A DNA stretch of 64,000 nt from Candidatus Nanohalarchaeota archaeon. Its GTDB lineage: Archaea; Nanohalarchaeota; Nanosalinia; Nanosalinales; JAFCCC01. The notes beneath the pieces were generated by a model. It saw nothing but the letters and a program-made list of their open reading frames with translations, was not told the DNA's origin and did not search any database. Both the position numbers and the translations under genes were made by a program. Below, in pieces: positions 1-64,000 of the stretch. The stretch's first letter is position 1; each line of letters starts with the position of its first letter. The stretch covers positions 94,570-158,569 of the forward strand of contig JAFCCC010000002.1 of assembly GCA_017610385.1 (NCBI GenBank). The letters are read 5' to 3'.

Positions 1-1
1 A

Positions 2-970
2 AATGAAAGGATTTCAAGTTTCAAAATATATGACGAAAGTAAAGGGGAACGAGAAGAGGCGCTTAAAGCAGATTTTATTGATTTGGTGGATATTCAAACA
101 GGAAGACATAGTTTGTTAACTATGCAGAGCGAAAATATTTTTCCAACTATTACTGCTGATTTTTATAGAATGAAAAAACCAGAGGATTTAAAAACTGGTG
201 CTCCGATGGGAAATTTGCCTGAATCTGAAAAAGCCATGTTAAGAAAAAAATGGTATTTGTATGACAAATGGAAAAGTGAATACCAACAGGTGGTTGCTGG
301 TAAAGTTAAGGATCTTGATATGCGATTAAATTCAATTTTAACATCCATTAAACAGAATGAGGAAGGAATTAGACCATATGTCAGAACATTAGTAGAATTA
401 CGTGGTACATCTACGGAAGAGTTAGATCGTATGACAGATCTTCAGATGATGCAAGGATATTCTTCAAGCTGGAGAGGTATGAAATTAGTATGCTACAAGG
501 CCGTGCGTGAAAATCCGGGTGGAGGAGATTCTCATTATGATGTTTTGGTTGTTAATATAGATCATCTTACGCTTGCCAATACTGAACAGCCTGCAGCTCC
601 TGGAGCTGGTGGTGCAGCATTGATTTTAAAATTTAAAGAATATTTGGTTTGTAAACATGTTTTTGATTTAGCTTTTAAGCCACAAATTGATAATAAAAAG
701 GGTGAAGTTGAAAAATTCATGGATTTATATACGGGAAAATCACCATGGATAGATACAATTAAAAAATTAGAGCCACATTTAAAAACAGTTAAAGAATTTA
801 AGAAATCTGCGAAACCCAGTAAATGGGCCTACGCAATGGGAAAAGCAGATGGATTCTATGTTCGTTTAGAAGAATTAGATGATTTAAGAACGAAACTGGT
901 TGGGCCACCACATATATCTCCTCTTTATCTAGATTTGAAATATGCAATAGGAATGTTTGTAACAAGCTAA
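2..970 (+). CDS. hypothetical protein, 5'-partial
   Basis: The frame stays open from nt 2 to TAA 968-970. The TTG at 83 in the ORF track is therefore probably internal and the gene starts left of the window. No motif recognised. Confidence 0.5.
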   Translation, partial: NERISSFKIYDESKGEREEALKADFIDLVDIQTGRHSLLTMQSENIFPTITADFYRMKKPEDLKTGAPMGNLPESEKAMLRKKWYLYDKWKSEYQQVVAGKVKDLDMRLNSILTSIKQNEEGIRPYVRTLVELRGTSTEELDRMTDLQMMQGYSSSWRGMKLVCYKAVRENPGGGDSHYDVLVVNIDHLTLANTEQPAAPGAGGAALILKFKEYLVCKHVFDLAFKPQIDNKKGEVEKFMDLYTGKSPWIDTIKKLEPHLKTVKEFKKSAKPSKWAYAMGKADGFYVRLEELDDLRTKLVGPPHISPLYLDLKYAIGMFVTS

Positions 971-1063
971 ATTGCAAATATAATGGGGGATTTTTTATGA
1001 GTTTGATTGAAATCATTTGATATTTCAGTTGCTTTTATAATTCACGGATGACAAGAATATTTT

Positions 1064-3100
1064 ATGGGCTCGGTTTTGGAACAATTTCGAGAATTTCTTA
1101 GAGGAGAGCATAAATCAAAGAGACTGTATCATTATTTGGGTTGCTCATCTGGAGCTCCAGTTTCTGATAAGATACCTGTTTTATTGGGCAGACGAGCGGG
1201 GTGGGCCACGCGGCAAGGAGCCAATTTTATAGAATTGTTTACAGGACCGCCTTCTGAGTTGATTATGGAAAAAGAAGAATTAATTAATACTGCGGCCAGA
1301 TTAGGCCTTAATTATTCTATTCATCCCTCTGAGCAATTGGGCTTAGATAGTTCTTATGTCATGGCGAGAAATGGATATTTAATTGCTCAAGAATATTTAC
1401 GAAAAATCATAATTTATGCGGGATTATTAAAATTGGGGTTAATCGAGCGATTTAAAAAAGAAAGATTAAATACAGATGAAGTTCTTACTTCAATTAATAT
1501 TCACATTTCAAACAAGCCAATTCCACCTTTTGCTGAAAAATTGGCGGGGGATGTTTCTCTGGATCCATTTGGAAATGATATTAGAAAAGTACGATTGAAA
1601 AATGAAAAAGGAAAAGAGATTCCTCATCCGATTTTCTCAAATAAGTTATTCAGAGAACGACTTTGGAAACACTATATTTTACCGAATGAGGATAAACTGA
1701 TATTAGTAAGATTATTGGCTGAAAAAATAGCTAGAAAGCCCTTTGAAAAAATTTTTGAGAGCTATTTTAATAATCTTTTACAAAATCAACAATTTTCAGA
1801 AGACGAAGAAAAAAATAAAGAGATTATAAAAAAAGAAATGGCATTCCCATTTGATATACGATTTAAACGCCATACAAATTTACAAACGCCCGCAGTTGAA
1901 CATACCATACAAGACAAAAACATGTTTAAGGCGGTGGAGAAATCGTTTATAGAAAAAATTGATGGGATAGAAATTTTATGGGGAGGTCGTGTTGAATGTT
2001 TGAATCCAGATAAAATTCTTCAAGAATCTTTTTTGTTTAGGGAACTTTTGCCGAGATGGATGCCACACGCAAAAGAAAAACCAATTAGAGATATTTGGGA
2101 AGGAATTGTTGGTAAAAAATATAATGGTTCTGAAAAGGATGTCACTCAAGCTGAAAAAAAGCTTATAAAACTTCGTGCAGCTGTCAGAGGAGAACAAAAA
2201 ATTATAGCAGCTTCAGCAGGCGCATATACTTGGGGACATCTTACTCAATACACGGATTGGGCTCCGGGAGTTCCAGAGTATGATGGAAGCAATAAAAAAA
2301 AGCCTAAAAAGGCCACATTAGCTGAGCTTTTGGCACATTTTAAAATTCAAATTACCCTAGAGTGTCATATGTCGGGGGGGTTAGGAGAAACTATACGAAT
2401 TTTTGCTCCAGAGGATGTTCTAGTTATTGCAAAAGCCGTAAATGAAACTAAAAGTCCATTAACAAAAAAAACATATGATATTGCAAGAATAACCATTGAC
2501 ATGGAACAGATTTCAACAATGGGTGTAGATCCTATTTGGATGATGAAAGGAGATAAAGCACAAGGATTCAAAGGATTATCCATTAAAAAACAAGATGGAA
2601 AATTCATTAGAGTGGTGCACGTCACACACCCCTATATTATGATGGGTGGTTCTGGACACCAACACGGACCAATAAGAAGAGGGGATACGCAGGTATTCAA
2701 ATATCTTTACCTGATGAATGAAAGAGGAATGGGAAGTCGCGAAAATGAAAAAACAATTATAATGTATGAAATTGGAACTGAAAAAGCAGAATCTGTTTTT
2801 ATGATAAGATTGATGATTGAAATGATTGAAGCAGGAATAACTCCAAAAGATTTAAAAGTTGAGAACATTCAAGAGTTAATGGATAAAGAACCACGAGATT
2901 TAAAGGAGAAACTGATTCAAGAATTCTTTGGATTGAGTGAAGCTGAAATGAGACAAGAATGGGCACAAATTCAAGAGCATACTACAGACCCGTTAAAGGG
3001 GATGTTAGGATCTACAAAACCAGATCATACTTGGACTGGAAAAGCGGCACTAGATCGAAGAAATGCTCCAGAAGAATATAAAGGAGAACAATATAAGTAA
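1064..3100 (+). CDS. large xylose-isomerase-like TIM-barrel / AP-endonuclease-2 superfamily-like protein with a big internal insertion (tentative)
   Basis: Strand-end motifs occur in the order seen in endonuclease IV / sugar-phosphate isomerase barrels: ANFIELF, YSIHPSE, INIHISN, ITLECHM, ITIDMEQ, VVHVTHP..GHQHGPIRRGD, IMYEIGTE. About 270 aa are inserted between IHIS and LECH. Assignment is by motif order only. Confidence 0.4.
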   Translation: MGSVLEQFREFLRGEHKSKRLYHYLGCSSGAPVSDKIPVLLGRRAGWATRQGANFIELFTGPPSELIMEKEELINTAARLGLNYSIHPSEQLGLDSSYVMARNGYLIAQEYLRKIIIYAGLLKLGLIERFKKERLNTDEVLTSINIHISNKPIPPFAEKLAGDVSLDPFGNDIRKVRLKNEKGKEIPHPIFSNKLFRERLWKHYILPNEDKLILVRLLAEKIARKPFEKIFESYFNNLLQNQQFSEDEEKNKEIIKKEMAFPFDIRFKRHTNLQTPAVEHTIQDKNMFKAVEKSFIEKIDGIEILWGGRVECLNPDKILQESFLFRELLPRWMPHAKEKPIRDIWEGIVGKKYNGSEKDVTQAEKKLIKLRAAVRGEQKIIAASAGAYTWGHLTQYTDWAPGVPEYDGSNKKKPKKATLAELLAHFKIQITLECHMSGGLGETIRIFAPEDVLVIAKAVNETKSPLTKKTYDIARITIDMEQISTMGVDPIWMMKGDKAQGFKGLSIKKQDGKFIRVVHVTHPYIMMGGSGHQHGPIRRGDTQVFKYLYLMNERGMGSRENEKTIIMYEIGTEKAESVFMIRLMIEMIEAGITPKDLKVENIQELMDKEPRDLKEKLIQEFFGLSEAEMRQEWAQIQEHTTDPLKGMLGSTKPDHTWTGKAALDRRNAPEEYKGEQYK

Positions 3101-3163
3101 GATTGTTACTATGAAGTAGAAAACTATATATATCGTAAGAAACAATACACAGGTAGTGGAGAA

Positions 3164-4426
3164 ATGTCATCAAAAAAAACAACTAAAGCTAAAAAACCTG
3201 AAACACTTTCCTCAAAAACTGTTTTAAAAAATGGTAAAATTGATTTTACAAAACTAGATAATTCTAAAGAAGCAAGACTTGCAAGTGTTGATAAATTTGC
3301 AAAAGAATTAGTCAAAAAGTTAGGTGATAAAGTAAAATGTGTTGTTGTATGGGGTTCTGTAATTCGAGGAGAACATACCCCGGAAAGTGATATTGATACG
3401 TTTGTTTTATTAGATGATACAAAATTAGCCGAAGATGTTCCTTTGGATGTCAAAGAAAAAATACGGTGGAAGGTTGCAGATTTAGCAAAAGAAATTGATC
3501 CTAGGATTACTTTACAATATTTTACGTTTTTAACAGAGTTTTGGGATGACATGCGACACGGAGAACCATTGGTTATTGATGTTCTAAGATGGGGTCATAT
3601 TATTTATGATGTTGGAATTTTCGCTCCAGCTAAAAAATTATTAGAAAGAGGAAAGATTTCTTCTAGTAGAGAAGCTATTATGAGAAGATTGAGTATAGCC
3701 TCTTCTGGCTTTAAGCAATGCGATTATAGATTAAAAAAATCTATTCCATTTCAATTAGAACAAATTATGGCAAATGCCGGTCAAGCACCAATAATGATTT
3801 TAGGAAGTATCCCTCCTGGAAAAGAAGCTATTGGCAAAACATTAGATGAACTTTTTGTAAAAAGCAAAATGTTAGAAAAAGAATATGTGGATCTTGCTAA
3901 TGATATTCATGAATTCGCGAACAAGGCAGAAAAAGGAAAAGTCAAAGTTACAGGAATGCTGCTTGAAGAATATATGAACAAAACAGATAAATTTATCAAG
4001 AGAATGTATGCGCTTGTTAGTCAATTAGGGAATAGAAGGAAAGCACAAGATTTAATTGAAACTTACAAATTATTTTTGAAAATTAATGTTGCGGCGTTAA
4101 AATCAAAGGGAATTGATCCGCCAAAAAACAAAGAGGATTTACCTAAAATTATAAGAAACAATCTACAATTTAAGGAGTCTTATTTGAATTTATTTGGTCG
4201 CTGGGATGATTTAATGGAGAAAATAAAAGAGAAGAAACTGAAAGAAATTGATGGTAAAACTATTTATGAATTAAAGGGGGATACAAGAGCATTTATTTCT
4301 GAAATTGGCAAAGATTTACGGAAAGCTGGAGTGGGTGCATTTAAAAAGAGTGATACCAATTCAAATAAATTATCTGGTAAGGCAAAATCAACTAAAAAGA
4401 AGTTAAAGCCAGCGAAATCAAAATGA
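3164..4426 (+). CDS. nucleotidyltransferase-fold (Pol-beta/MNT-like) domain protein with a long helical C-terminal region and Lys-rich tails
   Basis: Classic NTase signature GSVIRGEHTPESDIDTFVLLDD (hG[GS]..D.D). The remainder is helical and Lys-rich. Confidence 0.65.
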   Translation: MSSKKTTKAKKPETLSSKTVLKNGKIDFTKLDNSKEARLASVDKFAKELVKKLGDKVKCVVVWGSVIRGEHTPESDIDTFVLLDDTKLAEDVPLDVKEKIRWKVADLAKEIDPRITLQYFTFLTEFWDDMRHGEPLVIDVLRWGHIIYDVGIFAPAKKLLERGKISSSREAIMRRLSIASSGFKQCDYRLKKSIPFQLEQIMANAGQAPIMILGSIPPGKEAIGKTLDELFVKSKMLEKEYVDLANDIHEFANKAEKGKVKVTGMLLEEYMNKTDKFIKRMYALVSQLGNRRKAQDLIETYKLFLKINVAALKSKGIDPPKNKEDLPKIIRNNLQFKESYLNLFGRWDDLMEKIKEKKLKEIDGKTIYELKGDTRAFISEIGKDLRKAGVGAFKKSDTNSNKLSGKAKSTKKKLKPAKSK

Positions 4427-4461
4427 AATTTGAAATATATTTATTAGATTAAGTCTAATTT

Positions 4462-5049
4462 ATGTCTATGAGGATTATTCGTCATATAACGATTAATTTT
4501 ATGAAGAAATTCAATTTTAAAAATAAATCTCTTCAAATTAGTTCATTTCTTGCAGGACTTGCAGTTATTGCGTTGATTATAGTTTTATTGTACTCATCAA
4601 CACAAACTGAGGATGTATCGAAATTAATTCTTTCTAAAAATATAGAACCTTTTGAATTAGTGGATAATTCTACATTAAATACGGCTCTTTCTTCTAATAT
4701 CATATCACAAGGTATTGAAGAAATTGGAACAGGTGTTTACAATGTTAATAATGCTTTCGCAGCATATTTACAAATAACTAAATTTAATAGTCAAGAAAAT
4801 GCTAAGAAATATTTTTCTGAAAAGGTAACTTTTTGGAAAGAAAAGAGTCAGAAATATGAGCAAATGAGTTTTTCTCAGGTTAAAATGACCAATAAATTAG
4901 TTTTACAAGGAATCACGAAAGGAACAAAAACATCAACCTATGACTACGTTTGGAGAGATAGAATTTTTATTTACGAGGTATCTGGTAAAAAATTAGACGT
5001 AAATTATCCCTTAAAACTAAGTAAATTGCTTTGGGGTGATTTTCAATGA
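4462..5049 (+). CDS. membrane-anchored hypothetical protein
   Basis: N-terminal TM helix (SSFLAGLAVIALIIVLLY). The stop overlaps the next start (ATGA). The true start may be the internal MKKFNF (nt 4501). Confidence 0.55.
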   Translation: MSMRIIRHITINFMKKFNFKNKSLQISSFLAGLAVIALIIVLLYSSTQTEDVSKLILSKNIEPFELVDNSTLNTALSSNIISQGIEEIGTGVYNVNNAFAAYLQITKFNSQENAKKYFSEKVTFWKEKSQKYEQMSFSQVKMTNKLVLQGITKGTKTSTYDYVWRDRIFIYEVSGKKLDVNYPLKLSKLLWGDFQ

Positions 5050-7172
5050 AAGTATCAGCTTTAATGAACTTTTCAGCTTTGCTTTTACTTTGCCTTCTTG
5101 CAATTGTAAGTCTAAATCTTATTGAAAATGTATTTGGTGCAGAGAGCTATATTACTCCCAATGGAAAATGGTTTAGTATGGACAATGTCGAATTTAAAAT
5201 TGATATGGGCGGTTTGGACCCTGAAGATTATGTTAATTATAGTTGTAACTATGAAATCATTGAAAATTCAGATGTTTGTCCTGAAAGTGAAACACAATTT
5301 ATAGAATCATTGGGCAGCTCTGGAAATATAACTTGTGACCCTGGTGCCCTATGCAATAAGGTAGTATGTTATTATTGTAAAGTTAATCGAACTAATAGAA
5401 CCCGAATTCATGATCCAGAAAGCAATAAGCCGTGGAAATTCATCTGGTTTGTTGAAAATTGGACTGAAATCTACGGAATAAACAGAAGTGACCCTTTTAT
5501 AATTAATATACCAAATGGCAGTATTGAGGTAACTGTAAATAAAACATTAGAAGGAGAATTAATTCTTGGTGCGCCAGTTAATATTATTTTAACTGGGACT
5601 GTTAATTTTTTAACTCAAACGATTCCTGTCGATGTTATGCTAATAATGGATAGGTCTGGTAGTATGTCCGGAGATAAAATAACACAATCAAAGACAGCAG
5701 CAATTATTTTTACCAATCAAATATTATCTAAAGATAGAATAGGACTAACTTCTTTTGCAAGTACTGCAACCCTAGAAGCAGGACTGACTACAAATAAAGA
5801 TTTGGTAAAAACTAAAATTAATTCCTTGGTTGCTTCTGGTATGACTGCAATGGGTGATGGAATGTATGTCTCACTCAAGGAACTAGAAAATAATGCTCGT
5901 TCTGACGTACTAAAATTTGCTGTTCTATTAACAGATGGGCATCATAATTCCGGCAGTAAAACACCTTTAGAAGAAGCACAATGGGCCAAAAATCTTAATA
6001 TTTCTATATATACAATTGGATTAGGCGCGGGAGCAGATGAAAACCTATTGATTAAGATTGCTAGCGAAACCAATGGAAAATATTTCTTTTCTCCGACCGA
6101 AGAAGAATTAGGTAATATTTACCAGCAAGTTGCTCAAGATATTTATGCAAGAGCAAGTAACAATAAAATTTATGATTTTCTACCTCTTTCTGCTGAAGTA
6201 ATAGATTCAGATGGCGGCACAGTTAATCAAATTACCTTAAATGAAGAAACATATCGCATAATTGCTTGGAATCATGGTTTAATAACTCCCTTAACTCCTT
6301 TGCTTATTAATTATACTGTGGCTTTCCATGAGTTTGGAGAACAACAAATTTGCTTTGAAAATAAATCTGTTATTTCATACGCCGATGTTGATGGATCAAA
6401 ACAATTCAAATATTTTCCATTGATTAATGGTTCTAAGACTGTACAAATACCATATATTGATCTTGCATTTTTAGACTTGGATGGCATAGTTAAAAAAGAT
6501 TTAAGTTCTAATTTAAACTCTGTTATTTTAAATAATGGAACTATTACGTCTATACCAACCAAAATTGCGTTTTATAATAAAAGTGCTTTGGGAAATAAGT
6601 TTGGAACAGTAGAAGTTTCTTCTTTGGTAGTAAATGCTTCAGATGAATTTACTTTTATCTGGAACATTCCAGACAATAATACCTTAAAATATGAAATTTA
6701 TGGTGTTGTTGATCCTTATAATGAAATAGAAGAACCTAATGAAGATAATAACATACGAGAATTCATATTGTGGAATGATTGGACTCCACCACAAGTATTC
6801 TGTGATCAAGCATATGAACAAGAAGATGTTAATTTGATTTTCTCTCCAAAAATCAAAGATGTGGGTGCTGGTGTTGGGCGTGTACGACTTTGTAAAGATG
6901 CTTATTGTAAAGAAGTGTTTTGCGAATATGATGGAAATGAAACCAGTTCGTGTGTATATGCTGTTGATGAATGTACATTTGAGAATGTTGGATTTTGGAT
7001 ATTTGCATCAGATAAAGCATTAAATACTAATTTAACGTATTGCGGGGATATTGAAGTTAAAAAATCACTTAATTGTGTGTGTTCTTACTCTACTGAATGT
7101 GATTCTGGTCTTTGTGAGGGGGGGCCAACACTTTGTACAGAAAATCCCATACCACAACTATACTTTATATAA
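5046..7172 (+). CDS. secreted vWA-domain / CARDB-domain protein with a Cys-rich C-terminal domain
   Basis: Contains a signal-like N-terminus and the vWA MIDAS motif DVMLIMDRSGSMSGDK. A CARDB-like module ends in DPYNEIEEPNEDNN. The C-terminal 133 aa are Cys-rich and end in PQLYFI. Confidence 0.8.
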   Translation: MKVSALMNFSALLLLCLLAIVSLNLIENVFGAESYITPNGKWFSMDNVEFKIDMGGLDPEDYVNYSCNYEIIENSDVCPESETQFIESLGSSGNITCDPGALCNKVVCYYCKVNRTNRTRIHDPESNKPWKFIWFVENWTEIYGINRSDPFIINIPNGSIEVTVNKTLEGELILGAPVNIILTGTVNFLTQTIPVDVMLIMDRSGSMSGDKITQSKTAAIIFTNQILSKDRIGLTSFASTATLEAGLTTNKDLVKTKINSLVASGMTAMGDGMYVSLKELENNARSDVLKFAVLLTDGHHNSGSKTPLEEAQWAKNLNISIYTIGLGAGADENLLIKIASETNGKYFFSPTEEELGNIYQQVAQDIYARASNNKIYDFLPLSAEVIDSDGGTVNQITLNEETYRIIAWNHGLITPLTPLLINYTVAFHEFGEQQICFENKSVISYADVDGSKQFKYFPLINGSKTVQIPYIDLAFLDLDGIVKKDLSSNLNSVILNNGTITSIPTKIAFYNKSALGNKFGTVEVSSLVVNASDEFTFIWNIPDNNTLKYEIYGVVDPYNEIEEPNEDNNIREFILWNDWTPPQVFCDQAYEQEDVNLIFSPKIKDVGAGVGRVRLCKDAYCKEVFCEYDGNETSSCVYAVDECTFENVGFWIFASDKALNTNLTYCGDIEVKKSLNCVCSYSTECDSGLCEGGPTLCTENPIPQLYFI

Positions 7173-7357
7173 AAAATAGAATATTTAACTCATTTAACTC
7201 ATTTTAGAAGACAATATTTCTTTTAGAATATAATGTGGGCTTGTGGTTACTGTAAACATAATTATTTGATAGTATGTCTATCTTATTTGATAATACATCT
7301 CTCTTTTTTCAAAACAGAGTAGTAAACTATATTTATCAACAAAATCTAAATTAGGTT

Positions 7358-8965
7358 ATGAGAGAACATTTAATACTTTTATTAGTATTTTTTCTAATTG
7401 TTGGTGGAACTGTTTCTGCAGAGGAGAATATATTTTATAACGGAGGAATGAAAATCGAAACACAAAAAATACATTATCTTCCGGGAGAGTCTTTTGAGGG
7501 GAGTGCAATCCTATTTAATGAAGAAAATTTTCCATTAATTAGTGCATATTTGATAGTAGTTCTTCAGGAAGGATGTGAAAAACCCACTTATCCTACACAA
7601 TTCTCAGATTGCGATAATATTTTTTTAGAAGATAAAATTGAAAATATAAATTTGGGTGCAAATTCACAAAAAAGAATTGATTTTTCTTACAAATTGCCAG
7701 AAAATCTCAAACAAGGAGTTTATCGGGCGGATTTCTATTTTAAAACAAATAGAACGCCAATAGTAGGTCTTCCATTTATTTTAAGTGGAAGCAATTATGT
7801 GAGCTTTACAATAGATGGATCCGCGCAATTCCCTTCTGTAAAAATACTAAGAACCAAAACGTATTTTAAAGGAGTAGAACGTGAATTGGGCGTTTGGAAG
7901 AATGATTCGGAATACCCTAAGTGGCCCTGGAGTGCAGGACCAGTTGGAATTCCAGTAGAATCACAAATTATTGGAAATGTTAGTATTCAAAATGAGATTT
8001 CAACCGCAACAGACAACTTAGAGCTTCTTGTTTCTGTTTATGGGTGGGATGACACCTCGTCTGAGTTAATCTCTTCAAAAAAATATAACTTTTCACTTAA
8101 TCCCTCAGAACAAAAAATCATCCCAGTAGAATTAAATGCTCCAGAAAAAGCAGGAGCATATACCATTAGATTAGAAGTTCTGCAAGACAATCAGAAACTT
8201 TCTGTTTATAAAACAAGGGTAATTGTTATTGGAGAAACTGCGAGAATAAGAAAACTTTATGTGAATAAACCTTATTTTAAGGAAAATGATGCGCTTCAAA
8301 TTAATATGCTAGTTGGTACTTCGCCAGATCATTATACAAAACCTACAATGAAGGATTTAACTGCTTCTGTAGAAGTAATAGATTTATCTACTGGTGCTCT
8401 GGTTCTTCGGAGCTCTAAAAAAATCAGTGAACTATCTTCGGAAAACAAATTAATTTTGGTAAATTTCACAAAGAAACTCAAAAAACAATTAAGCAATTTT
8501 AAGGTTACTGGAAAAATCGTTTCTTCAAAAAAGGAAGTTTATGATGTGTATGAAATCGTAGTGAATTCTGAAAATTTCGTTTCAGGTGTGGATAATATAA
8601 CAGTCGCTTTGGAAAATTATGACTCTGAAACCAGAAATTTAACTATAAAAATCTGTACTTTTAACAAAGATCAAATACCGGTAAGTACAGAGATTCAAGC
8701 AATTTTGCGGGATGACTTGAATATCATAAAGAATCAAAAACTAAGCTGTTCTCCTTGTACATATCTAAATTTCATTGCAGAAAAACAGAATTACACATTA
8801 TTTGTAAGTGCAAATAAACAACAATTTAATTTTCCAATTAGTGTACCAGAGAACTCAATTTCAACAAATGATAAAGAATCTTCAAGTTTGATTTGGGGAT
8901 TAATTGGTGGGGCGGCAATTATTGTTTTAATAAGTTTGTTCTTGCTTTGGAGAGGGAAAAAATGA
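7358..8965 (+). CDS. secreted surface protein with a C-terminal transmembrane anchor
   Basis: Contains an N-terminal signal peptide (LILLLVFFLIVGGTVSA) and beta-rich CARDB/S-layer-like repeats. The C-terminal TM segment plus basic tail is LIWGLIGGAAIIVLISLFLLWRGKK. Confidence 0.7.
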   Translation: MREHLILLLVFFLIVGGTVSAEENIFYNGGMKIETQKIHYLPGESFEGSAILFNEENFPLISAYLIVVLQEGCEKPTYPTQFSDCDNIFLEDKIENINLGANSQKRIDFSYKLPENLKQGVYRADFYFKTNRTPIVGLPFILSGSNYVSFTIDGSAQFPSVKILRTKTYFKGVERELGVWKNDSEYPKWPWSAGPVGIPVESQIIGNVSIQNEISTATDNLELLVSVYGWDDTSSELISSKKYNFSLNPSEQKIIPVELNAPEKAGAYTIRLEVLQDNQKLSVYKTRVIVIGETARIRKLYVNKPYFKENDALQINMLVGTSPDHYTKPTMKDLTASVEVIDLSTGALVLRSSKKISELSSENKLILVNFTKKLKKQLSNFKVTGKIVSSKKEVYDVYEIVVNSENFVSGVDNITVALENYDSETRNLTIKICTFNKDQIPVSTEIQAILRDDLNIIKNQKLSCSPCTYLNFIAEKQNYTLFVSANKQQFNFPISVPENSISTNDKESSSLIWGLIGGAAIIVLISLFLLWRGKK

Positions 8966-11010
8966 AAACGTATGTGAACAGTAGGTTGTTGGTTTTTTTA
9001 ATAATACTAGTTGCTATCTTCGTTGTAAAAACTCCTTTTTCAGTTGCTAATGCTTGCGCTCCAGAACATGATTATAAAGCGTGTTCTTCTGGTGATCTCT
9101 ATTGGTATGATGCATGCGGGATCAGAAATGATCTCGCGGAATCTTGTGGTAGTGATTCGTGTGGTTCTTGGGGTTCAAATTATTGTAAATACGGAGATGT
9201 TTATCACAAAAGAACTTGTTATGATCGCGGATGTAGTAGTGGATCCTGCTATAGTAATTCTTACACGGACGAAGATTTGGTAGAAGAATGTTATTCGAGT
9301 GAAGCTTGCATAGATGGAAAGTGTTATGTTGGGTCTGAATTCAGTTTTGTAGTAACTGTTGACGAATCTTACCCGAATTCAGCCATTCCAATTAAAGTGG
9401 CGAGCAATGTTTGGTTGGGTTCCTCTGTTGACTTTGATTTTACATTAAATGATATTGATATTTCGAATAGAGTAGATGATGGCATTTGTACTGTTGAGGG
9501 GGATGAAGGGTGGTATATTTTAAATGTGGGAGATACGTGTGAAACCCGTGTTCCAGACAACATAGTGCCAGGAACCTATGTTTTAAAAGCAGAATGGGAT
9601 TTCTTAGGTCATCATGAAAAAATATTAGATTCTGCTTTTGAGATTAAAGCAGGATATATTTGGTCTACAACAGAAAGCACTCACGGAGGTTATATAGATG
9701 GTAGCGTACTCTACAACAAAGGATTCAGTCAAAATTATGTTTTAGAAGATAATAAATATTTTACTTGCCCAGGAAATTCATTAAATATTCAATTAACAGG
9801 GACCGTCGTGACAGAATGTTCTAATGGTGCTACATCGTCTTCAATTCCTGCATCAATAGCGTGGGTATATGAAGGAGCAACAAAAATAGGGACAAAAAAT
9901 AATAATATGTTTAACGGGTGCTGTAAGATTCATGAGGGAATAACTCGATCTGAAATCTTATTAACTCCAAAAGGATATAGACCAGAAGATTCTGGCTGCT
10001 CTTGTGATCTGGGATGGACTTTTGGTGGTTCAAGTTCTTGGCAAGCCGCCACATTTAACAATAAAGGAAATTATGCGGTTTATTTAGATTATATTGGCGC
10101 GATGTCAGACGCACCAGCAGATTTTATTTGTCCAAAGGGCGGGGCGTATTGTACTACCAACTGGGGACATAAACCTTCAGAATATTATAATTTGGCAAAT
10201 TTGGAAGTTTTAGATGTTTCTGTAATTGATTTAGCAGCAGAGTTAACTGAGAATGTTCTTAACGCCGAATGGAATGGCAGTTTATGGAAATTAAACGCGA
10301 ATTTTGTGGGAGATTCAATTGAGAATACATTTTTAATTGAATATTCTGTTAAAAATGTCGGTATAGGTTCTATAGAACTTACCGGAGGCAATGCACTATG
10401 TTCTGAAGAAATGAATTGTTCTGTGATTACGCCATTACCTTTAGTTGTAAAAGAAGGGGCATCTGCTACAATTTTAGTTAGTACAGATATGCCTATTAAA
10501 ATTGGATTAAAAGAATTAAATTTTACAACGGAATATCAAAACGCGTATGGATTTAGTTGTGAGGTTGGAAAACACATTTCAAAGAACATCCAATTTGAAT
10601 GGAAAGATGATATTCCACCGGTAATTAATTGTGAAACAGAAGATAAAAAGGGGATAACAAGCATTTTATTTAATCCAGACGTATATGATCCAGATCCGTC
10701 TTTTGGGTTTTTAGGCATTGATGTGTGTTTGGATGGAATATGCAAACAGATCGGGTGTTCAAATACCTCTACTATATGTGAAACACCTATTTCTGACTTG
10801 GAACTTGGTTGCATTTATTTGAATAAAGAATACTGGATTAGAGCAACGGACATTATGGGAAATTCAGACATTAAAAAGTGTGGAAATATTGAAATGAAAA
10901 AAGATTTGGATTGTATTTGTTCATACGATTCTGAATGCAATTCAGGATTGTGCGATGGAATTCCGCAAGTGTGTATGGAAAATCCAAAACCAGAAATGTA
11001 CTTTATCTAA
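8962..11010 (+). CDS. secreted Cys-rich giant protein sharing the C-terminal domain of the vWA protein
   Basis: Start placed at the ATG that overlaps the upstream stop (ATGA) and gives a signal peptide (MKTYVNSRLLVFLIILVAIFVV..ANA). Contains an N-terminal CxxGxxYWYDACG Cys-rich module. The C-terminal 136 aa are homologous to 6771-7169. Confidence 0.75.
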   Translation: MKTYVNSRLLVFLIILVAIFVVKTPFSVANACAPEHDYKACSSGDLYWYDACGIRNDLAESCGSDSCGSWGSNYCKYGDVYHKRTCYDRGCSSGSCYSNSYTDEDLVEECYSSEACIDGKCYVGSEFSFVVTVDESYPNSAIPIKVASNVWLGSSVDFDFTLNDIDISNRVDDGICTVEGDEGWYILNVGDTCETRVPDNIVPGTYVLKAEWDFLGHHEKILDSAFEIKAGYIWSTTESTHGGYIDGSVLYNKGFSQNYVLEDNKYFTCPGNSLNIQLTGTVVTECSNGATSSSIPASIAWVYEGATKIGTKNNNMFNGCCKIHEGITRSEILLTPKGYRPEDSGCSCDLGWTFGGSSSWQAATFNNKGNYAVYLDYIGAMSDAPADFICPKGGAYCTTNWGHKPSEYYNLANLEVLDVSVIDLAAELTENVLNAEWNGSLWKLNANFVGDSIENTFLIEYSVKNVGIGSIELTGGNALCSEEMNCSVITPLPLVVKEGASATILVSTDMPIKIGLKELNFTTEYQNAYGFSCEVGKHISKNIQFEWKDDIPPVINCETEDKKGITSILFNPDVYDPDPSFGFLGIDVCLDGICKQIGCSNTSTICETPISDLELGCIYLNKEYWIRATDIMGNSDIKKCGNIEMKKDLDCICSYDSECNSGLCDGIPQVCMENPKPEMYFI

Positions 11011-11129
11011 CGGAGCGTTAAAGTTAGTTTTATAAACTAATAGGGTAATTTAAATTCAGCTCCTTCTAATTAGAGTTTAACTGCTCTTAAATTAAATTTG
11101 ATAAATTAAGTAAATTAAATGTGATAAAA

Positions 11130-12929
11130 ATGAATATTAAAAAAATAGTGCCAGATACAAGCTGCATTATTAATGGAAAATTAAGTCAGTTGATCTGTGA
11201 TGGAAAATTAAAAAGTGTTGAAATTATTATTCCGGAATTTGTTTTTAATGAGCTGGAAAATCAGGCAAATCATGGAAGAGAAACTGGCGATACAGGATTA
11301 GCTGAAATTAAAGAATTAAGGGAATTGGTGGAAAAAAAGAAAAATATTACAATTAGATATAAAGGACGACTTCCAACCATGGAAGAAATTAATTTGGCAA
11401 GATCTGGTAGAATCGACGCCCTAATAAGAAAAATTGCAGAAGAAGAAAAAGCTATTTTATATACTTCTGATAAAGTTCAATTTTTGGTTGCAGAAGCAAA
11501 GGGAATTGAATGTCAATATTTTCAACCAGAACACGAAATTAAGTTTTCTCTAGAAAAATATTTTGATGAAGAAACTATGAGTATTCATTTAAAAACTGAT
11601 TGTATTCCAGTTGCCAAGAAAGGCAAACCAGGCAAAATGAACTTAACGAAGATTAGTAAATCAGAATTAGACAAAGAGTATATAGAGGCATTAATCAAAG
11701 AAACAATTGAAAAGGCAAAAAGTTCTGATCACGGACATATTGAAATGAATAAGAGAGGAGTAACTGTTTTACAAATTGAGGATTTAAGAATTGTTATTAC
11801 CAAACCACCATTTTCAGATGCATCAGAAATAACTGCTGTTCGCCCAGTTAAAAGATTTGATTTAAATTATTATCAGTTATCAGAAAAGCTAATGAGCCGT
11901 TTGGACAAAACAGCAGAGGGAATTTTAATAGCGGGATCGCCAGGACACGGAAAAAGCACATTTGCGCAGGCTTTGGCTGAACATTATCTGAAAAAGAAGA
12001 AAATCGTAAAAACAATGGAGCAGCCCAGAGATTTGCAGGTAAGCAAAGAAATTACACAATATAGTGCCTTGGATAATTATTTTTCTAATACTGCGGACCT
12101 TTTGCTTTTGGTTAGACCAGATTATACTGTTTTTGATGAATTAAGAAAAACAAAGGATTTTGAAGTTTATGCGGATCTGCGTTTATCAGGAGTAGGTATG
12201 ATTGGTGTAGTACATGCTTCGCGGGCATTAGATGCAATTCAAAGGCTAATTGGGCGCTTAGAGTTGGGAGTTATTCCACAAGTGGTTGATACGGTTATTT
12301 TTATTGAGAATGGTGAAATAAAAAAAGTATTCAAAATGTCATTAACAGTCAAGGTTCCAGAAGGAATGACTCAAGCAGATTTGGCTCGTCCAGTTATACT
12401 TGTCAAGGACTTTGAAACTGAGAAAGTAGAGTATGAAATTTATACTTTTGGGGAAGAAACTATGGTTATTCCTGTTTCTGAAACCAAGAAATCAGGAAGA
12501 GATCGATTTGCAATAGACTATTTAGAAGATTACCTATCTAAATACGTGAGAGATCCAGAAGTTGAATTTCTTTCGGAAAATCATGTGAAAGTTTTGGCAG
12601 AAGAAAGTGAAATTCCATATATTATTGGAAAGGGTGGAGCTAAAATTAATAGAATAGAAAAAAAACTTGGTTTACGTATTTCTATTGAACCAAAGTCAAA
12701 TACATTAAAAAAGAAAAAGGCCTACATTTTAGAAGAAGTTGGGAATTCTTTGGTTTTGATTGTTGGCCAAGAACATTCTGGTAAGGTTGCTGATGTGTAC
12801 AATGATAAAGACTTTTTATTTTCAGCTACAATTGGAAAGAATGGCCAGATTAGAATAACAAAGGATTTTGAGCTTTCAAGAAGGGTTTTAGGGGCGTATT
12901 CAGCTCAGAGATTGAATATTTATTTCTAA
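11130..12929 (+). CDS. PIN domain - PilT-like ATPase - KH domain protein (archaeal COG1855-type)
   Basis: Contains an N-terminal PIN-like VPDTSCIINGKL, Walker A GSPGHGKST, and a C-terminal KH motif IIGKGGAKINRIEKKLG. ATG at 11130 preferred over GTG at 11121. Confidence 0.75.
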   Translation: MNIKKIVPDTSCIINGKLSQLICDGKLKSVEIIIPEFVFNELENQANHGRETGDTGLAEIKELRELVEKKKNITIRYKGRLPTMEEINLARSGRIDALIRKIAEEEKAILYTSDKVQFLVAEAKGIECQYFQPEHEIKFSLEKYFDEETMSIHLKTDCIPVAKKGKPGKMNLTKISKSELDKEYIEALIKETIEKAKSSDHGHIEMNKRGVTVLQIEDLRIVITKPPFSDASEITAVRPVKRFDLNYYQLSEKLMSRLDKTAEGILIAGSPGHGKSTFAQALAEHYLKKKKIVKTMEQPRDLQVSKEITQYSALDNYFSNTADLLLLVRPDYTVFDELRKTKDFEVYADLRLSGVGMIGVVHASRALDAIQRLIGRLELGVIPQVVDTVIFIENGEIKKVFKMSLTVKVPEGMTQADLARPVILVKDFETEKVEYEIYTFGEETMVIPVSETKKSGRDRFAIDYLEDYLSKYVRDPEVEFLSENHVKVLAEESEIPYIIGKGGAKINRIEKKLGLRISIEPKSNTLKKKKAYILEEVGNSLVLIVGQEHSGKVADVYNDKDFLFSATIGKNGQIRITKDFELSRRVLGAYSAQRLNIYF

Positions 12930-13537
12930 ATGTTTCGCGCTTGAAATTCACAATATTCATCGCCTTTGGCCGAGCATTTTGTTTCTATTACATTCCAATA
13001 TGTGTTTGTATAATCTTCTAAAATTCCTTGAAAAAAACCACTCATGAAGTAACAAATAGTTCTATTTTGCCTTATGTTTTTTGAAAAAATATTGTCTATA
13101 AGCACAAAATCTATGGAAGACTGATCAAACTTCTTGATTCGTATTTTTCCTGCGTTCCATTTTTCAATCAGATTATTAATCTCTAAAATATACCTTCTAA
13201 AATCTATTTCTTGAACGGTCTTTCCTATTTGTAATCCCAAATTTTTTCCAGCACTATGCAGAACAGTTTTGCCTGCAAATGTATCTAAAACATCTAAATT
13301 TAATTTAGAAAGTGCCTTTGAGTTGACTAACAACTCTTTGTTTTTTTCTAAATCAAAGGTCATTTGATCAATCAAAACAGAGCGCATTTTGTTAAAAACT
13401 TCTTTTTTAATTGGAAATGTGTGATCTGAAAGAGATGTTGTGTTATAAACATATTGAGCAAATTTTTTTGGTGCTATTTCTAAAATAGAATATTCAAAGG
13501 CCTGTCTGAAAAGCAAATTTACGTCAGTCATTTCCAT
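12926..13537 (-). CDS. V4R-domain protein
   Basis: C-terminal CYFMSGFFQGILE...ETKCSAKGDEYCEF matches the V4R (4-vinyl reductase) Cys pattern. Confidence 0.5.
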   Translation of the reverse strand: MEMTDVNLLFRQAFEYSILEIAPKKFAQYVYNTTSLSDHTFPIKKEVFNKMRSVLIDQMTFDLEKNKELLVNSKALSKLNLDVLDTFAGKTVLHSAGKNLGLQIGKTVQEIDFRRYILEINNLIEKWNAGKIRIKKFDQSSIDFVLIDNIFSKNIRQNRTICYFMSGFFQGILEDYTNTYWNVIETKCSAKGDEYCEFQARNI

Positions 13538-13568
13538 TTAAAGTTGAATTTGATAGAATAAAAGGTTG

Positions 13569-14144
13569 TTATTCTGCTTCGGGGATTCTCTGAATGTATT
13601 GGTAAATTTGATACCAAGAGGTTGCTACAGTAATTCCATCTGGAGCTTCCATAGTTTGAAGGGGAAACCTGCATAACCAAATTAATTCATGGGTTGTTAG
13701 AGTTTCAAGTTTTCTTAATTCATCATCAATATAAACATCTAGTTGAGCGCAAGCCTCTTGTTTTGGTCTGCCCTTACCAACGCCAATAATTGGAATATCT
13801 AATCCCTTTTGTTTAAGCCATTCCTCTGCAAGAGGTATGGATTTTTCCCAATGAGAAGTAATGATACTTAAGTCATGGCCATCTTCTTGTAACTTTCTTA
13901 CTACATCTAATGCACCGGCTACAGGATTCATACGATCTGTTCCAAAGGTTTTTGTATTATATACTAAAGCCAAAATCATCTCATACTGTTCTGCACTTAG
14001 TACCGTCTCTCGAAGAACATATTCTCTATGAAAGTAAATGGGATCAACAGTAATCTTAAATCCACTTGAAGCGATTGCAGATTTTAAGCTAACACTATCT
14101 GCAAGTGTATCCCCATAATCTATACCAATACGTAATTTAGGCAT
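13569..14144 (-). CDS. HAD-superfamily phosphatase-like protein (5'(3')-deoxyribonucleotidase-like, tentative)
   Basis: Motifs IGIDYGDTLAD, IITSH, KGRPK and YIDDE are spaced as in HAD/NT5C proteins. The first motif is non-canonical. Confidence 0.4.
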   Translation of the reverse strand: MPKLRIGIDYGDTLADSVSLKSAIASSGFKITVDPIYFHREYVLRETVLSAEQYEMILALVYNTKTFGTDRMNPVAGALDVVRKLQEDGHDLSIITSHWEKSIPLAEEWLKQKGLDIPIIGVGKGRPKQEACAQLDVYIDDELRKLETLTTHELIWLCRFPLQTMEAPDGITVATSWYQIYQYIQRIPEAE

Positions 14145-14244
14145 AAAACAAACTTGTTTAAAAATTATTTAAGAAGCTGTGTTGGGTTTGTAGTGCATCA
14201 TCACGAGAGATAGATTTAAATATTATAACCTGCTATAGACCGCT

Positions 14245-14463
14245 ATGGCAACTACAATTCAGATTAGTGAAGAATTGAAAAAGGAATTGAAGGACAGAAA
14301 AATGTATGATAAGGAGTGTTATGAGGACATAATTTGGGATTTGATAGAAGATACGATGGAATTATCTGAAGAAACTTTAAGAAACATTAAAATTGCAAAA
14401 AAGGAGATTAAAGACGGAAAAATTCATACACAGGAGCAAGTAAAGAAAGAGTTGGGCTTGTAA
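14245..14463 (+). CDS. antitoxin of a RelBE-like type II TA pair
   Basis: Small acidic protein immediately upstream of a RelE-like gene, with stop/start abutting. Confidence 0.6.
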   Translation: MATTIQISEELKKELKDRKMYDKECYEDIIWDLIEDTMELSEETLRNIKIAKKEIKDGKIHTQEQVKKELGL

Positions 14464-14717
14464 TGCATGTTCTTATTTATTCTGATTTAGTTCTGAAACA
14501 GTTAAAAAAACTAGATGGAGAAAACAAGAAAAGAATTATTTCTGTTCTAGAGCGAACACGAATTCGACCGCATTTACATATTAAAAAACTAATAGGAAAT
14601 CCCTATTTTAGTCTGAGGGCCGGCAAGTACCGAATTATTCTTGATGTACAAAAAGATAACCTTGTAATTTACGTTATTGGACTGGGACTTAGAAAGAAAT
14701 TTATAAAAAGTAACTGA
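14463..14717 (+). CDS. relE: RelE/ParE-family toxin
   Basis: 84 aa carrying the RelE/StbE pattern LKKLD..KKRI...L...P...KKL.G...FSLRAGKYRIILDV..DNLVIYVIGLGLRKK. Confidence 0.7.
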   Translation: MHVLIYSDLVLKQLKKLDGENKKRIISVLERTRIRPHLHIKKLIGNPYFSLRAGKYRIILDVQKDNLVIYVIGLGLRKKFIKSN

Positions 14718-14781
14718 GCGGAACAGAACTATGCATAGATTTAAAAACTTTTGAAAGGTTTAATTAATTTAGGTTATTAAA

Positions 14782-15024
14782 ATGGTAACGTTCGAAACTG
14801 TAAAGAGCGAAGAATTAAAGTTTGGGAACAATAACTTCATCGAAGTTGCTTTGAAGAAAGCAGTCACAGAGGAAGGCGAAAATCAATTTATCTCCTTGAC
14901 AAGAGGTTTCTTTACACCTAATGGAAATAAAAGGTTTAAGAGGAATTTTTCCTTGCCAATAGAAAAAGAAGTTCTTGATTTTATTGTCAAACAAATTCCC
15001 AAAATGGTCAAAGCAAAGAAATGA
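14782..15024 (+). CDS. hypothetical small protein (pattern loosely reminiscent of PC4/YdbC-like ssDNA-binding fold)
   Basis: 80 aa. The FGNNNFIEV...FISLTRGFF..NGNKRFKRNFSLP layout resembles PC4-like proteins. This is a weak call. Confidence 0.3.
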   Translation: MVTFETVKSEELKFGNNNFIEVALKKAVTEEGENQFISLTRGFFTPNGNKRFKRNFSLPIEKEVLDFIVKQIPKMVKAKK

Positions 15025-15136
15025 GCTAAGGACTAATTGAAATTTTTTTAATTTCCTTTTTTCTCTTATTTTTTCGGAAAGTACAGTTTCTAGTGGTTAT
15101 ATCTTTATATACTGCTACTACCTAATAGGAATTACT

Positions 15137-15829
15137 ATGTTAAATTATAGGCGGAAACTTTCAATATCTGAAAAAACATTCTTAAAAAGCAGGGTAGACA
15201 AAATATTAGAGTTTTTACCGAAGGAATTGGGAGCTACAAGTTCTGCGTGGGATCGTTGGAGTAAGGTTTATGGAGAATCTGTTCGTAGTAGTTTAGAAGG
15301 ATTACAGCCTATTACAGCACTTAATGGAGAGGATATTAAATTACTTGGTCCTGCATACGTTTTTGGCCAGACTGCGCCATACTATGGAACCACATTCCAA
15401 AGAGGCGGTGTTTTAGATGGTACAACTTTTAATATATCAGAAAAAGATGAGATATTAAAGAGTATAACTCCTTCTACTACGTATTCTGCTATGCTAACAC
15501 TAGTCAATCATTTATTAGGTGATTCGCAATATTTGAAAGACGTCTTAGGATCAACAGAGTTTAATCCGAAGAGAGATTTACTTTTTGATCCAGAAACAGG
15601 TTTCGTACAAATTGACGGACAATTACCAATACCAGACATATCCCTAGAAAACCTTACACAAGCATATGCAAAAGAAATAGTAGAATCAACTTATGATGCA
15701 CTATTAACTGGTGCTGCACATATTGGAAGTAGAAGTGGTGCATTAGATGCTACATTTAATACAGGACTACCTGGGAAACTCATTGATAAAAAGGTAAAGG
15801 CTATGGAATCAAGGATTTTTAAATTTTAA
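15137..15829 (+). CDS. hypothetical protein
   Basis: 230-aa ORF with protein-like composition; no motif recognised. Confidence 0.5.
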   Translation: MLNYRRKLSISEKTFLKSRVDKILEFLPKELGATSSAWDRWSKVYGESVRSSLEGLQPITALNGEDIKLLGPAYVFGQTAPYYGTTFQRGGVLDGTTFNISEKDEILKSITPSTTYSAMLTLVNHLLGDSQYLKDVLGSTEFNPKRDLLFDPETGFVQIDGQLPIPDISLENLTQAYAKEIVESTYDALLTGAAHIGSRSGALDATFNTGLPGKLIDKKVKAMESRIFKF

Positions 15830-16140
15830 TCTTCTATTTTACTTTTTTCTTTTCGAACAATTGCCTCTAATTTGTTAAGTCCTTCATCTATGGCGTCTAA
15901 TAAATCCCATTTTTCTACTTTTATTGTGTTCATACCGTATTCGCTCTCTAATTTAAATTCTAATTCGTATAAATGACGAATACCTTCTTTTTCATGTTTT
16001 TTATAGCGAACTTGTAATCTTTGGGGATTCTTTAAAATTCGTAGAGGGCCTCTTAAAGCCGTTGTAACTTTATCCCGAATCGATTCTTTTTCTTCGGGAG
16101 TTTTTACTCCAATTATATCAACTTGAAAAATATCTGTCAT
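15826..16140 (-). CDS. ribosome hibernation factor-like (HPF/YfiA, S30AE family-like) protein
   Basis: 104 aa. The layout V.I.G......IR..V...L......L.V....HEKEG..H..E..L....G......VEKWDLLDAIDEGLNKLEAIVRKEKSK parallels E. coli HPF (..DMYAAIDGLIDKLARQLTKHKDK). Confidence 0.5.
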   Translation of the reverse strand: MTDIFQVDIIGVKTPEEKESIRDKVTTALRGPLRILKNPQRLQVRYKKHEKEGIRHLYELEFKLESEYGMNTIKVEKWDLLDAIDEGLNKLEAIVRKEKSKIED

Positions 16141-16250
16141 TTTTGTTTATTGAATTTTTCGAATTATATACCTAAGTTATTGCAAAGATTTTTTGGTGGT
16201 ATGAAGTAACTTAACCAAATGAATTTAAAATTTAGTGAGAAGTTAAAATT

Positions 16251-16745
16251 ATGACCTTATATCCAGTTGCAGAAAAACCATCTTTAATAGATCGTTGTAG
16301 AGGATTAGTGGGTTTACATATATTTCAAGAGCGTATGCCAATTACAGACGCAGAAAAAGGGGAGTTTGTGCAGTATCAATCTTCGTTTATGCCTTATGTT
16401 AGTAAAATCTGGACTCCTGCAGGAGGACTCTTAGTGTGGGATTTGGGTGCAATTGACCCAGAACTGTCTTCTGAAACAGATCCTCGGGTTTATGGATTGA
16501 TTTTAAATGGAATCTCTCATATCGTCGCAGAGTTACCTAGAAATTATTTTACTACATATACCGGGGCTGCTAATGCAAGAACTTTGTCTTTTGATGAGAG
16601 ATTATTTGCTTTTGGAAATGAGAGAGCAGAAGATGTTTTAGAAAAGTTAGCTAAAAACCTTAAAATTCCCGAAATAGAATACTATCAAGAATTAATAAGA
16701 CCCCACGTAAAAGGAGCAATATTAAAAGAACTATTACACCTCTAA
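16251..16745 (+). CDS. hypothetical protein
   Basis: 164-aa ORF; no motif recognised. Confidence 0.5.
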   Translation: MTLYPVAEKPSLIDRCRGLVGLHIFQERMPITDAEKGEFVQYQSSFMPYVSKIWTPAGGLLVWDLGAIDPELSSETDPRVYGLILNGISHIVAELPRNYFTTYTGAANARTLSFDERLFAFGNERAEDVLEKLAKNLKIPEIEYYQELIRPHVKGAILKELLHL

Positions 16746-16750
16746 GAGAG

Positions 16751-16894
16751 TTACTGATCTTCTTGTAAATCCATTACTAGTCTTCGTGTTGCGTCTCTAA
16801 TTATTTCACTTCGATTAGAATAGTAACCAGTATTAATCAATGTATCTAGTCTTTCTAAGATGGATTTTGTTAATCTTACTTGAACCGGAATCAT
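16751..16894 (-). CDS. ribbon-helix-helix (CopG/NikR-N-like) small DNA-binding protein
   Basis: 47-aa ORF below the track cutoff: MIPVQVRLTKSILERLDTLINTGYYSNRSEIIRDATRRLVMDLQEDQ. It has the typical RHH beta-strand and two-helix pattern. It is divergent from iorA. Confidence 0.55.
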   Translation of the reverse strand: MIPVQVRLTKSILERLDTLINTGYYSNRSEIIRDATRRLVMDLQEDQ

Positions 16895-17043
16895 AAGTTA
16901 TTACTACACGGTAACTTTTTTAAAGTTATCATTAAGAAGTAGTTGATAAATACTACAACTGATTGCCAACGGCGATATATTGGTAGTGTTTATGAAATTT
17001 TCCGAAGATTATATATACTGAACAAAGTTAATTAATTTCTGAA

Positions 17044-18927
17044 ATGGAAAGTGAAGTTCTAGAAAAATCAGGGAAGACGGTTGTTTTGTTGGGTAATGAA
17101 GCAATTGCACGAGGAGCAATGGAAGCTGGAGTTGGTGTCGTTGCTGCATATCCTGGAACACCAAGTTCTGAAGTTCCTGTAACTATGGCAGGAATAGCCA
17201 AGAAAATAGGTTTTTATTTTGAATATTCTTCAAATGAAAAAGTTGCTTTTGAAACTGCTGCGGGAGCTGCGTGGTCTGGTGTAAGAGCATTGACTACAGT
17301 TAAACATTTTGGATTAAATGTGGCTGCTGATTCTGTTTCGCCTGTCGCTTATGTAGGTGTTAAAGGTGGTTTTGTTATCATGGTAGCTGATGATCCAAAT
17401 GGATGGAGTTCAGCACAATCAGAGCAAGATACACGTTATTATGCGCGTATGTTTAAAATACCAATGTTTGAGCCAAGCAATCCCCAAGAATGTTTGGACT
17501 TTACTAAAAAATGTTTTGATATTTCTGAAGAATTTGAGATGCCGGTTTTTTTAAGAACGACAACAAAAGTAAGTCATTCGATTGGTTCTGTAAAATTAGG
17601 AAAAATTAAGAGTCCGAACAGAAGAGGTCATTTTGAGAAATCTGATCGTTATTATAATTTAAGGCCAAAACTTCAAGAAATGCATCAAGCAATTGATAAA
17701 AAATTAGATGGAATTTGCAAAAAATATTCTAAGGTTTTTAACACAATAGAAGCTGGTAAGGGAAATATTGGAATAATTGCTAGTGGTGTAAGTTATGGGT
17801 ACGCTAAAGAATTAATGCATGTTTTAAATCTAAAGGTTCCTCTTGCAAAGGTTGGGTTGAGTTTCCCTCTTTCAACAGAGTTTATTTCTAAGTTTATTAA
17901 AGGAAAGAAAGAAGTTTTAATTTTGGAAGAATTAGAATCTGTTTTGGAATCAGAAATTAATGCAATTGCCAAAAATGTTAATCCAAAAATAATTGTGCAT
18001 GGAAAGGATATTTTGCCAAATTATGGAGAATATACTCTAGAGCTTCTTGCTCCTGCTTTTGAAAAGATTTTCAAAAAGAAATTAGGAATTAACTTTAAGA
18101 AACAGCAAAAAATGGTTAAAAAAGTAGATGAGAATTTGCCACCGAGAAAACCAGTTTTTTGTCCGGGTTGTCCTCATAGATCTACCTTTTATGCAGTTAA
18201 ACAAGTTTATGGAGATAATGCGATTTATGCGGGAGATGTGGGTTGTTATGTTTTAGGAATATTTGAACCATATAAAACAATTGATTTTATGATTAGTATG
18301 GGTGCCAGTTTAGGTTTGGCGCATGGAATTTCTAGAGTAAGTGCGCAAGATATTGTTGCATTTATTGGTGATTCTACATTTTTCCACGCAGGATTACCTG
18401 CTTTAGCAAATTTGAAATTCAATGACGGAACTTCTCCATTGATTGTTGTTTTAGATAATAGCGTAACTGCAATGACCGGTCATCAACCACATCCAGGAAC
18501 AGGAAGAACTGGAATGGGGGACATAACAGAAAAGATCAAAATTGAAGACGTTGCAAAAGCTATGGGTGCTGAAGTTAGAGTTGCTAATGCATTCAATCAA
18601 AAACAACTAATTGAAACAATAAAAGAAATGAGAAAAATGAAGGGATTAAGGGTGTTGGTTAGTAGAGGAGAGTGCAGATTAGTTACAAAACGTAAATTTG
18701 AGAAACAAGGAATACCTTTACCAGTATTTGAAATAGATCCGGAAAAATGCGTCGACTGTGAAAAATATGCTAATACTTTTGCTTGCCCAGCAATAACTAA
18801 AGTTAAAGATACAAAAGGTGGTGAACCAAAATATGAAATCGATCCTGATCTTTGTTTAGGTTGTGGTGTATGTATGCAAGTATATCCAAAAGGAGCAATA
18901 CGTGTTAAAAAGGTGAATAAAAAATGA
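17044..18927 (+). CDS. iorA: indolepyruvate:ferredoxin oxidoreductase alpha subunit
   Basis: Contains GNEAIARGAMEAGVGVVAAYPGTPSSEV, a TPP-binding region GDSTFFHAG, and C-terminal ferredoxin-type Cys motifs (CVDCEK..CP, CLGCGVCMQVYP). It is followed by iorB with an ATGA overlap. Confidence 0.9.
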   Translation: MESEVLEKSGKTVVLLGNEAIARGAMEAGVGVVAAYPGTPSSEVPVTMAGIAKKIGFYFEYSSNEKVAFETAAGAAWSGVRALTTVKHFGLNVAADSVSPVAYVGVKGGFVIMVADDPNGWSSAQSEQDTRYYARMFKIPMFEPSNPQECLDFTKKCFDISEEFEMPVFLRTTTKVSHSIGSVKLGKIKSPNRRGHFEKSDRYYNLRPKLQEMHQAIDKKLDGICKKYSKVFNTIEAGKGNIGIIASGVSYGYAKELMHVLNLKVPLAKVGLSFPLSTEFISKFIKGKKEVLILEELESVLESEINAIAKNVNPKIIVHGKDILPNYGEYTLELLAPAFEKIFKKKLGINFKKQQKMVKKVDENLPPRKPVFCPGCPHRSTFYAVKQVYGDNAIYAGDVGCYVLGIFEPYKTIDFMISMGASLGLAHGISRVSAQDIVAFIGDSTFFHAGLPALANLKFNDGTSPLIVVLDNSVTAMTGHQPHPGTGRTGMGDITEKIKIEDVAKAMGAEVRVANAFNQKQLIETIKEMRKMKGLRVLVSRGECRLVTKRKFEKQGIPLPVFEIDPEKCVDCEKYANTFACPAITKVKDTKGGEPKYEIDPDLCLGCGVCMQVYPKGAIRVKKVNKK

Positions 18928-19541
18928 GTTTTAGTGTAATGTTAACTGGAGTTGGTGGAGAAGGAGTTCTAACTACGGGTGTTTTGCTTGCTAGAGCTGC
19001 CAACTTGGATAATTATTATGTTAGAGGTGTACAACTTCATGGATTAGCACAAAGAGGAGGAACAATTCCGACGTTCGTAAGATTCGGAAAAGAAAACGAA
19101 GTATATTCTCCTGCTATCATGCAGACAGATGCCGACCTAATATTAGCATTTGAACCATTGGAAGCAATTCGAGCTACATATTATGCTAGTAAGAAAAAAA
19201 CTACTTTTGTAATAAATGATTCACCATATATGCCTATTTACGGAAATTTAATGAAGTTATCATATCCGACTAAAAAAGAAGTTTTAAAAAGAATAAGCCC
19301 ATTTTCCAGAGATGTGTTTATGTTTAAGGCGTCGGAAATGGGAGAAAAACAATTTGGAAAGACACTTTTTGGAAATATTATTATACTTGGTTTTGCAGTA
19401 GGTCATGGTTTATTGCCTCTTTCTAAAGAAGCAATTAGAAAAGCAATCAAAGCCACAGTACCCAGATCTGTTGATCTTAATCTCAAGGCGTTTGAATCGG
19501 GCATAAAATATGGAAAAGGGATTGAAAAAATAATAGATTGA
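18924..19541 (+). CDS. iorB: indolepyruvate:ferredoxin oxidoreductase beta subunit
   Basis: Contains LTGVGGEGVLT. Size and position directly after iorA fit. Confidence 0.85.
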   Translation: MSFSVMLTGVGGEGVLTTGVLLARAANLDNYYVRGVQLHGLAQRGGTIPTFVRFGKENEVYSPAIMQTDADLILAFEPLEAIRATYYASKKKTTFVINDSPYMPIYGNLMKLSYPTKKEVLKRISPFSRDVFMFKASEMGEKQFGKTLFGNIIILGFAVGHGLLPLSKEAIRKAIKATVPRSVDLNLKAFESGIKYGKGIEKIID

Positions 19542-19591
19542 AAGTAAAAACAAAGGGTTTTTTAAATACGCAGTACCATTCTTAAAGTCTT

Positions 19592-20200
19592 ATGTCCATT
19601 AAATACATTATATTTGATTTTGCAGAAGTTTTTGCTAAAGGGCTTATTGGCATAGAAAAATCTATATTTGAAATTACCGGGATTCCTGAAAAATTAATTG
19701 AGAAACATTTGAGACACGAAGAACTTTATTTATTTTTTAGAGGTAAATTAACAGAAGAGCAATACTGGAAAAAAGTTATTAATCGGGGTTTAAGTGGAAT
19801 TTCAGTGGATGAACTTAAGAAAATTATAAGATATAATTTTGACGAGATTCCGGGAACTAAGAGTCTTTTGGAAACTTTAAAAAAGGCAGGATATACAATA
19901 GGATTATTATCTGATATGCCAAAAGAATGGGCAGAACAACTTGTAGTTAAGTATAACACTTTATTTTCCCTTTTCGATATAATACAGTGGTCTTATGAAA
20001 TTGGTGCGAGCAAAGAAGATGAAGACGCATTTGAAAAATTTTTGAGAAAAAGTGGTTTTATTCCTGAAGAAACATTATTTTTAGATGATCGGGAAATTAA
20101 CTTAAAAATGGCGAAAAAGCAAGGAATAAAATATACTATACAATTTAAAGACGCAAAAAGCGCTAAAAAAGAAATGTTGCTTTTGGGCATTAAACTATAG
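19592..20200 (+). CDS. HAD-like hydrolase
   Basis: Motifs YIIFDFAEVF, GLLSDMPKE and LFLDDREINLKMAKKQG follow the HAD motif order. Motif I is degenerate. Confidence 0.55.
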   Translation: MSIKYIIFDFAEVFAKGLIGIEKSIFEITGIPEKLIEKHLRHEELYLFFRGKLTEEQYWKKVINRGLSGISVDELKKIIRYNFDEIPGTKSLLETLKKAGYTIGLLSDMPKEWAEQLVVKYNTLFSLFDIIQWSYEIGASKEDEDAFEKFLRKSGFIPEETLFLDDREINLKMAKKQGIKYTIQFKDAKSAKKEMLLLGIKL

Positions 20201-20318
20201 TAGTTTACAAAAAGGAGTTTATTTTTATGCTTTAATAGTATGATTTTATATAAAATAGGCGTAAAATTTAAAAATGTTAATCTAATTACATGTATTACAA
20301 AAAAATTATATTACTAAA

Positions 20319-20852
20319 ATGGTGAAAAAAATCAGTCAAAAAGCATCTGAAAAACAATTGCAAGAAAAAATTAAAAAACTTCGAAAAGAGTTAGAAGAAA
20401 AAACAGATCTTGCCGAAGAGAGATTTACTCAATTAAAATATTTGCAAGCAGATTTTGAGAATTACCGTAAAAAATTTGAAAAAGAAAGAGAAAATATAAT
20501 AGAATTATCTAATGAGAAGCTAATAAAAGAACTTTTGGTAATACTTGATGATTTTGAAAGAGCTTTACAATCAATAAAAGATGAAAAAAACAAAGAAGGT
20601 TTAAGATTACTTTACCAAAAGTTTTTTAAAATATTAGAACAACAGGGATTAAAGAAAATTAAAACAGTGGATAAAAAATTTGATTCATATTATCATGATG
20701 TAATATCAAAAGAAAAATCAAAAAAAGATGATGGCACTATTTTAAATGAAATTCAATCAGGATATATGCTAAAATCAAAAATCATAAGACATTCAAAAGT
20801 AAAAGTTGCAGATAATAAAACTAAAATTGATGTAGGTAATAAAAATGAATGA
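20319..20852 (+). CDS. grpE: nucleotide exchange factor GrpE
   Basis: Contains a coiled-coil N-terminus and [15 protein letters not shown]. It lies upstream of dnaK with overlap. Confidence 0.85.
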
Positions 20853-22749
20853 TAAACCAAAAAAAGAAAGAATAATTGGAATTGATTTGGGAACTTCAAA
20901 TAGTCAAGCTGCAGTTCTGATGGGTGGGAAACCTACTATTATACCGTCTGCAGAAGGCGTTACTCTTTACGGAAAATCATTTCCATCTGTTGTTGCATTT
21001 ACAGAAAATGAGGAATTATTAGTCGGGGAACCAGCAAGAAGGCAAGCCGTCTCAAATCCAGAGGGGACCATAACAGGAGCAAAAAGAAAAATGGGAACTT
21101 CCTTTAAATATAAAATTAGAGGTAAGGAATACACACCTCAACAAATATCTGCTTTTATTTTACAAAAAATAAAAAGAGACGCAGAAGCTTTTCTTGGAGA
21201 AAAAATTGAAAAAGCAGTAATAACTGTTCCAGCATATTTCAATGATAATCAAAGAACAGCTACAAAGGATGCAGGAAAAATTGCAGGTATAAATGTTGTT
21301 AGATTGGTTAATGAACCTACTGCCGCGTCTATGGCATATGGAATAGATAAAGATGGCGAGCATAAAATTTTGGTTTTTGATTTCGGCGGTGGAACTTTAG
21401 ATGTTACAGTAATGGAATTAGGAGACGGAATTTTTAGTGTTTTGTCAACCTCTGGGGATACTCATCTTGGTGGACGAGATATGGACGAAAGTCTAACAAA
21501 GTTCATAGTCGATGATTTCAAAAGCAGAGAAGGAGTAGATCTTACTAAGGATGATTCAGCGATGCAGAGAATAAACGAAGCTGCGGAAAAAGCGAAAATT
21601 GAATTATCAAACGTAGTAGAAACAGAAATTAATTTGCCATATATAACTGCAACAGATAAAGGTCCGAAACATTTGGTAATGAAAATAACTAGAGCCAATT
21701 TAGAAAAATTAGTTAAACCAATAATTGAAAAATGTGAACATCCACTACAACAAGCAATAAAAGATGCTAAATTATCAAAAGATAAAATAGATAAAATTAT
21801 TTTAGTTGGTGGACCTACTCGAATGCCTATTGTTCAAAAATTTATTGAAGAAAAAATAGGGAAAAAAGCAGGAAGGGGTATTGATCCAATGGAGTGTGTC
21901 GCGCAGGGCGCAGCAATACAAGGAGCGGTTCTTTCCGGTGAAATAAAAGATTTGGTTCTTTTAGATGTTATACCCTTAACATTAGGAATAGAAACTTTAG
22001 GCGGTGTAAGGACGTCATTAATAGATAGAAATACTACCATTCCAACCAAAAAGAGTCAAATATTCTCAACAGCGGCTGATAATCAAACTGCAGTCACAAT
22101 TCATGTTTTACAAGGAGAAAGATCAATGGCGACAGATAACACTAGTTTAGGACAATTTAATTTAGTCGGAATTCCTCCTGCACCACGTGGAATTCCTCAA
22201 ATAGAAGTTACATTTGACATTGATGCGAATGGAATTCTAAATGTTTCTGCAAAAGATTTGGGAACTGGCAAAGAGCAAAAAATAACTATTGCTGCATCAA
22301 CAAAATTATCTGACGAAGAAGTTGAGAAAATGGTTAAAAATGCAGAAAAATATGAAGACGAAGATAAAAAAAAGAAAGAAGAAATCGAAGTTAGAAATAA
22401 TGCAGATTCTCTAATATACACAACTGAAAAAACACTTTCAGATTTGGGAGATAAATTAAGTAAAAAACAGAAGGATGAAATCTCAGCTGCTTTGAAAACG
22501 GCAAAAGAGGCATTAGAAGGAAAAGATATAGATAAAATAAAGAAAGAAACAGAGAATTTACAAAAAATTATACAAGAAGCAGGAGCTTCAATATATCAGG
22601 AAGCCGCAAAAAAAGCTGCAGAAGAACAATCAAACCAAAAAACAGAAGCAGAAAGTGAAAATTCGGAAAATAAAACCTCAAAGGAAAAAAATAAAGATGA
22701 AAAAGTAGTAGATGCTGATTTTAAGGTTGAAAAAGACGAGAAAAAATAA
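20845..22749 (+). CDS. dnaK: Hsp70 chaperone DnaK
   Basis: Contains [31 protein letters not shown] and an acidic EEK-rich tail. Confidence 0.97.
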
Positions 22750-22831
22750 TTGTTCTCAAAAATGTAAATAAACCCGCATATACCATTATTGAAGATTAAA
22801 ATTTATGAGTCTAAATATGAGTTGACGCTCT

Positions 22832-23944
22832 ATGACAAAAAAAGACTATTATAAAATTCTAGGCATAAGTAAAACAGCGTCACAAGAGGAAATTAAAAAA
22901 GCATTTAGGCATCTAGCTAGAAAATATCATCCAGATATTGCGGGAAAAGATTCTGAAGAAAAATTTAAAGAAATAAATGAAGCGTTTCAGGTTTTAAATG
23001 ATCCACAAAAAAGGGCACAATATGATCAATTTGGTCATGCTGCATTTAAACCAGGAGATTTTAGTGGATTTAGATGGTCTAATTTTGAAGATTTATTTAG
23101 GGATTCTGGTTTTGGAGATATATTTGATATTTTTTCAGGGGCCAGAGGTAGAACAAGAAATAATCCAGAACAGGGAGAGGATTTAAAGTATGAGTTAGAA
23201 ATAACATTGGAGGATGCTTTTTCTGGTTTAGATAAAAAAATAAAGGTTCCTAAAGTTGTTCTTTGTGAAGAGTGCGGTGGTAGTGGTGCAAAACCAGGTT
23301 CTCTTAAAACCTGTCCAAAGTGTCAGGGCAGTGGTAGACTTAGAAGAGTCCAGAGATCCGCGTTTGCACAGCTTGTGAATGTTGTCACGTGTGATGAATG
23401 TGGTGGTTCTGGAAAAATAACAGAAACGCCCTGTAAACACTGCAATGGGACTGGAAGAATCAAAAAAACAAGCATAATAACTGTTAAAATACCCCGAGGA
23501 GTAGATAATGAGTCTTATTTGCGAGTTACAGGTCAAGGAAATGCAGGGTATAATGGTGGTCCTTCAGGCGATTTATATGTGGCTATTAATATAAAATCAC
23601 ATTCAATTTTTGATAGATATGAAAATGATTTATTTTGCAAAACGACAATTTCTTTGGGACAGGCGATTTTCGGCACAGAAATAGAGATTCCAACCATAGA
23701 TGGTAAAGCGAAATTAAAAATTCCTGTTGGAACACAAAGTCACACCATTTTTAAACTAAAAAATCAAGGCATGCCTGACGTACACACTAAAAAAAGAGGT
23801 AATCAACTAGTAAAAGTTGTTGTAAAAATTCCTGACAAATTAAACAAAAACCAAAGAATCATTTTACAAAAATTTGTTGATCTGAACGAAGAAAAAATTA
23901 AAACAACAAAAGGATTTTTTGATAAGATAAAAAAACACATTTGA
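22832..23944 (+). CDS. dnaJ: Hsp40 co-chaperone DnaJ
   Basis: Contains a J domain (DYYKILGI...KYHPD), a G/F region and four CxxCxGxG zinc motifs. Confidence 0.95.
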   Translation: MTKKDYYKILGISKTASQEEIKKAFRHLARKYHPDIAGKDSEEKFKEINEAFQVLNDPQKRAQYDQFGHAAFKPGDFSGFRWSNFEDLFRDSGFGDIFDIFSGARGRTRNNPEQGEDLKYELEITLEDAFSGLDKKIKVPKVVLCEECGGSGAKPGSLKTCPKCQGSGRLRRVQRSAFAQLVNVVTCDECGGSGKITETPCKHCNGTGRIKKTSIITVKIPRGVDNESYLRVTGQGNAGYNGGPSGDLYVAINIKSHSIFDRYENDLFCKTTISLGQAIFGTEIEIPTIDGKAKLKIPVGTQSHTIFKLKNQGMPDVHTKKRGNQLVKVVVKIPDKLNKNQRIILQKFVDLNEEKIKTTKGFFDKIKKHI

Positions 23945-23980
23945 ATTAATTTTTCAGGCGTAATTCCTTAGCTCTGTGTA

Positions 23981-24721
23981 TCACATATATTGTGCGAATA
24001 ACTCATTCTGTTTAATAACCTTTATTAAATCTCGGGAGAATCCTGTTTCTATAAGTTCACTTGTGTTTCCTATTGCTTCTTCAAAGTCTTCATCAAAATG
24101 TATTGAACCTAAAAAAGCCACATCAAACATTTTCAGTTGATTTTTCACTAATGAAAGATTTGTAGTTTTCATATTTTCCAGAATGCCTAAAATAGGAATC
24201 TTTAGCTCTTTCAGCAGTTTTAACATTTTTTTGACAATTTCTAATGTCACTTTTGATTGTGTAGTTACTATCAGGAACTCGATTTTTTTTATCAGACGAA
24301 TTACGTCCATGGTTGTATCCCCAATGCCAGGGGGCATATCTATGATTAAAAAATCTAATTTATCCCAAATAGTAATTGCTAATAATTCTATTAACGCATT
24401 TGAAATATCAATACCTCTTACAGGCAATGGTTTGTCGCTAGCATAATATATAATTGACATAAACTTAATGCCATGAATTTCCGGGGGAATAACTCCATTT
24501 TTTTCTTCTGGGAAAACATTACCAATATTTAATATAGTATGATCTGATGGACCACAAAAATCTAAATCCATCAAACCAACCTTATGACCGGTTTTAGATA
24601 AATTTAGAGCCAAAACAGAAGCAACTGAACTTTTACCAATTCCTCCTTTGCCACCAGAGACTGCAATTATTCTTTTTATGTTTTTTAATCTTTCATCAAT
24701 GATGTTTATCCTTGCGTCCAT
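23981..24721 (-). CDS. Mrp/MinD-family P-loop ATPase (ATPase-type HypB candidate)
   Basis: Contains the deviant Walker A VSGGKGGIGKSS. It lies immediately downstream of hypA on the same strand with a 2-nt gap. Confidence 0.75.
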   Translation of the reverse strand: MDARINIIDERLKNIKRIIAVSGGKGGIGKSSVASVLALNLSKTGHKVGLMDLDFCGPSDHTILNIGNVFPEEKNGVIPPEIHGIKFMSIIYYASDKPLPVRGIDISNALIELLAITIWDKLDFLIIDMPPGIGDTTMDVIRLIKKIEFLIVTTQSKVTLEIVKKMLKLLKELKIPILGILENMKTTNLSLVKNQLKMFDVAFLGSIHFDEDFEEAIGNTSELIETGFSRDLIKVIKQNELFAQYM

Positions 24722-24723
24722 AA

Positions 24724-25128
24724 TTAATTCACTCCTTTAATAGAATCTACCCAGACTCCGCGTCCTTTTATTATTTCGAAATCTGGGCTTTTACACTTAG
24801 GACATTTGATATAAATATGAGAAACTTCAGGAACAAAATGAATAAGCTCTGCTTCATCGTCATTTAGACTTGCTAGAGCATCACGGAAATTCCAGACATG
24901 GTTACAAACTCTACATTTTAAAATGGCGTCTTCTATTTTGATTTTTATTTTTGCGTCTATTTTCTTGAATTGGGCGATTTCATGAAGAGCAAATTCAAAA
25001 ATCTTCTGATCAATTTGCTGTAATTTACCAAGTTTAACACTAATTTCAGTTATTTTTTTGAGTTTATTTTCATTCTGATATTTAATTGCAGTATAAATTA
25101 CTGCCTGTGCCAAGGACCATTCGTGCAT
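24724..25128 (-). CDS. hypA: hydrogenase nickel-insertion protein HypA
   Basis: Contains the N-terminal MHEWSLAQ and the zinc motifs CRVCNHVW and CPKCKSPDFEIIKGRG. Confidence 0.85.
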   Translation of the reverse strand: MHEWSLAQAVIYTAIKYQNENKLKKITEISVKLGKLQQIDQKIFEFALHEIAQFKKIDAKIKIKIEDAILKCRVCNHVWNFRDALASLNDDEAELIHFVPEVSHIYIKCPKCKSPDFEIIKGRGVWVDSIKGVN

Positions 25129-25184
25129 AGTATATTACTCCAATCTGATTTGTATTTTCATTAATGTAAAGGCATTTGACAAAA

Positions 25185-25463
25185 TTATTTTGGCCGCCAA
25201 GTGTATACGGCATCATGATGATCAAAATAGTAAACTTCTATAACCTTGCGATTATGATCTATGTGAAATATCAGAACAAAGTGCTTATCAATATGAACTC
25301 TATTGAACTTATTAAGTGGTTTTCTTAAGACTTTGTAACCTGACGAATTTTTTCGAATTTCTTGTATTTTTTTATCAATAATTAGTAATTGTTTCGGATT
25401 CTTCTTTGCTAACTTTGAAAATATCTTATCAGCTTCGGGTTTGATTTCTAAATCATACATCAA
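25185..25463 (-). CDS. RelE/ParE-superfamily toxin
   Basis: 92 aa. Contains ..FSKLAKKNPKQ...I.KKI.EI..N.....VLRKPL..F.RVHIDKHFVLIF.ID...K.IEV..FDHHD. It is paired with an upstream small antitoxin gene. Confidence 0.6.
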   Translation of the reverse strand: MMYDLEIKPEADKIFSKLAKKNPKQLLIIDKKIQEIRKNSSGYKVLRKPLNKFNRVHIDKHFVLIFHIDHNRKVIEVYYFDHHDAVYTWRPK

Positions 25464-25480
25464 TTACCAGCTCTTTTTTA

Positions 25481-25717
25481 TCAACTTCTTAGTCCATATC
25501 GCTTTGCAAAATTAGTGACTTTTATACTTTTCTGCTTTTTAATTTCTTTTATTTTTAGAATAAATTCAGGTTTCAATTCCGGCTCGTTTTCAAAGTCAAT
25601 ATATTCAGAAACCACAAATTCAATAGCGGCTCCCTTATCGTTAAGTCCAAATTTTGCCTTAACAATATTTAATACACGATTTGTATTATCATTAATTTCA
25701 ACAAGTGCTTGTACCAT
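25481..25717 (-). CDS. antitoxin (archaeal RelB-like)
   Basis: 78 aa containing NTNRVLNIVKAKFGLNDKGAAIEFVVSEY. It lies directly upstream of the toxin gene on the same strand. Confidence 0.55.
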   Translation of the reverse strand: MVQALVEINDNTNRVLNIVKAKFGLNDKGAAIEFVVSEYIDFENEPELKPEFILKIKEIKKQKSIKVTNFAKRYGLRS

Positions 25718-25999
25718 CTTAGTTCACCTAAGTTCGTATAATCTTCGCTTAGTTATAAGCTTTTCTGTTAGGCCCTTTGTTTTATTTTGGTGGAAAGAAT
25801 GTGGATATAACACATCATGCGTAAACGAGGTTATGGATGTATAGAGCAATTTTGGAGAGTGAAGTGCAACGAGCGAACCGGTTAATTGTTGTTATGGTCT
25901 CTGAACTAAGTGAAGGTCGAGAATTTTTCTAAAAGAAAATTCGGAGGAGCCTCAAGGCGGTGAGAAGTATTTAAAAGACTTCCATTTTATCTATGTAAT

Positions 26000-26686
26000 A
26001 TGTCAAAGCTCTATGATTTATTAAACAATTATTATGGCTCAAAAGGAGCGTGGGTAGAAGTAGAGGCAGTTTTCAAAGAAGAAGGAATACAAATTAATAT
26101 GAATGATATGTATAATCCATTCAAAAACCTTATTATAGGTATTCTCTCACAAAATACAAGTGATAGAAATAGCACGCGAGCTTATATTGGTTTATCAAAC
26201 CAATTCAAAATAACACCCACTGAACTATCTAACGCATCAATTAATAAAATACGCGATTCAATTAAAGCAGGCGGATTATATAATATGAAAGCTAAACGAA
26301 TCAAAGAGCTCGCACAAACTGTTTTGAAAAGATTTCATGGTGACCTATCTACAATAACCAAATTGCCAAAAAATAAAGCGAGAGAAGCCCTGCTAAATCT
26401 AAAAGGAATTGGTGTGAAAACTGCTGATGTGTTTCTAGCTTATTGTATGAACCAAGATACATTACCAATAGATACAAATATTGAGCGCGTTGCTAAACGA
26501 ATTGGGATCACTAAATGTGGGGTAAAATATGGGGAAATACAAAAAGCACTCGCTAAAGTTATTCCGCCCATGCGACGTGCCAGAGGACATGAACTTTTAA
26601 TCAGATTGGGAAGAGATTTTTGTAAAGCACAAAAACCCCTGTGTAACAAATGTCCTGTAATTTCTATATGCAAGAAACAGCTTTGA
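26000..26686 (+). CDS. nth: endonuclease III-family HhH-GPD DNA glycosylase
   Basis: Contains the HhH motif LLNLKGIGVKTADVFL, a catalytic D in the PIDTNI region, and the 4Fe-4S loop CKAQKPLCNKCPVISIC (C-x6-C-x2-C-x5-C). Confidence 0.85.
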   Translation: MSKLYDLLNNYYGSKGAWVEVEAVFKEEGIQINMNDMYNPFKNLIIGILSQNTSDRNSTRAYIGLSNQFKITPTELSNASINKIRDSIKAGGLYNMKAKRIKELAQTVLKRFHGDLSTITKLPKNKAREALLNLKGIGVKTADVFLAYCMNQDTLPIDTNIERVAKRIGITKCGVKYGEIQKALAKVIPPMRRARGHELLIRLGRDFCKAQKPLCNKCPVISICKKQL

Positions 26687-26727
26687 CAGGGCTGCCGAGC
26701 AATTGCATTTAACATCGGGATTATACG

Positions 26728-26832
26728 AAGTTCAAATCCCCTCGTAAGAAAAATCTCCCTCGACTTGTCAGAGTTGGAGATTTTTTGATACAGAGTTGGG
26801 ATTTGAATTTGGGTCGAGAGCCTGCAAGGCTC
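26728..26832. other. nested inverted repeat / candidate structured RNA in the nth-deaminase spacer
   Basis: A 13-bp outer stem pairs 26728-26740 with 26798-26810. A 10-bp inner stem pairs 26749-26758 with 26776-26785. A further hairpin lies at 26818-26832. The outer arms look like tRNA T-arm sequence (GTTCAAATCCC). Confidence 0.4.
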
Positions 26833-26871
26833 GAGCCGTATAAGCCATGTTAAATCCGCCTTAGTAGTGTT

Positions 26872-27288
26872 ATGACAGATGAAAAGTATATGAAAATAGC
26901 TATCGAAGAAGCAAAGAAAGGCGATTTTTCATTTGGAGTGGTGATTGTTAAAGATAATGAAATTCTTGCCAAAACTCACAATACTGCATCATTAGATCCA
27001 ACCGCCCATGCTGAAATAAATGCAATAAGAGAAGCATGTAAAAAATTAGGAAATATAGATTTGAGCGGTTGCACTTTGTATTCTACTTGTGAGCCTTGCC
27101 CGATGTGTTTTACAGCTTGCTGGTGGGCAAGAATTTCTAAAATAGTTTATGGGGCAGAAGGAGAGGATGTCCCAGAAGATGAATGGAAAATCGACGTTAA
27201 GTGTAGCTATTTGAATGAAAAATCTGGAAATAAAATAGAAATTAAGGGCGGATTTCTAAGAGATGAATGCCTTAAATTGTTTAACTAA
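26872..27288 (+). CDS. CMP/dCMP-type zinc deaminase (TadA/guanine deaminase-like)
   Basis: Contains the HAEINAIREA and CEPCPMC zinc-binding motifs. Confidence 0.8.
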   Translation: MTDEKYMKIAIEEAKKGDFSFGVVIVKDNEILAKTHNTASLDPTAHAEINAIREACKKLGNIDLSGCTLYSTCEPCPMCFTACWWARISKIVYGAEGEDVPEDEWKIDVKCSYLNEKSGNKIEIKGGFLRDECLKLFN

Positions 27289-27441
27289 TTTTCGGAAACT
27301 CAAATTGGATATAACAATTTATATACGTAATTTTATATCTAATTTAAGTGTATAAAACTATATGGGCGAACTTGAAACGTTGAATTTGGAATTCTTTTAT
27401 CTATCTGATCTTTAGAATGCTGGGAGACGAGATTCAAACGC

Positions 27442-27545
27442 AACTGCGGTCAGTTGCATCAACACGTAAAACTCTTACGAGTTTTCCTAACTTGTGAACA
27501 AAATTCACAAGCACAGCGGATTACTGCGTAACTTACTTCACTTTT
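27442..27545 (-). repeat. W element copy 1 (three-hairpin, about 104 nt), inverted relative to copy 2
   Basis: The 59-nt core 27458-27516 is the reverse complement of 35309-35367 with one mismatch. The flanks are homologous but diverged. Confidence 0.85.
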
Positions 27546-27572
27546 CGCTTAAGCCTTTTGTTAAAAAGGCTT
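27541..27572 (-). repeat. Z hairpin unit (aagcctttt..aaaaggctt + aagcgaaaag), downstream of tRNA-Leu
   Basis: The reverse complement matches 46626-46657 at 30 of 32 positions. Both differences fall in the loop. Confidence 0.85.
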
Positions 27573-27576
27573 ATTT

Positions 27577-27659
27577 TGCGAGGGACGAGATTTGAACTCG
27601 CGGACTCCTACGAGACTAGGCCCTCAACCTAGCGCCTTTGACCACTTGGCTACCCCCGC
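27577..27659 (-). tRNA. tRNA-Leu (anticodon GAG), class II, no intron
   Basis: Hand-folded. Acceptor is GCGGGGG/CCCTCGC and the D arm is GCC-AAGTGGTCAAA-GGC. The anticodon stem CTAGG/CCTAG carries loop TTGAGGG. There is a long variable arm, the T arm is GCGAG-TTCAAAT-CTCGT, and the discriminator is A. Confidence 0.9.
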
Positions 27660-27724
27660 AACTGAAACGCCAGCTGGTACCAACAGCGAATTATTAATAT
27701 AACTCATTTTCATTTTCAGTTTAA

Positions 27725-27755
27725 TTTTCGCTTAAACCTTTTACTGAAAAGGTTT
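27725..27755 (-). repeat. Z hairpin unit, upstream of tRNA-Leu
   Basis: The reverse complement aaaccttttcagtaaaaggtttaagcgaaaa matches 46565-46595 at 28 of 31 positions. One difference is a compensatory G-C to A-T stem change. Confidence 0.8.
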
Positions 27756-27842
27756 AGAATAAGAAGGAATATTAATCTTTCTTTATTGCTTTTTTCGTGT
27801 TTTATACAAATTTATAATAACTCTATTAGCCAATTTTTGAGT

Positions 27843-29204
27843 ATGCCGTTTGAAGAAACTAAAAAGTTGGAAGGTCATGAAGAACAGGTTTTCATAAAAA
27901 GAATTTTAGTTTCATTATCTCTTGCAGTTGTTTCTTGGGTTTTAACTCCGGGTCTGATTTATGAACAAAGAATTGTTCTTTGTATAACTGTCTTAAGCGT
28001 ATTATTGTGGGCGACTGCGGCTATTCCGTTATATATCACATCTTTGCTTTTGCCGATCTGGTTAACGTTATTTGGACTTTATTTGCCAATTAAAATTTTG
28101 CCTTTGTTTTTTGATCCAGTAATTGTTCTTTTATTGGGTGGATTATTAATTGCAAGAGCGATGCATAATCTAAAATTAGATGAGAAAATTGCTATAACAT
28201 TGGTTTCTTTGGCTACGAATACAAAAAATATTGTGATATTTTTGATGATTACAACAGCTTTTCTTTCAATGTGGATGTCCAATACAGCTACAACCGCATT
28301 AATGCTTCCTATAGGAATAGTTCTTTTGAAGAAATTAAAATTGGAAACCAAAATTTATGCGAAAGTTGTGGTGTTGGGTATTGCGTTTGCAGCGAATATT
28401 GGAGGAATTGCTACCTTAGTTGGCTCTCCGCCGAACGCATTAACTGCTGGCTTTTTAAAAGAATTAACTGGGAATGTAATTACTTTTGGAGGGTGGATGA
28501 TGTATGCCTTGCCTCTAACTATATTATTATTACCTATTTGTTGGAATTTATTGTGGTATTGGTTTAAACCAGAATTTAAAGAAGTACAAATTAAAAAAGA
28601 AAAATTTAAAATAGGAGGGAAAGAAAGAATTTTTAGTTTAATTTTCTTCTTGACAATTGTGGCTTGGTTAACTACTCCACTTCATGGAGTTTCTAGTTCA
28701 ATTATTGCTTTAGGATCTGCTATTATACTTTTACTTCTTAGATTCATTAAAAAAGAAGATTTAAGTAAGATTAGCTGGTCCACCTTGTTTTTGGTGGGTG
28801 GAGGGCTAATTCTTGGCCACGCCATTGTTGAATCCGGATTATCAAAAAGTTTTATTCAGTTATTAGGTAATAGTTTACTTACTCAACCATTATGGATTAT
28901 AGCTTATGGCTTAATTGCAGTTGCAATGTTCTGGGGGGTTTTTATTTCTAATACTGCTGCGGCTGCGTTAATTGTTCCTTTAATTATCCCACTATCTGCA
29001 CTTTTGGGAGTTAATCCTATAATTTACGCTGTATCAGTAGGGATCGCTGTCTCATTAACTTTTATTTTTCCAATAGATACGCCTCCATTGGCCCTGGCTT
29101 ATGCTACGGGGTATATAAAAATTAAAGATATGCTGAAAGTTGGATTAGTTATGACTTTGATTTCTTTAATTTTGGTTGGGTTGTTTGCTTTATTTATTTG
29201 GTGA
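27843..29204 (+). CDS. DASS/SLC13-family (ArsB/NhaD superfamily) anion:sodium symporter
   Basis: Polytopic membrane protein with duplicated hairpin motifs SNTATTALMLPIG and SNTAAAALIVPL. ATG 27843 preferred over the TTG at 27786. Confidence 0.8.
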   Translation: MPFEETKKLEGHEEQVFIKRILVSLSLAVVSWVLTPGLIYEQRIVLCITVLSVLLWATAAIPLYITSLLLPIWLTLFGLYLPIKILPLFFDPVIVLLLGGLLIARAMHNLKLDEKIAITLVSLATNTKNIVIFLMITTAFLSMWMSNTATTALMLPIGIVLLKKLKLETKIYAKVVVLGIAFAANIGGIATLVGSPPNALTAGFLKELTGNVITFGGWMMYALPLTILLLPICWNLLWYWFKPEFKEVQIKKEKFKIGGKERIFSLIFFLTIVAWLTTPLHGVSSSIIALGSAIILLLLRFIKKEDLSKISWSTLFLVGGGLILGHAIVESGLSKSFIQLLGNSLLTQPLWIIAYGLIAVAMFWGVFISNTAAAALIVPLIIPLSALLGVNPIIYAVSVGIAVSLTFIFPIDTPPLALAYATGYIKIKDMLKVGLVMTLISLILVGLFALFIW

Positions 29205-29281
29205 GGTCCGAGTACTCGGATATCTTGATTTTATTGGCTTTTAGAAATATTTATAAGAATACTACCACTTATAAATAATAA

Positions 29282-30007
29282 ATGCCAGAAAATACGGTAG
29301 ATGATGTATGGAATGCCTTTAAGGTTGATGACGTATGGAATGCCTTTAAGGTTGATCTTTCTAGAAGAGATTGTCCAGTAGGTTTAACTCCGAAGAAATT
29401 CGAAGGTGGAGAATTAATCTATGGTCCAGAAGATGCAGATCAAATTCTATATCTTATTTCAGGGTATGCAAAAGGAATAAAATATGGTGGGAGGGTTCTT
29501 ATCGTGGATATTTTTGGTCCTGCCACAATTATCGGCGAATTAAGAATACCAGAAGCTCATGAAGAAATAGAATATCAGACATTAATCAGAGGAACATATG
29601 AATCTGCATCTTTAACAGATTTTAAAATATTTTTAGCAAATAATCCAGAATATGTTTTTCCATTATTGGTAAACAATTTAAGAAATTCTAATAACTTTAT
29701 TAATAAAATATCTCATTTCGACATGGAGCAAACTTCAAAAAGGATTTCTTACATTTTAGGTGAATTAATGGATTGTTTTGGAGAACAAACAGATAGAGGT
29801 ACAATACTTCCGTTTCCAGTAACACATGAAGAAATAGGTCAATTAATAGGGCGTGCTAGAGAAAATGTTACTCTAGAATTAAATAGATTAACCGAATATG
29901 GAATTGTAGACATAAAGAGGAGAGATATTGCAGTTATAGACCTTGAAAAATTGAAAAGTTGGCCAAATTTGTCTAAATCAAAATTTAAAGAAACCTATCA
30001 ATCCTAA
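29282..30007 (+). CDS. Crp/Fnr-family transcriptional regulator
   Basis: Contains a cNMP-binding-like beta-roll (YLISGYAKG...GELR) and the C-terminal HTH THEEIGQLIGRARENVTLELNRLTEYGIV. Confidence 0.8.
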   Translation: MPENTVDDVWNAFKVDDVWNAFKVDLSRRDCPVGLTPKKFEGGELIYGPEDADQILYLISGYAKGIKYGGRVLIVDIFGPATIIGELRIPEAHEEIEYQTLIRGTYESASLTDFKIFLANNPEYVFPLLVNNLRNSNNFINKISHFDMEQTSKRISYILGELMDCFGEQTDRGTILPFPVTHEEIGQLIGRARENVTLELNRLTEYGIVDIKRRDIAVIDLEKLKSWPNLSKSKFKETYQS

Positions 30008-30148
30008 AATTAATGTAAGTAACCCTATTGCCAACAATAGATGACCAAGCCAATCATCTTTAACGTGTTTGTTTGTTAGAAGTGTATGTGCGTATTTTAC
30101 TATTCCTAAAAAAATAGGTATTGCAGTCAACAGAATTCTTGCATCCAT
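29978..30148 (-). CDS. possible small two-TM membrane protein (56 aa)
   Basis: ORF below the track cutoff: MDARILLTAIPIFLGIVKYAHTLLTNKHVKDDWLGHLLLAIGLLTLILGLIGFFKF. Its 3' end overlaps the Crp gene end on the opposite strand. Confidence 0.3.
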   Translation of the reverse strand: MDARILLTAIPIFLGIVKYAHTLLTNKHVKDDWLGHLLLAIGLLTLILGLIGFFKF

Positions 30149-30234
30149 GGTAAAAAGTTAACTTCTGTTGTTTAAATAATTTAATAAAATAAAAAAAGGA
30201 AAAGAGATGATTTGATTATTTTGTTCCTCTAATC

Positions 30235-30432
30235 TTAATCTTTTGTTTCTATGATCTTAATTGCACCAACAGGACATGCTGCTTCAGCATCTTTGTTGCA
30301 TCCAACAACATCTAGATTTATCTCTATTGGATTTGACTTTCCTTCTGAGGTCATTTCCCAATTATTTGGACAAATTGCAGCACAAGAACCACAACCAATA
30401 CATGCTACTTTGTCGTGTTTTATTACAAACAT
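30235..30432 (-). CDS. small 4Fe-4S ferredoxin
   Basis: 65 aa carrying CIGCGSCAAICP plus a distal CPVGAI. Confidence 0.8.
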   Translation of the reverse strand: MFVIKHDKVACIGCGSCAAICPNNWEMTSEGKSNPIEINLDVVGCNKDAEAACPVGAIKIIETKD

Positions 30433-30467
30433 AATTTCACCTTCTTCTAGTATGGAGTTGCGCGCTA

Positions 30468-30767
30468 TTAATAGTTTGTGGGTCTGGGCAAATAATCAGA
30501 GTCTAATTTCATCATAAGTTCGTCGTATATTCCTTGTACGGGATTTCTGAACTTGGAACCGTGTTGCTCAAGAAATTGCGTGGCCAATACTCCACAAAGA
30601 TATGGTTGCGCAAAACCAATAACACCTAAGGCTGCAGCAGAAAACAACATTGATTCAGAAGAAAGTACATGGGTTGTTATCTCAAACGAAGTATCTGAAA
30701 CTGCACCCAGTACATTCTTAATAATATCTAAAACAACCATTTGAATCACTAAATTCCCCAGAACCAA
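30468..30767 (-). CDS. hypothetical protein upstream of the ferredoxin
   Basis: 99-aa ORF co-directional with the ferredoxin gene; no motif recognised. The plus-strand ORFs here look like antisense artefacts. Confidence 0.4.
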   Translation of the reverse strand: MVLGNLVIQMVVLDIIKNVLGAVSDTSFEITTHVLSSESMLFSAAALGVIGFAQPYLCGVLATQFLEQHGSKFRNPVQGIYDELMMKLDSDYLPRPTNY

Positions 30768-30830
30768 CCCATTAGAATATAGTATTAGATAGAATATAAA
30801 GATTCTATAAAGAAATCCTAAGGTATAAAA

Positions 30831-30842
30831 ATTCTATAGAAT
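30831..30842. promoter_or_regulatory. perfect 12-nt palindrome attctatagaat upstream of the hydrogenase genes
   Basis: Perfect dyad 63 nt upstream of ATG 30905. A related attctata motif lies at 30802-30809. It could equally be TATA-like promoter sequence. Confidence 0.2.
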
Positions 30843-30904
30843 AGTGCTGAAGCAACAGATTGACAGTAATAAAAGTAATATACTCAGAGATTTAATTTAG
30901 CTTT

Positions 30905-31642
30905 ATGCAAAAAAAACCGTCATTAGGCTTTTTCTCATTCACCGGTTGCTCTGGATGTGAATTTACTGTTTTGTTTATTGATGGCATATTAGATATTCTA
31001 GATAAATTTAATATAGAATATTTTCATTTGCTGAAAGAGAAAAATAGAGAAGCGCAATATGATTTGGCATTTGTTGAGGGTGCAATAACAACTAAAAGAG
31101 AGATTGAAAAACTAAAACGAATTAGAAAACAAAGCAAATTTTTAGTTGCAATGGGTGCCTGCGCTACTCACGGAGGAATTCCGATTCAACGAAATTTTAT
31201 TGAAAAAAAAGAATTACAAAAATATGTTTACAATCAAAAAATGTTGAAAGATTCTATTGATGTTGCGCCGATAGACAAATTCATCAAAGTGGATCATTAT
31301 TTATATGGATGTCCAATCATTAAATCAGAATTTATTGAGTTTATTGAGGCATATTTGAAAGGTAAGAAAAAAGAACAGTTTAAAGGGCCAGTTTGCATGG
31401 AATGTCCTAGAAGAGGTAAAGACTGTTTCTTGAACCAAGGGATAGAATGTCTTGGATCTATCACGCAAGGAGGTTGTAAGGCGCTTTGTACATCTCAAAA
31501 TGTTCCTTGTACTATGTGTAGAGGACCTTTAGAATCTGCAAATTTCCCTGTTGAAATTAAGCTTTTAGAATCTTTTGGGCTGAGTAAAAAAGAAATATTA
31601 AATAAATTAAGATATTTTACAGATAAGGTGAAAAGCAAATGA
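30905..31642 (+). CDS. [NiFe]-hydrogenase small subunit (cytosolic group-3-like)
   Basis: Contains FTGCSGCE and GACATHGG proximal-cluster motifs. A C-terminal Cys-rich region (CMECP..C, C..GGC..C, C..C) could bind further clusters. It overlaps the large-subunit start. Confidence 0.85.
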   Translation: MQKKPSLGFFSFTGCSGCEFTVLFIDGILDILDKFNIEYFHLLKEKNREAQYDLAFVEGAITTKREIEKLKRIRKQSKFLVAMGACATHGGIPIQRNFIEKKELQKYVYNQKMLKDSIDVAPIDKFIKVDHYLYGCPIIKSEFIEFIEAYLKGKKKEQFKGPVCMECPRRGKDCFLNQGIECLGSITQGGCKALCTSQNVPCTMCRGPLESANFPVEIKLLESFGLSKKEILNKLRYFTDKVKSK

Positions 31643-32913
31643 AAAACATTAAATTAGATCACGTAACGAAAATAGAAGGACACGCGAAATTACATGTTAT
31701 CATTGATAAAGGAAAAGTAAAAAAAGCGGATTTACAAGTATTTGAAGGTTCTCGTTTTTTTGAGGGCATTTTAAAAGGAAAGAGATATGATGATTTAAGT
31801 CCTATTTCTTCTAGAATTTGCGGGGTTTGTTCTGTTGTTCATGCAATAACTGCATTAGAGTCTGTTGAAAAAGCAATGGGGGTTAAAGTATCTAAACAGA
31901 CTAGAAAATTAAGACAAGTAATGAATATTGCAGGGACACTTCAAAGTCATACGCTTCATTTATATTTCATGGTTTTGCCAGATTATTTTGGTTTTTCAAA
32001 TGCGTTAAAACTAGCTGCAGAGAATAAAGAGTTAATTGTAAGAGCACTAGATTTGAAGCGGTTTGGAAATAGAATTGTAAGAGCAATAGGGGCTAGAGAT
32101 GTTCATCCGTTCACGTTCGTGGTTGGAGGGATTTCTAGATCTCCAGAGCAAGAAGAATTGGATTCTATTTTACAGGAATGCAAAAAATTAATTCCTGCAG
32201 GTAAAAAAACAATGGAACTTTTTGCTAAAATTAAAGTTCCAGATTTTGAATTAAAAAGAAATTATTATGCACTAACAGGCGGCAATTATTTTTGTGGCGG
32301 AGATAAAATAACTTGTTATTCTAATGAAGAGATTTCAACTCAGAAATATGAAAATCATGTTTCAGAATATTTTCAAGAAGGAAGTACCTCGGAATTTGTA
32401 ATGGATAAAAAAGGAAACAGTTACATGGTCGGAGCGATGGCTAGAATACTAATTAAAGGAAATCTGCTTTCTGAAGAATCAAGAAAATATCAGAAGATTA
32501 TTGAAAAAAATAAATTTAATCCTTTTTATAATAATTTAGCTCAGGCTATTGAAATTTTTGAATGTTTGAAACAGATTGAGAAAATTTTGACAAATTTTAA
32601 AGTTAAAAAGGAGTTACCTATTAAATTTAAAGAGAAAGCGGGGAATGGTATTGGCGCATTCGAAGCGCCCAGAGGTATTTTATTCCATAGATACACCATT
32701 GATAAAAACGGATTTTGCACTAGTGCAAATATAACTACTCCAACTTCCCAAAGCTTACAAAATTTACAAGAAAATATCAGAAATTTCTTACCTAAAATTG
32801 TAAATCAAAGTGAAGAAAAAATAAAATTGATGGTAGAAGAACTAATAAGAGCGTATGATCCATGCATATCTTGTTCTACACATTTTTTAGAATTAAAATT
32901 AGAAAGAAAGTGA
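31639..32913 (+). CDS. [NiFe]-hydrogenase large subunit
   Basis: Contains the N-terminal RICGVCSVVH (RxCGxCxxxH) and C-terminal DPCISCSTH (DPCxxCxxH). Nine residues (FLELKLERK) follow the His. Confidence 0.92.
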   Translation: MKNIKLDHVTKIEGHAKLHVIIDKGKVKKADLQVFEGSRFFEGILKGKRYDDLSPISSRICGVCSVVHAITALESVEKAMGVKVSKQTRKLRQVMNIAGTLQSHTLHLYFMVLPDYFGFSNALKLAAENKELIVRALDLKRFGNRIVRAIGARDVHPFTFVVGGISRSPEQEELDSILQECKKLIPAGKKTMELFAKIKVPDFELKRNYYALTGGNYFCGGDKITCYSNEEISTQKYENHVSEYFQEGSTSEFVMDKKGNSYMVGAMARILIKGNLLSEESRKYQKIIEKNKFNPFYNNLAQAIEIFECLKQIEKILTNFKVKKELPIKFKEKAGNGIGAFEAPRGILFHRYTIDKNGFCTSANITTPTSQSLQNLQENIRNFLPKIVNQSEEKIKLMVEELIRAYDPCISCSTHFLELKLERK

Positions 32914-32918
32914 GAGCG

Positions 32919-33299
32919 TCATTCTACCGAACAGTCTTGTAATAGTTCTAGTACGTCTGATTTAATCTTAGAAATATTGCCTTTTTGAGGAACCCCAATA
33001 ATTCTTATTTTGTCAATGTTGCCCATATCTTTTAACAGGTTTAGGAAAAAGGCCACATCTAAGTCATGCGTCGTAATAGAACTTACTTGCTCAAATTCTT
33101 CTAGACTGTTAAATAATTTTACTTTATGTAAATTTTTGACAACATCTACAATAACAAACTCTTCTCGAAATTCGATTTGTTCGAGTGTGTTAACTTGATT
33201 AAATTCAAAGGAACCTTTCAGAGATTTCATTACTCTTAAAGCTAAATTATCTTCTTTGAGAAATCCATTTCCTAAAACATATATTTTCATTATATTCAC
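32919..33299 (-). CDS. hydrogenase maturation endopeptidase-like protein
   Basis: 126 aa with VLGNGFLKEDNLALRV, VIVDVV and THDLD in the HycI/HyaD-like order. It sits next to the large-subunit gene. Confidence 0.6.
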   Translation of the reverse strand: MNIMKIYVLGNGFLKEDNLALRVMKSLKGSFEFNQVNTLEQIEFREEFVIVDVVKNLHKVKLFNSLEEFEQVSSITTHDLDVAFFLNLLKDMGNIDKIRIIGVPQKGNISKIKSDVLELLQDCSVE

Positions 33300-33319
33300 T
33301 TAGTCACTTTTCACCGTAC

Positions 33320-34222
33320 TCACTCAGTTACAAATGTGCTTTTTATTCTTCCAATTTTATAAGCACCAATTAAGATTAAAAAGGATCCCAAAAGAGGTAC
33401 TATTCCAAGAGGTTCTTTGAAAATCAAAATTCCCAGAATTAAAGAAATTACTGGCGCAAGCAATAAAAAACTGGTTGCTTTTGAAATATCAATTAATTTT
33501 ATGCTCCAATACCAGCAGAAAACATATGCAAATAAGAGTGCTGTGGATATTATTATTTTGATTATTTGGGCTGAGTTTAATTGCAATAATAAATTAAATT
33601 TCCCAAAAATACCTATGACTCCGAAAAGCACTATTGCCCCGATAAACATTCTTGAAAAAGAAATTATCCAATTGCTCTCCCCTTTGTTCATTGCTTTTTT
33701 AGATATTGTAATTTCAATTGCCCACAAAAATGTGGCGCCCAATATCAGCAAATCACCTAATTGTGGATTTGAAAAAAATTCTGTTGGATTAATTTTTGTA
33801 AACACAATAAAAATAATTCCGATAAACATTGCAAGTAAATATGGCAAATATTTTTTCACTTTTTCTTTTAAGAAGAAATAAGCTAGTCCAAATGTAAAAA
33901 AGGGTAAAGTTTTATGCAAAAATGCCGCTCGCCCACCAGTTGTTAATTTTAGACCGCTGAAGAATAATAGAAAGGCTAAACCACCACCAATTATTCCTAT
34001 AGCCAATAAATACTTCCATGAAACGCTGTTAAATCCTTTAAAACTAAATTTGTTACTGTAAAAACATATAATAAAAAAAACAAGACCGATAAACAGCGCT
34101 CGAATTGCTGTGAATAAAAATGGATCTATTGTTGCTACAAAGAACTTATTTGCAATAATCGAAACACCGCTTATTATTGCAGTTAAAATTGCAAGCAGAC
34201 TTCCAAGAGTTTCGTTATTCAT
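33320..34222 (-). CDS. EamA/DMT-family transporter
   Basis: Roughly 10 TM segments in two EamA-like halves. Its start overlaps the upstream gene's stop. Confidence 0.75.
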   Translation of the reverse strand: MNNETLGSLLAILTAIISGVSIIANKFFVATIDPFLFTAIRALFIGLVFFIICFYSNKFSFKGFNSVSWKYLLAIGIIGGGLAFLLFFSGLKLTTGGRAAFLHKTLPFFTFGLAYFFLKEKVKKYLPYLLAMFIGIIFIVFTKINPTEFFSNPQLGDLLILGATFLWAIEITISKKAMNKGESNWIISFSRMFIGAIVLFGVIGIFGKFNLLLQLNSAQIIKIIISTALLFAYVFCWYWSIKLIDISKATSFLLLAPVISLILGILIFKEPLGIVPLLGSFLILIGAYKIGRIKSTFVTE

Positions 34223-34764
34223 AACGGTATATTATCATAGGTCATTAAAATATGTTTTAATTTGGAATAATTTTTCTCAGAAATTTTTTCTATTGCATTA
34301 TCATAGTGAATCGTAATCAAATCATTGACTTTAAATTCATCTAAAAATTCTGATTTCACCTTCCTTTCACCAAAAAGTGTTTTAACAGTTAATTCAGTAG
34401 AGTTGGTGGCTATAATTTTTGCAGGCAAAACTAAACAGCGTTTTACATTAAGATCTCCAAAATCTGCGTTTCTATCTAAAACCACTGCTGCGTGCATATC
34501 CCAAAAATAGGTGTGTAGGATTTCTTTGTCGATTTTTTCTTTTCCTTGTTTTTTTGCTAGAACAAGAAGATTTCCTGTTGCAAATGGCCAGATTTCCTGT
34601 AAATCTTTTTCAATTTTCTCTTTTTTAGTTACTTTGTCTTCTAATTCATCGAGAAAGTTTTGGGTTATGTTCCCTCGCTGAACCAAAACACACCCACAAG
34701 GAACCGCATATCTAAGAAATAATTGCTCGGTTTCAGAATCTGTAAATTTAATCATCTGAATCAC
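34219..34764 (-). CDS. HypC-like domain protein with a 109-aa N-terminal extension
   Basis: The C-terminal CLVLPAKII...NDLITIHYDNAIEKISEKNY parallels HypC (MCxxxPGxI...VLVHVGFA...I.E.EA). The N-terminal region is unrecognised. It is translationally coupled to hypC and to the DMT gene. Confidence 0.55.
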   Translation of the reverse strand: MIQMIKFTDSETEQLFLRYAVPCGCVLVQRGNITQNFLDELEDKVTKKEKIEKDLQEIWPFATGNLLVLAKKQGKEKIDKEILHTYFWDMHAAVVLDRNADFGDLNVKRCLVLPAKIIATNSTELTVKTLFGERKVKSEFLDEFKVNDLITIHYDNAIEKISEKNYSKLKHILMTYDNIPL

Positions 34765-34970
34765 TCATTTGCACTAGCATATAATTCGATAATTTTTTCA
34801 GCTTCCTCTCTTTTTAAGATTTGAACAATTTCCTTTTGAGAAACTAAGACATAATCATTCAATTTTGGTTTTAAAATTAGGACTCCTGCCTCTCTTTTTA
34901 ATCCAGAATAGTCTACAATAACTGAATCATCTTTTAGTTCAATCACTTTTCCAGGAATTGCCATACACAT
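34761..34970 (-). CDS. hypC: hydrogenase assembly chaperone HypC
   Basis: Carries MCMAIPGKVIEL. The start is set at the Met directly preceding the essential Cys. The ORF track starts 3 codons earlier. Confidence 0.8.
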   Translation of the reverse strand: MCMAIPGKVIELKDDSVIVDYSGLKREAGVLILKPKLNDYVLVSQKEIVQILKREEAEKIIELYASANE

Positions 34971-35068
34971 TTTAATCAATTAATTATATTTTCTTTCTAA
35001 TTACTCTCTTTGAAGCATAGTATAAACTATATTATTTTTTAAGAATTTTTACTATTAATAAGATGATG

Positions 35069-35160
35069 TCCGAACGCTCGGATGCCTGCAAAATCAGGCA
35101 ACACTTTGGGCTACACTCATTTCGTGAGGCAACCTTCACAAAAGTAACCGGCAAATCAGA
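35069..35160. repeat. cluster of short hairpins in the hypC / tRNA-Tyr divergent spacer
   Basis: The hairpins are tccga-acgc-tcgga, tgcctg-caaaat-caggca and ctca-tttcg-tgag. The first 14-mer recurs reverse-complemented at 46506-46519. Confidence 0.5.
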
Positions 35161-35280
35161 GAACACTTAAAGATGGTTTTGGTTTCATCTCAAGCACATA
35201 TTTAAAAACTTATTTGAAAAAGGAAGTATAGTAAGTTGCTCGCAATTACGCTTTTTAGATAGAAAGTATAATTTAAACTA

Positions 35281-35383
35281 AAAAGTGAAGTCTGTTGTGT
35301 ATAACCGACTGTGCTTGTGAATTTTGTTCACAAGGTAGGAAAACTCGTAAGAGTTTTACGTGTTGATACAACTAACTGTAGTT
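35281..35383 (+). repeat. W element copy 2, ending exactly at tRNA-Tyr nucleotide 1
   Basis: See copy 1. The hairpins lie at 35314-35334, 35338-35359 (GTAA loop) and 35370-35383. Confidence 0.85.
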
Positions 35384-35562
35384 TCCCGACTTAACTCAAT
35401 GGTAGAGTGTCCGGCTGTAGACTTTGGACGCCGCAAACCTTCAAAGGTTTGTACCGGGATGTTCCCGGTTCGAATTAGCCCTTTGTACAGGCAAGCGTAC
35501 AAAAGCGTTAGCAGAAAGTACGCTTCCGCAAATGAATGGTTACGAAAATCCGGGAGTCGGGA
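35384..35562 (+). tRNA. tRNA-Tyr (anticodon GUA) with two introns (anticodon loop 37/38 and T-loop)
   Basis: Hand-folded. Acceptor is CCCGACT/AGTCGGG and the D arm is ACTC-AATGGTA-GAGT. The anticodon stem is TCCGG/CCGGG with loop CTGTAG|A. The T stem is CCCGG/CCGGG with TTCGAAT. Intron 1 is about 35420-35451 and intron 2 about 35475-35549. Confidence 0.85.
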
Positions 35563-35577
35563 TTTCTTTTTATTTTT
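35563..35577 (+). terminator. oligo-T tract after tRNA-Tyr
   Basis: The sequence tttctttttattttt lies directly 3' of the discriminator base. This matches the archaeal oligo-T termination signal type. Confidence 0.4.
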
Positions 35578-35638
35578 GTAAAGGTTCTGTAGTGTACTCA
35601 GAACATAGAGATATATTATTTTATGAGAATGGTATTTT

Positions 35639-36010
35639 ATGAAAAGAGAGAATACGAGTTATCAACAACAACTAGGGGCTCTATTACGTAAAGATTTTGA
35701 AATATATGTTGAAAAGTATATTAGAGAAGATGTTGCAATACGAAACATATACACTGAACTTGATAAATCAAGTGTAGCACCACCAGAAAGGCTAGTAAGA
35801 TCGTACATAAACTCTTTATTTACTGAGGGCATATACGGACGTTGTGGCATACTGAATGAAAAGAAAGAGAGAGAAAGACTAACACGGTTGGCAATTTTCG
35901 GGAGACTTGTGAATCTTAGTTCTGAAACACGCCAACGCCTTGAAGAAGAAGTTACTAAAAAAGGTGCATGGGCTCTAGAAGAATTTAGGCGTTTATTTGA
36001 CGCTGACTAA
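35639..36010 (+). CDS. hypothetical protein
   Basis: 123-aa ORF; no motif recognised. It lies in a visibly less AT-rich stretch. Confidence 0.45.
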   Translation: MKRENTSYQQQLGALLRKDFEIYVEKYIREDVAIRNIYTELDKSSVAPPERLVRSYINSLFTEGIYGRCGILNEKKERERLTRLAIFGRLVNLSSETRQRLEEEVTKKGAWALEEFRRLFDAD

Positions 36011-36133
36011 CTCCTTAGAAAAACATTTCTGGAAACTATGGGCTAAGTTTTATTTAATAAAAAAACCGCAAGAAAATATCGTGTTGTTTATCCACCACGC
36101 CTTTTTTTAATTGTTCTTTTTTATGTTCTTTTT

Positions 36134-37252
36134 ATGGGTTATGCAATGGATTTCTTAATTCCGGCAGCAATTATGTATGCAAATCCGGGACTTACTAGAG
36201 AAGAATATGCTGAAGTTTTAAGACAGATAAGATTTCCTGCAAGTAGATTGATGATAGAAGATTTTGAATATGTGGGTGGGGAGTATGCTAGTTCAGATTA
36301 CAAGGCAGGATTATTCTCTGTTGCAAGAATTCTTGGATTAGAACCGACTCAAGAATACAAAGAATTCTCTAAACCTGTCAAAGATGAAAAGGGATTGAAT
36401 GTTTATGCGCCATCCATTAGACCCATAGTGAGACCTATTGTTGGAGCATTTTTAGAACCAATGTATAAGGTTACACTACATTTGCAAAACAAAGTTACTG
36501 TTCCAAAGAAAAAGGTGGAAGTTTGGAGACATGTATCTAATAAAAACGAAAAATTTAAACCACAAGAGATAATCGACATGGAGTTTTATCAATCAATGGA
36601 CTCTTCTGCAAACTGGCAAATCTTAGAAGTTCTTGATCAAGATTTTTGTCCAACGGAACTAGATGAAACTGGTTTTCCTATAGATTTCGATGATTACGGG
36701 ATGCCAGGAGATATGTTTCATGCACATTTACGAGTCTTAGAATTTATAAGAGAATTTGATGAAGTAACTTTTCCTGATTTGGATTCTTTGACTGCGGCGT
36801 ATCCTATGCTTCATCCAGATCAGATCTGGGATTGGTCTCAAGAAAAAGGGGATATTTCTTTGTCTAATGTTTTTCTATCTGACCGCCGTAAAGACGGGGG
36901 GGTTCACTGGATTATGAAAAACAGAAGATATTACATTGATTTCTCTTCGAGGGTCTCTGAAAAAATTTATACAAGTCTTAGAGTTACAATGGCGGCTATA
37001 AAACAAGGGGCTATGGGTGCTTTTGGACACCAACCATCAGATGGGCATTACTGGCCAAAACTAAAGACAAATTTTCCAGAAATACGCCAGGAAAATAATG
37101 ATGCCGTAGTAGATTATTGGACTTCGCGACGCGCGATTCAAACTGGCTCATCTATTTCTGAATGGCTTAGGAAAAATATCATGCTAATCAGCCGCTCAGG
37201 TGAAAAATCTCTTAGGGATACTCAAATAATGAAAAGAGGTAGATATCACTAA
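36134..37252 (+). CDS. hypothetical protein
   Basis: 372-aa ORF; no motif recognised. Confidence 0.5.
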   Translation: MGYAMDFLIPAAIMYANPGLTREEYAEVLRQIRFPASRLMIEDFEYVGGEYASSDYKAGLFSVARILGLEPTQEYKEFSKPVKDEKGLNVYAPSIRPIVRPIVGAFLEPMYKVTLHLQNKVTVPKKKVEVWRHVSNKNEKFKPQEIIDMEFYQSMDSSANWQILEVLDQDFCPTELDETGFPIDFDDYGMPGDMFHAHLRVLEFIREFDEVTFPDLDSLTAAYPMLHPDQIWDWSQEKGDISLSNVFLSDRRKDGGVHWIMKNRRYYIDFSSRVSEKIYTSLRVTMAAIKQGAMGAFGHQPSDGHYWPKLKTNFPEIRQENNDAVVDYWTSRRAIQTGSSISEWLRKNIMLISRSGEKSLRDTQIMKRGRYH

Positions 37253-37259
37253 GTTATTT

Positions 37260-37535
37260 TTAAAGAATTTTTTTAATGTCGTTCCTTAATTCATCAATCT
37301 TGGAATGAATATGCTCCGGAACGATTTTATTATGAAGTTCATTTAGAACAGTTAATCTTTGAGCTGCGACGCCAATCAAATGAGTGGCTTCATCAATGAG
37401 CGCCTGTGGTTCAGAAATTGGTTCTCCTGTTCTATTTTTTGTGTTGACTGTTGATTTGCAAGATGGGCAGGTTGGTCTCAATAACTTTCCTTTGTATTCC
37501 CAGTCATATCCGCACTTATTACACGTCAATCTCAT
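37260..37535 (-). CDS. zinc-ribbon protein
   Basis: Contains CNKCGYDW...CPSCKS (CxxC-x16-CxxC) followed by a helical tail. Confidence 0.55.
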   Translation of the reverse strand: MRLTCNKCGYDWEYKGKLLRPTCPSCKSTVNTKNRTGEPISEPQALIDEATHLIGVAAQRLTVLNELHNKIVPEHIHSKIDELRNDIKKIL

Positions 37536-37668
37536 AAATATAAAAGTAGTAGTATAGGTTTATATAGGTTTTGGTGTGGAAGGCTTTGCACATAACTCAA
37601 GTAAAGTGTATGAAATGGTTTATACGACACTACACAGATTTTTAAAGATTTAATATAAACTTAGTTCT

Positions 37669-38136
37669 ATGACAATAACGAATGTAGGGGACATATCAGA
37701 ATTTTTAGGGGTCCAATTACCTGAAAAAGAAGTATTGGGAGGTTATGTTGTAGAGAATTGGCATGGAATAGATGTAAGAGTTATAGTATATACAAAAGGA
37801 ACTGGCTGGAGTTCTTCTCTACCTTCAGCTGCGTATATGGAATACTGTGAAAACAATGGAATTGGGGGGGAGATAGTTTGGTCTCCATACAGGTTTGCAC
37901 CACGAGAGGTTCTGGTCAATGAGAAATATGGAGGAACGACACACGTATCTCTTTCTCTAAGAAATGAACTTCCAGAACAAGTTTCTAATATCATTTTAAA
38001 AAGAGATGATTTTAAAAAAGAGGCGAGGCGGTTATTCAAATCCAAAAGAAGTAATGGGGGGTTTGTGGTTATAACAGATACTGCACTCAGAAATTCTAGA
38101 GCGGCGGGTTGGAAAGAATTGAGAAAACTATTTTAA
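37669..38136 (+). CDS. hypothetical protein
   Basis: 155-aa ORF; no motif recognised. Confidence 0.45.
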   Translation: MTITNVGDISEFLGVQLPEKEVLGGYVVENWHGIDVRVIVYTKGTGWSSSLPSAAYMEYCENNGIGGEIVWSPYRFAPREVLVNEKYGGTTHVSLSLRNELPEQVSNIILKRDDFKKEARRLFKSKRSNGGFVVITDTALRNSRAAGWKELRKLF

Positions 38137-38231
38137 ATGGAATGCTAGTAGCGTTATTATTTAAAAATTCAATTATTAGAATCTAATAAGCTTTCTGGAC
38201 AATTAAATCAAGTACAATCTAGTTTTTTCCT

Positions 38232-38426
38232 TTATTCTCTTTTTGACGTATCGTTTAATATTTCAATGGTAAGCTTGGCTTTTTTTATCATGCCAACCTG
38301 AGGCACCAAAAACGCCATTAAATCACCGAAAGATTGATTATCGCCTTCAAAACCAATATGATTGTATTTTTTATTACCTAATTCTTCTATTCTATTAAAT
38401 AAATGCCCTTCTATTGTTTTTTTCAT
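38232..38426 (-). CDS. hypothetical small protein
   Basis: 64-aa ORF; no motif recognised. Confidence 0.3.
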   Translation of the reverse strand: MKKTIEGHLFNRIEELGNKKYNHIGFEGDNQSFGDLMAFLVPQVGMIKKAKLTIEILNDTSKRE

Positions 38427-38570
38427 AATATTTTATTCTCTTGTTTGATTTAATAGTTACCCATAAGGACAACAATACATGGATTAAAAGAAATTCTGCC
38501 AAGCAAAGACTATTTTAAGAATAATTACATAATCGTTATTTATAAAAATCTGAAAGTTTATTTTAATTAT

Positions 38571-39452
38571 TTGTTATTAATGACGGCTAAATCAAAAGTC
38601 TTATCCTTCACGAACTCAAACGGGAAAATAGTTTATAATCCGTCTATTCCATTTGAACACAAAGGGAAAATATACATGTGTGTTAGGATAGAATCTTTTG
38701 AAAGTGAGTTAGATTCTCAAACTTTTTTTGCATATGAAATAGACAAGAATGCTAATTTATGGAGTATTGATTATTCTTTAGAATCATTACCCTTGCAAGA
38801 TCCATCATATATCAAAATTAATGGAGAAACATTAATTTTAGGTGTGAGAGTTTGGCAAAAGGATGGTAAAATAAAATGGAAACAAGATATTTACAGAGGA
38901 AATTCAATTAATAATTTGGAGTATTTCACTTCTGGCCCTATCGGGATGAAAGATATTCGTTTAGTTGATTTAGAAGATAGAATAGGTGTATTTACAAGGA
39001 TGCGAGGAAGAGTTTGGAGTAGAGGAAAAATTGGATATTTTGAGGTAAAAAATGTTGATGAATTAGGTGCCCTTACAAAAAAGAAATGGTGTAGCGCAAA
39101 AATTATTAACGATCTATTTGGTAATACGGAGTGGGGTGGCGTAAATCAAGCAATAAAACTTCCAGGAGGCGAGATCGGTGTAATTGGTCACATTGCACAT
39201 CAAACCATTAATAATAAAAGTGAATTAGAAAAGCATTATCGCGGAATGTGTTTTAGATTTAATCCAAAAACAAATACCCATTCTGAACTTAGGATTATTG
39301 CCACCAGAGCGGATTTTCCACGCACCAGCTCTAAAAGAAGTCCTGAATTGAATGATGTTATATTTTCTGGTGGAATTGATATAGAAAATAATTTCTATTG
39401 TGGATTATCTGATTTTTGTGTTGCGAAAAAGAAAATTGAAAACTTATTCTGA
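38571..39452 (+). CDS. hypothetical protein (possibly beta-propeller, DUF1861/GH130-like; weak)
   Basis: 293 aa and beta-rich. Size and composition resemble small five-bladed propeller glycosidase-like proteins. I cannot point to a diagnostic motif. Confidence 0.4.
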   Translation: MLLMTAKSKVLSFTNSNGKIVYNPSIPFEHKGKIYMCVRIESFESELDSQTFFAYEIDKNANLWSIDYSLESLPLQDPSYIKINGETLILGVRVWQKDGKIKWKQDIYRGNSINNLEYFTSGPIGMKDIRLVDLEDRIGVFTRMRGRVWSRGKIGYFEVKNVDELGALTKKKWCSAKIINDLFGNTEWGGVNQAIKLPGGEIGVIGHIAHQTINNKSELEKHYRGMCFRFNPKTNTHSELRIIATRADFPRTSSKRSPELNDVIFSGGIDIENNFYCGLSDFCVAKKKIENLF

Positions 39453-39503
39453 GCGAGTGTTGGTTTTTTGGAGTAATGTAAAAAAACTAATTGTGCGAAG
39501 CAA

Positions 39504-39779
39504 TTATTTTGAGCGTAATTGTTTTTTGTATTTGCCAGTTTTCTTGTCTATTATGGCCTGTGCTTTAATTTTTTGCAGGGTAGATAAAATTTCAATGGTG
39601 TCTTTTTGTAATTTTTTTGGTTTATCTCCTGTTTTGGTCTTCTTCAATTCTACTTGGATTTTATTTTTCTTTTTTTTAAGCAGAGAGAATATAAAGGACT
39701 TTCCAAAGCGTATTACGAACAGAGTTAAAATAATAAGTGCGCCCCACTCCAAAATCGCAAAGAGTACTTGTTCTGCCAT
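39504..39779 (-). CDS. small membrane-anchored basic protein
   Basis: Contains an N-terminal TM segment (FAILEWGALIILTLFVI) and a Lys-rich tail. It is preferred over the overlapping plus-strand ORF 39400-39819, whose F/C-rich translation looks non-coding. Confidence 0.4.
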   Translation of the reverse strand: MAEQVLFAILEWGALIILTLFVIRFGKSFIFSLLKKKKNKIQVELKKTKTGDKPKKLQKDTIEILSTLQKIKAQAIIDKKTGKYKKQLRSK

Positions 39780-39827
39780 ATTAAAAAATAGGAAAGTATT
39801 ATTTTTAAGCTTGACCTAACTTAGACT

Positions 39828-40178
39828 ATGAAAATAGAATCATATGATTTTGGTACAATTACAATCAATAATCGCGTTTACTTCAAAGATGTGATTGTAT
39901 TTCCAGATCATGTTTTGAATTATTGGGTTCGGGAAGAGCATCTTGTTCTGAAACCAGCAGATTTAGTTGAAGTAATTAAGACTGCACCAGATCTTTTGCT
40001 GATTGGTACAGGCTATTCTGGAGTTTTGGAAATTCCAAAGGAGACTAGAAAATATTTGAAAGGAGAAAGGATTAAATTTAAGATTATGAATTCACGAGGT
40101 GCTATTAAAGAATATCAAAAAATTATGGAGAAAAAACCTAAAAACAAGGTTGTTTTGGCTATTCATCTTACAAGTTAA
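39828..40178 (+). CDS. MTH938-like (DUF498/NDUFAF3-like) domain protein
   Basis: The pattern ESYDFGTITINNRVYFKDVIVFPD...DLLLIGTGYSG...IPKETRKYL...IKF.IMNS..A...Y is characteristic of the MTH938 family. Confidence 0.6.
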   Translation: MKIESYDFGTITINNRVYFKDVIVFPDHVLNYWVREEHLVLKPADLVEVIKTAPDLLLIGTGYSGVLEIPKETRKYLKGERIKFKIMNSRGAIKEYQKIMEKKPKNKVVLAIHLTS

Positions 40179-40313
40179 TAGGAAATATCATTTTCTTTGC
40201 AAAGTTTCGTGTACTTATTGGTTTTACGTGTTCCTTAGATAAGATATTTAAACTAAAAAACATAACTTTTACTAGTTACTGAAAGTTCAGTGAATTATAA
40301 AAGGTCATTGCTT

Positions 40314-40799
40314 ATGAGTGCTCGCGACGAATTTATAAAATTATTAACTCAAAGTATGAGAAATAATGGTTTAGATGAACTTCCATCTAAATTAGTTGCA
40401 ATTTTGTACATTTCTCCAGAACCAGTTTCTTTAGAGAGCTTGGCAGAGGAAACAAAATACAGTTTATCTGCAGTCAGTACCGCTATGAAATTCATGACTC
40501 AGTTAGGGATGGTGAAAACAACCAAAAAACCAAAATCCAGAAAAATATATTATTATTTTGAAAAAGATTTGATTACGTTTACTTTAGAGTTGGCTAAGAA
40601 AAAACGAGATTTAAATATTAGACCTACATTAGAAAAACTTCCGAAAATTCTTAAAAAATACAAAAAATCTAAAATGCCTCGAGCAAAAAAAGAATTGGAA
40701 ATTGCACAGACATATTATACTCAAACAAAACACTTAGAAACTGTTTTGACCAAAACGATTCAAAATCTTGAAAAAATACATCAGGGCGATTATAAATGA
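40314..40799 (+). CDS. GbsR/MarR-like winged-helix regulator (COG1510-type)
   Basis: The pattern FIKLL...M...GL..LPSKLVAILYISPEPVSLESLAEETKYSLSAVSTAMKFMTQLGMV...K.K.RK.YY is typical. It overlaps the ABC ATPase start. ATG 40314 preferred. Confidence 0.6.
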   Translation: MSARDEFIKLLTQSMRNNGLDELPSKLVAILYISPEPVSLESLAEETKYSLSAVSTAMKFMTQLGMVKTTKKPKSRKIYYYFEKDLITFTLELAKKKRDLNIRPTLEKLPKILKKYKKSKMPRAKKELEIAQTYYTQTKHLETVLTKTIQNLEKIHQGDYK

Positions 40800-41482
40800 A
40801 AAAGAAAGATGCGACGATTATTGAACTAAAAGACGTGTACAAAATATATGAATTAGGTGGGAAAGAAGTCCGTGCTCTAAATGGTTCTAGTTTACATATA
40901 CGAAGAGGCGAATTTGTCTTAATTATGGGTCCAAGTGGGAGTGGAAAATCAACTTTAATGAATATGGTAGGTTGTTTGGATCTTCCAACTTCCGGCACCA
41001 TTCATTTAGAAAATTATAATATTGCTCATTTACCTGAATCTGATTTGGCTCAAATCAGGGGAAAAACAGTTGGATTTGTTTTTCAAACATTTAATCTAAT
41101 TGCAACACTAACCGCATTAGAAAATGTTATGTTACCTATGACTTTTCAAGGGGTTCCAAAAATCAAGCGAATTCAACGCGCCCGAGAATTATTAATAGAG
41201 GTTGGTTTGCTTGATCGAATTAATCATAAACCAAGTGAAATATCTGGTGGAGAAAGACAAAGGGTGGCTATTGCGCGCGCTTTAGCAAATGATCCGGATG
41301 TGATTTTAGCTGATGAACCAACAGGTAATTTAGATACTAAAACAGGTGTAAAGATAATGGAAATGTTAAGTTCCTTGAATAAAAACAAAGGAAAAACAAT
41401 TGTGGTAGTAACTCATGATTCTCGATTAACAACTTATGCTGATCGTGTAATAAAAATTATGGATGGTGTAACAAATGAATAA
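40796..41482 (+). CDS. ABC transporter ATP-binding protein (MacB/LolD/FtsE-like)
   Basis: Contains Walker [10 protein letters not shown], signature ISGGERQR and Walker B ILADEPT. Confidence 0.92.
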
Positions 41483-42698
41483 AAAGTTTTTGGGTGGTTG
41501 TTTGCCAGTATTATTTGGTTTATTTTTAGTTTTTTCTACATTTACTGCAGCAACACCTACCGGTACAAATCTACAACTGGTTTTAATAAAAAGTGAACCA
41601 GTTTCTCTACAGGCAGGCACATATGCAGATATTTGGTTAAAAATACTAAATAATGGAACAGTGACTGCGAGAAATGTTGAATTGCATTTTAATGATAATT
41701 TTCCATTTTATGTTGTTTCTGGAGAAAAAAGAGTCTGGGATTTTGGGAAGATTATTGCAGGAGATGAGGTTCAAGTAAAAACAAGAATTGCAGTTAATGA
41801 CACCGCTCTAGAGGGAGATAATGAACTGCGCTTTTTGCTGAAAATCAATGGTTTTAGCATTGTAAAGAAAATTTCAGTGGATATTGGGGAAGACAGTCCT
41901 GCATTGCTAATCACTAGAGTATCTACTGAACCTAATTACATTGCTCCGGGAAGTGAAGCTAAAATTATCATAGAATTGAAAAATGGGGGGTACAAATATC
42001 TTCGAGATATTGACGTAAATCTAAGTTTTTCAAGCAATATACCCTTACTTCCAATTGGATCTTCATCTGTAAAGAGAATAAATGAAATTGCGCCACAAGA
42101 AACAACAAAAATAGGATTTGATGTGAAAGCGACAGAATCTGCGACATCACAGACCTATGGGGTTCCTATAAATCTAAAATTCTTTGACAGTGCCGGAACT
42201 CAACATGAAAAAACAGAAATTACTGGAATTAAAATTGGAGGAACACCAAAATTAGTCTTTCATATAGAAAATACAGTAGTACTAAAATCAAAGCAAACCA
42301 ACACAATACAATTGAGTGTTGTTAATAAAGACATGATTGACGCCAAGTTCGTTAATTTAGAATTTGTAACAACAGACGGTTACAAAATTGTGTCTCCCAC
42401 ATCAGTTTATCTTGGAAACATAGATTCTGACGACTATCAGACCACAGACGTAGAGATTTACTGTGAAAAGTCTGGAATAACAAAGCTTACAGTCAATTTA
42501 GAATACAGCTCACCAGACGGTATTGGGTTTGTAGAAACAAAAACTGTGCCATTAAAAGTCTACACAAAAAAAGAAATTTCAACCCTTGGTTTAGAACAAA
42601 GGAACAATAACTGGATAGGTGGATTAGTTGTTATTTTGGCAATTGGAAGCTATTTTGGTTATAGAAAATACAAGAAAAAGAAACAGAACAAAAAATAA
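41475..42698 (+). CDS. secreted S-layer-like/CARDB-repeat protein with a C-terminal TM anchor (COG1361-type)
   Basis: Contains a signal peptide and repeated beta-sandwich-like modules (..NNGTVTARNVEL.., ..ELKNGGYKYLRDIDV..). The C-terminal TM segment plus KKKKQNKK tail anchors it. It is embedded in the ABC cluster. Confidence 0.65.
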   Translation: MNKKFLGGCLPVLFGLFLVFSTFTAATPTGTNLQLVLIKSEPVSLQAGTYADIWLKILNNGTVTARNVELHFNDNFPFYVVSGEKRVWDFGKIIAGDEVQVKTRIAVNDTALEGDNELRFLLKINGFSIVKKISVDIGEDSPALLITRVSTEPNYIAPGSEAKIIIELKNGGYKYLRDIDVNLSFSSNIPLLPIGSSSVKRINEIAPQETTKIGFDVKATESATSQTYGVPINLKFFDSAGTQHEKTEITGIKIGGTPKLVFHIENTVVLKSKQTNTIQLSVVNKDMIDAKFVNLEFVTTDGYKIVSPTSVYLGNIDSDDYQTTDVEIYCEKSGITKLTVNLEYSSPDGIGFVETKTVPLKVYTKKEISTLGLEQRNNNWIGGLVVILAIGSYFGYRKYKKKKQNKK

Positions 42699-42707
42699 GG
42701 GATCGCG

Positions 42708-43931
42708 ATGTTAGAAGATTTCGCAAAGATGGCATTTAGAAATATAACTAGAAGAAAAATGCGATCCTGGCTTACCATGTTAGGAATTTTTATTGGGATC
42801 GCCGCAGTGGTAACTTTAATTTCTTTGGGTCAAGGATTTCAAGGTACAATTAATGAGCAATTTGAAAAGTTGGGACCAAATAGATTGATAATAACTCCGG
42901 GAAATTCTGAAATGGGATTTCAGGGTGGTTCATTAACAACAGAGTATCTAACTGATCGAGAAACCGAAATTGTTAGAAAAACAAGGGGAATTAGATTTGC
43001 GACAGGACTTTTGATAGAAAACGCGCGGATTGATTTTAATGATGAAGTAGCTCATTTGAACGTAATTGGAGTAAAAACAGATTCAGGAACTACTGAGGAA
43101 TTAGAACGTATTGGTTTTTTTGAAATAGAAACAGGAAGACAATTTAGCAATACAGATGGTTATGCTGCGATTCTAGGGCAAAACATAGCTAAAAAAACAT
43201 TTGATAGAGAACTTAGAGTTGGCAATAAAATTCTAATAAATGACGTGCAATTTAAGGTGATTGGTATCCAAAAAACAGCTGGTACTGGCGTTCATGATGC
43301 CGTAATTAGAATTCCATTAGATACTGCAAGAGAAATTTTTGATGAACCGGTAAAAATCTCAGAGGTTATGGCTGCTACTCAAACAGTAGAGGATTTAGAC
43401 GCTGTTGTAGATTCGGTAGAACGGGCTTTAAGAAAGTATAGAGATGTAAAAGAGGGAGAAGAAGACTTTAGTGTTCAAACGTCTAAACAAATCATAAACC
43501 AACTAAATCAAATATTAACTTTGGTAAATGTTGTGTTTATTGGTATTGCGGCTATTTCTTTAATTGTGGGAGGTATTGGAATTACCAATACAATGTACAC
43601 CTCGGTTTTAGAAAGAACAAAAGAAATAGGAATTATGAAATCGGTGGGTGCGCGAAATTCAGATATTAGAAATATTTTTTTAATGGAATCTGGATTTCTT
43701 GGACTGGTTGGTGGAATTATTGGGGCGATTCTAGGACTTATGATTGCTAAAGTGGGAGAACTTATTGTTTTAAAGGCTGCAAATATTGTTTTAAAGCCAT
43801 ACATAAGCATTGAACTGATTGCGGGAGTTTTATTATTTTCATTTTTAATTGGGGCTCTCTCAGGAACATTTCCTGCGATGCAAGCAGCTAAAATGAACCC
43901 AGTTGAATGTTTGAGAGGCCGTATGAAATGA
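42708..43931 (+). CDS. ABC transporter permease, FtsX/MacB type
   Basis: Contains an N-terminal TM segment, a large periplasmic-type domain and a C-terminal FtsX 3-TM bundle (..GGIGITNTMYTSVLERTKEIGIMK..). Confidence 0.88.
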   Translation: MLEDFAKMAFRNITRRKMRSWLTMLGIFIGIAAVVTLISLGQGFQGTINEQFEKLGPNRLIITPGNSEMGFQGGSLTTEYLTDRETEIVRKTRGIRFATGLLIENARIDFNDEVAHLNVIGVKTDSGTTEELERIGFFEIETGRQFSNTDGYAAILGQNIAKKTFDRELRVGNKILINDVQFKVIGIQKTAGTGVHDAVIRIPLDTAREIFDEPVKISEVMAATQTVEDLDAVVDSVERALRKYRDVKEGEEDFSVQTSKQIINQLNQILTLVNVVFIGIAAISLIVGGIGITNTMYTSVLERTKEIGIMKSVGARNSDIRNIFLMESGFLGLVGGIIGAILGLMIAKVGELIVLKAANIVLKPYISIELIAGVLLFSFLIGALSGTFPAMQAAKMNPVECLRGRMK

Positions 43932-45139
43932 TAAAGGATTATTTTAAAATTGCGACAGGAGGATTTATTCATAGGAAAAAAAGGACGTGGTTAACTCTTT
44001 TAGGAATAATTATAGGAATTGCATCTGTTGTTTCTTTGCTTTCATTAGGTTTTGGTATGTATGAGTCTTTAAATGAACAATTTGAAATGATGGGGGCAGA
44101 TAAAATAATTATTACCCCTGGCGGATCTCTTTTTGGGTTGGGCGCTGGCGGGGCCAAAATACTAACAGAAGACGATCTAAGTAGTATTGAATCTGTTTCT
44201 GGAATATATAGTGCAACTCCTTGGCTTTACAAATCCGCAAGACTGAAGTTCAATAGAGAGATTAAGTATGGAATGATTTTGGCTACAACTACGAATCCTG
44301 ACGAAAGTATGCTTAAATCATTTAGTAATTTAGAAATCATCGCTGGTAGAGACTTTAAATTACGAGATCATAACAAAATGATTATAGGTTATCGTATTTC
44401 TACTGGAAAATTCTTTAATCACGGAGTTAAAGTCGGAGATAAAATTGAAGTTCAAGACAGAAAATTTGAAGTTATAGGGATTACGAGTGAAGTTGGAAAT
44501 CCTCAAGACGATAGTCAAATCTATATTCCAATAAATGACGCGAGAGAGATTTTTAATGAAAATGAAAAAATAGATATGATCTTTGCTCAAGTAAGAGATG
44601 AAAACAAAGTAGTATCTGTCTCTGAAAACGTAGAACGGGCTTTAAGAAGATCTAGAAATGTAAAAGAAGGACAAGAAGATTTTAGTGTTATTACTTATGA
44701 TCAAATTAGGGGCACATTCAATATAATTTTTTCAGCATTAATTGCAGTAATTATTGGTATTGCGGCTATTTCTTTAATTGTGGGAGGTATTGGAATTACC
44801 AATACAATGTACACCTCGGTTTTAGAAAGAACAAAAGAAATAGGAATTATGAAAGCTCTTGGCGCGAGAAATAGGGCTATTTTAACAATTTTTGTAATTG
44901 AGGCGGGTTTATTGGGGTTGGTTGGTGGAGTAATTGGAATAATTTTGGGGGTGTTCTTGGGCTTGTTAGTTAAAACCGTTGCTAGTGCTGGGGGTATTAG
45001 TCTAATCAGAGCATCATTTCCAGCTTGGTTAATTATTGGTTCTTTACTTTTTTCTATTTTGATAGGTATTATTTCGGGGGTTTTTCCAGCTAAAAAAGCA
45101 GCTAAATTGAATCCTGCAGATGCTCTTCGGTATGAATAA
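43928..45139 (+). CDS. ABC transporter permease, FtsX/MacB type (paralog)
   Basis: Same architecture as the upstream permease. Start placed at the ATG overlapping the upstream stop (ATGA). Confidence 0.88.
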   Translation: MIKDYFKIATGGFIHRKKRTWLTLLGIIIGIASVVSLLSLGFGMYESLNEQFEMMGADKIIITPGGSLFGLGAGGAKILTEDDLSSIESVSGIYSATPWLYKSARLKFNREIKYGMILATTTNPDESMLKSFSNLEIIAGRDFKLRDHNKMIIGYRISTGKFFNHGVKVGDKIEVQDRKFEVIGITSEVGNPQDDSQIYIPINDAREIFNENEKIDMIFAQVRDENKVVSVSENVERALRRSRNVKEGQEDFSVITYDQIRGTFNIIFSALIAVIIGIAAISLIVGGIGITNTMYTSVLERTKEIGIMKALGARNRAILTIFVIEAGLLGLVGGVIGIILGVFLGLLVKTVASAGGISLIRASFPAWLIIGSLLFSILIGIISGVFPAKKAAKLNPADALRYE

Positions 45140-45184
45140 TTCTTTTTGGTAAATTCAATATTCGGCAATATAGAAAGTTTCGAT

Positions 45185-45523
45185 TTAATTTAAATTTTCA
45201 TTAAGCCATTGTTTTATGGCCTCTTCAGATTGTATCCCAATAAACCCACCGATAACTTCACCATCCTTGAAAAGTTTAACAGAAGGTATACTTACTACAT
45301 TATATTCTCTAGCCTTATTTGGATTTTCATCGGCATCTGCTTCTGCTAAAATAAACTTTCCATTAAAATCCTTGGTCAGCTTTTCTAGGATGGGCTTTAG
45401 TATCTGACATGGCATACACCAACTAGCCCAGAAATCAACAAGTACTGGCACTGTTTTAGATTTTTCTATGACGTTCTCATCAAAATTTGTATCTTGGATG
45501 TCTATTTTGTGTTCTATATTCAT
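45185..45523 (-). CDS. trx: thioredoxin
   Basis: Contains the WASWCMPCQ active site; 112 aa. Confidence 0.9.
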   Translation of the reverse strand: MNIEHKIDIQDTNFDENVIEKSKTVPVLVDFWASWCMPCQILKPILEKLTKDFNGKFILAEADADENPNKAREYNVVSIPSVKLFKDGEVIGGFIGIQSEEAIKQWLNENLN

Positions 45524-45608
45524 TTTTCTGCCCTTAGAGTCAATTGATAAGACACTATTATCTATAATGAGCTCATACTGCTTTTTATATTATTAGATTT
45601 TATAAAAC

Positions 45609-46205
45609 ATGCTCAATTTTATATGGGTCGAAGTTCAATATTTTTTTATGGGGCAAAAAAAGAAAAATGAGACGCAGAAGATGTTGGGTGAATCTGATCA
45701 GGAAAATCAGAAAACACTATCTGAACAAACTGAACAAACCAAAATCGAAGATACACAAATTGAAGAAAAAGTTCCAGAACAAACTCTAGAAGAACTATCT
45801 GCAGAAGAATCAGTTCCAATAGAAAAAACTGTGCCAGAACCTTCTAAGGTTACTATCGGAGAGACGCCTAAGAATAAGGAAACAGAAAAAAAGAAAGAAG
45901 AATCTGAGGAAAATGTAATTCCTATTGAGATGGCTCCAGATTGTGAAAGCTGCGGAATGCCTATGCAAAGAGCTACAGATCATGGTAACGAAGATTTGAA
46001 TAATCCGTACTGCGTGAGTTGTACTGATGACGAAGGTAAACTAAAAAGTTTTGATGTTGTTAAAACGCAGATGATTGAGTTTTATACTCAAATTAAAAAT
46101 TGTTCGTGGTTAGAGGCTGAGAATGTAGTTGCTGAAATGATGAAACATTTGCCAGCATGGAATAAAAATGAAAAACCAAAAGAAGAAAGTGTGTCTACCC
46201 AATAA
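45609..46205 (+). CDS. acidic protein with a C-terminal putative zinc-ribbon domain
   Basis: Contains CESCGMPM...NPYCVSCTDDEGKL (CxxC...CxxC). The real start may be the internal MGQKKK (nt 45648). Confidence 0.5.
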   Translation: MLNFIWVEVQYFFMGQKKKNETQKMLGESDQENQKTLSEQTEQTKIEDTQIEEKVPEQTLEELSAEESVPIEKTVPEPSKVTIGETPKNKETEKKKEESEENVIPIEMAPDCESCGMPMQRATDHGNEDLNNPYCVSCTDDEGKLKSFDVVKTQMIEFYTQIKNCSWLEAENVVAEMMKHLPAWNKNEKPKEESVSTQ

Positions 46206-46464
46206 ACTCTTGAAGTTCCGTTTCAGCTTCTGGGGTATCTAATACTCCCGCAACTTCCTCAATTTCTGCATATTCTCTTAATTCGTCTAACTTTTTGTCT
46301 AATTTTTCAATAGATTCATCTTCACAAACGCAAACAATCACAAAAGGGTCTAATGCAAAATGATGAAGTTCTTTTAATTCTAAGGCAAATCCTTTATTTT
46401 TTACTTTGCTTATGAACTCCTTGAACTTCGCTTCAATTACTCTAAACTCCAAAAAGAATTTCAT
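46195..46464 (-). CDS. hypothetical small protein
   Basis: 89-aa ORF; no motif recognised. Confidence 0.4.
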   Translation of the reverse strand: MKFFLEFRVIEAKFKEFISKVKNKGFALELKELHHFALDPFVIVCVCEDESIEKLDKKLDELREYAEIEEVAGVLDTPEAETELQEFIG

Positions 46465-46505
46465 TTCCTTTAGTTTTTAATACAAAACATTTAAATACGT
46501 TAAAT

Positions 46506-46830
46506 TCCGAGCGTTCGGATAAGCTTTTTGCACAAAAGTAAAGGCGCAAAAATCTTAAGCAAATAAGCCTTTTTAGTAAAAGGCTTAAGCGAAAATTAAA
46601 CAGCGAGTTACGAGTATAACTCACTAAGCCTTTTTAGTAAAAGGCTTAAGCGAAAAGAAAATGAGCTTTTCAGATAAAAGCTCACGGAAACTTGTTAAGT
46701 TTCCTAAATCGGAAATTAATGCATTTCCAATTCAAGCAAAATAAGCGTTTTGCACAAAAGTAAACGTGCAAAAATCTTAAGCAAAAATACGTTACCACCA
46801 AGCGTTTTTAAAGAACGGTTTAATCCAAAT
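46506..46830. repeat. array C of back-to-back hairpin modules
   Basis: At least nine consecutive stem-loops. They include the 31-nt Z unit twice (46565-46595, 46626-46656), block Y (46663-46746) and block X (46743-46798). Confidence 0.85.
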
Positions 46831-46981
46831 TAATCTTAATCACATGAAGGCAATTACCAACTTAAGTGACATTCCTTTGCAAATCCATTTTACAAGACCA
46901 CGCACAAGAAAATAAATAAAAATAAAACAAAACGAAATACACTTAAAGTTGTAAAGTAATTACTTACTCAGGGTAAAAACA

Positions 46982-47434
46982 ATGGATTACAAACTTACGC
47001 AAGCAGAAAAAGAAGATTTAATCCAACTCGGTCTTGAAACAGAATTCAACTTTGATTGTGATGATTTAGACGAAGGTCAACGTGGATCTTACATTCCAAA
47101 AATCTTCGAAAGATCAGAAACACCAGGTTATTCTGTCGTGATTCAAAATGGTCGCCTTTTAGTGGTGGCGGATGACTCTGGTCAAGAATATGTTGCAGTT
47201 GCAGCATCATCCCAGTTAACTACCGATGATTTTGCTACAGAAAAATCTCAAAATGCTGAAAAAATGTTTGATGAACTATTTTTGGCGGACGAACAAGGAG
47301 ATCTTTTACCAAAATCAAGAGAAGAAGAAATTTCGGCATTTTTGAATGGCGTCAAAAAAGAACTTGGAAGAATGTATGATAAATCACAAAAAGACTACGA
47401 ACAGTGGAAAAAAGAACAGGAAACAGAAGTATAA
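46982..47434 (+). CDS. hypothetical acidic protein
   Basis: 150-aa ORF; no motif recognised. Confidence 0.45.
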   Translation: MDYKLTQAEKEDLIQLGLETEFNFDCDDLDEGQRGSYIPKIFERSETPGYSVVIQNGRLLVVADDSGQEYVAVAASSQLTTDDFATEKSQNAEKMFDELFLADEQGDLLPKSREEEISAFLNGVKKELGRMYDKSQKDYEQWKKEQETEV

Positions 47435-47539
47435 TAAATTAAATTAAAAACAAAACATATTCTGTTCAAATTAGAAATTTCTATTGAGTTTTGAAAATCA
47501 AGAAATACCTTTAAAAGCTTTGCGATAGTATATTGAATT

Positions 47540-47653
47540 GTTGGCGGTCACAGCGAAGGGGCCACACCCGTACCCATTTCGAACACGGAAGTTAAGCCCT
47601 TCAGCGATTCGAACAGTACTTTCTTCGGAAGGGAAAATCGAGACGCTGCCAGC
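47540..47653 (+). rRNA. rrf: 5S ribosomal RNA
   Basis: The sequence GGCGGTCACAGCGAAGGGGCCACACCCGTACCCATTTCGAACACGGAAGTTAAGCCCTTCAGCG...GTACT... matches the conserved 5S core. The termini pair as helix I. The ends are accurate to within a few nt. Confidence 0.9.
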
Positions 47654-47667
47654 TTATTTTTACTTTT
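47654..47667 (+). terminator. T-rich tract after 5S rRNA
   Basis: The sequence ttatttttactttt lies immediately 3' of helix I. Confidence 0.35.
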
Positions 47668-47670
47668 ACT

Positions 47671-48129
47671 CTACTGTGTGAGGTTCATTGGCAAGTGAGA
47701 GAGTAGATCTTTTAATTCTGAGAGATTTTTTGTGTTGTTTAAGGGCAATCCACTAAAAATTTCTTTAAGGTTTCCTATACGCGGAATAAAGAACTCTTTA
47801 ATGGCAAAAAATGCAAAAATCAATAAAATAGTCATAACAATGGATAAAATTAATCCAATTATGCTTGTAATTAAACCAGCAGTTCCAACACCTGTGGGAG
47901 TTCTCTTTTGTTGAACAGCGCTAAATACTATTCCGAAGATTCCAAGAATAATTCCAATAGGCGGCAGAAGCGTTATACACACCAAACTTAAAATTCCAAG
48001 AACTAATCCTGTAATACCAAAACCATTTCCATATTCTTTTTTGGTAGGTTTTTTAGATTCAACTTTTATCACTTTCTTAACTGGTTTTTTAAGAGTTTTT
48101 TTAGTTTGTGTTGTTTTCTTTATAGGCAT
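47671..48129 (-). CDS. small membrane protein (DUF4190-like Gly/Ile-rich TM hairpins) with a Lys-rich N-terminus
   Basis: Contains GITGLVLGILSLV..., GIILGIFGIVFS and GLITSIIGLILSIV segments. Confidence 0.55.
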   Translation of the reverse strand: MPIKKTTQTKKTLKKPVKKVIKVESKKPTKKEYGNGFGITGLVLGILSLVCITLLPPIGIILGIFGIVFSAVQQKRTPTGVGTAGLITSIIGLILSIVMTILLIFAFFAIKEFFIPRIGNLKEIFSGLPLNNTKNLSELKDLLSHLPMNLTQ

Positions 48130-48221
48130 AAATATATTTAAGGTGAGTGATCATTTATTAATTATCCATACTTGCCCTAAACGAAACCTTTAAAAATTCA
48201 AGCACAGAATGGTTACAAAGT

Positions 48222-48432
48222 AAGCCTTTTTAGCGAATAAGCTTTTTGCACAAAAGTAAACGTGCAAAAATCTTAACCAAAAATACGTTACCACTGAGCT
48301 TTTCAGATAAAAGCTCACGGAAACTTGTTAAGTTTCCTAAATCGGAAATTAATGCATTTCCAATTCAAGCAAAATAAGCCGTTTAATAAAGGCTTAAGCG
48401 AATAAGCTTTTCAAATAAAGGCTTAAGCAAAA
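48222..48432. repeat. array D of hairpin modules upstream of tRNA-Asp
   Basis: Contains a truncated Z unit (48222-48233), block X (48239-48294), block Y (48296-48379) and two degenerate Z-like hairpins (about 48375-48432). Confidence 0.85.
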
Positions 48433-48473
48433 TAAAAACAAAAATCCTAAACCCAAAATTAAAAATAGATGAT

Positions 48474-48608
48474 GCCTCGGTAGTGTAGTGAAGTTTATGT
48501 CTTTTTGACAAACTCTATAGGCCCATCATACACGCCTGTCAATCCGCAAAAGAAGGAGCTTTGTGGAACAGATCGCGTGTGACACGGGTTCGACTCCCGT
48601 TCGAGGCG
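48474..48608 (+). tRNA. tRNA-Asp (anticodon GUC) with two introns (D-loop and anticodon loop 37/38)
   Basis: Hand-folded. Acceptor is GCCTCGG/TCGAGGC. The D region GTGT-AGTG[30-nt intron]GCCCATCAT matches the archaeal tRNA-Asp D-loop. The anticodon stem is CACGC/GCGTG with CTGTCA[32-nt intron]C. The T arm is ACGGG-TTCGACT-CCCGT. Confidence 0.85.
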
Positions 48609-48641
48609 CTCTTTAATTATTCTAAAGTTTCATTACTAAAT

Positions 48642-48760
48642 ATGAATATTTTTCTAACATTTGTGTGGATTTATGCGGCCATGTTTGCGATGTCGTTTTA
48701 GGAGGCGTATGTAGAAGGAAGAATGCGCGGATAAAGGGAAAATTGAGTTAGAAATACAAT
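48642..48760 (+). pseudogene. decayed duplicate of the 5' end of the membrane-protein gene at 49224
   Basis: Aligns without gaps to 49224-49340 at roughly three quarters identity. It carries in-frame stops, for example TGG to TAG at codon 20. Confidence 0.75.
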
Positions 48761-48835
48761 ATAACAAAAAAGTTATGGGGGTGTTTGGTTTAACTCAAAA
48801 AAACAAAGTTAAAAAAAGAAAAAACAGAAGAGAAC

Positions 48836-48958
48836 TTAGTCCTCTTCATCAGATTCATCGAAGTCAGGGTCGTCGCCTTCTTCAGGTTTTTTTGTACCTT
48901 CTTCTGGTTCCTTTTCTTCTTCGTCATCTTCTTCTAAAAAGTCGAAATTGAATCTCAT
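48836..48958 (-). CDS. possible 40-aa highly acidic small protein
   Basis: ORF below the track cutoff: MRFNFDFLEEDDEEEKEPEEGTKKPEEGDDPDFDESDEED. Confidence 0.3.
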   Translation of the reverse strand: MRFNFDFLEEDDEEEKEPEEGTKKPEEGDDPDFDESDEED

Positions 48959-49223
48959 TTTTATCAACTCTTCCTCAGTTTGAGGAGCATAATCTTCTAC
49001 AATTAAATACTAAACGGAATTGTCTTCGTAGAAGTTTTTTGATATTCGATAATTAATCGATTTTTGTTATAACTAACTTTAATAGATTAAATCAGTTTCG
49101 ATTTTTCTGACTTTGCACATAAGCTCTGAGTTTATTATAGAAAATGATTAATTTGTATAAAAAACAGGTTTTTCTTAAGTGTTTTTAGAATTACATTTAA
49201 ACTGAAAAATGTAATTTTTATAG

Positions 49224-49667
49224 ATGAATATCTGGTTAATTTTTGTTTGGATATATGCCGCTATGTTTGCAATGTCTTTTTGGGAATCATATGTTGAAGG
49301 TAGAAAAGCGTGGACAAAAGGAAAACTTGGTTGGAAATGGAAAATAACTAGAAGGCTTTGTTTTGACGGATATCATTTTTATTTGGATATAATCATGTTG
49401 CCTTTGTTAATTATGCTTCCTTTAGTTGTTTTTGGATGGGATCAAAGGATTTTTGGAGTCTTACTCAGCGCATATTTTTCCGGAACAATAGTCGAAGATT
49501 TTGGATGGTATATAGTTAATCCAAAAGTTAAATTAAGAGAATTTTGGAGTTCTTTTTCAGATTATTATCCTTGGATTAAAATTGGAAAAAAGAAAATACT
49601 TCCTTGGGGGTATGTTATAGCAATTGTAATTTCAATTCTTTCTTGGTACTTTTTGTGGAGGTTGTGA
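49224..49667 (+). CDS. small integral membrane protein
   Basis: 147 aa with about four TM segments. Its stop overlaps the next start (TGATG). Confidence 0.6.
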   Translation: MNIWLIFVWIYAAMFAMSFWESYVEGRKAWTKGKLGWKWKITRRLCFDGYHFYLDIIMLPLLIMLPLVVFGWDQRIFGVLLSAYFSGTIVEDFGWYIVNPKVKLREFWSSFSDYYPWIKIGKKKILPWGYVIAIVISILSWYFLWRL

Positions 49668-50845
49668 TGCACAAAAAGGGGGTTATTATGATTGTAGTTG
49701 TAGTGCTCCTTTTTTTAATTGTTTTTGGGTTTAAATACAAACAAGAATCAACAGAAGTTTTCGGGGTTTCAAGAAGCGGCGTAATTCAGGGAAACGAAGT
49801 GTGGTCTAAAACAATTTATATTACAGGGGATACAATTGTTCCAAAAGGAATAACGGTTATTATAAAGCCGGGAACCAAAATTTTAATAAAGGCGAATTAT
49901 GACGACCAAAATGAGGGGGGAAATCACATAATTGATGAAGTAACATATAATGATCCTACTTCAAGCACAGAATACACTTCAATGCATGCACATTTTTTTA
50001 TACATGGGAAATTAATCGCTGTTGGTACTCCAGAAGAAAAAATAATTTTTACCTCTGATTCAGAAGATCCGAAACACACGGACTGGGATGGCATAACCTT
50101 TGAGTCCACTAGTTCTGGAGAGATGAAATATTGCATCATAGAGTGGGCACATACTGGACCAGCAATACATAGAACAAACAAAGTAAATATTTCTTATTGT
50201 GAAATTAAACACATTTTTTGGGGTGGTTTACATGCTTTTGAAAGTTCGCCAACTTTTGAATATAATCTTTTAGATGATATTGGTCACGAAGCTTTTGACA
50301 CGCACAAAGCAAGCCCAATGATTCGATTTAATAATATAAGCCACGCAAGAACAGGCGCTGTATTTAATTATTATGATCTTTCCACACAAAAGCCATTGAT
50401 ATTTGAAAACAACATTATTGAAAACAGTGGTAATTTAGCAGCATTGCAAGAGAATGCAAAGGTCATTATCAGAAACAATAAATTTATTGGTTCTAAAGAT
50501 ACTGGCGGACCGTGGCAGTACAAGGGATTTACATTATTTTCTGAGGAATATTCAAATGGGTTTTTATTGACAGATAACGTTGGCGTTGAAATAACTAACA
50601 ATATTTTTGTGGGAATTGAAAATGCAATAAGCTATAAACGAATCGGGCCGAATGCGGGCGTAGGTCATACAACGAATATTCCAGAACCTTTTGAAATTGG
50701 AGAAAATCCAATTAGAATTCTAATAAAAAATAATTATTTTGATGACCTGCGAACTGAGAAACAATTGGAAGAAATAGAAGAAAAGTGGGAAAATGTTGAA
50801 CTCATTAATAATTCTTTTGGAGATTCTGAACAAAGCTTTCCTTAA
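49667..50845 (+). CDS. membrane-anchored right-handed parallel beta-helix (PbH1/pectin-lyase-fold) repeat protein
   Basis: Contains an N-terminal TM segment (VIMIVVVVLLFLIVF). Repeated motifs include ..ENNIIENSGN.., ..IIRNNKFIGS.. and ..EITNNIFVGIENAI... Start moved to ATG 49667. Confidence 0.65.
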   Translation: MHKKGVIMIVVVVLLFLIVFGFKYKQESTEVFGVSRSGVIQGNEVWSKTIYITGDTIVPKGITVIIKPGTKILIKANYDDQNEGGNHIIDEVTYNDPTSSTEYTSMHAHFFIHGKLIAVGTPEEKIIFTSDSEDPKHTDWDGITFESTSSGEMKYCIIEWAHTGPAIHRTNKVNISYCEIKHIFWGGLHAFESSPTFEYNLLDDIGHEAFDTHKASPMIRFNNISHARTGAVFNYYDLSTQKPLIFENNIIENSGNLAALQENAKVIIRNNKFIGSKDTGGPWQYKGFTLFSEEYSNGFLLTDNVGVEITNNIFVGIENAISYKRIGPNAGVGHTTNIPEPFEIGENPIRILIKNNYFDDLRTEKQLEEIEEKWENVELINNSFGDSEQSFP

Positions 50846-50888
50846 AAAGCTAAGCTTTATATGGTAGTCCCTTTAAAGTATTGTTATT

Positions 50889-51044
50889 ATGAGAAAAATA
50901 GCAGCCAGAAGAAGACAAGTTGCAAGTATTGATCGGGCAAGAGAACTTCGAATGGACGCGGCAGTAAGAAGGACTAGAATGAGAAGAGCTGCAGCATATC
51001 GATCCAGTTCTATACGAAGATCAAGAAGCGCCGTTAGGAAATAA
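50889..51044 (+). CDS. possible 51-aa Arg-rich small protein
   Basis: ORF below the track cutoff: MRKIAARRRQVASIDRARELRMDAAVRRTRMRRAAAYRSSSIRRSRSAVRK. Confidence 0.3.
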   Translation: MRKIAARRRQVASIDRARELRMDAAVRRTRMRRAAAYRSSSIRRSRSAVRK

Positions 51045-51170
51045 GACTAAAAGTTTTAAGAAGCTTTTTAGTTGTATTTTAATTTTTATAGGTTTTGAAC
51101 TCTTTAAAGAAGTATGACTTTAAAGAAATTTCAGATGGTTTTATAAAGAGGTTTGGTCAAGTTTAATTTT

Positions 51171-51722
51171 ATGTGGTTTATTTGGACATTAATTGCCCTT
51201 GCAATTCTATTCGTAACTGCGTTTACTAGTTATTTTAATAAAATTGTTCGCTTTGAAAATAGGATAGATAATTCTTGGCAACAGATTGATGTTCAATTGA
51301 AAAAAAGGGCCGATTTGGTTCCTAATTTAGTAGAAACAGTTAAAGGATATGCTAAACACGAGAAGAAGATTATGGAAGAGGTTTCTACAGCTCGTGAAAG
51401 AATGGTGAATGCAGGAACTTTTGATGAAAAGGTTAAGGCAGGAAATGTTTTGGGAAATGCCTTAAGATCTGTTTTTGCTATCGCAGAAAATTATCCAACG
51501 TTAAAGGCTAATGAAAATTTTAAACAATTACAAGAAGAACTTTCTGCAATAGAAAATAAAATTGCATATGCACGACAACATTATAATGATTCTGTTTTAG
51601 TTTTTAATAATACAATTGAAACCTTTCCAGGAAACATTTTTGCAGGATTCATGAATAAAAAAGAAAGAAAAGGATTGGAAATAACAACTGCTGAAAGAGA
51701 ACTTCCGAAGGTTTCATTCTAA
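51171..51722 (+). CDS. lemA: LemA-family protein
   Basis: Contains an N-terminal TM segment, then W.QIDVQLKRRADL-type motif (SWQQIDVQLKKRADLVPNLVETVKGYAKHE), ENYPTLKANENF and AYARQHYNDSV. Confidence 0.85.
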   Translation: MWFIWTLIALAILFVTAFTSYFNKIVRFENRIDNSWQQIDVQLKKRADLVPNLVETVKGYAKHEKKIMEEVSTARERMVNAGTFDEKVKAGNVLGNALRSVFAIAENYPTLKANENFKQLQEELSAIENKIAYARQHYNDSVLVFNNTIETFPGNIFAGFMNKKERKGLEITTAERELPKVSF

Positions 51723-51731
51723 TTGGTTAAA

Positions 51732-52619
51732 ATGCTATTAGAAGAGCAAATTTCTTCAAATAAACGAAAATCTGTGTTCTTATTAATTTTCATTCCCGCG
51801 ATTTTGTTTGGTTTGGTTTATCTAATTGGGAGGTTCTTCTTTGCTGGAAATGTTATTCTATCGTGGTTCATTGGTTTTATTATTGTATTAGTATATTCCT
51901 TAAGTTCGTATTATGCCAGTGATCAAATGGTATTAAAAGCAGTTAAAGCAAAAAACGCGGATAAAATTCGGCATAAACGACTTTATGATTTAATGGAAGG
52001 TCTTTGTTTGGGTTCTGGAATGCCTATGCCTAAATTGTATGTTCAGAAAAGTGATATGATTAATGCTTTTGCGACTGGTAGAGACCCACAACACGGAAAA
52101 GTCTGTGTAACAACTGGAGCTATAGAGAAATTAAATAAAACAGAATTAGAGGGTGTTTTAGCTCATGAACTATCTCACATAAGAAATTATGATATTCGTT
52201 TTATGACCTTGATTGTTGCGATGGTTGGCGCAATAAGTTTGTTGGCAGCAATATTTTGGAGAGGAACCTTATATGGGGTTGGCAATAACAATAGAAAATC
52301 TCAGGGAAATGCCGCAATAATTATGTTAATTATTGGTGTAGCTTTTGCGATTTTGGCTCCGTTATTTGCGAAATTAATTCAACTAGCAGTTTCAAGAAAA
52401 AGAGAATATTTGGCAGATGCAAGCGGAGCTCATTTAACGAGATATCCCGAAGGATTGGCCTCTGCACTAGAAAAAATTAAAGGTGAAAATAAAAAAATGA
52501 AAGTTGAACAATCTGTTTCTCCCTTGTATTTTTCAGACCCGTTTAAGAAAAAAGTTAATAGTTTATTTGCAACGCATCCTTCAATAGATAAAAGAATATC
52601 TGCATTACGAAAAATGTAA
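51732..52619 (+). CDS. htpX: HtpX-like M48 zinc metalloprotease
   Basis: Contains HELSHIRNYD (HExxH), a downstream EYLAD, four TM segments and a C-terminal THPSIDKRI. Confidence 0.88.
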   Translation: MLLEEQISSNKRKSVFLLIFIPAILFGLVYLIGRFFFAGNVILSWFIGFIIVLVYSLSSYYASDQMVLKAVKAKNADKIRHKRLYDLMEGLCLGSGMPMPKLYVQKSDMINAFATGRDPQHGKVCVTTGAIEKLNKTELEGVLAHELSHIRNYDIRFMTLIVAMVGAISLLAAIFWRGTLYGVGNNNRKSQGNAAIIMLIIGVAFAILAPLFAKLIQLAVSRKREYLADASGAHLTRYPEGLASALEKIKGENKKMKVEQSVSPLYFSDPFKKKVNSLFATHPSIDKRISALRKM

Positions 52620-52712
52620 TTCTAAAACATCTAAATTCAAAAATAGAGTATAGCATCTAAATTTTTTTTCAAATAAATGAATTTAAAAGTCAAAATAAAA
52701 TTATAAGTTATT

Positions 52713-53048
52713 ATGACTTGGTTTTCTTTTTTATCGTTGAGTACCGAACCTCTGAAAAATATTCTTTGGTTTTTAGAGAATCCTTCTCACGGAGAAAGAC
52801 TAGTGAATGCACTTTATAATTTACCCGTAGAAGTATGCGGAAATAATGGAATTGCACCGCATCTAATAATCAAAGAAACAACTTATGGCGGCGTAAAAAA
52901 AATCGAAATAATGCCTCAGCAAGGTTACAGTCCAATTTCGATTCGATCTGGTGAGAATCTCATTGAACAGGAAGCATATGAACAAAAAAGTGATGGTTAT
53001 TTGTTTAGAATAATGTCTTCAAGATTGAACGGTAGCGGGCAATTGTAG
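52713..53048 (+). CDS. hypothetical protein
   Basis: 111-aa ORF; no motif recognised. Confidence 0.4.
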   Translation: MTWFSFLSLSTEPLKNILWFLENPSHGERLVNALYNLPVEVCGNNGIAPHLIIKETTYGGVKKIEIMPQQGYSPISIRSGENLIEQEAYEQKSDGYLFRIMSSRLNGSGQL

Positions 53049-53146
53049 TTACAGTTATAATAAAATATTTCTCAAAGATGGGAAAGATTTAAAAGATTTA
53101 ATTCTAAAGTGTATTTTATAAAAATTTTTACAAGGCGCATATTAAG

Positions 53147-53530
53147 ATGAGATTCAAACTAAAAAACGGTCAGCCCTTTGAAGCAGAAGGAATTAAAGGT
53201 CTTCGGTATAATACGAAAGAAGAATATTCTGTCGGATCTGCACAATATATTGAAGTGAATGGTCGCAGAGAAAAAGTAAGAAGTTTAAATAGCGACAGAA
53301 TTTATTATGTTATTGAAGGTGAGGGAAATTTTATGGTTGATGGGCAAATTTACCCTGTTAAAACTTCTGATGTAGTTATAGTCCCAAAAATGAGCCCTTA
53401 TAATTATTGGGGAACTATGAACTTGTTTTCTATTTATACTCATACAGGAGAACCAATCGAGGAAGAAAAACTGGAATCTGTTCAAGATGGAATCAGAAAA
53501 GTTAGAGTAAGAGTAATTAAGCCAGAATAG
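53147..53530 (+). CDS. cupin-domain protein
   Basis: The YYVIEGEGNFMVDGQIYPVKTSDVVIVP layout is typical of the cupin beta-barrel. Confidence 0.6.
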   Translation: MRFKLKNGQPFEAEGIKGLRYNTKEEYSVGSAQYIEVNGRREKVRSLNSDRIYYVIEGEGNFMVDGQIYPVKTSDVVIVPKMSPYNYWGTMNLFSIYTHTGEPIEEEKLESVQDGIRKVRVRVIKPE

Positions 53531-53586
53531 AGAGATTTATATCTTATTTTTTTAGATGCATGTAATATTTCTTTAAATAATTGAAG

Positions 53587-53952
53587 TTAGAAAAGGGCTC
53601 GAAGTAGTGGTGGTATCAAAATAAAACAAGCGATTATGAGTGATAAAATAATCATTGAAAGTACTGCTCCGGCCACAGCATCTTTAATTAAAGCAGTTTC
53701 TTCGTCTTTAAATGGAACTAAACGATCTAATAATTTTTCTACAGCCGTATTGACGAACTCCAAAGTTGGAATTATAAAAGAAATTATTATGATAATAATT
53801 AATTCAATTCTATTAATTCTTAGCAGAACCCCAGAAAATATTGCTAAAGCAGCAGCAATAAGTTCCATTTTTAAATGTCTGTCGTTGTGGACGCAGTGAA
53901 TGATTCCTTGAATTGCGTGTTCAATACTGTCTCTGTCAGAGCGTTTTTTCAT
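53587..53952 (-). CDS. dgkA: diacylglycerol/undecaprenol kinase (DgkA) family membrane protein
   Basis: 121 aa with three TM segments. Contains HLKMELIAA, E(F)VNTAVE and IKDAVAGAVL motifs. Confidence 0.7.
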   Translation of the reverse strand: MKKRSDRDSIEHAIQGIIHCVHNDRHLKMELIAAALAIFSGVLLRINRIELIIIIIISFIIPTLEFVNTAVEKLLDRLVPFKDEETALIKDAVAGAVLSMIILSLIIACFILIPPLLRALF

Positions 53953-54054
53953 ATTATATCTACATAGAACAGAAACACATAATAATATAAATCCAATTAG
54001 TTACACATTGGATAAGGGCAATCTCATGCGAGATTTCCAGGTTTCAAAAATTTT

Positions 54055-54218
54055 GGGCTCGTAGCTCAGTTGGTAGAGCACCAGGCTTTTAACATGTTTT
54101 AAAAGCTCTGAGGTCAATTAGACCTGTGATTGGGAGTTACCTGGGTGTCGCGGGAAGTTTAAAAGTCAGATAACTATCGTTGGCTTTAAACTCGCGAATT
54201 CGAGCCCCGTCGGGCCCA
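54055..54218 (+). tRNA. tRNA-Lys (anticodon UUU) with two introns (anticodon loop 37/38 and T-arm 53/54)
   Basis: Hand-folded. Acceptor is GGGCTCG/CGGGCCC and the D arm is GCTC-AGTTGGTA-GAGC. The anticodon stem is CCAGG/CCTGG with loop CTTTTA|A. The T stem is GCGGG/CCCGT with TTCGAGC. Intron 1 is about 54092-54138 and intron 2 about 54155-54198. Confidence 0.85.
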
Positions 54219-54223
54219 AATCA

Positions 54224-54240
54224 TTTTTTTCTTCTATTTT
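54224..54240 (+). terminator. oligo-T tract after tRNA-Lys
   Basis: The sequence tttttttcttctatttt begins 6 nt after the discriminator. Confidence 0.4.
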
Positions 54241-54273
54241 TTATTATATTAAAATTAATGTTGTTTCATCAAA

Positions 54274-54834
54274 TTAATTAAGAAGATGCTTCATGAGATT
54301 ATCTAAATTTTTATATAAGACTTCCACATTATTTTCATTAATAATTCTAAAGTCTGCTAATTTGGCTGCTTCATAATACTGCAAAGATTCTTCTCGTTTT
54401 TCCTGAATCATAAAATCCTGATAATTATCTGTATCCTTTGGCCCAGCTCTTAATTTTAGTCTTTCAAATCGGGTTTGAGTTGAGGCGACAATTTCTATAA
54501 TTTTAAAGTTTTTCTTAAACTCTTTGATTGCGGGAAGAACATCTTCTCTTACTCTTGGCTCTTTGAAAATAAGTCTCTGACTGTTCATTGTTTGCGCTTT
54601 TCTAACTAACTCTTGGGCCCAATAATCCATTCCATATTTTGTTCTAAACTCGAAGGCAATATCTTGTTGAATTTTTCTATGATTTTTCGCTTTTAAGGAC
54701 TGACCGCGTTCTAGAATCTTTTCATCAATTAGATCTGCAAAAGAAAGTGCTTTAAAACCATATTTAGAACACAAATAATCACTAGTTGTATCTTTTCCAG
54801 AGCCAATTTTACCGGTTATTGCAAGAACGATCAT
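54274..54834 (-). CDS. P-loop nucleotide kinase (dephospho-CoA kinase-like / dNMP kinase-like)
   Basis: Contains the N-terminal Walker A ITGKIGSGKDT; 186 aa. Confidence 0.55.
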   Translation of the reverse strand: MIVLAITGKIGSGKDTTSDYLCSKYGFKALSFADLIDEKILERGQSLKAKNHRKIQQDIAFEFRTKYGMDYWAQELVRKAQTMNSQRLIFKEPRVREDVLPAIKEFKKNFKIIEIVASTQTRFERLKLRAGPKDTDNYQDFMIQEKREESLQYYEAAKLADFRIINENNVEVLYKNLDNLMKHLLN

Positions 54835-55053
54835 TAGAATTTTTATGATATTGGAACTATTTAAGAATTCGGTTTTGTAAAATAATATTCAATTTTAGAA
54901 CGATTGTAAGCTGTAAAATAGAAAGTTTATACTAAATCTAAACAAGAAACTATATGTACTGGATGAAGAATCTAAAAAATATAAAGAAAATTTGAGGGAG
55001 GTTTATTTTATATGCAGAATAAACAAAGCTAAAAGAGGTATAAAGGCAATATT

Positions 55054-56220
55054 ATGATAAATATTTTCTTGTTTCTTGCGATTGTATTTTTCTTTACATT
55101 TGTGATTGGAAAATTATTAGAAAAGATAAGAATTCCATGGATTTTTGCTGCATTGCTTTTGGGTGTTTTACTATCAATATATTCCCCATTTAGTTCTATT
55201 ACTTCTTCGCCTACATTTACATTTCTTGCACAACTTGGTATGTATTTCTTACTTTTTATAATCGGTTTTGAGATAAATCTGAAAAAAATGAAAAAGAAAC
55301 GTAATTTTCTTATAAAAGCGACATTTTTTATTATTTTTCTAGAAGCCATTTTTGGAAGTATTGTTATTTATTTTGTCTTTCAAACTACTTGGTTCATAGC
55401 ATTTTTAGTGGCATTATCTTTTGCAACCGTTGGCGAAGCAATTCTGATTCCTATTCTAGACGAATTTAAAATAATAAATACTCGTCTCGGACAGGCGATA
55501 ATAGGAATAGGAACCTTAGATGACGTTATTGAAATAATGACTTTAATTTCAGTTGTTATTTTGATTGGTTCTCGTATTCAGACTCCTTTTAACCTCGGTT
55601 TAATAATAGGTTCACTATTTGTTTTGTTTGCTCTAACAGTAGGTCTTACTAAACTTAAAAAACAAGGTATAAAATTCAAATTTAAAAATATAGAAACTCT
55701 TTTTTTATTTGTTGTTTTTGTATTTTTCTTATTTTTGGGAATTGGAATTTATGGTGAAATTGCGCCCTTAGCAGCATTACTTGCGGGAATTGGGCTTAGA
55801 ACATTTATTCCAGAAAAAAGATTGAAACTAATAGAAAATGAAGTTAAGACAATTTGCTATGGTTTTTTTGCGCCACTATTTTTCTTGTGGGTTGGTGCCT
55901 CAATGAATATGACGTATCTTGTTACATATCCATTAATTATTATATTAATTGCGAGCGTATCAATTGCAGCGAAACTTTTAGGTAGTTATGTCGTTGGAAA
56001 AAGAGAATTTGGTAAGAAGAAATCGATTTTGCTTGGTATTGGGCTTTCAGTAAGGTTTAGTACCAGCATTATTGTGATAAAAATTCTGTTTGATAGCGGT
56101 TTAATTAGTGTGGGATTGTATTCTGTTATTATTGCTTCAAGTCTGGTATTTACATTTATTATTCCAATTTTATTTTCTAACCTGCTTGTAAGATGGAAAA
56201 TATCTAAAATCAAAGAATAA
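55054..56220 (+). CDS. cation:proton antiporter (CPA2 / Na+/H+ exchanger family)
   Basis: Has 11-12 TM segments and the ..ATVGEAILIPILDE.., ..GTLDDVIE.. pattern of Na_H_exchanger proteins. Confidence 0.75.
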   Translation: MINIFLFLAIVFFFTFVIGKLLEKIRIPWIFAALLLGVLLSIYSPFSSITSSPTFTFLAQLGMYFLLFIIGFEINLKKMKKKRNFLIKATFFIIFLEAIFGSIVIYFVFQTTWFIAFLVALSFATVGEAILIPILDEFKIINTRLGQAIIGIGTLDDVIEIMTLISVVILIGSRIQTPFNLGLIIGSLFVLFALTVGLTKLKKQGIKFKFKNIETLFLFVVFVFFLFLGIGIYGEIAPLAALLAGIGLRTFIPEKRLKLIENEVKTICYGFFAPLFFLWVGASMNMTYLVTYPLIIILIASVSIAAKLLGSYVVGKREFGKKKSILLGIGLSVRFSTSIIVIKILFDSGLISVGLYSVIIASSLVFTFIIPILFSNLLVRWKISKIKE

Positions 56221-56233
56221 GAGGAAATTAAAA

Positions 56234-58777
56234 ATGTCGCAAGAATTGGGATTAACAACAGAAGAAGCAAGAAAAAGATTGGAAAAATATGGTCAAAATG
56301 AAATAAAAAGAATTCATAAAATACATCCTACGAAAATATTTATTTCTCAATTTACATCTCCATTAATTTTAATCTTGATTGCGGTAGCAGTAATCTCGTG
56401 GGGAATTGGTTTTCTTCCAAGGCAAGATTCAAATATAGCAGATACTATTTTGATTTTACTGATAGTTCTTGTTTCTGGTGTCTCTGGATTCTTTCAAGAG
56501 TATAAATCTGAGAAAACAATAGAGGCTCTTCAAAAAATGGCTGTTCCTACCGCAAGAGTTATTAGAGATGGAAAAGAAAAGGAAATAAAAGTGACTCAAA
56601 TTGTTCCGGGGGATTTGGTTTTGCTTGAATCTGGTGATGTAGTACATGCAGATGCCAAAATAATAGATTCATTTGGTCTCAAAATTGATGAATCAGTTTT
56701 AACAGGGGAATCTAGAGCAGTAAGTAAAAAGCCTTCAGATGTTCTCTTCAGGAATACGTTTGTTACTTCTGGCAATGCAAAAGTAATAGTTACAGCAACA
56801 GGAATGCAAACAAAAGTAGGAAGCATTGCAGTTAAACTTCAAAATATGAAAGAAGAAAAAACTTCATTTCAAATAGAACTAAGTAAATTTAGCAAGAAAA
56901 TTTCCTTTGCAATTCTAGGCATAATTGTAATTATGATGTCTCTTAGTCTTTTTAAATACAGCTTATACGCGTCATTACTTATTTCCATCTCATTAGCTGT
57001 TGCTGCAATTCCAGAAGGTTTACCTGCGGTTGTGGTTCTTACTCTTGCTGTTGCAGCGAGAGTGATGTCAAAAAAGAATGCGCTGATAAGAAAATTGTCA
57101 GTAACAGAATCTGTAGGTGCTGTGAATATTATTTGTACTGATAAAACTGGAACATTAACAAAAAATGAAATGATTGTAACTAAGTTATTTTTTAATAATG
57201 CTGTTCTTGATGTTTCTAAAATTCAGAAAATGAAAATTGAAGAAATAAAACCGCTTCTTGTTTGTGGCGCATTATGCAATAATTCTCGAATAGGTTCTGA
57301 TGAAAATGAAAATAAGAAATATTTGGGTGACCAGACAGAAGTTGCTTTAAGACAGATTTCAGATAAATTTGGATTCGTAAAAGAAAAACTGGAAAAAGAC
57401 TATGAAATACTGGATGAACTCTCGTTTACATCTAAAAGAAAGATGATGAGCGTTATTTGTAGTTCTTCGGATCCGGACACATATTTTATTTATTCAAAGG
57501 GCGCTCCAGAAGTGCTTATAGAACGGTGTGATAGGATTTATAAGAATAAAAAAATCTTAAAAATGAATAAGGGGATGAAGGAACAAATTTTGGAACAAAA
57601 TAAAAAATTTGCTTCTCAAGCGCTACGAGTTTTGGGTTTTGCTTTCAAAGAGACAAAAAATCCAAAAAAAGACACAGAAAAAAATCTGATTTGGATAGGT
57701 CTGGAGGCAATGATAGATCCGCCTAGAAAAGAAGTTAGAGAAGCTCTAATAGAGTGTAGAAACGCGGGGATACGAGTTATTATTTTAACTGGAGATAATC
57801 CTCTAACTGCAAGAGCCATAGCAAATGAAATTGGGCTGAAAAGTAAAGATGTTTTAATTGGAAAAGAATTAGATAAACTTAGCGATAAAGAACTTGAAGC
57901 AAAATTAAAGTCTGGCACAAACATTTTTGCAAGAATTTCATCATTTCACAAATTGCGTATTTTGGAGATTTTAAAAAAAGAAAACAAAGTGGCAATGACT
58001 GGTGATGGGGTTAATGATGCTTTAGCTTTAAAAAAGGCAGATGTTGGAATTGCCATGGAAATCCGAGGAACAGAAGTAGCTAAAGAAGCTAGCGATATGA
58101 TTTTACTTGATGACAATTTTGCAACAATAACGTTAGCCATAAAAGAAGGGAGAAGAATTTTTGATAATATAAGAAAATTTGTTAATTATCTATTTGTGTG
58201 TAATTTTGCAGAAGTAGGAATATTGCTTTTAGCTACTTTATTTTTAACGCTTAAGGAACCGATTCTTTTACCCATACAGATTTTATGGATTAATTTATTA
58301 ACATATGGGTTACCTGCGCTTGCTTTGGGGGTTGATCCAGCCAGACCAGATATTATGCACAAACTACCAAGAAAAAAAGGGGAACCAATAATAAATAAAC
58401 GTTTAGGTTGGTTGATAGGAACAATTGGAATTAAAAAGATGCTCATTTTATTTGCCACCTTTTTCGTGATTTTGCCTTTTGGAGTAGAGTTAGCTAGAAG
58501 CACATTATTTACAGGATTTATTCTTTATGAATTTGTAAGAATTGCTACAATAAGATATCAAGAAAAATTGAACTGGTTTTCAAATAAATGGCTTCTTATC
58601 GCCCTGTTTGGTTCTGTCGCATTACAATTATTAATTATATATACCCCTCTAAATCGATTTTTTCACATAGTGCCGTTGGGGTGGTATGAATGGGCAATTC
58701 TTCTTGCAGGAATACTGTTAGGGTATATTTTAGCTATATTAATAACTAAACTGATACTGAAATTTGTTAAAGAATAA
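56234..58777 (+). CDS. P-type ATPase, type II (Ca2+/cation-transporting)
   Basis: Contains TGES, phosphorylation site CTDKTGTLT, the KGAPE nucleotide site, MTGDGVNDALALKKADVGIAM and ten TM segments. Confidence 0.93.
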   Translation: MSQELGLTTEEARKRLEKYGQNEIKRIHKIHPTKIFISQFTSPLILILIAVAVISWGIGFLPRQDSNIADTILILLIVLVSGVSGFFQEYKSEKTIEALQKMAVPTARVIRDGKEKEIKVTQIVPGDLVLLESGDVVHADAKIIDSFGLKIDESVLTGESRAVSKKPSDVLFRNTFVTSGNAKVIVTATGMQTKVGSIAVKLQNMKEEKTSFQIELSKFSKKISFAILGIIVIMMSLSLFKYSLYASLLISISLAVAAIPEGLPAVVVLTLAVAARVMSKKNALIRKLSVTESVGAVNIICTDKTGTLTKNEMIVTKLFFNNAVLDVSKIQKMKIEEIKPLLVCGALCNNSRIGSDENENKKYLGDQTEVALRQISDKFGFVKEKLEKDYEILDELSFTSKRKMMSVICSSSDPDTYFIYSKGAPEVLIERCDRIYKNKKILKMNKGMKEQILEQNKKFASQALRVLGFAFKETKNPKKDTEKNLIWIGLEAMIDPPRKEVREALIECRNAGIRVIILTGDNPLTARAIANEIGLKSKDVLIGKELDKLSDKELEAKLKSGTNIFARISSFHKLRILEILKKENKVAMTGDGVNDALALKKADVGIAMEIRGTEVAKEASDMILLDDNFATITLAIKEGRRIFDNIRKFVNYLFVCNFAEVGILLLATLFLTLKEPILLPIQILWINLLTYGLPALALGVDPARPDIMHKLPRKKGEPIINKRLGWLIGTIGIKKMLILFATFFVILPFGVELARSTLFTGFILYEFVRIATIRYQEKLNWFSNKWLLIALFGSVALQLLIIYTPLNRFFHIVPLGWYEWAILLAGILLGYILAILITKLILKFVKE

Positions 58778-58973
58778 ATTACCTATGCTGAACCTATAAA
58801 ATTAAAAAGGGAGATAGAAAATTTATGGAAAAATTAAGACGTCAAAATAGGTCAAAAATCGCATGAATTTTATTAGTCCGGCAGTAATGCGTTAACTTTA
58901 AAAAGGTTAGTATAATGTAATATGATAAGCTGCTGTAGTCTTTCTGATAAAATTCCACTCAGCCCAACTCATC

Positions 58974-59213
58974 GTGATTGATATGACAAAGAACAAACTG
59001 ACGCAGGAGTTAGTCCCGAATCATAAGAAATTAAGTGAGGGGGAAGCTAAAAAAATTCTAGAAAGCTACAAAATTAATAAAAAACAATTACCAAAGATTA
59101 GTTTAACAGATCCCGCCTTAAAAGGAATGGATTCGGAAAAGGGGGATGTTATAGAAATAACACGGAAAAGTCAAACTGCGGGTACTGCAATGTATTATAG
59201 AATCGCGTATTAG
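58974..59213 (+). CDS. rpoH: DNA-directed RNA polymerase subunit H (Rpo5)
   Basis: Contains LVPNHKKLSEGEAKKILESYKINKKQLPKI..DPA......GDVIEITR.S.TAG....YR. The start may be ATG 58983. Confidence 0.88.
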   Translation: MIDMTKNKLTQELVPNHKKLSEGEAKKILESYKINKKQLPKISLTDPALKGMDSEKGDVIEITRKSQTAGTAMYYRIAY

Positions 59214-59229
59214 TTGGGTTTAGATAAAG

Positions 59230-60690
59230 ATGAAGTTAGATTTCCTGAAATACTTAAATGAGAAAACATTGGTTAAGCATCAAATAGATTCTTATAATGA
59301 TTTTGTGGTTAATAGGTTACAACGAATTATAAATGATATTGAAGAAATTAAACCAGAATTATTGGGTGGTGAAGATTTGGTTATTAAACTAGGTCGTATT
59401 TCTGTTGAAGAACCAATTGTTAAAGAAGCTGACGGATCTATTAGAAAAATTTTGCCAAGTGAAGCACGAACCCGAAATTTAACTTATGCTTCACGATTAA
59501 GAGTAACAATGACTCCTGTTTTTGAAGGAGTTAAACAAGATTCTGAAAAAGTTATTATTGGAGAAATTCCTGTTATGGTAAAGTCAATTATTTGTCCAAC
59601 AGCTAAAATGAATAAAGAAGAATTAGAAAAAAGTGGTGAAGATCCAGATGATCCTGGTGGCTATTTTATAATTAATGGTTCAGAAAAGGTTATTGTAACT
59701 TCAGAAGAATTAGCAAATAACCAACCAATGTATCTTAGGGACTTAGGCGAAGAAATTGCTCGTTTGAACTCTGAAAGACGAGGTTATGTGCAAAGACATG
59801 TATTCAGACGAAAACATGGAATTATTTACTTAAATTTTGCGAATGTAAAAAGTGTTCCTGCTGTTGTGGTTATGCGCGCGTTGGGAATGGAAACTGATAA
59901 AGAAATTATAGAAGCAATCTCTGAAAAATACGCGGGAGAGGTTTATTTGAATATTTATGAAAGCGAGGTTTCAACAAAAGAAGAGGCTGTTGATGTTATT
60001 GGTAAAAAAGCAAGCGTTACAAAAGACAGGGAATCTCGAGTTTATACAATACTTGATAAGTATTTATTACCTCACTTGGGTCAAGACCCTGAAATTAGAA
60101 AGTTAAAAGCAGAATATTTAGGAAAAATTATCAAAAATTTAGTTGCATTGGCCAAAGGAGATTTACAAGAGGATGACATAGATCACTATGCAAATAAAAG
60201 ATTAAAATTAGCAGGAGACTTATTGGAAATGCAATTCCGGTCTGTTTTCTTAGGCAAATGGGGTTTCGTTGCAAGAATAAAATATAATTTTCAGAAAAGT
60301 GTTAAAAGAGGAAGAATGCCCTCTTTGCAATCTACGGTTGTTGCAGATACTTTAACAAAACAAATTATGAGTGCTATGGCAACTGGTAGTTGGGTTGGTG
60401 GAAGAACGGGTGTCGCTCAAAGACTAGAAAGAAGTAATTTCTTGAAAGCATTAGATCATTTAAGAAATGTTGTATCTCCGTTAAGTTCTCAAAGACAACA
60501 CTTTGAAGCGAGAGAATTACATGCAACTCAATGGGGTAGATTATGCCCAATTAAAACGCCAGAAGGTATGAATATTGGTTTAAGAAAATATTTGGCGTCT
60601 TTTGCACTGATTACTAATGGAATCCCAGAAAAAGAAAGAACTCCGTTAAAAGAAGTACTTCTAAAAAATTTAAAAGAAGGTGAAAAATGA
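59230..60690 (+). CDS. rpoB2: DNA-directed RNA polymerase subunit B'' (Rpo2N)
   Basis: N-terminal half of the second-largest subunit (..HQIDSYNDFV.., ..GGYFIINGSEKV.., ..RLCPIKTPEGMNIGL..). It overlaps the B' start (ATGA). Confidence 0.95.
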   Translation: MKLDFLKYLNEKTLVKHQIDSYNDFVVNRLQRIINDIEEIKPELLGGEDLVIKLGRISVEEPIVKEADGSIRKILPSEARTRNLTYASRLRVTMTPVFEGVKQDSEKVIIGEIPVMVKSIICPTAKMNKEELEKSGEDPDDPGGYFIINGSEKVIVTSEELANNQPMYLRDLGEEIARLNSERRGYVQRHVFRRKHGIIYLNFANVKSVPAVVVMRALGMETDKEIIEAISEKYAGEVYLNIYESEVSTKEEAVDVIGKKASVTKDRESRVYTILDKYLLPHLGQDPEIRKLKAEYLGKIIKNLVALAKGDLQEDDIDHYANKRLKLAGDLLEMQFRSVFLGKWGFVARIKYNFQKSVKRGRMPSLQSTVVADTLTKQIMSAMATGSWVGGRTGVAQRLERSNFLKALDHLRNVVSPLSSQRQHFEARELHATQWGRLCPIKTPEGMNIGLRKYLASFALITNGIPEKERTPLKEVLLKNLKEGEK

Positions 60691-62489
60691 CTGATGTATA
60701 TTTAGATGGAGAATTAATTAGTACAACAAATAATGCAGAAAAACTAAGAAAATATGTCATTACATCTCGAAGAAAAGGAGAATTAAACGAAGAAATTAAT
60801 GTTTATTTAGATACGACAAAAGATGAATTAAGAATTTTAACTGATTCTGGAAGAGTTCGAAGACCTTTAATTATTGTAGATGAAGGGAAACCAAGGATTA
60901 CAGAGGATCACCTTAGAAAATTGGAAACAGGTGAATTAAAATTTTCAGAATTAGCAAAAGAAGGAATAATTGAATATTTGGATGCTAGTGAAGAAGAGAA
61001 TTCTTATGTTGCATTAAATTTAGAGGATGTAACCAGAGAGCATACTCATTTAGAAATGGATCCTGCAATTATTCATGGTTTATCTGCATCAGTTGTAGTT
61101 TATCCGCAATACAATAGAGGAGATCGTGTAAATTATGGATCTAAAATGTGTACACAAGGGCTTGGAATGTATGCTAAAAACTTCCATTCTAGATTTGATA
61201 CAAATTCTAATATACTCCTTTATGCACAAAAACCGCTTGTTTCAACTCAAAGCTCTGATAAATTAATTGGGACCCATCCAATAGGACAAAACATGATTAT
61301 TGCTATTGCTTCTTTTGAAGGATATAATATGGAAGATGCAGTTATCATGAATAAAGCATCTGTCGAAAGAGGGTTAGGAAGATCATTTTATTTTAGAACA
61401 TATACCACAGAAGCAAGAAGATATTGGGGCGGTCAAAAAGATAGGGTAGGAATTCCAGACAAAGACGTTAGAGGATATAGATCAGAAGAAGCTTATCAAC
61501 ATTTGCCAGATGATGGTATAATTAATCCAGAAACGTTTGCTAATGAAAATTCAGTTTTAGTCGGAAAAATGTCTCCGCCAAAGTTCTTAGGATCTTCAGA
61601 AGAAGTTAAATTGGGTCTAGCTGCAAGCAGAGAAACCTCGACAACGGTTAGAAGTGGGGAATCAGGAATGGTGGATAAGGTTTTAGTTTCTGAAACAGCG
61701 GGAGGCAACAAATTGATTAAAGTAAAATTAAGAGAAGAAAGAATTCCAGAATTAGGTGATAAATTCGCATCAAGGCACGGCCAGAAAGGAGTTATTGGTT
61801 TAATTATTCGAGAGGAAGATATGCCATTTACGAGAAATGGTATTGTTCCGGATTTAATTTTTAGTACTCATGCCATACCATCTAGAATGACAATATCTCA
61901 TTTAATGGAATTAATTGGAAGTAAAGTTGCAGCTCTACGGGGCTCTTTTGTAGATGGAACCGGATTCCATGGGCAATCTGAAGAGGACTTGAGAAAAGAA
62001 CTACAAGAATTGGGATTTAGATATGACGGCAAAGAAAGAATGTACAATGGAATAACTGGGGAATTAATTTCTGCTATGATCTTTATTGGCCCGATGTTTT
62101 ACTTAAAATTAGAACACATGGTAGCAAATAAAATTCATGCAAGAAGCAGAGGTCCTGTAACATTATTAACAAAACAACCAACAGCAGGAAGAGCGAGAGA
62201 AGGTGGTTTAAGGCTTGGTGAAATGGAAAAAGATTGTTTTGTAAGTCACGGCTCTGCATTACTTCTAAAAGAAAGGTTCGGATCAGATTTTACAAGCACG
62301 TTTATTTGTCAGAAGTGTGGCGAATTAGCAGTGCAGGATAAAAGAAAGAAAATAGTTTATTGCCCAATTTGCAAAGACCGAGCAGAGTTAGTCGAAGTAA
62401 AAATACCACAAGCATTTATTTTACTATTAGATGAATTAAAAACACTACTAATTTCATTAAAGATAAAAACAGAGGAAAGTGAACTATGA
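60687..62489 (+). CDS. rpoB1: DNA-directed RNA polymerase subunit B' (Rpo2C)
   Basis: Contains ..GYNMEDA.., ..GDKFASRHGQKGV.., ..GGLRLGEMEKD.. and the C-terminal zinc motif CQKCG...CPIC. Confidence 0.96.
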   Translation: MTDVYLDGELISTTNNAEKLRKYVITSRRKGELNEEINVYLDTTKDELRILTDSGRVRRPLIIVDEGKPRITEDHLRKLETGELKFSELAKEGIIEYLDASEEENSYVALNLEDVTREHTHLEMDPAIIHGLSASVVVYPQYNRGDRVNYGSKMCTQGLGMYAKNFHSRFDTNSNILLYAQKPLVSTQSSDKLIGTHPIGQNMIIAIASFEGYNMEDAVIMNKASVERGLGRSFYFRTYTTEARRYWGGQKDRVGIPDKDVRGYRSEEAYQHLPDDGIINPETFANENSVLVGKMSPPKFLGSSEEVKLGLAASRETSTTVRSGESGMVDKVLVSETAGGNKLIKVKLREERIPELGDKFASRHGQKGVIGLIIREEDMPFTRNGIVPDLIFSTHAIPSRMTISHLMELIGSKVAALRGSFVDGTGFHGQSEEDLRKELQELGFRYDGKERMYNGITGELISAMIFIGPMFYLKLEHMVANKIHARSRGPVTLLTKQPTAGRAREGGLRLGEMEKDCFVSHGSALLLKERFGSDFTSTFICQKCGELAVQDKRKKIVYCPICKDRAELVEVKIPQAFILLLDELKTLLISLKIKTEESEL

Positions 62490-64000
62490 GAAAAATTACA
62501 CAACTAGAATTTGGGCTGGTCAGTCCTGAACGAATAAAACAGCTGGCTGTTAAAGAAATTACTAAAACAGAAGTGTATGATGCAGATGGTTATCCTGTAG
62601 AAGATGGGGTAATGGATCATCACTTGGGAGTCATTGATCCGGGAATGATTTGTGCTACCTGTGGAGGTAGAATGAAGGATTGTAATGGTCATTTTGGATA
62701 TATTGACTTGGCAAAACCAGTAGTTCATGTGTTGTATGTTAAAAAAATTAGAACATTATTGAGATTTACGTGCACTAAATGTCAGGCATTATTAATGAAA
62801 GATGAAAAAGAGGGTTTTAAAAAAGGCAATTTATTAACAAAGTGTCCAAAATGTGGTGCAGAACAAAAACCAATCAAAATGGAAAAACCATATTTTTATT
62901 ATGAAGGGGATACGCTTGTGAGTCCTGAAGAAATGAGACGAAGATTTGAAAATATTCCTGATGAAACTGCTAGAAAACTAGGAATTAGAGGTGGGCGACC
63001 AGAATGGTTAATTTTAACTAGAGTTTTAGTTCCTCCAGTAACAATTAGGCCATCAATCACATTAGAAACAGGCGAAAGAAGTGAAGATGATTTAACACAC
63101 AAATTAGTTGATGTTATTCGAATTAATCAACGTCTAAAAAATAATGTAGAAATAGGCGCTCCAGAATTTATCATAGAAGATTTATGGGAGCTTTTACAAT
63201 ATCACGTTTCCACTTTTATTAAGAATGATTTAACTGGTGTTCCTCCTGCAAGACACAGATCAGGTAGAGCTCTAAAAAGTCTAATCGAACGATTAGAAGG
63301 AAAAGAAGGACGATTTAGGCAAAATTTGATTGGAAAAAGAGCAAATTTTTCAGCAAGAACAGTTATCTCTCCAGATCCCAATATTGATTTTGATGAGGTT
63401 GGTGTTCCACAAATTATTGCACAAGAAATTACAATTCCCGTTGTCGTAAGAAAAGAAAACATAGAAGAAGCAAAACAATGGATTATAAACGGGGAAAAGT
63501 ATCCGGGATCAAATTATATTATTAAAAAGGATGGTGGAAGAAAAAAGGTTACTGAATTAAACAAAGATATGCTTTTGGAAGAATTAATGCCGGGTTATAA
63601 AGTTGAGCGACATTTAATGGACGGTGACATTGTTTTATTTAACAGGCAACCATCTTTACATAGAATGAGCATAATGGCCCATAGAGTACGTGTTATGCCT
63701 TATAGAACGTTTAGATTAAATTTACTTGCTTGTGCACCATATAATGCGGATTTTGATGGAGATGAAATGAACTTACATGCGCCACAGACGCAAGAAGCGA
63801 TGGTAGAAGCAAGAGAACTTTTGAAGATTACACATCATATAAAAAGTCCTAAATTCGGGGGTCCGATTATTGGCTTCATTCAAGATCATGTTTCAGGACT
63901 TTATTTACTTTCTAAAGATACATTACCAAAGGAAGCTGCATTTAATTTACTAATTCAATCAGGAGCCTATGACATGGAGCTTCCAAAAGGAAATGAAATC
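62486..64000 (+). CDS. rpoA1: DNA-directed RNA polymerase subunit A' (Rpo1N), 3'-partial
   Basis: Not in the ORF track because it runs off the window. Starts MRKITQLEFGLVSPERI. Contains the zinc motif CATCGGRMKDCNGHFGY and the catalytic NADFDGDEMNLH at about 63741-63776. Its ATG overlaps the rpoB' stop. Confidence 0.95.
   Translation, partial: MRKITQLEFGLVSPERIKQLAVKEITKTEVYDADGYPVEDGVMDHHLGVIDPGMICATCGGRMKDCNGHFGYIDLAKPVVHVLYVKKIRTLLRFTCTKCQALLMKDEKEGFKKGNLLTKCPKCGAEQKPIKMEKPYFYYEGDTLVSPEEMRRRFENIPDETARKLGIRGGRPEWLILTRVLVPPVTIRPSITLETGERSEDDLTHKLVDVIRINQRLKNNVEIGAPEFIIEDLWELLQYHVSTFIKNDLTGVPPARHRSGRALKSLIERLEGKEGRFRQNLIGKRANFSARTVISPDPNIDFDEVGVPQIIAQEITIPVVVRKENIEEAKQWIINGEKYPGSNYIIKKDGGRKKVTELNKDMLLEELMPGYKVERHLMDGDIVLFNRQPSLHRMSIMAHRVRVMPYRTFRLNLLACAPYNADFDGDEMNLHAPQTQEAMVEARELLKITHHIKSPKFGGPIIGFIQDHVSGLYLLSKDTLPKEAAFNLLIQSGAYDMELPKGNEI

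Follow-up and report, generated by a model that had tools for sequence, protein, structure and literature searches.

What kind of element fills the spacer between two divergent genes at positions 46506-46835 of a 64,000-nt stretch of DNA from a Candidatus Nanohalarchaeota archaeon (in the following, the window), where about ten hairpins form a back-to-back chain, and how may such a chain have come about? The original prediction had described at least nine stem-loops in this spacer and had assigned them to the REP/BIME elements, which are mobilised by a RAYT (IS200/IS605 TnpA-like) transposase, with RNA elements co-transcribed with nearby tRNA and 5S genes as an alternative. All units listed in it were found at their coordinates, including a second identical Z unit at a spacing of 61 nt, and the start of the array was placed correctly; the end at 46830 was slightly short, because a further Z-like unit reaches 46835.

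The hairpin arrays and their position in the window

A hairpin scan with a cut-off of at least 8 pairs and at most one mismatch returned 7 hairpins in the 325 nt of this spacer (array 1), compared with about 0.7 predicted from the 146 hairpins which the same scan finds in the whole 64,000-nt window; the hairpin density of array 1 is about nine times that of the window. Two shorter hairpins (46506-46519 and 46605-46622) come in addition to these seven. RNAfold also represents the region 46500-46850 as a chain of local hairpins with a folding energy of -85.6 kcal/mol, while shuffled sequences reach a mean of -60.4 kcal/mol (z = -5.75; none of 100 shuffles is as stable), in agreement with the predicted chain of at least nine stem-loops.

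All units of array 1 are given here as read on the plus strand, with bit scores from a covariance model of the Z unit (R1) that was run over the full 64 kb with filters off. The chain starts with the hairpin tccga-gcgt-tcgga (46506-46519), of which an exact inverted copy is present at 35069-35082, and continues with unit X' (46519-46563), which is degenerate here (GGCGC) and perfect in strain L001 (CGTGC). The first Z unit (46564-46595), composed of TAAGCCTTTTTAGTAAAAGGCTTA and the tail AGCGAAAA, is recognized with 53.4 bits (E = 2e-13), and its second copy (46625-46656; 52.2 bits) starts exactly 61 nt later, with 32 identical nucleotides between the stretches 46564-46600 and 46625-46661. Between them lies the hairpin gagtta-cgagta-taactc (46605-46622), which resembles the start (aagttacgcagta) of an element E located downstream of tRNA-Leu. 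The following hairpin TGAGCTTTTCAGATAAAAGCTCA (46662-46684; 17.4 bits) is a Z variant with GAGC/GCTC ends and 100% identical to 48295-48317 in a second array; it is succeeded by GGAAACTTGTTAAGTTTCC (46686-46704), which belongs to a GGA...TCC type, and by GGAAAT-TAATGC-ATTTCC (46707-46732), which lies inside a 77-nt segment absent from strain L001. Unit X with its tail (46741-46798; AAGCGTTTTGCAC-AAAAGTAAAC-GTGCAAAAATCTT-AAGCAAAAATACGTTACCACC) combines the outer stem of Z with an inner hairpin carrying a GTAAAC loop, is matched by R1 over its full length (16.9 bits) and shows 97% identity to 48236-48294 in the second array; its part 46741-46785 is 93% identical to X', 222 nt away. A degenerate Z-like unit with 65% identity to Z (CAAGCGTTTTTAAAGAACGGTTTAATCCAAA; 46799-46835) ends the chain.

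Related modules occur at two further places in the window. Array 2 (48220-48440, plus strand) contains an orphan 5' arm of Z, a unit X, GAGC, GGAAAC and GGAAAT hairpins and two Z variants, folds with z = -4.35, and stops 34 nt short of a downstream tRNA gene that contains an intron (48474-48608, plus strand). The tRNA-Leu(GAG) gene (27576-27660, minus strand) carries a Z unit on either flank, both on the minus strand: one (27539-27575; 53.8 bits) starts 4 nt past the 3' end of the tRNA, and the other (27722-27758; 46.2 bits), with an AAACC/GGTTT stem, is located about 60 nt upstream. The stable-RNA gene downstream of array 1 is that of 5S rRNA (47540-47654, plus strand), with ORF150 in between. 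Significant R1 matches were obtained only at these three loci, two at 27.5 kb, four at 46.5 kb and four at 48.3 kb, and every one is on the same strand as the adjacent tRNA or 5S gene. In the 64-kb window, the modules are thus confined to spacers that adjoin tRNA or 5S genes, and they are co-oriented with these genes; a link to the tRNA and 5S genes had been anticipated. The CTTAAGC junctions noted earlier are concentrated at the same places, 12 of the 14 matches falling in the three module loci, but the motif is not enriched by itself across the window (14 matches vs 9.1 expected).

The original prediction also regarded such a pattern as outside the features routinely annotated in archaea, which stands as far as the literature was searched. 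Rfam 15 detects only 5S and tRNA above threshold in the window; at E <= 1 the arrays gave only chance-level matches far below the gathering scores, and the region 34950-35650 likewise yielded nothing apart from 5S and tRNA. Both arrays lie outside any detected RNA gene and therefore do not interrupt one. Inspection of their ends and junctions showed no canonical bulge-helix-bulge motif (two 3-nt bulges around a 4-bp helix), although relaxed forms of it may be present, so excision of the arrays by splicing endonuclease is unsupported.

Cassette structure and relatives in other archaea

The Z consensus reads T-AAGC-Y-TTTT-loop-AAAA-R-GCTT-A-AGC-N-AAAA and corresponds, as RNA, to a 10-bp stem (UAAGC-Y-UUUU paired with AAAA-R-GCUUA) followed by the tail AGC-N-AAAA. 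In unit X, the Z stem is lengthened by a second hairpin whose loop reads GUAAAC, as also found in T-loop introns, and short GGA...UCC hairpins constitute a third cassette type. Among 83 distinct Z copies, 98.3% of the stem cells are paired, and five of the ten pairs show compensatory changes, which was matched by none of 500 shuffles; one example within the window is the stem at 27733-27756, which reads TAAACC...GGTTTA in place of TAAGCC...GGCTTA. The earlier proposal of compensated copies elsewhere in the window, and of stems that are under maintenance, is therefore borne out. The stems of X likewise covary (GCAC/GTGC, GGAC/GTCC, GCCC/GGGC and GTAC/GTAC).

The Z-type family extends across the DPANN archaea and into Methanosarcina. 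Of the 116 loci retrieved in a genome scan with the Z pattern, 46 are archaeal, in a collection of which archaea make up only a small part. Two features which were no part of the search pattern separate the matches further: a T before AAGC is present in all 43 archaeal matches scored, vs 15 of 71 bacterial ones, and an A-rich tail in 43 of 43 archaeal, 11 of 71 bacterial and none of 20 viral matches. The 20 matches in viral contigs are regarded as chance, since none has both the T prefix and the A-rich tail; element E gave no match in viral contigs. The window units are homologous to the DPANN cassettes, and the predicted modular array built from a repeat family is seen again elsewhere, with cassette arrays in L097, L102 and past the 23S gene of L153.

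About 22 of 27 matches in a metagenome scan, all from populations other than that of the window, fall within tRNA genes, in the D-loop, the anticodon loop or the T-loop. This assignment of host tRNAs is based on Rfam tRNA matches and manual parsing; automated in-silico splicing with ARAGORN was ambiguous for multi-intron genes and found no tRNA in the whole loci. In L023, L057, L112, L146 and L157, the Rfam tRNA match surrounds the hairpin, and removal of the insert restores the mature RNA. Cassettes also occur inside and around rRNA genes, as in L153, where the 16S gene has a Z-like insert, the tRNA located in the rRNA spacer contains a Z, another follows 7 nt past that tRNA, and two more are found past the 23S gene. 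The near-identical tRNAs of L155 and L158 are interrupted at the same D-loop site by a Z-type intron in one case and an unrelated intron in the other, and in the orthologous tRNA-Ser introns of L057 and L112 the cassette points in opposite directions. Of the non-redundant copies within tRNA genes, about 18 are in sense and 2 in antisense orientation, as counted by eye (a T-arm motif heuristic was too noisy), a bias which indicates selection on orientation and is compatible with more than one mechanism. Outside stable-RNA genes, the TAA of TAAGC is the stop codon of a gene in L009, L015, L032, L043, L097 and L102, and other DPANN copies are located 4-50 nt past the end of a co-oriented gene. 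In at least one relative, L102, cassettes fill most intergenic regions, and a candidate at 2019-2052 lies in frame within a coding sequence.

A gene of this kind is present in the window itself. An unannotated tRNA-Tyr(GTA) gene (35384-35562, plus strand) is called as tRNA-Tyr by ARAGORN once spliced, and its second intron, in the T-loop (35476-35548), contains the X-type hairpin TTTGTAC-AGGCAAGC-GTACAAA followed by AGCGTT..GCTTCCGC; removal of this X-type module restores a recognizable tRNA. T-loop introns of L003, L039, L065 and L089 contain this X hairpin as well. The spacer cassettes of the window are free-standing copies of the cassettes from which bulge-helix-bulge-type introns of stable-RNA genes are built across the DPANN archaea. 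No report of such intron-type units outside genes was found in the literature searched.

This kinship bears on the REP/BIME assignment. The units share with these elements the form of 20-45-nt palindromes which are clustered in non-coding spacers, mosaic and variable between strains (about ten of 18-45 nt within 330 nt), as well as compensatory stems and a plausible double role as RNA hairpin and terminator; the distribution in L102, with most intergenic regions occupied and one in-frame copy, is also typical of REP-like elements or Rickettsia palindromic elements (RPE). However, REP elements are defined by a GTAG (or CGTC) tetranucleotide conserved at one end outside the stem (PMC3733652), and the Z and X units are devoid of this unpaired tag, their conserved end TAAGC being base-paired with GCTT-A. 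Moreover, they follow each other head to tail on one strand per array instead of alternating in orientation as in BIMEs, and a Pfam scan of about 50 ORFs of the 64-kb window identified no Y1/HUH transposase, integrase or reverse transcriptase, and thus no RAYT-type gene flanked by units. With a family that is archaeal and linked to tRNA and rRNA introns rather than to bacterial REPs, mobilisation by a RAYT transposase appears extremely improbable, and this assignment is not supported. Two other element classes were considered. The arms are inverted repeats as in MITEs, but the indel junctions described below are inconsistent (a CAAAT repeat at one, none at the other), and the same Pfam scan revealed no MITE transposase; a CRISPR array was rejected because the units differ, abut almost without spacers and are accompanied by no cas domains in the ORFs scanned.

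Strain variation and possible functions

Comparison with strain L001 gives a view on the recent history of the arrays. The flanks are essentially identical over several hundred nucleotides on each side, with a single substitution, whereas array 1 differs by a 77-nt indel of whole modules and by clustered substitutions; the latter make the window copy the same as its counterpart in array 2, which indicates conversion. In array 2, a CAAAT direct repeat flanks a 35-nt Z indel, the GGAAAC and GGAAAT hairpins have changed places, and a 39-nt tandem duplication is present. As judged from these alignments, whole modules are rapidly gained, lost and converted between near-identical strains. Syntenic loci were also sought in relatives: ORF150 is an orphan, the ABC permease has no close homologue, and the contigs anchored by RpoB'' (L166-L169) stop short of the arrays, with a weak partial R1 match at best (16.8 bits, E about 0.007).

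The main rival to a reading as intron-type cassettes holds that the modules act as bidirectional terminators or insulators of archaeal transcription, placed beside highly transcribed tRNA and 5S genes. Since every Z 5' arm contains T4-T6, each palindrome would present a U4-U6 run right after TAAGC on either strand and could stop read-through in both directions, and archaeal termination depends on U-tracts according to two reports (PMC8716108, PMC7515710). The positions of several copies fit well: the Z unit 4 nt past tRNA-Leu occupies the place where other stable-RNA genes of the window have T5-T7, the Z 7 nt past the spacer tRNA of L153 is followed by a TATA box for the 23S gene, with two Z past the latter, and the six stop-codon fusions and the copies 4-50 nt past gene ends in other DPANN loci are similarly placed. 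A generic scan for hairpin-plus-T-run sites in array 1 returned four on the minus and one on the plus strand, compared with 1.3 in total for shuffled sequences. The fusion to stop codons together with the U4-U6 run indeed fits a selected terminator better than a purely selfish element, and the placement right after stable-RNA 3' ends and stop codons resembles that of aCPSF1/FttA-assisted U-tract terminators. The known archaeal terminators, however, need no hairpin and have no conserved flank, whereas dozens of tRNA genes contain the same cassette, T4-T6 run included, in the sense direction and are necessarily transcribed through it; the tRNA-Ser gene of L112 even contains two T6 runs. In addition, the window arrays are located between divergent genes and upstream of a tRNA, where there is no need to terminate, about 65 genes of the window end without a Z cassette, and nine consecutive units would be excessive. 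A terminator or insulator role is considered unlikely.

Alternatively, the arrays may represent small structured RNA genes, or long leaders that are cut into small or circular RNAs, transcribed from TATA-like boxes along with the tRNA or 5S genes. Such boxes lie about 27 nt (25-30) upstream of the first TAAGC of either array (46490 and 48189). The one at array 1 (catttaaatacg, 46488-46499) serves a minus-strand gene for 89 aa, which is leaderless, the TATA boxes of window genes being found 26-35 nt upstream of the ATG, and may also be used on the plus strand, in the direction of the array; that of array 2 extends over 48186-48199, and boxes of a similar kind are seen in L115 and L005 and at two places in L102. 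The strongly non-random folds, the co-orientation of every module with a stable-RNA gene, and the conservation, in related introns, of a G.U pair within the GGAG...CUUCC helix, which points to selection at the RNA level, agree with this interpretation. Against it, TATA-like strings are frequent at 33% G+C, T5 runs near the putative start would end transcription early, no Rfam match appears even at E <= 1, and reading of the arrays disclosed no C/D or H/ACA box pattern. Functional RNA genes would not be expected to differ in module content even between strains, as these arrays do, and the interpretation is judged distinctly unlikely. The more general alternative from the outset, RNA elements which would be co-transcribed with tRNA or 5S genes, is closer to the evidence than the REP/BIME assignment.

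A role at the DNA level was also weighed, in which the dyads are putative sites for a dimeric protein, activating, architectural or as tandem promoters, that boosts the stable-RNA genes in a manner likened to FIS/UP sites or to the tandem rRNA promoters of haloarchaea. The TAAGC-N12-14-GCTTA dyad with its A/T tracts, the location of the arrays upstream of a tRNA and of 5S, and the flipped orientation in L112 would suit such sites. Yet the TATA boxes of tRNA genes in the window and in the DPANN loci are of the ordinary kind, at -28 to -45, and keep no fixed distance to a cassette, the majority of the family is found either within tRNA genes, directly at the 5' splice site, or past stop codons, and the copies inside tRNA genes are strongly biased towards the sense orientation, which leaves this role very improbable. 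Two further candidates were rejected: Z as a symmetric TATA promoter, given that ordinary TATA boxes precede, at -26 to -45, the tRNA and protein genes both of the window and of relatives; and a split tRNA whose 5' half ends in the U-tract and whose 3' half starts in the hairpin, in which case the promoter would fall inside the 5' exon. An ORB-like replication origin formed by the GGAAAC dyads was set aside, since their order is reversed relative to ORB and no orc1/cdc6 gene is nearby.

Proposed spread of the cassettes and tRNA intron gain

The reading which we favor, with an even chance of being correct, is that of an intron-type hairpin cassette which is duplicative, possibly selfish, and rearranged through recombination at shared TAAGC junctions. 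The cassettes would be non-autonomous and would spread and be reshuffled by recombination or slippage at the common TAAGC and GCTTAAGC sequences and the A-rich tails, for which no dedicated transposase is needed; neither a mobilising enzyme in the 64-kb window nor a target-site duplication at the indel junctions was identified. They would persist where they do no harm, namely inside stable-RNA genes, from which the splicing endonuclease would cut them out, and in those parts of stable-RNA transcription units (leader, trailer and spacer) that processing would trim. In a precursor RNA they would simply act as stable hairpins, within introns the cassette hairpin would provide the helix beside the 5' splice site, and in spacers the units could become U-tract or hairpin boundary elements. 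The duplicative character is suggested by the polymorphism between strains and by the distribution of the copies. A more far-reaching version, which is possible but rather doubtful, regards Z and X as mobile intron-making units and the arrays as an extragenic reservoir or landing pad for stable-RNA genes; copies might then enter genes either as DNA by recombination at TAAGC junctions, or via RNA by mis-ligation through the endonuclease/ligase system or by reverse splicing, with subsequent fixation.

The closest known parallel is found in the Thermoproteales, in which near-identical short introns occupy various positions in many tRNA genes, are removed by the splicing endonuclease and are presumed to spread at the DNA level; there, the "transposition" of introns is inferred without a mobile unit or a mechanism (PMC4090602). 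The cassettes resemble these introns in occurring at varied tRNA positions in a lineage with many disrupted tRNA genes, as known for DPANN archaea (PMC5829648), but differ by belonging to that other lineage, by consisting of a defined 10-bp hairpin plus tail, and by their additional presence in arrays beside tRNA and 5S genes, past stop codons, and within rRNA genes and their spacers. With the RPE they have in common that selfish palindromes are tolerated within genes, here of tRNA and rRNA, with one in-frame candidate; the RPE, however, measure 100-150 nt and are kept in the mature protein or RNA, whereas the Z and X inserts of about 35-70 nt are expected to be spliced out.

On the practical side, masking or modelling of the cassettes would recover tRNA genes missed by standard tools, such as the tRNA-Tyr of the window. 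If the reservoir version were true, the long-sought agent by which archaeal tRNA introns are gained would here be seen at an extragenic locus. The cassettes may help to explain how introns have arisen at so many positions of archaeal tRNA genes: a searchable unit consisting of a 10-bp hairpin and a fixed tail ties together introns at D-loop, anticodon-loop and T-loop positions, inserts in rRNA genes and rapidly changing arrays, and makes the origin of these introns testable.

Hairpin arrays in the window and their turnover

The 517-bp spacer between the divergent gene for an 89-aa protein (46195-46464, minus strand) and ORF150 (46982-47434, plus strand) contains every one of the hairpin units originally listed for it. 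Their back-to-back arrangement (array 1) is confirmed from 46506 onward, but the array continues past the predicted end at 46830 to about 46835. Its two Z units, each consisting of a 10-bp stem and the tail AGC-N-AAAA, are located at 46564-46600 and 46625-46661, 61 nt apart from start to start according to a repeat finder and identical over 32 bases in BLAST. The same repeat finder gives 93% identity for the X units (46519-46563 and 46741-46785), which combine the Z stem with a GTAAAC-loop hairpin. A hairpin scan yielded seven hairpins with 8 or more pairs within 325 nt of array 1 versus about 0.7 expected from the 146 such hairpins of the whole 64-kb window, and the array folds as RNA into a string of local hairpins (z = -5.75). 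ORF150 separates array 1 from the 5S gene and encodes an orphan protein without a Pfam domain, its sole match among 5.8 billion proteins being itself.

A second array (array 2) occupies 48220-48440, its end lying 34 nt before the tRNA at 48474. Two of its blocks, one of 85 nt (100% identity) and an X block of 59 nt (97%), recur in array 1 with their order reversed. The minimum-energy fold of array 2 includes a long-range pairing of 48221-48229 with 48388-48396, as in the intron layout of relatives. Just downstream of the tRNA, 48640-48730 (+) resembles a degenerated second copy of the N-terminal coding part (…IFVWIYAAMFAMSF…) of a 147-aa ORF (49224-49667). The tRNA-Leu gene carries Z units on both sides, the downstream one starting 4 nt past the tRNA 3' end and the upstream one, about 60 nt away, showing the stem AAACC/GGTTT, which bears out the compensatory changes originally noted for copies elsewhere in the window. 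A covariance model of Z, run over the whole window with filters off, matched significantly at these three loci and nowhere else, always on the same strand as the adjoining stable-RNA gene, with X appearing as a full-length Z with a loop insertion.

Only one other strain was compared, represented by a 2.3-kb metagenome contig spanning both arrays (L001), whose coding and non-coding flanks are essentially identical to the window, with one substitution. Array 1 of the window is 77 nt longer, corresponding to the GGAAAT hairpin and the second X, and differs by clustered substitutions through which its GAGC hairpin matches the array-2 copy exactly, apparently the product of conversion by an array-2-type donor with the junction at the common TAAGC. 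Three changes distinguish the array-2 versions: an indel of one 35-nt Z unit flanked by a direct repeat (CAAAT), an exchange of position between the GGAAAC and GGAAAT hairpins, and a tandem duplication of 39 nt. Because whole modules differ between near-identical flanks, the arrays represent hot spots of module turnover by recombination or slippage.

The originally proposed REP/BIME identity is not supported, as the units show neither the tag nor the alternating arrangement of the definition used (PMC3733652). Among approximately 50 window ORFs, no gene for the suggested Y1/HUH (RAYT-like) transposase was found, nor one for an integrase or a reverse transcriptase. The arrays match no Rfam family. 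Inspection of their surroundings showed no bulge-helix-bulge motif, and excision of the arrays is therefore not claimed.

The window organism is a DPANN archaeon. Among named proteins, the Nanohaloarchaeota homologs come closest to its RpoB'' (62-69% identity); the window has a G+C content of 33% and encodes intron-containing tRNAs, a free-standing 5S gene, a split RpoB and mostly leaderless genes with TATA boxes. The tRNA promoters of the window and its relatives are ordinary TATA boxes, and their distance to the cassettes is not fixed.

A cassette family with a conserved stem

Related copies were sought in one genome per species with the pattern AAGCNTTTN{4,8}AAANGCTTAAGC, derived from this window, and a family was indeed found, with at least 116 matching loci, 46 of them archaeal among the matches listed. 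These archaeal matches come mostly from Aenigmatarchaeota, Woesearchaeota, Nanoarchaeota, further archaeal MAGs and five Methanosarcina, with G+C contents of 27% to 54%. True members were told apart from chance matches by features absent from the search pattern: among the matches listed from DPANN and other archaea, T before AAGC and an A-rich tail occur in 43/43 each and a perfect stem of at least 8 bp in 41/43; the respective values are 15/71, 11/71 and 21/71 for the listed bacterial matches, and 8/20, 0/20 and 3/20 for viral contigs. A perfect archaeal-type cassette (T-AAGCTTTTTGAAAAAAGCTTAAGC-AAAAA) is also present in three contigs from Bacillota or Clostridiales bins (L014, L051, L081), for which misbinning of archaeal DNA or transfer may be responsible. 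The same hairpin and tail are intergenic in Methanosarcina (L016, L020, L049, L077, L105), at times as two inverted copies between convergent genes within a longer local repeat.

Among 83 distinct full-length copies, pairing is intact in 98.3% of the cells of the 10-bp stem. The covariation anticipated for aligned copies is present, with both-side changes in 5/10 pairs, which was reached by 0/500 shuffles; the informative variation stems from the extra copies found by the model, since the seed pattern fixes part of the stem, and G.U pairs are too rare to tell RNA-level from DNA-level selection.

Intron modules in tRNA and rRNA genes

Over half of the listed archaeal genome matches and about 22/27 metagenome matches lie inside tRNA genes, the contexts of multi-intron genes being mostly parsed by eye. 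Insertion sites are the D-loop (gtctagT|AAGC), anticodon loop (cttcccaaT|AAGC) and T-loop (ggttcaaaT|AAGC), with the cassette lying immediately past the 5' splice position; the Rfam tRNA model covers the hairpin in L023, L057, L112, L146 and L157. The usual intron consists of the Z hairpin, AGC-N-AAAA, a GGAG...CUUCC hairpin, a distal second Z 3' arm and four nucleotides capable of exon pairing; the Z 5' arm can thus pair nearby to form the local hairpin or distally to close the whole intron. Sense orientation prevails (roughly 18 vs 2 non-redundant copies), and the cassette at the canonical position of the orthologous tRNA-Ser(TGA) genes in L057 and L112 is inverted between the two. The near-identical tRNAs of L155 and L158 contain a Z-type intron and an unrelated 36-nt intron, respectively, at the same D-loop site.

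The DPANN rRNA operon of L153 has one Z in the spacer tRNA, another 7 nt past it and two in tandem after the 23S gene; its 16S gene (1-320) contains a Z-like insert of about 50 nt and one of about 100 nt between AAGTCGTAA and CAAGGTAGCCGTA. The 5S gene of L151 (1384-1565) measures 182 nt against a 120-nt model, indicating a small insert in a DPANN rRNA gene. At six loci, the TAA of TAAGC serves as stop codon of a co-oriented gene. L097 carries 70-nt Z-plus-GGAG units as a tandem array, and most intergenic regions of L102 harbor Z-like units; this contig also has an array upstream of a pilin-like gene. A candidate Z-like unit of L102 (2019-2052, minus strand) is apparently an in-frame part of the gene for a secreted cysteine-rich protein, close to the N-terminus (…LQAFQKSLSKR…), recalling palindromic elements that insert into coding sequences.

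The inner hairpin of X, TTTTGCAC-(AAAA)GTAAAC-GTGCAAAA, matches the start of T-loop introns in L003 (three tRNAs), L039, L065 and L089, with the pattern GGTTCGAAT|GA.CCCTTTTGC.C-.GTAAAC-G.GCAAAAGCG..., and the two main kinds of array module thus both serve as components of introns. X-type stems covary (GCAC/GTGC, GGAC/GTCC, GCCC/GGGC, GTAC/GTAC). A more diverged X-type hairpin with the loop AGGCAAGC occurs in an unannotated tRNA-Tyr(GTA) gene of the window (35384-35562, plus strand), which was missed by both ARAGORN and Rfam (gathering threshold) and folds as tRNA-Tyr(GTA) once the introns at the canonical position (35422-35453) and in the T-loop (35476-35548) are removed.

Its 5' end abuts one copy (35283-35383, plus strand) of element E, a structure of about 100 nt with three hairpins (fold z = -3.5), whose other copy (27441-27546, minus strand) follows the Z downstream of tRNA-Leu; the two share a 58-nt identical core. 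No viral match was found, nor an Rfam match for the tRNA-Tyr copy. Directly past the second copy, 27415-27440 (minus strand) resembles a tRNA 3' end (GCGTTTGAATCTCGTCTCCCAGCA) with no matching 5' acceptor strand in the window, and could be a split-tRNA 3' half or have been left behind by an integration event. The non-coding stretch 35060-35200 (plus strand), which precedes element E and tRNA-Tyr, starts with ATGATGT and contains a 14-nt hairpin (tccgaacgctcgga) which is an inverted copy of 46506-46519.

Proposed spread and persistence of the cassettes

Transposition of tRNA introns has been inferred in Thermoproteales (PMC4090602), and DPANN tRNA genes are known to be unusually disrupted (PMC5829648); within our limited literature coverage, we found neither the cassette nor extragenic arrays of intron-type modules described. 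The modules are homologous to intron cassettes, associated and co-oriented with stable-RNA genes, and subject to fast modular change. They would most likely represent non-autonomous, duplicative cassettes, copied and shuffled via recombination at the motif common to all modules. Inside stable-RNA genes they may persist because the splicing endonuclease removes them, and in leaders, trailers and spacers because processing would discard them; at the RNA level, they would be just stable hairpins.

The main competing explanation, an adaptive role as terminator or insulator, would account for the U-tract in the cassette, the stop-codon fusions and the positions just past tRNA-Leu, the L153 spacer tRNA and 23S, but fits poorly with the many sense copies within tRNA genes and with the location of the window arrays between divergent genes. 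Selfish spread and such a role are compatible rather than mutually exclusive. Bacterial REPs are selfish and co-opted at once in this manner. Methanosarcina offers a culturable host in which the cassette may be tested.

Follow-up and report, generated by a model that had tools for sequence, protein, structure and literature searches.

Small palindromic repeats have been well studied in bacteria, while to our knowledge there are hardly any descriptions of them from archaea and none from the reduced DPANN genomes, in which non-coding DNA is scarce. According to three studies (PMC2817692, PMC3116915, PMC3733652), the bacterial REP, BIME and REPIN elements are extragenic palindromes of 20-40 nt that combine several hairpin types and conserved linker motifs into mosaic arrays, occur between genes and inside operons, and vary between strains. 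In Thermoproteales, near-identical bulge-helix-bulge (BHB) tRNA introns are found at different positions, which has been called 'intron transposition' (Fujishima et al. 2010, as related in PMC4090602). The REP/BIME repeats and these introns are the closest known counterparts of the hairpin arrays described here.

The arrays were examined in a stretch of 64,000 nt, hereafter called the window. An earlier note on this DNA had reported two blocks, X and Y, repeated in swapped order on both sides of a 1.4-kb segment, and each of these observations was confirmed. Block Y is identical at 84 of 84 positions between 46663-46746 and 48296-48379, the maximal exact run being 85 nt (46662-46746 and 48295-48379), and consists of three hairpins, Y1 (46662-46684, 9 bp), Y2 (46686-46704, 8 bp) and Y3 (46711-46728, 6 bp). 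Block X is identical at 54 of 56 positions between 46743-46798 and 48239-48294, with mismatches at 46747 (G/T) and 46781 (G/C). Both blocks lie on the + strand; Y comes before X in the left pair and after it in the right pair, and the bracketed segment holds the acidic ORF, the 5S rRNA gene and the membrane-protein ORF that had been reported.

Blocks X and Y are pieces of two co-oriented mosaic stem-loop arrays (46520-46822 and 48221-48439, Table 1) and do not form a unit centred on the 5S gene. A third, more diverged copy of X, absent from the earlier note, occupies 46520-46557. Together the mosaics contain at least six module types, whose stems measure 6-13 bp and whose loops measure 3-10 nt, joined in a single orientation by A-rich linkers (AGCGAAAA, AGCAAA), and both arrays fold far better than shuffled sequence (z = -5.8 and -4.3). 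The commonest module, Z, has the form TAAGCCTTTT-loop-AAAAGGCTTA followed by the tail AGCGAAAA. The same module family surrounds tRNA-Leu at 27.5 kb, where comparable arrays flank the gene, and another comparable array precedes a cryptic tRNA-Tyr.

Table 1. Coordinates of the array modules, of the genes around them and of the related Z modules in the window.
Feature	Position	Strand	Remarks
TTTAAA box A	46490..46495		30 nt before first left-array module; 31 nt before ATG of divergent 89-aa ORF at 46464
Module X' (diverged X), long-loop hairpin TAAGCTTTTTGCAC...GCGCAAAAATCTTA with linker AGCAAA	46520..46563	+	weak R1 match, E = 1.9
Module Z1, 10-bp hairpin TAAGCCTTTT/AAAAGGCTTA with tail AGCGAAAA	46564..46595	+	R1 50.6 bits, E = 4e-12
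Module W, hairpin GAGTTA-cgagta-TAACTC	46605..46622	+	
Module Z2, hairpin identical to Z1, with tail AGCGAAAAGAAAA	46625..46661	+	R1 48.2 bits
Left Y: Y1 (Z-like TGAGC/GCTCA variant), Y2 (GGAAAC type), Y3 (GGAAAT type), linker AATTCAAGCAAAA	46662..46741	+	Y1 against R1, E = 0.005
Left X: long-loop hairpin 46742-46779 with tail AGCAAAAATACGTTACCACC	46742..46799	+	R1 E = 0.005
Module V, degenerate Y1-like hairpin AAGCGTTTTTAAAGAACGGTTTA; left array ends	46800..46822	+	
Acidic 150-aa ORF, orphan	46982..47434	+	own promoter-like CGAAATACAC-TTAAAGTT at 46931-46949
5S TTTAAA box A	47510..47515	+	30 nt upstream of 5S gene
5S rRNA gene, followed by T5 run	47540..47654	+	RF00001, 77.6 bits
152-aa membrane protein gene	47671..48129	-	weak DUF4190 match
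TTTAAA box A, preceded by BRE-like ACGAAACC	48189..48194	+	32 nt before first right-array module
Truncated Z, 5' arm and tail, TAAGCCTTTTTAGCGAA	48221..48237	+	
Right X: hairpin 48238-48275 with tail	48238..48294	+	
Right Y: Y1 48295-48317, Y2 48319-48337, Y3 48344-48361, linker	48295..48374	+	
Z' (48375-48402, bulged), Z'' (48403-48425, T-G pair), A-rich linker; right array ends	48375..48439	+	Z' R1 35.7 bits
Intron-containing tRNA	48474..48608	+	RF00005, 36.9 bits
Z module, starting 3 nt past tRNA-Leu 3' end	27539..27576	-	R1 51.3 bits, best match in the window
Z module upstream of tRNA-Leu, compensatory stem variant TAAACC/GGTTTA	27722..27759	-	R1 44 bits

Like the REP and BIME elements, the modules are short imperfect stem-loop palindromes, whose pairing is here backed by covariation. 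They differ in carrying no GTAG or CGTC tag, since they begin with TAAGC, TGAGC or GGAAA, and in that within each array every module, with its tail (AGCGAAAA or AGCAAA), has one and the same orientation, whereas REPs alternate. Moreover, the host is an archaeon, a scan of the 65 window ORFs with the E-value limits applied showed no RAYT-type (Y1) transposase of the kind associated with the high-copy REPs, and the core hairpin is kept over phylum-level distances and also occurs in tRNA introns. A REP-moving transposase was not found within the 64 kb searched. The arrays resemble CRISPR loci in being series of hairpins, each with an A-rich tail of about 8 nt, but they lack a constant repeat interspersed with unique spacers of 30-40 nt, several module types are mixed in one array and the window holds no cas genes. 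Tandem Repeats Finder found no array here.

Both arrays start 30-32 nt past a TTTAAA box, the spacing found in the 5S promoter, which suggests from the sequence that they are probably transcribed; in Nanoarchaeum, box A lies 26-27 nt upstream of the transcription start (PMC3491384). The box at 46490 is possibly a bidirectional promoter. The tRNA downstream of the right array, a putative tRNA-Asp(GTC) with two introns according to a direct reading of its anticodon, lacks its own TTTAAA box within 80 nt, and the right array may for this reason be its 5' leader. Separately, the left TTTAAA box fits the divergent leaderless ORF equally well. Archaeal RNA polymerase is expected to terminate at T5 runs, and those present within the first modules sit badly with a long transcribed leader. 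Of the four tRNAs in this DNA that are intron-bearing or adjacent, three escaped the standard tRNA finder.

The left 137-nt unit Y-X-T (46662-46798, T being the tail of X) is a circular permutation of the right X-T-Y, with two mismatches, and the 43-nt Y core had no chance matches in 100 shuffles. The permutation fits the earlier proposal of a tandem X-Y-X-Y ancestor out of phase or of modular shuffling. It would also suit arrays that are small structured RNA genes, the 137-nt unit, for example, circularising and re-integrating in the other phase. A precedent is described from Nanoarchaeum equitans (PMC3491384), whose C/D box sRNAs are permuted and circular and for which a process of this sort has been proposed; this locus resembles their genes in having a small-RNA-sized unit permuted at two loci of a DPANN archaeon; the TTTAAA box at promoter distance for both arrays and the strongly negative folding z-scores are consistent with this reading as well. 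Tandem duplication followed by deletion, however, explains the permutation equally well. The unit differs from the Nanoarchaeum genes in having no C/D boxes; H/ACA and hammerhead motifs were likewise not seen by eye. The earlier note had considered that X and Y might belong to a known annotated RNA gene, and no Rfam family was found to match them: only 5S and tRNA passed in searches of the window (gathering score) and of the region (E <= 5), the best sub-threshold hit scoring 31.9 bits against a cut-off of 141. Furthermore, a near-identical strain has other module orders and no Y3, so that no fixed RNA is conserved. We consider it improbable that the arrays are small-RNA genes.

Synteny look-ups by the acidic ORF and the membrane protein gave one readable contig for comparison. 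In the near-identical strain (contig L001), only 3 of 1,793 nt differ outside the arrays (99.8% identity), while within them three positions distinguish one Y1 copy from the other and modules have been gained, lost or moved. As the array content differs between almost identical flanks, the 84/84 identity of block Y points to a very recent, strain-specific copying event. The perfect identity had earlier been attributed to recent duplication, gene conversion or transposition; the first two are supported by the differing arrays of this strain. A MITE is recognised by terminal inverted repeats and, next to them, a target-site duplication of fixed length; the array modules are hairpins that show no consistent flanking duplication, and in L001 one 18-nt duplication flanks a 50-nt cassette.

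The perfect identity might instead be an assembly artefact, namely a chimeric join between co-existing strains at the repeated modules. It is precisely at these arrays that strain heterogeneity occurs, the second contig spans just 2.3 kb and stops close to them, and assemblers working from short reads can be misled by repeats of 56-85 nt. On the other hand, the right junction between the Y linker and Z' has no more than 7 nt in common with the left copy. A mis-join in the assembly graph would need more than this, so that the junction would have to exist in the reads, and both assemblies carry arrays at both sites with collinear flanks. An artefact appears quite improbable as the source of the identity, and unlikely for the arrays as such.

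The earlier note viewed the direct repeats as a possible device for excising or amplifying the 5S segment. Homologous recombination could in principle act on repeats of 85 and 56 nt that share one orientation and are 1.6 kb apart, and could so amplify or delete the 1.4-kb segment, or the repeats could delimit a composite element. Unlike a composite transposon or excisable cassette, however, the locus offers no transposase, integrase or other recombinase gene, either within the segment or in a scan of 65 window ORFs, and no deletion or empty site in the one other contig compared. The arrays lie about 720 nt upstream and 570 nt downstream of the 5S gene, past two protein genes. The other strain keeps the segment despite much shorter identity between its flanking arrays, separate signals serve the 5S gene, the acidic ORF and the membrane gene, and arrays of the same kind adjoin tRNA genes elsewhere in the window without such bracketing. 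A device specific to the 5S gene was thus not borne out and a mobile 5S cassette is very improbable indeed; the 85-nt identity and the permuted order, we infer, do not reflect a device moving this segment. The acidic ORF has no Pfam family and no homologue except itself.

The distribution of the modules was then analyzed with a model, R1, built from 36 hairpins of other genomes only. All of its window matches with E < 0.01 fell in the array regions at about 27.5, 46.6 and 48.3 kb, with E-values of 1e-7 to 1e-12 for the Z copies and about 0.005 for Y1 and X. The pattern TAAGCC-N8-16-GGCTTAAGCGAA was found in several Aenigmatarchaeota, Micrarchaeia and uncultured archaea, including at least six strict Z loci in JAZDLW01 and three in JAPLVC01, both Aenigmatarchaeota genomes, and 45 true Z copies were present in metagenome contigs with a GC content of 26-54%. 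Hairpins of the Y2 and Y3 types also occur in arrays of one distant Aenigmatarchaeota genome. The Y2 20-mer had no match in the metagenome collection, and the Z pattern was found in none of 2.9 million viral contigs. No Rfam family was detected at Z in 29 related loci and no earlier description of these hairpins was found in the literature on DPANN archaea or Nanoarchaeum; the repeat family is apparently undescribed.

The stem of the family hairpins is supported by covariation, with 96.9% of cells paired, both-side changes at 5 of 10 pairs and 20 double-change cells, a result matched by 0 of 500 shuffles. The stem variants TGAGC/GCTCA, TAAACC/GGTTTA, TGACC/GGTCA and TTGAAC/GTTCAA are found together in single genomes. 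As compensatory variants coexist in one genome, a site for a palindrome-binding protein was rejected; the spacing of loop and arms, which varies from 3 to 8 nt, likewise argues against a dimeric-protein site. Z was also considered as a core promoter, its T-run, loop and A-run acting as TATA box, several start codons lying 29-39 nt from the hairpin centre. As a general account this was rejected because the loops are often G+C-rich (ACCC, GTCC, CCG), the promoters of this organism use TTTAAA, and in locus L066 a ribosome-binding site and ATG follow too closely behind a reversed hairpin. A replication origin with ORB repeats was discarded too, given that the cumulative GC skew rises throughout the region with no switch, the window contains no Orc1/Cdc6 domain and the arm spacing is variable.

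In the related genomes, introns of several different tRNAs, at several positions, carry Z at their 5' edge, while other copies directly follow the 3' ends of tRNAs or occupy short stretches separating protein genes. The placement of Z is precise, 1-2 nt past the 5' splice site and 2-4 nt past tRNA ends, and 24% of Z sites have a T-arm motif no more than 200 nt away, compared with 2.4% of background windows. Rfam tRNA matches span Z in loci L012 and L088, and removal in silico of Z together with 26-61 nt yielded cloverleaf tRNAs of 68-74 nt (Arg, Leu, Glu, Gly, Ala, Ser), with a first exon of about 37 or about 15 nt. Similarly to the Thermoproteales introns, the conserved core of the relatives (the Z hairpin, AGCGAAAA and a second hairpin) is thus found in different tRNAs, at the canonical position 37/38, in the D-loop and in the T-loop. 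The differences are that the lineage is DPANN and that the core also resides in trailers, spacers and arrays; in addition, unlike members of a BHB intron family, the window copies are all outside RNA genes.

These positions might indicate that the hairpins are functional cis elements of transcripts, either bidirectional terminators or insulators, with oligo-T on one arm and oligo-A on the other, or stem-loops protecting RNA ends, the arrays being stacked copies that guard stable-RNA genes. Indeed, Z provides a T5 run right after tRNA-Leu in the window and after tRNAs in loci L048 and L055, six terminator-like hairpins with a T tail were counted on the - strand of the region against 2.4 expected (five of them modules), stem and tail are kept across phyla while loops vary, and three kinds of RNA fragment are predicted to start with Z, namely those following a TTTAAA box, a splice site or a tRNA 3' end. 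The + strand hairpins are followed by A runs. Against a role in transcripts, both arrays lie in divergent promoter regions with no upstream gene needing termination, copies with T5-T6 sit inside tRNA introns that must be transcribed through, one array lies within the conserved S5-L30 ribosomal-protein cluster (locus L070), and array content varies freely between near-identical strains. Taken together, a cis-acting function is an unlikely alternative.

As to what the hairpins do, we infer instead that the modules are for the most part selfish or neutral palindromes, akin to the REP/BIME elements of bacteria, and that they would be copied, lost and shuffled at the DNA level. Hairpins and linkers that the modules share would be likely partners in recombination or gene conversion, and template switching at the hairpins would be a further likely route. 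The modules would pile up where extra RNA is cut off anyway, as in pre-tRNA leaders and trailers and the loops of BHB introns, and would also build up in non-coding spacers; the right array would represent such a leader, and the 85-nt identity with the permuted order a single very recent copying event between arrays 1.6 kb apart. As a whole, this explanation, by which the mosaic arrays belong to a hairpin-repeat family widespread in DPANN archaea and change by copying, loss and shuffling of DNA, is the one that we favour with moderate confidence. A separate observation counts against the passenger character of the repeats: the stem and the AGCGAAAA tail, retained from 26% to 54% GC, and the precise positions of Z look more like a functional element than junk.

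More tentatively, the Z hairpin with its AGCGAAAA tail could mark a mobile unit that seeds new tRNA introns in DPANN archaea and accumulates as arrays in the leaders and trailers of stable RNAs, in which case the 137-nt Y-X-T permutation might be the footprint of a circular intermediate, such as an excised and ligated RNA copied back into DNA. The 'transposition' of archaeal BHB introns, which has long lacked an explanation, would thereby gain its first vehicle defined in sequence, with strain polymorphism at hand for its study. A mobile family would offer a concrete handle on the gain of archaeal tRNA introns, whereas a functional one would represent a conserved RNA signal so far without a name. 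The arrays also break assemblies and hide tRNA genes, and make fast strain markers.

Finally, the window displays archaeal traits, namely a split rpoB and multi-intron tRNAs, and its 5S rRNA gene is 74-76% identical to two 5S genes from Z-carrying loci, one of which is from Aenigmatarchaeota.

Re-alignment of the two arrays around the 5S rRNA gene bore out the earlier note: Y, a block of three hairpins (Y1, Y2, Y3) and a linker, matches at all 84 positions between 46663-46746 and 48296-48379, within a longest exact run of 85 nt (46662-46746 and 48295-48379), while X, a hairpin with its tail, matches at 54 of 56 positions between 46743-46798 and 48239-48294, with mismatches at 46747 and 46781. 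All three Y hairpins are perfect, with stems of 9, 8 and 6 bp, and the direct repeats do lie in swapped order (left Y-X, right X-Y). Apart from the two mismatches, the left 137-nt unit, made of Y, the X hairpin and the X tail, and the right unit are exact circular permutations of each other. Shuffled window sequence returned no match to the Y core, and a third, more diverged copy of X occurs at 46520-46557. The contrast previously drawn between diverged tandem paralogues and identical hairpin blocks was upheld by the FtsX-type permease pair listed in the table.

X and Y are not free-standing and form parts of longer stem-loop runs. Most modules open with TAAGC or TGAGC and close with GCTTA or GCTCA, and an A-rich tail (AGCGAAAA or AGCAAA) comes next; the commonest is here called Z (window copies Z1, Z2, Z' and Z''), X' is a diverged X, and W and V are other hairpin modules. 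The module tails in both arrays are all oriented as the 5S rRNA gene and the tRNA gene at 48474. Compared with shuffled sequence, both regions folded much better (z = -5.8 on the left, -4.3 on the right).

Coordinates of the arrays and of other features in the window
Feature	Position	Strand	Remarks
Cryptic tRNA-Tyr(GTA)	about 35385-35565	+	two introns (after anticodon; T-loop); acceptor CCCGACT pairs with AGTCGGG
Tandem FtsX-type permease paralogues	42708-43931 and 43907-45139	+	79% identity at most over best 300 nt
Left array: X', Z1, W, Z2, Y1, Y2, Y3, X, V	46465-46981	+	517-nt intergenic region
5S rRNA gene	47540-47654	+	Rfam 77.6 bits
Right array: truncated Z, X, Y1, Y2, Y3, Z', Z''	48130-48473	+	344-nt region
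tRNA-Asp(GTC)	48474-48608	+	two introns; identity by reading
tRNA-Lys(TTT)	54055-54218	+	two introns; identity by reading
RNA polymerase subunit B, two genes	59230-60690 and 60687-62489	+	4-nt overlap; split is an archaeal trait

Array turnover was evaluated against one other assembly, a 2,308-nt contig (L001) from nearly the same strain. Outside the arrays the two sequences differ by 3 mismatches in 1,793 nt. On the left, 77 nt (Y3, linker and X hairpin) are missing from L001, and its Y1 differs at 3 positions; on the right, an extra Z' separates X from the X tail, Y2-Y3 are absent and Z'' is present in two copies. The Y1 copies are identical to each other in the window strain only, indicating that the 85-nt run was copied very recently, in support of the recent duplication or gene conversion proposed in the earlier note. 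An assembly artefact is a less likely source of the perfect identity; the inference of recent copying holds and the finding is real. In L001 (2028-2095), a 50-nt cassette (X tail and Y1) lies between 18-nt direct repeats AATAAAGGCTTAAGCGAA, which look like the footprint of slippage or insertion.

The segment between the arrays contains, as described before, a 150-aa acidic ORF, the 5S rRNA gene and, on the opposite strand, a gene for a 152-aa membrane protein. It is intact and collinear in both strains; a role for it found no support, the emphasis formerly put on it is misplaced, and repeats delimiting a 5S cassette are a less likely explanation of the arrays. The window, which has a GC content of 31-36%, is archaeal: rpoB is split, the 5S gene stands alone and tRNA genes have one or two introns. 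Its 5S rRNA shares 74-76% identity with two 5S genes from Z-carrying loci, one of them from Aenigmatarchaeota, and the host is probably an archaeon of DPANN type.

The pattern TAAGCC-N8-16-GGCTTAAGCGAA was scanned across one genome per species, giving chance matches in bacteria and a clear archaeal cluster: two Aenigmatarchaeota genomes with six and three loci, and further loci in Micrarchaeia and several uncultured archaea. Metagenome contigs of 26-54% GC yielded at least 45 true copies, and the pattern scan found none in viral contigs. Stem and tail hardly vary; the loop is unconstrained. When 36 copies from other genomes were aligned, 96.9% of cells were paired, with both-sided changes in 5 of 10 pairs (20 cells), and none of 500 shuffles matched the observed pairing or covariation. 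At E < 0.01, a covariance model trained on foreign copies alone matched the 64-kb window nowhere but in the array regions (around 27.5, 46.6 and 48.3 kb); E was 1e-7 to 1e-12 for five Z copies and about 0.005 for Y1 and X on both sides, which identifies Y1 and X as diverged Z-family members. Y2-type (GGAAAC...GTTTCC) and Y3-type (GGAAAT...ATTTCC) hairpins also occur in an Aenigmatarchaeota genome of 46% GC, again within arrays. The literature searched contains no description of these hairpins, a conserved and apparently undescribed repeat family of DPANN archaea.

A single genome can contain several stem types (TGAGC/GCTCA, TGACC/GGTCA, TTGAAC/GTTCAA, CAAAC/GTTTG), and the arms are spaced 3 to 8 nt apart, which suits a nucleic-acid hairpin better than a dimeric protein's binding site. 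Orthologous Z copies in metagenome contigs of 28-29% GC (L127 and L151 versus L168) have inverted loops (CTT versus AAG) on unchanged stems, a flip that would be expected from recombination between hairpin arms.

About half of the Z copies in relatives lie, by reading, inside or beside tRNA genes, and a strict T-arm motif occurs within 200 nt of 24% of Z sites against 2.4% of background windows. Intronic copies begin 0-2 nt past the 5' splice site, in introns at canonical 37/38, in the D-loop and in the T-loop, usually with a second hairpin next; one is reversed at the intron 3' edge. Rfam tRNA matches extend across Z in two loci, and in silico removal of Z plus 26-61 nt left ordinary tRNAs of 68-74 nt (Arg, Leu, Glu, Gly, Ala, Ser). 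The invariant intronic tail AAGCGAAA could pair with an equally invariant downstream TTTCGCTT (e.g., L012, L035 and L096), in which case the intron core would be two adjacent hairpins. Other copies start 2-4 nt past tRNA 3' ends or fill the entire spacer between two protein genes, such as an array separating the ribosomal protein genes S5 and L30 and a copy ahead of the L44e gene. In a tRNA gene with a Z intron (L022 / L139) the anticodon stem TAAGC/GCTTA equals the outer stem of Z; the anticodon first read as an unusual AGG, whereas the best spliced ARAGORN model is Leu(TAG).

In the window, Z modules lie on both sides of a minus-strand tRNA-Leu gene, oriented with it; one begins 3 nt past its 3' end and the upstream one shows a compensatory stem change (TAAACC/GGTTTA). 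A 105-nt three-hairpin block in its trailer (27440-27545, minus strand) recurs with 90% identity upstream of tRNA-Tyr (35281-35385, plus strand), one hairpin differing by a compensatory change. Past the former copy, a decayed stretch similar to the 3' end of a tRNA is visible at about 27417-27440. ARAGORN missed the Tyr, Asp and Lys tRNA genes, as did Rfam at gathering score for tRNA-Tyr.

The best-supported reading is that these short palindromic modules behave like bacterial REP/BIME elements. Several types of hairpin and linker combine into mosaic arrays within non-coding DNA, and these arrays would turn over rapidly by copying and loss at the DNA level. The modules would persist where RNA processing strips them without cost, an idea that fits their concentration in stable-RNA introns, leaders and trailers. 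The two families share palindromes, extragenic position, mosaic clusters and strain variability, but the archaeal one lacks the GTAG/CGTC tag and the alternating orientation; no gene for the REP-associated transposase RAYT was seen among the window ORFs. The main rival holds that the hairpins are functional, protecting RNA ends or acting as bidirectional terminators or insulators; that stem and tail are deeply conserved, and that the hairpins sit exactly at RNA ends, speaks against a purely selfish nature. In Thermoproteales, near-identical introns at different tRNA positions led to a proposal of DNA-level "transposition" of unknown mechanism (PMC4090602); the intron-borne copies of relatives resemble those families. 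The window copies lie outside introns. The value of the finding hinges on whether mobility underlies the association of arrays with tRNA introns.

TTTAAA, which in Nanoarchaeum serves as box A 26-27 nt upstream of the transcription start (PMC3491384), has its first T 30 nt before the 5S gene and lies 30 nt (left) and 32 nt (right) before the first array module. It occurs once per 590 nt on the plus strand, so that two such spacings are improbable by chance; the left box fits a divergent leaderless ORF equally well. The acidic ORF and the 5S gene each have their own box, and the tRNA gene at 48474 has none within 80 nt. These spacings hint that both arrays may be transcribed, the right one as a long leader of this tRNA, but the T5 runs within those first modules speak against efficient read-through. 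In Nanoarchaeum, T stretches end tRNA genes (PMC3491384). A small-RNA gene is a less likely identity for the arrays. Finally, in an uncultured archaeon (L054, 2829-3010, minus strand) a 5S rRNA gene is interrupted by an intron-like insertion of about 65 nt, which forms a long hairpin; the neighbouring tRNAs have up to three introns.
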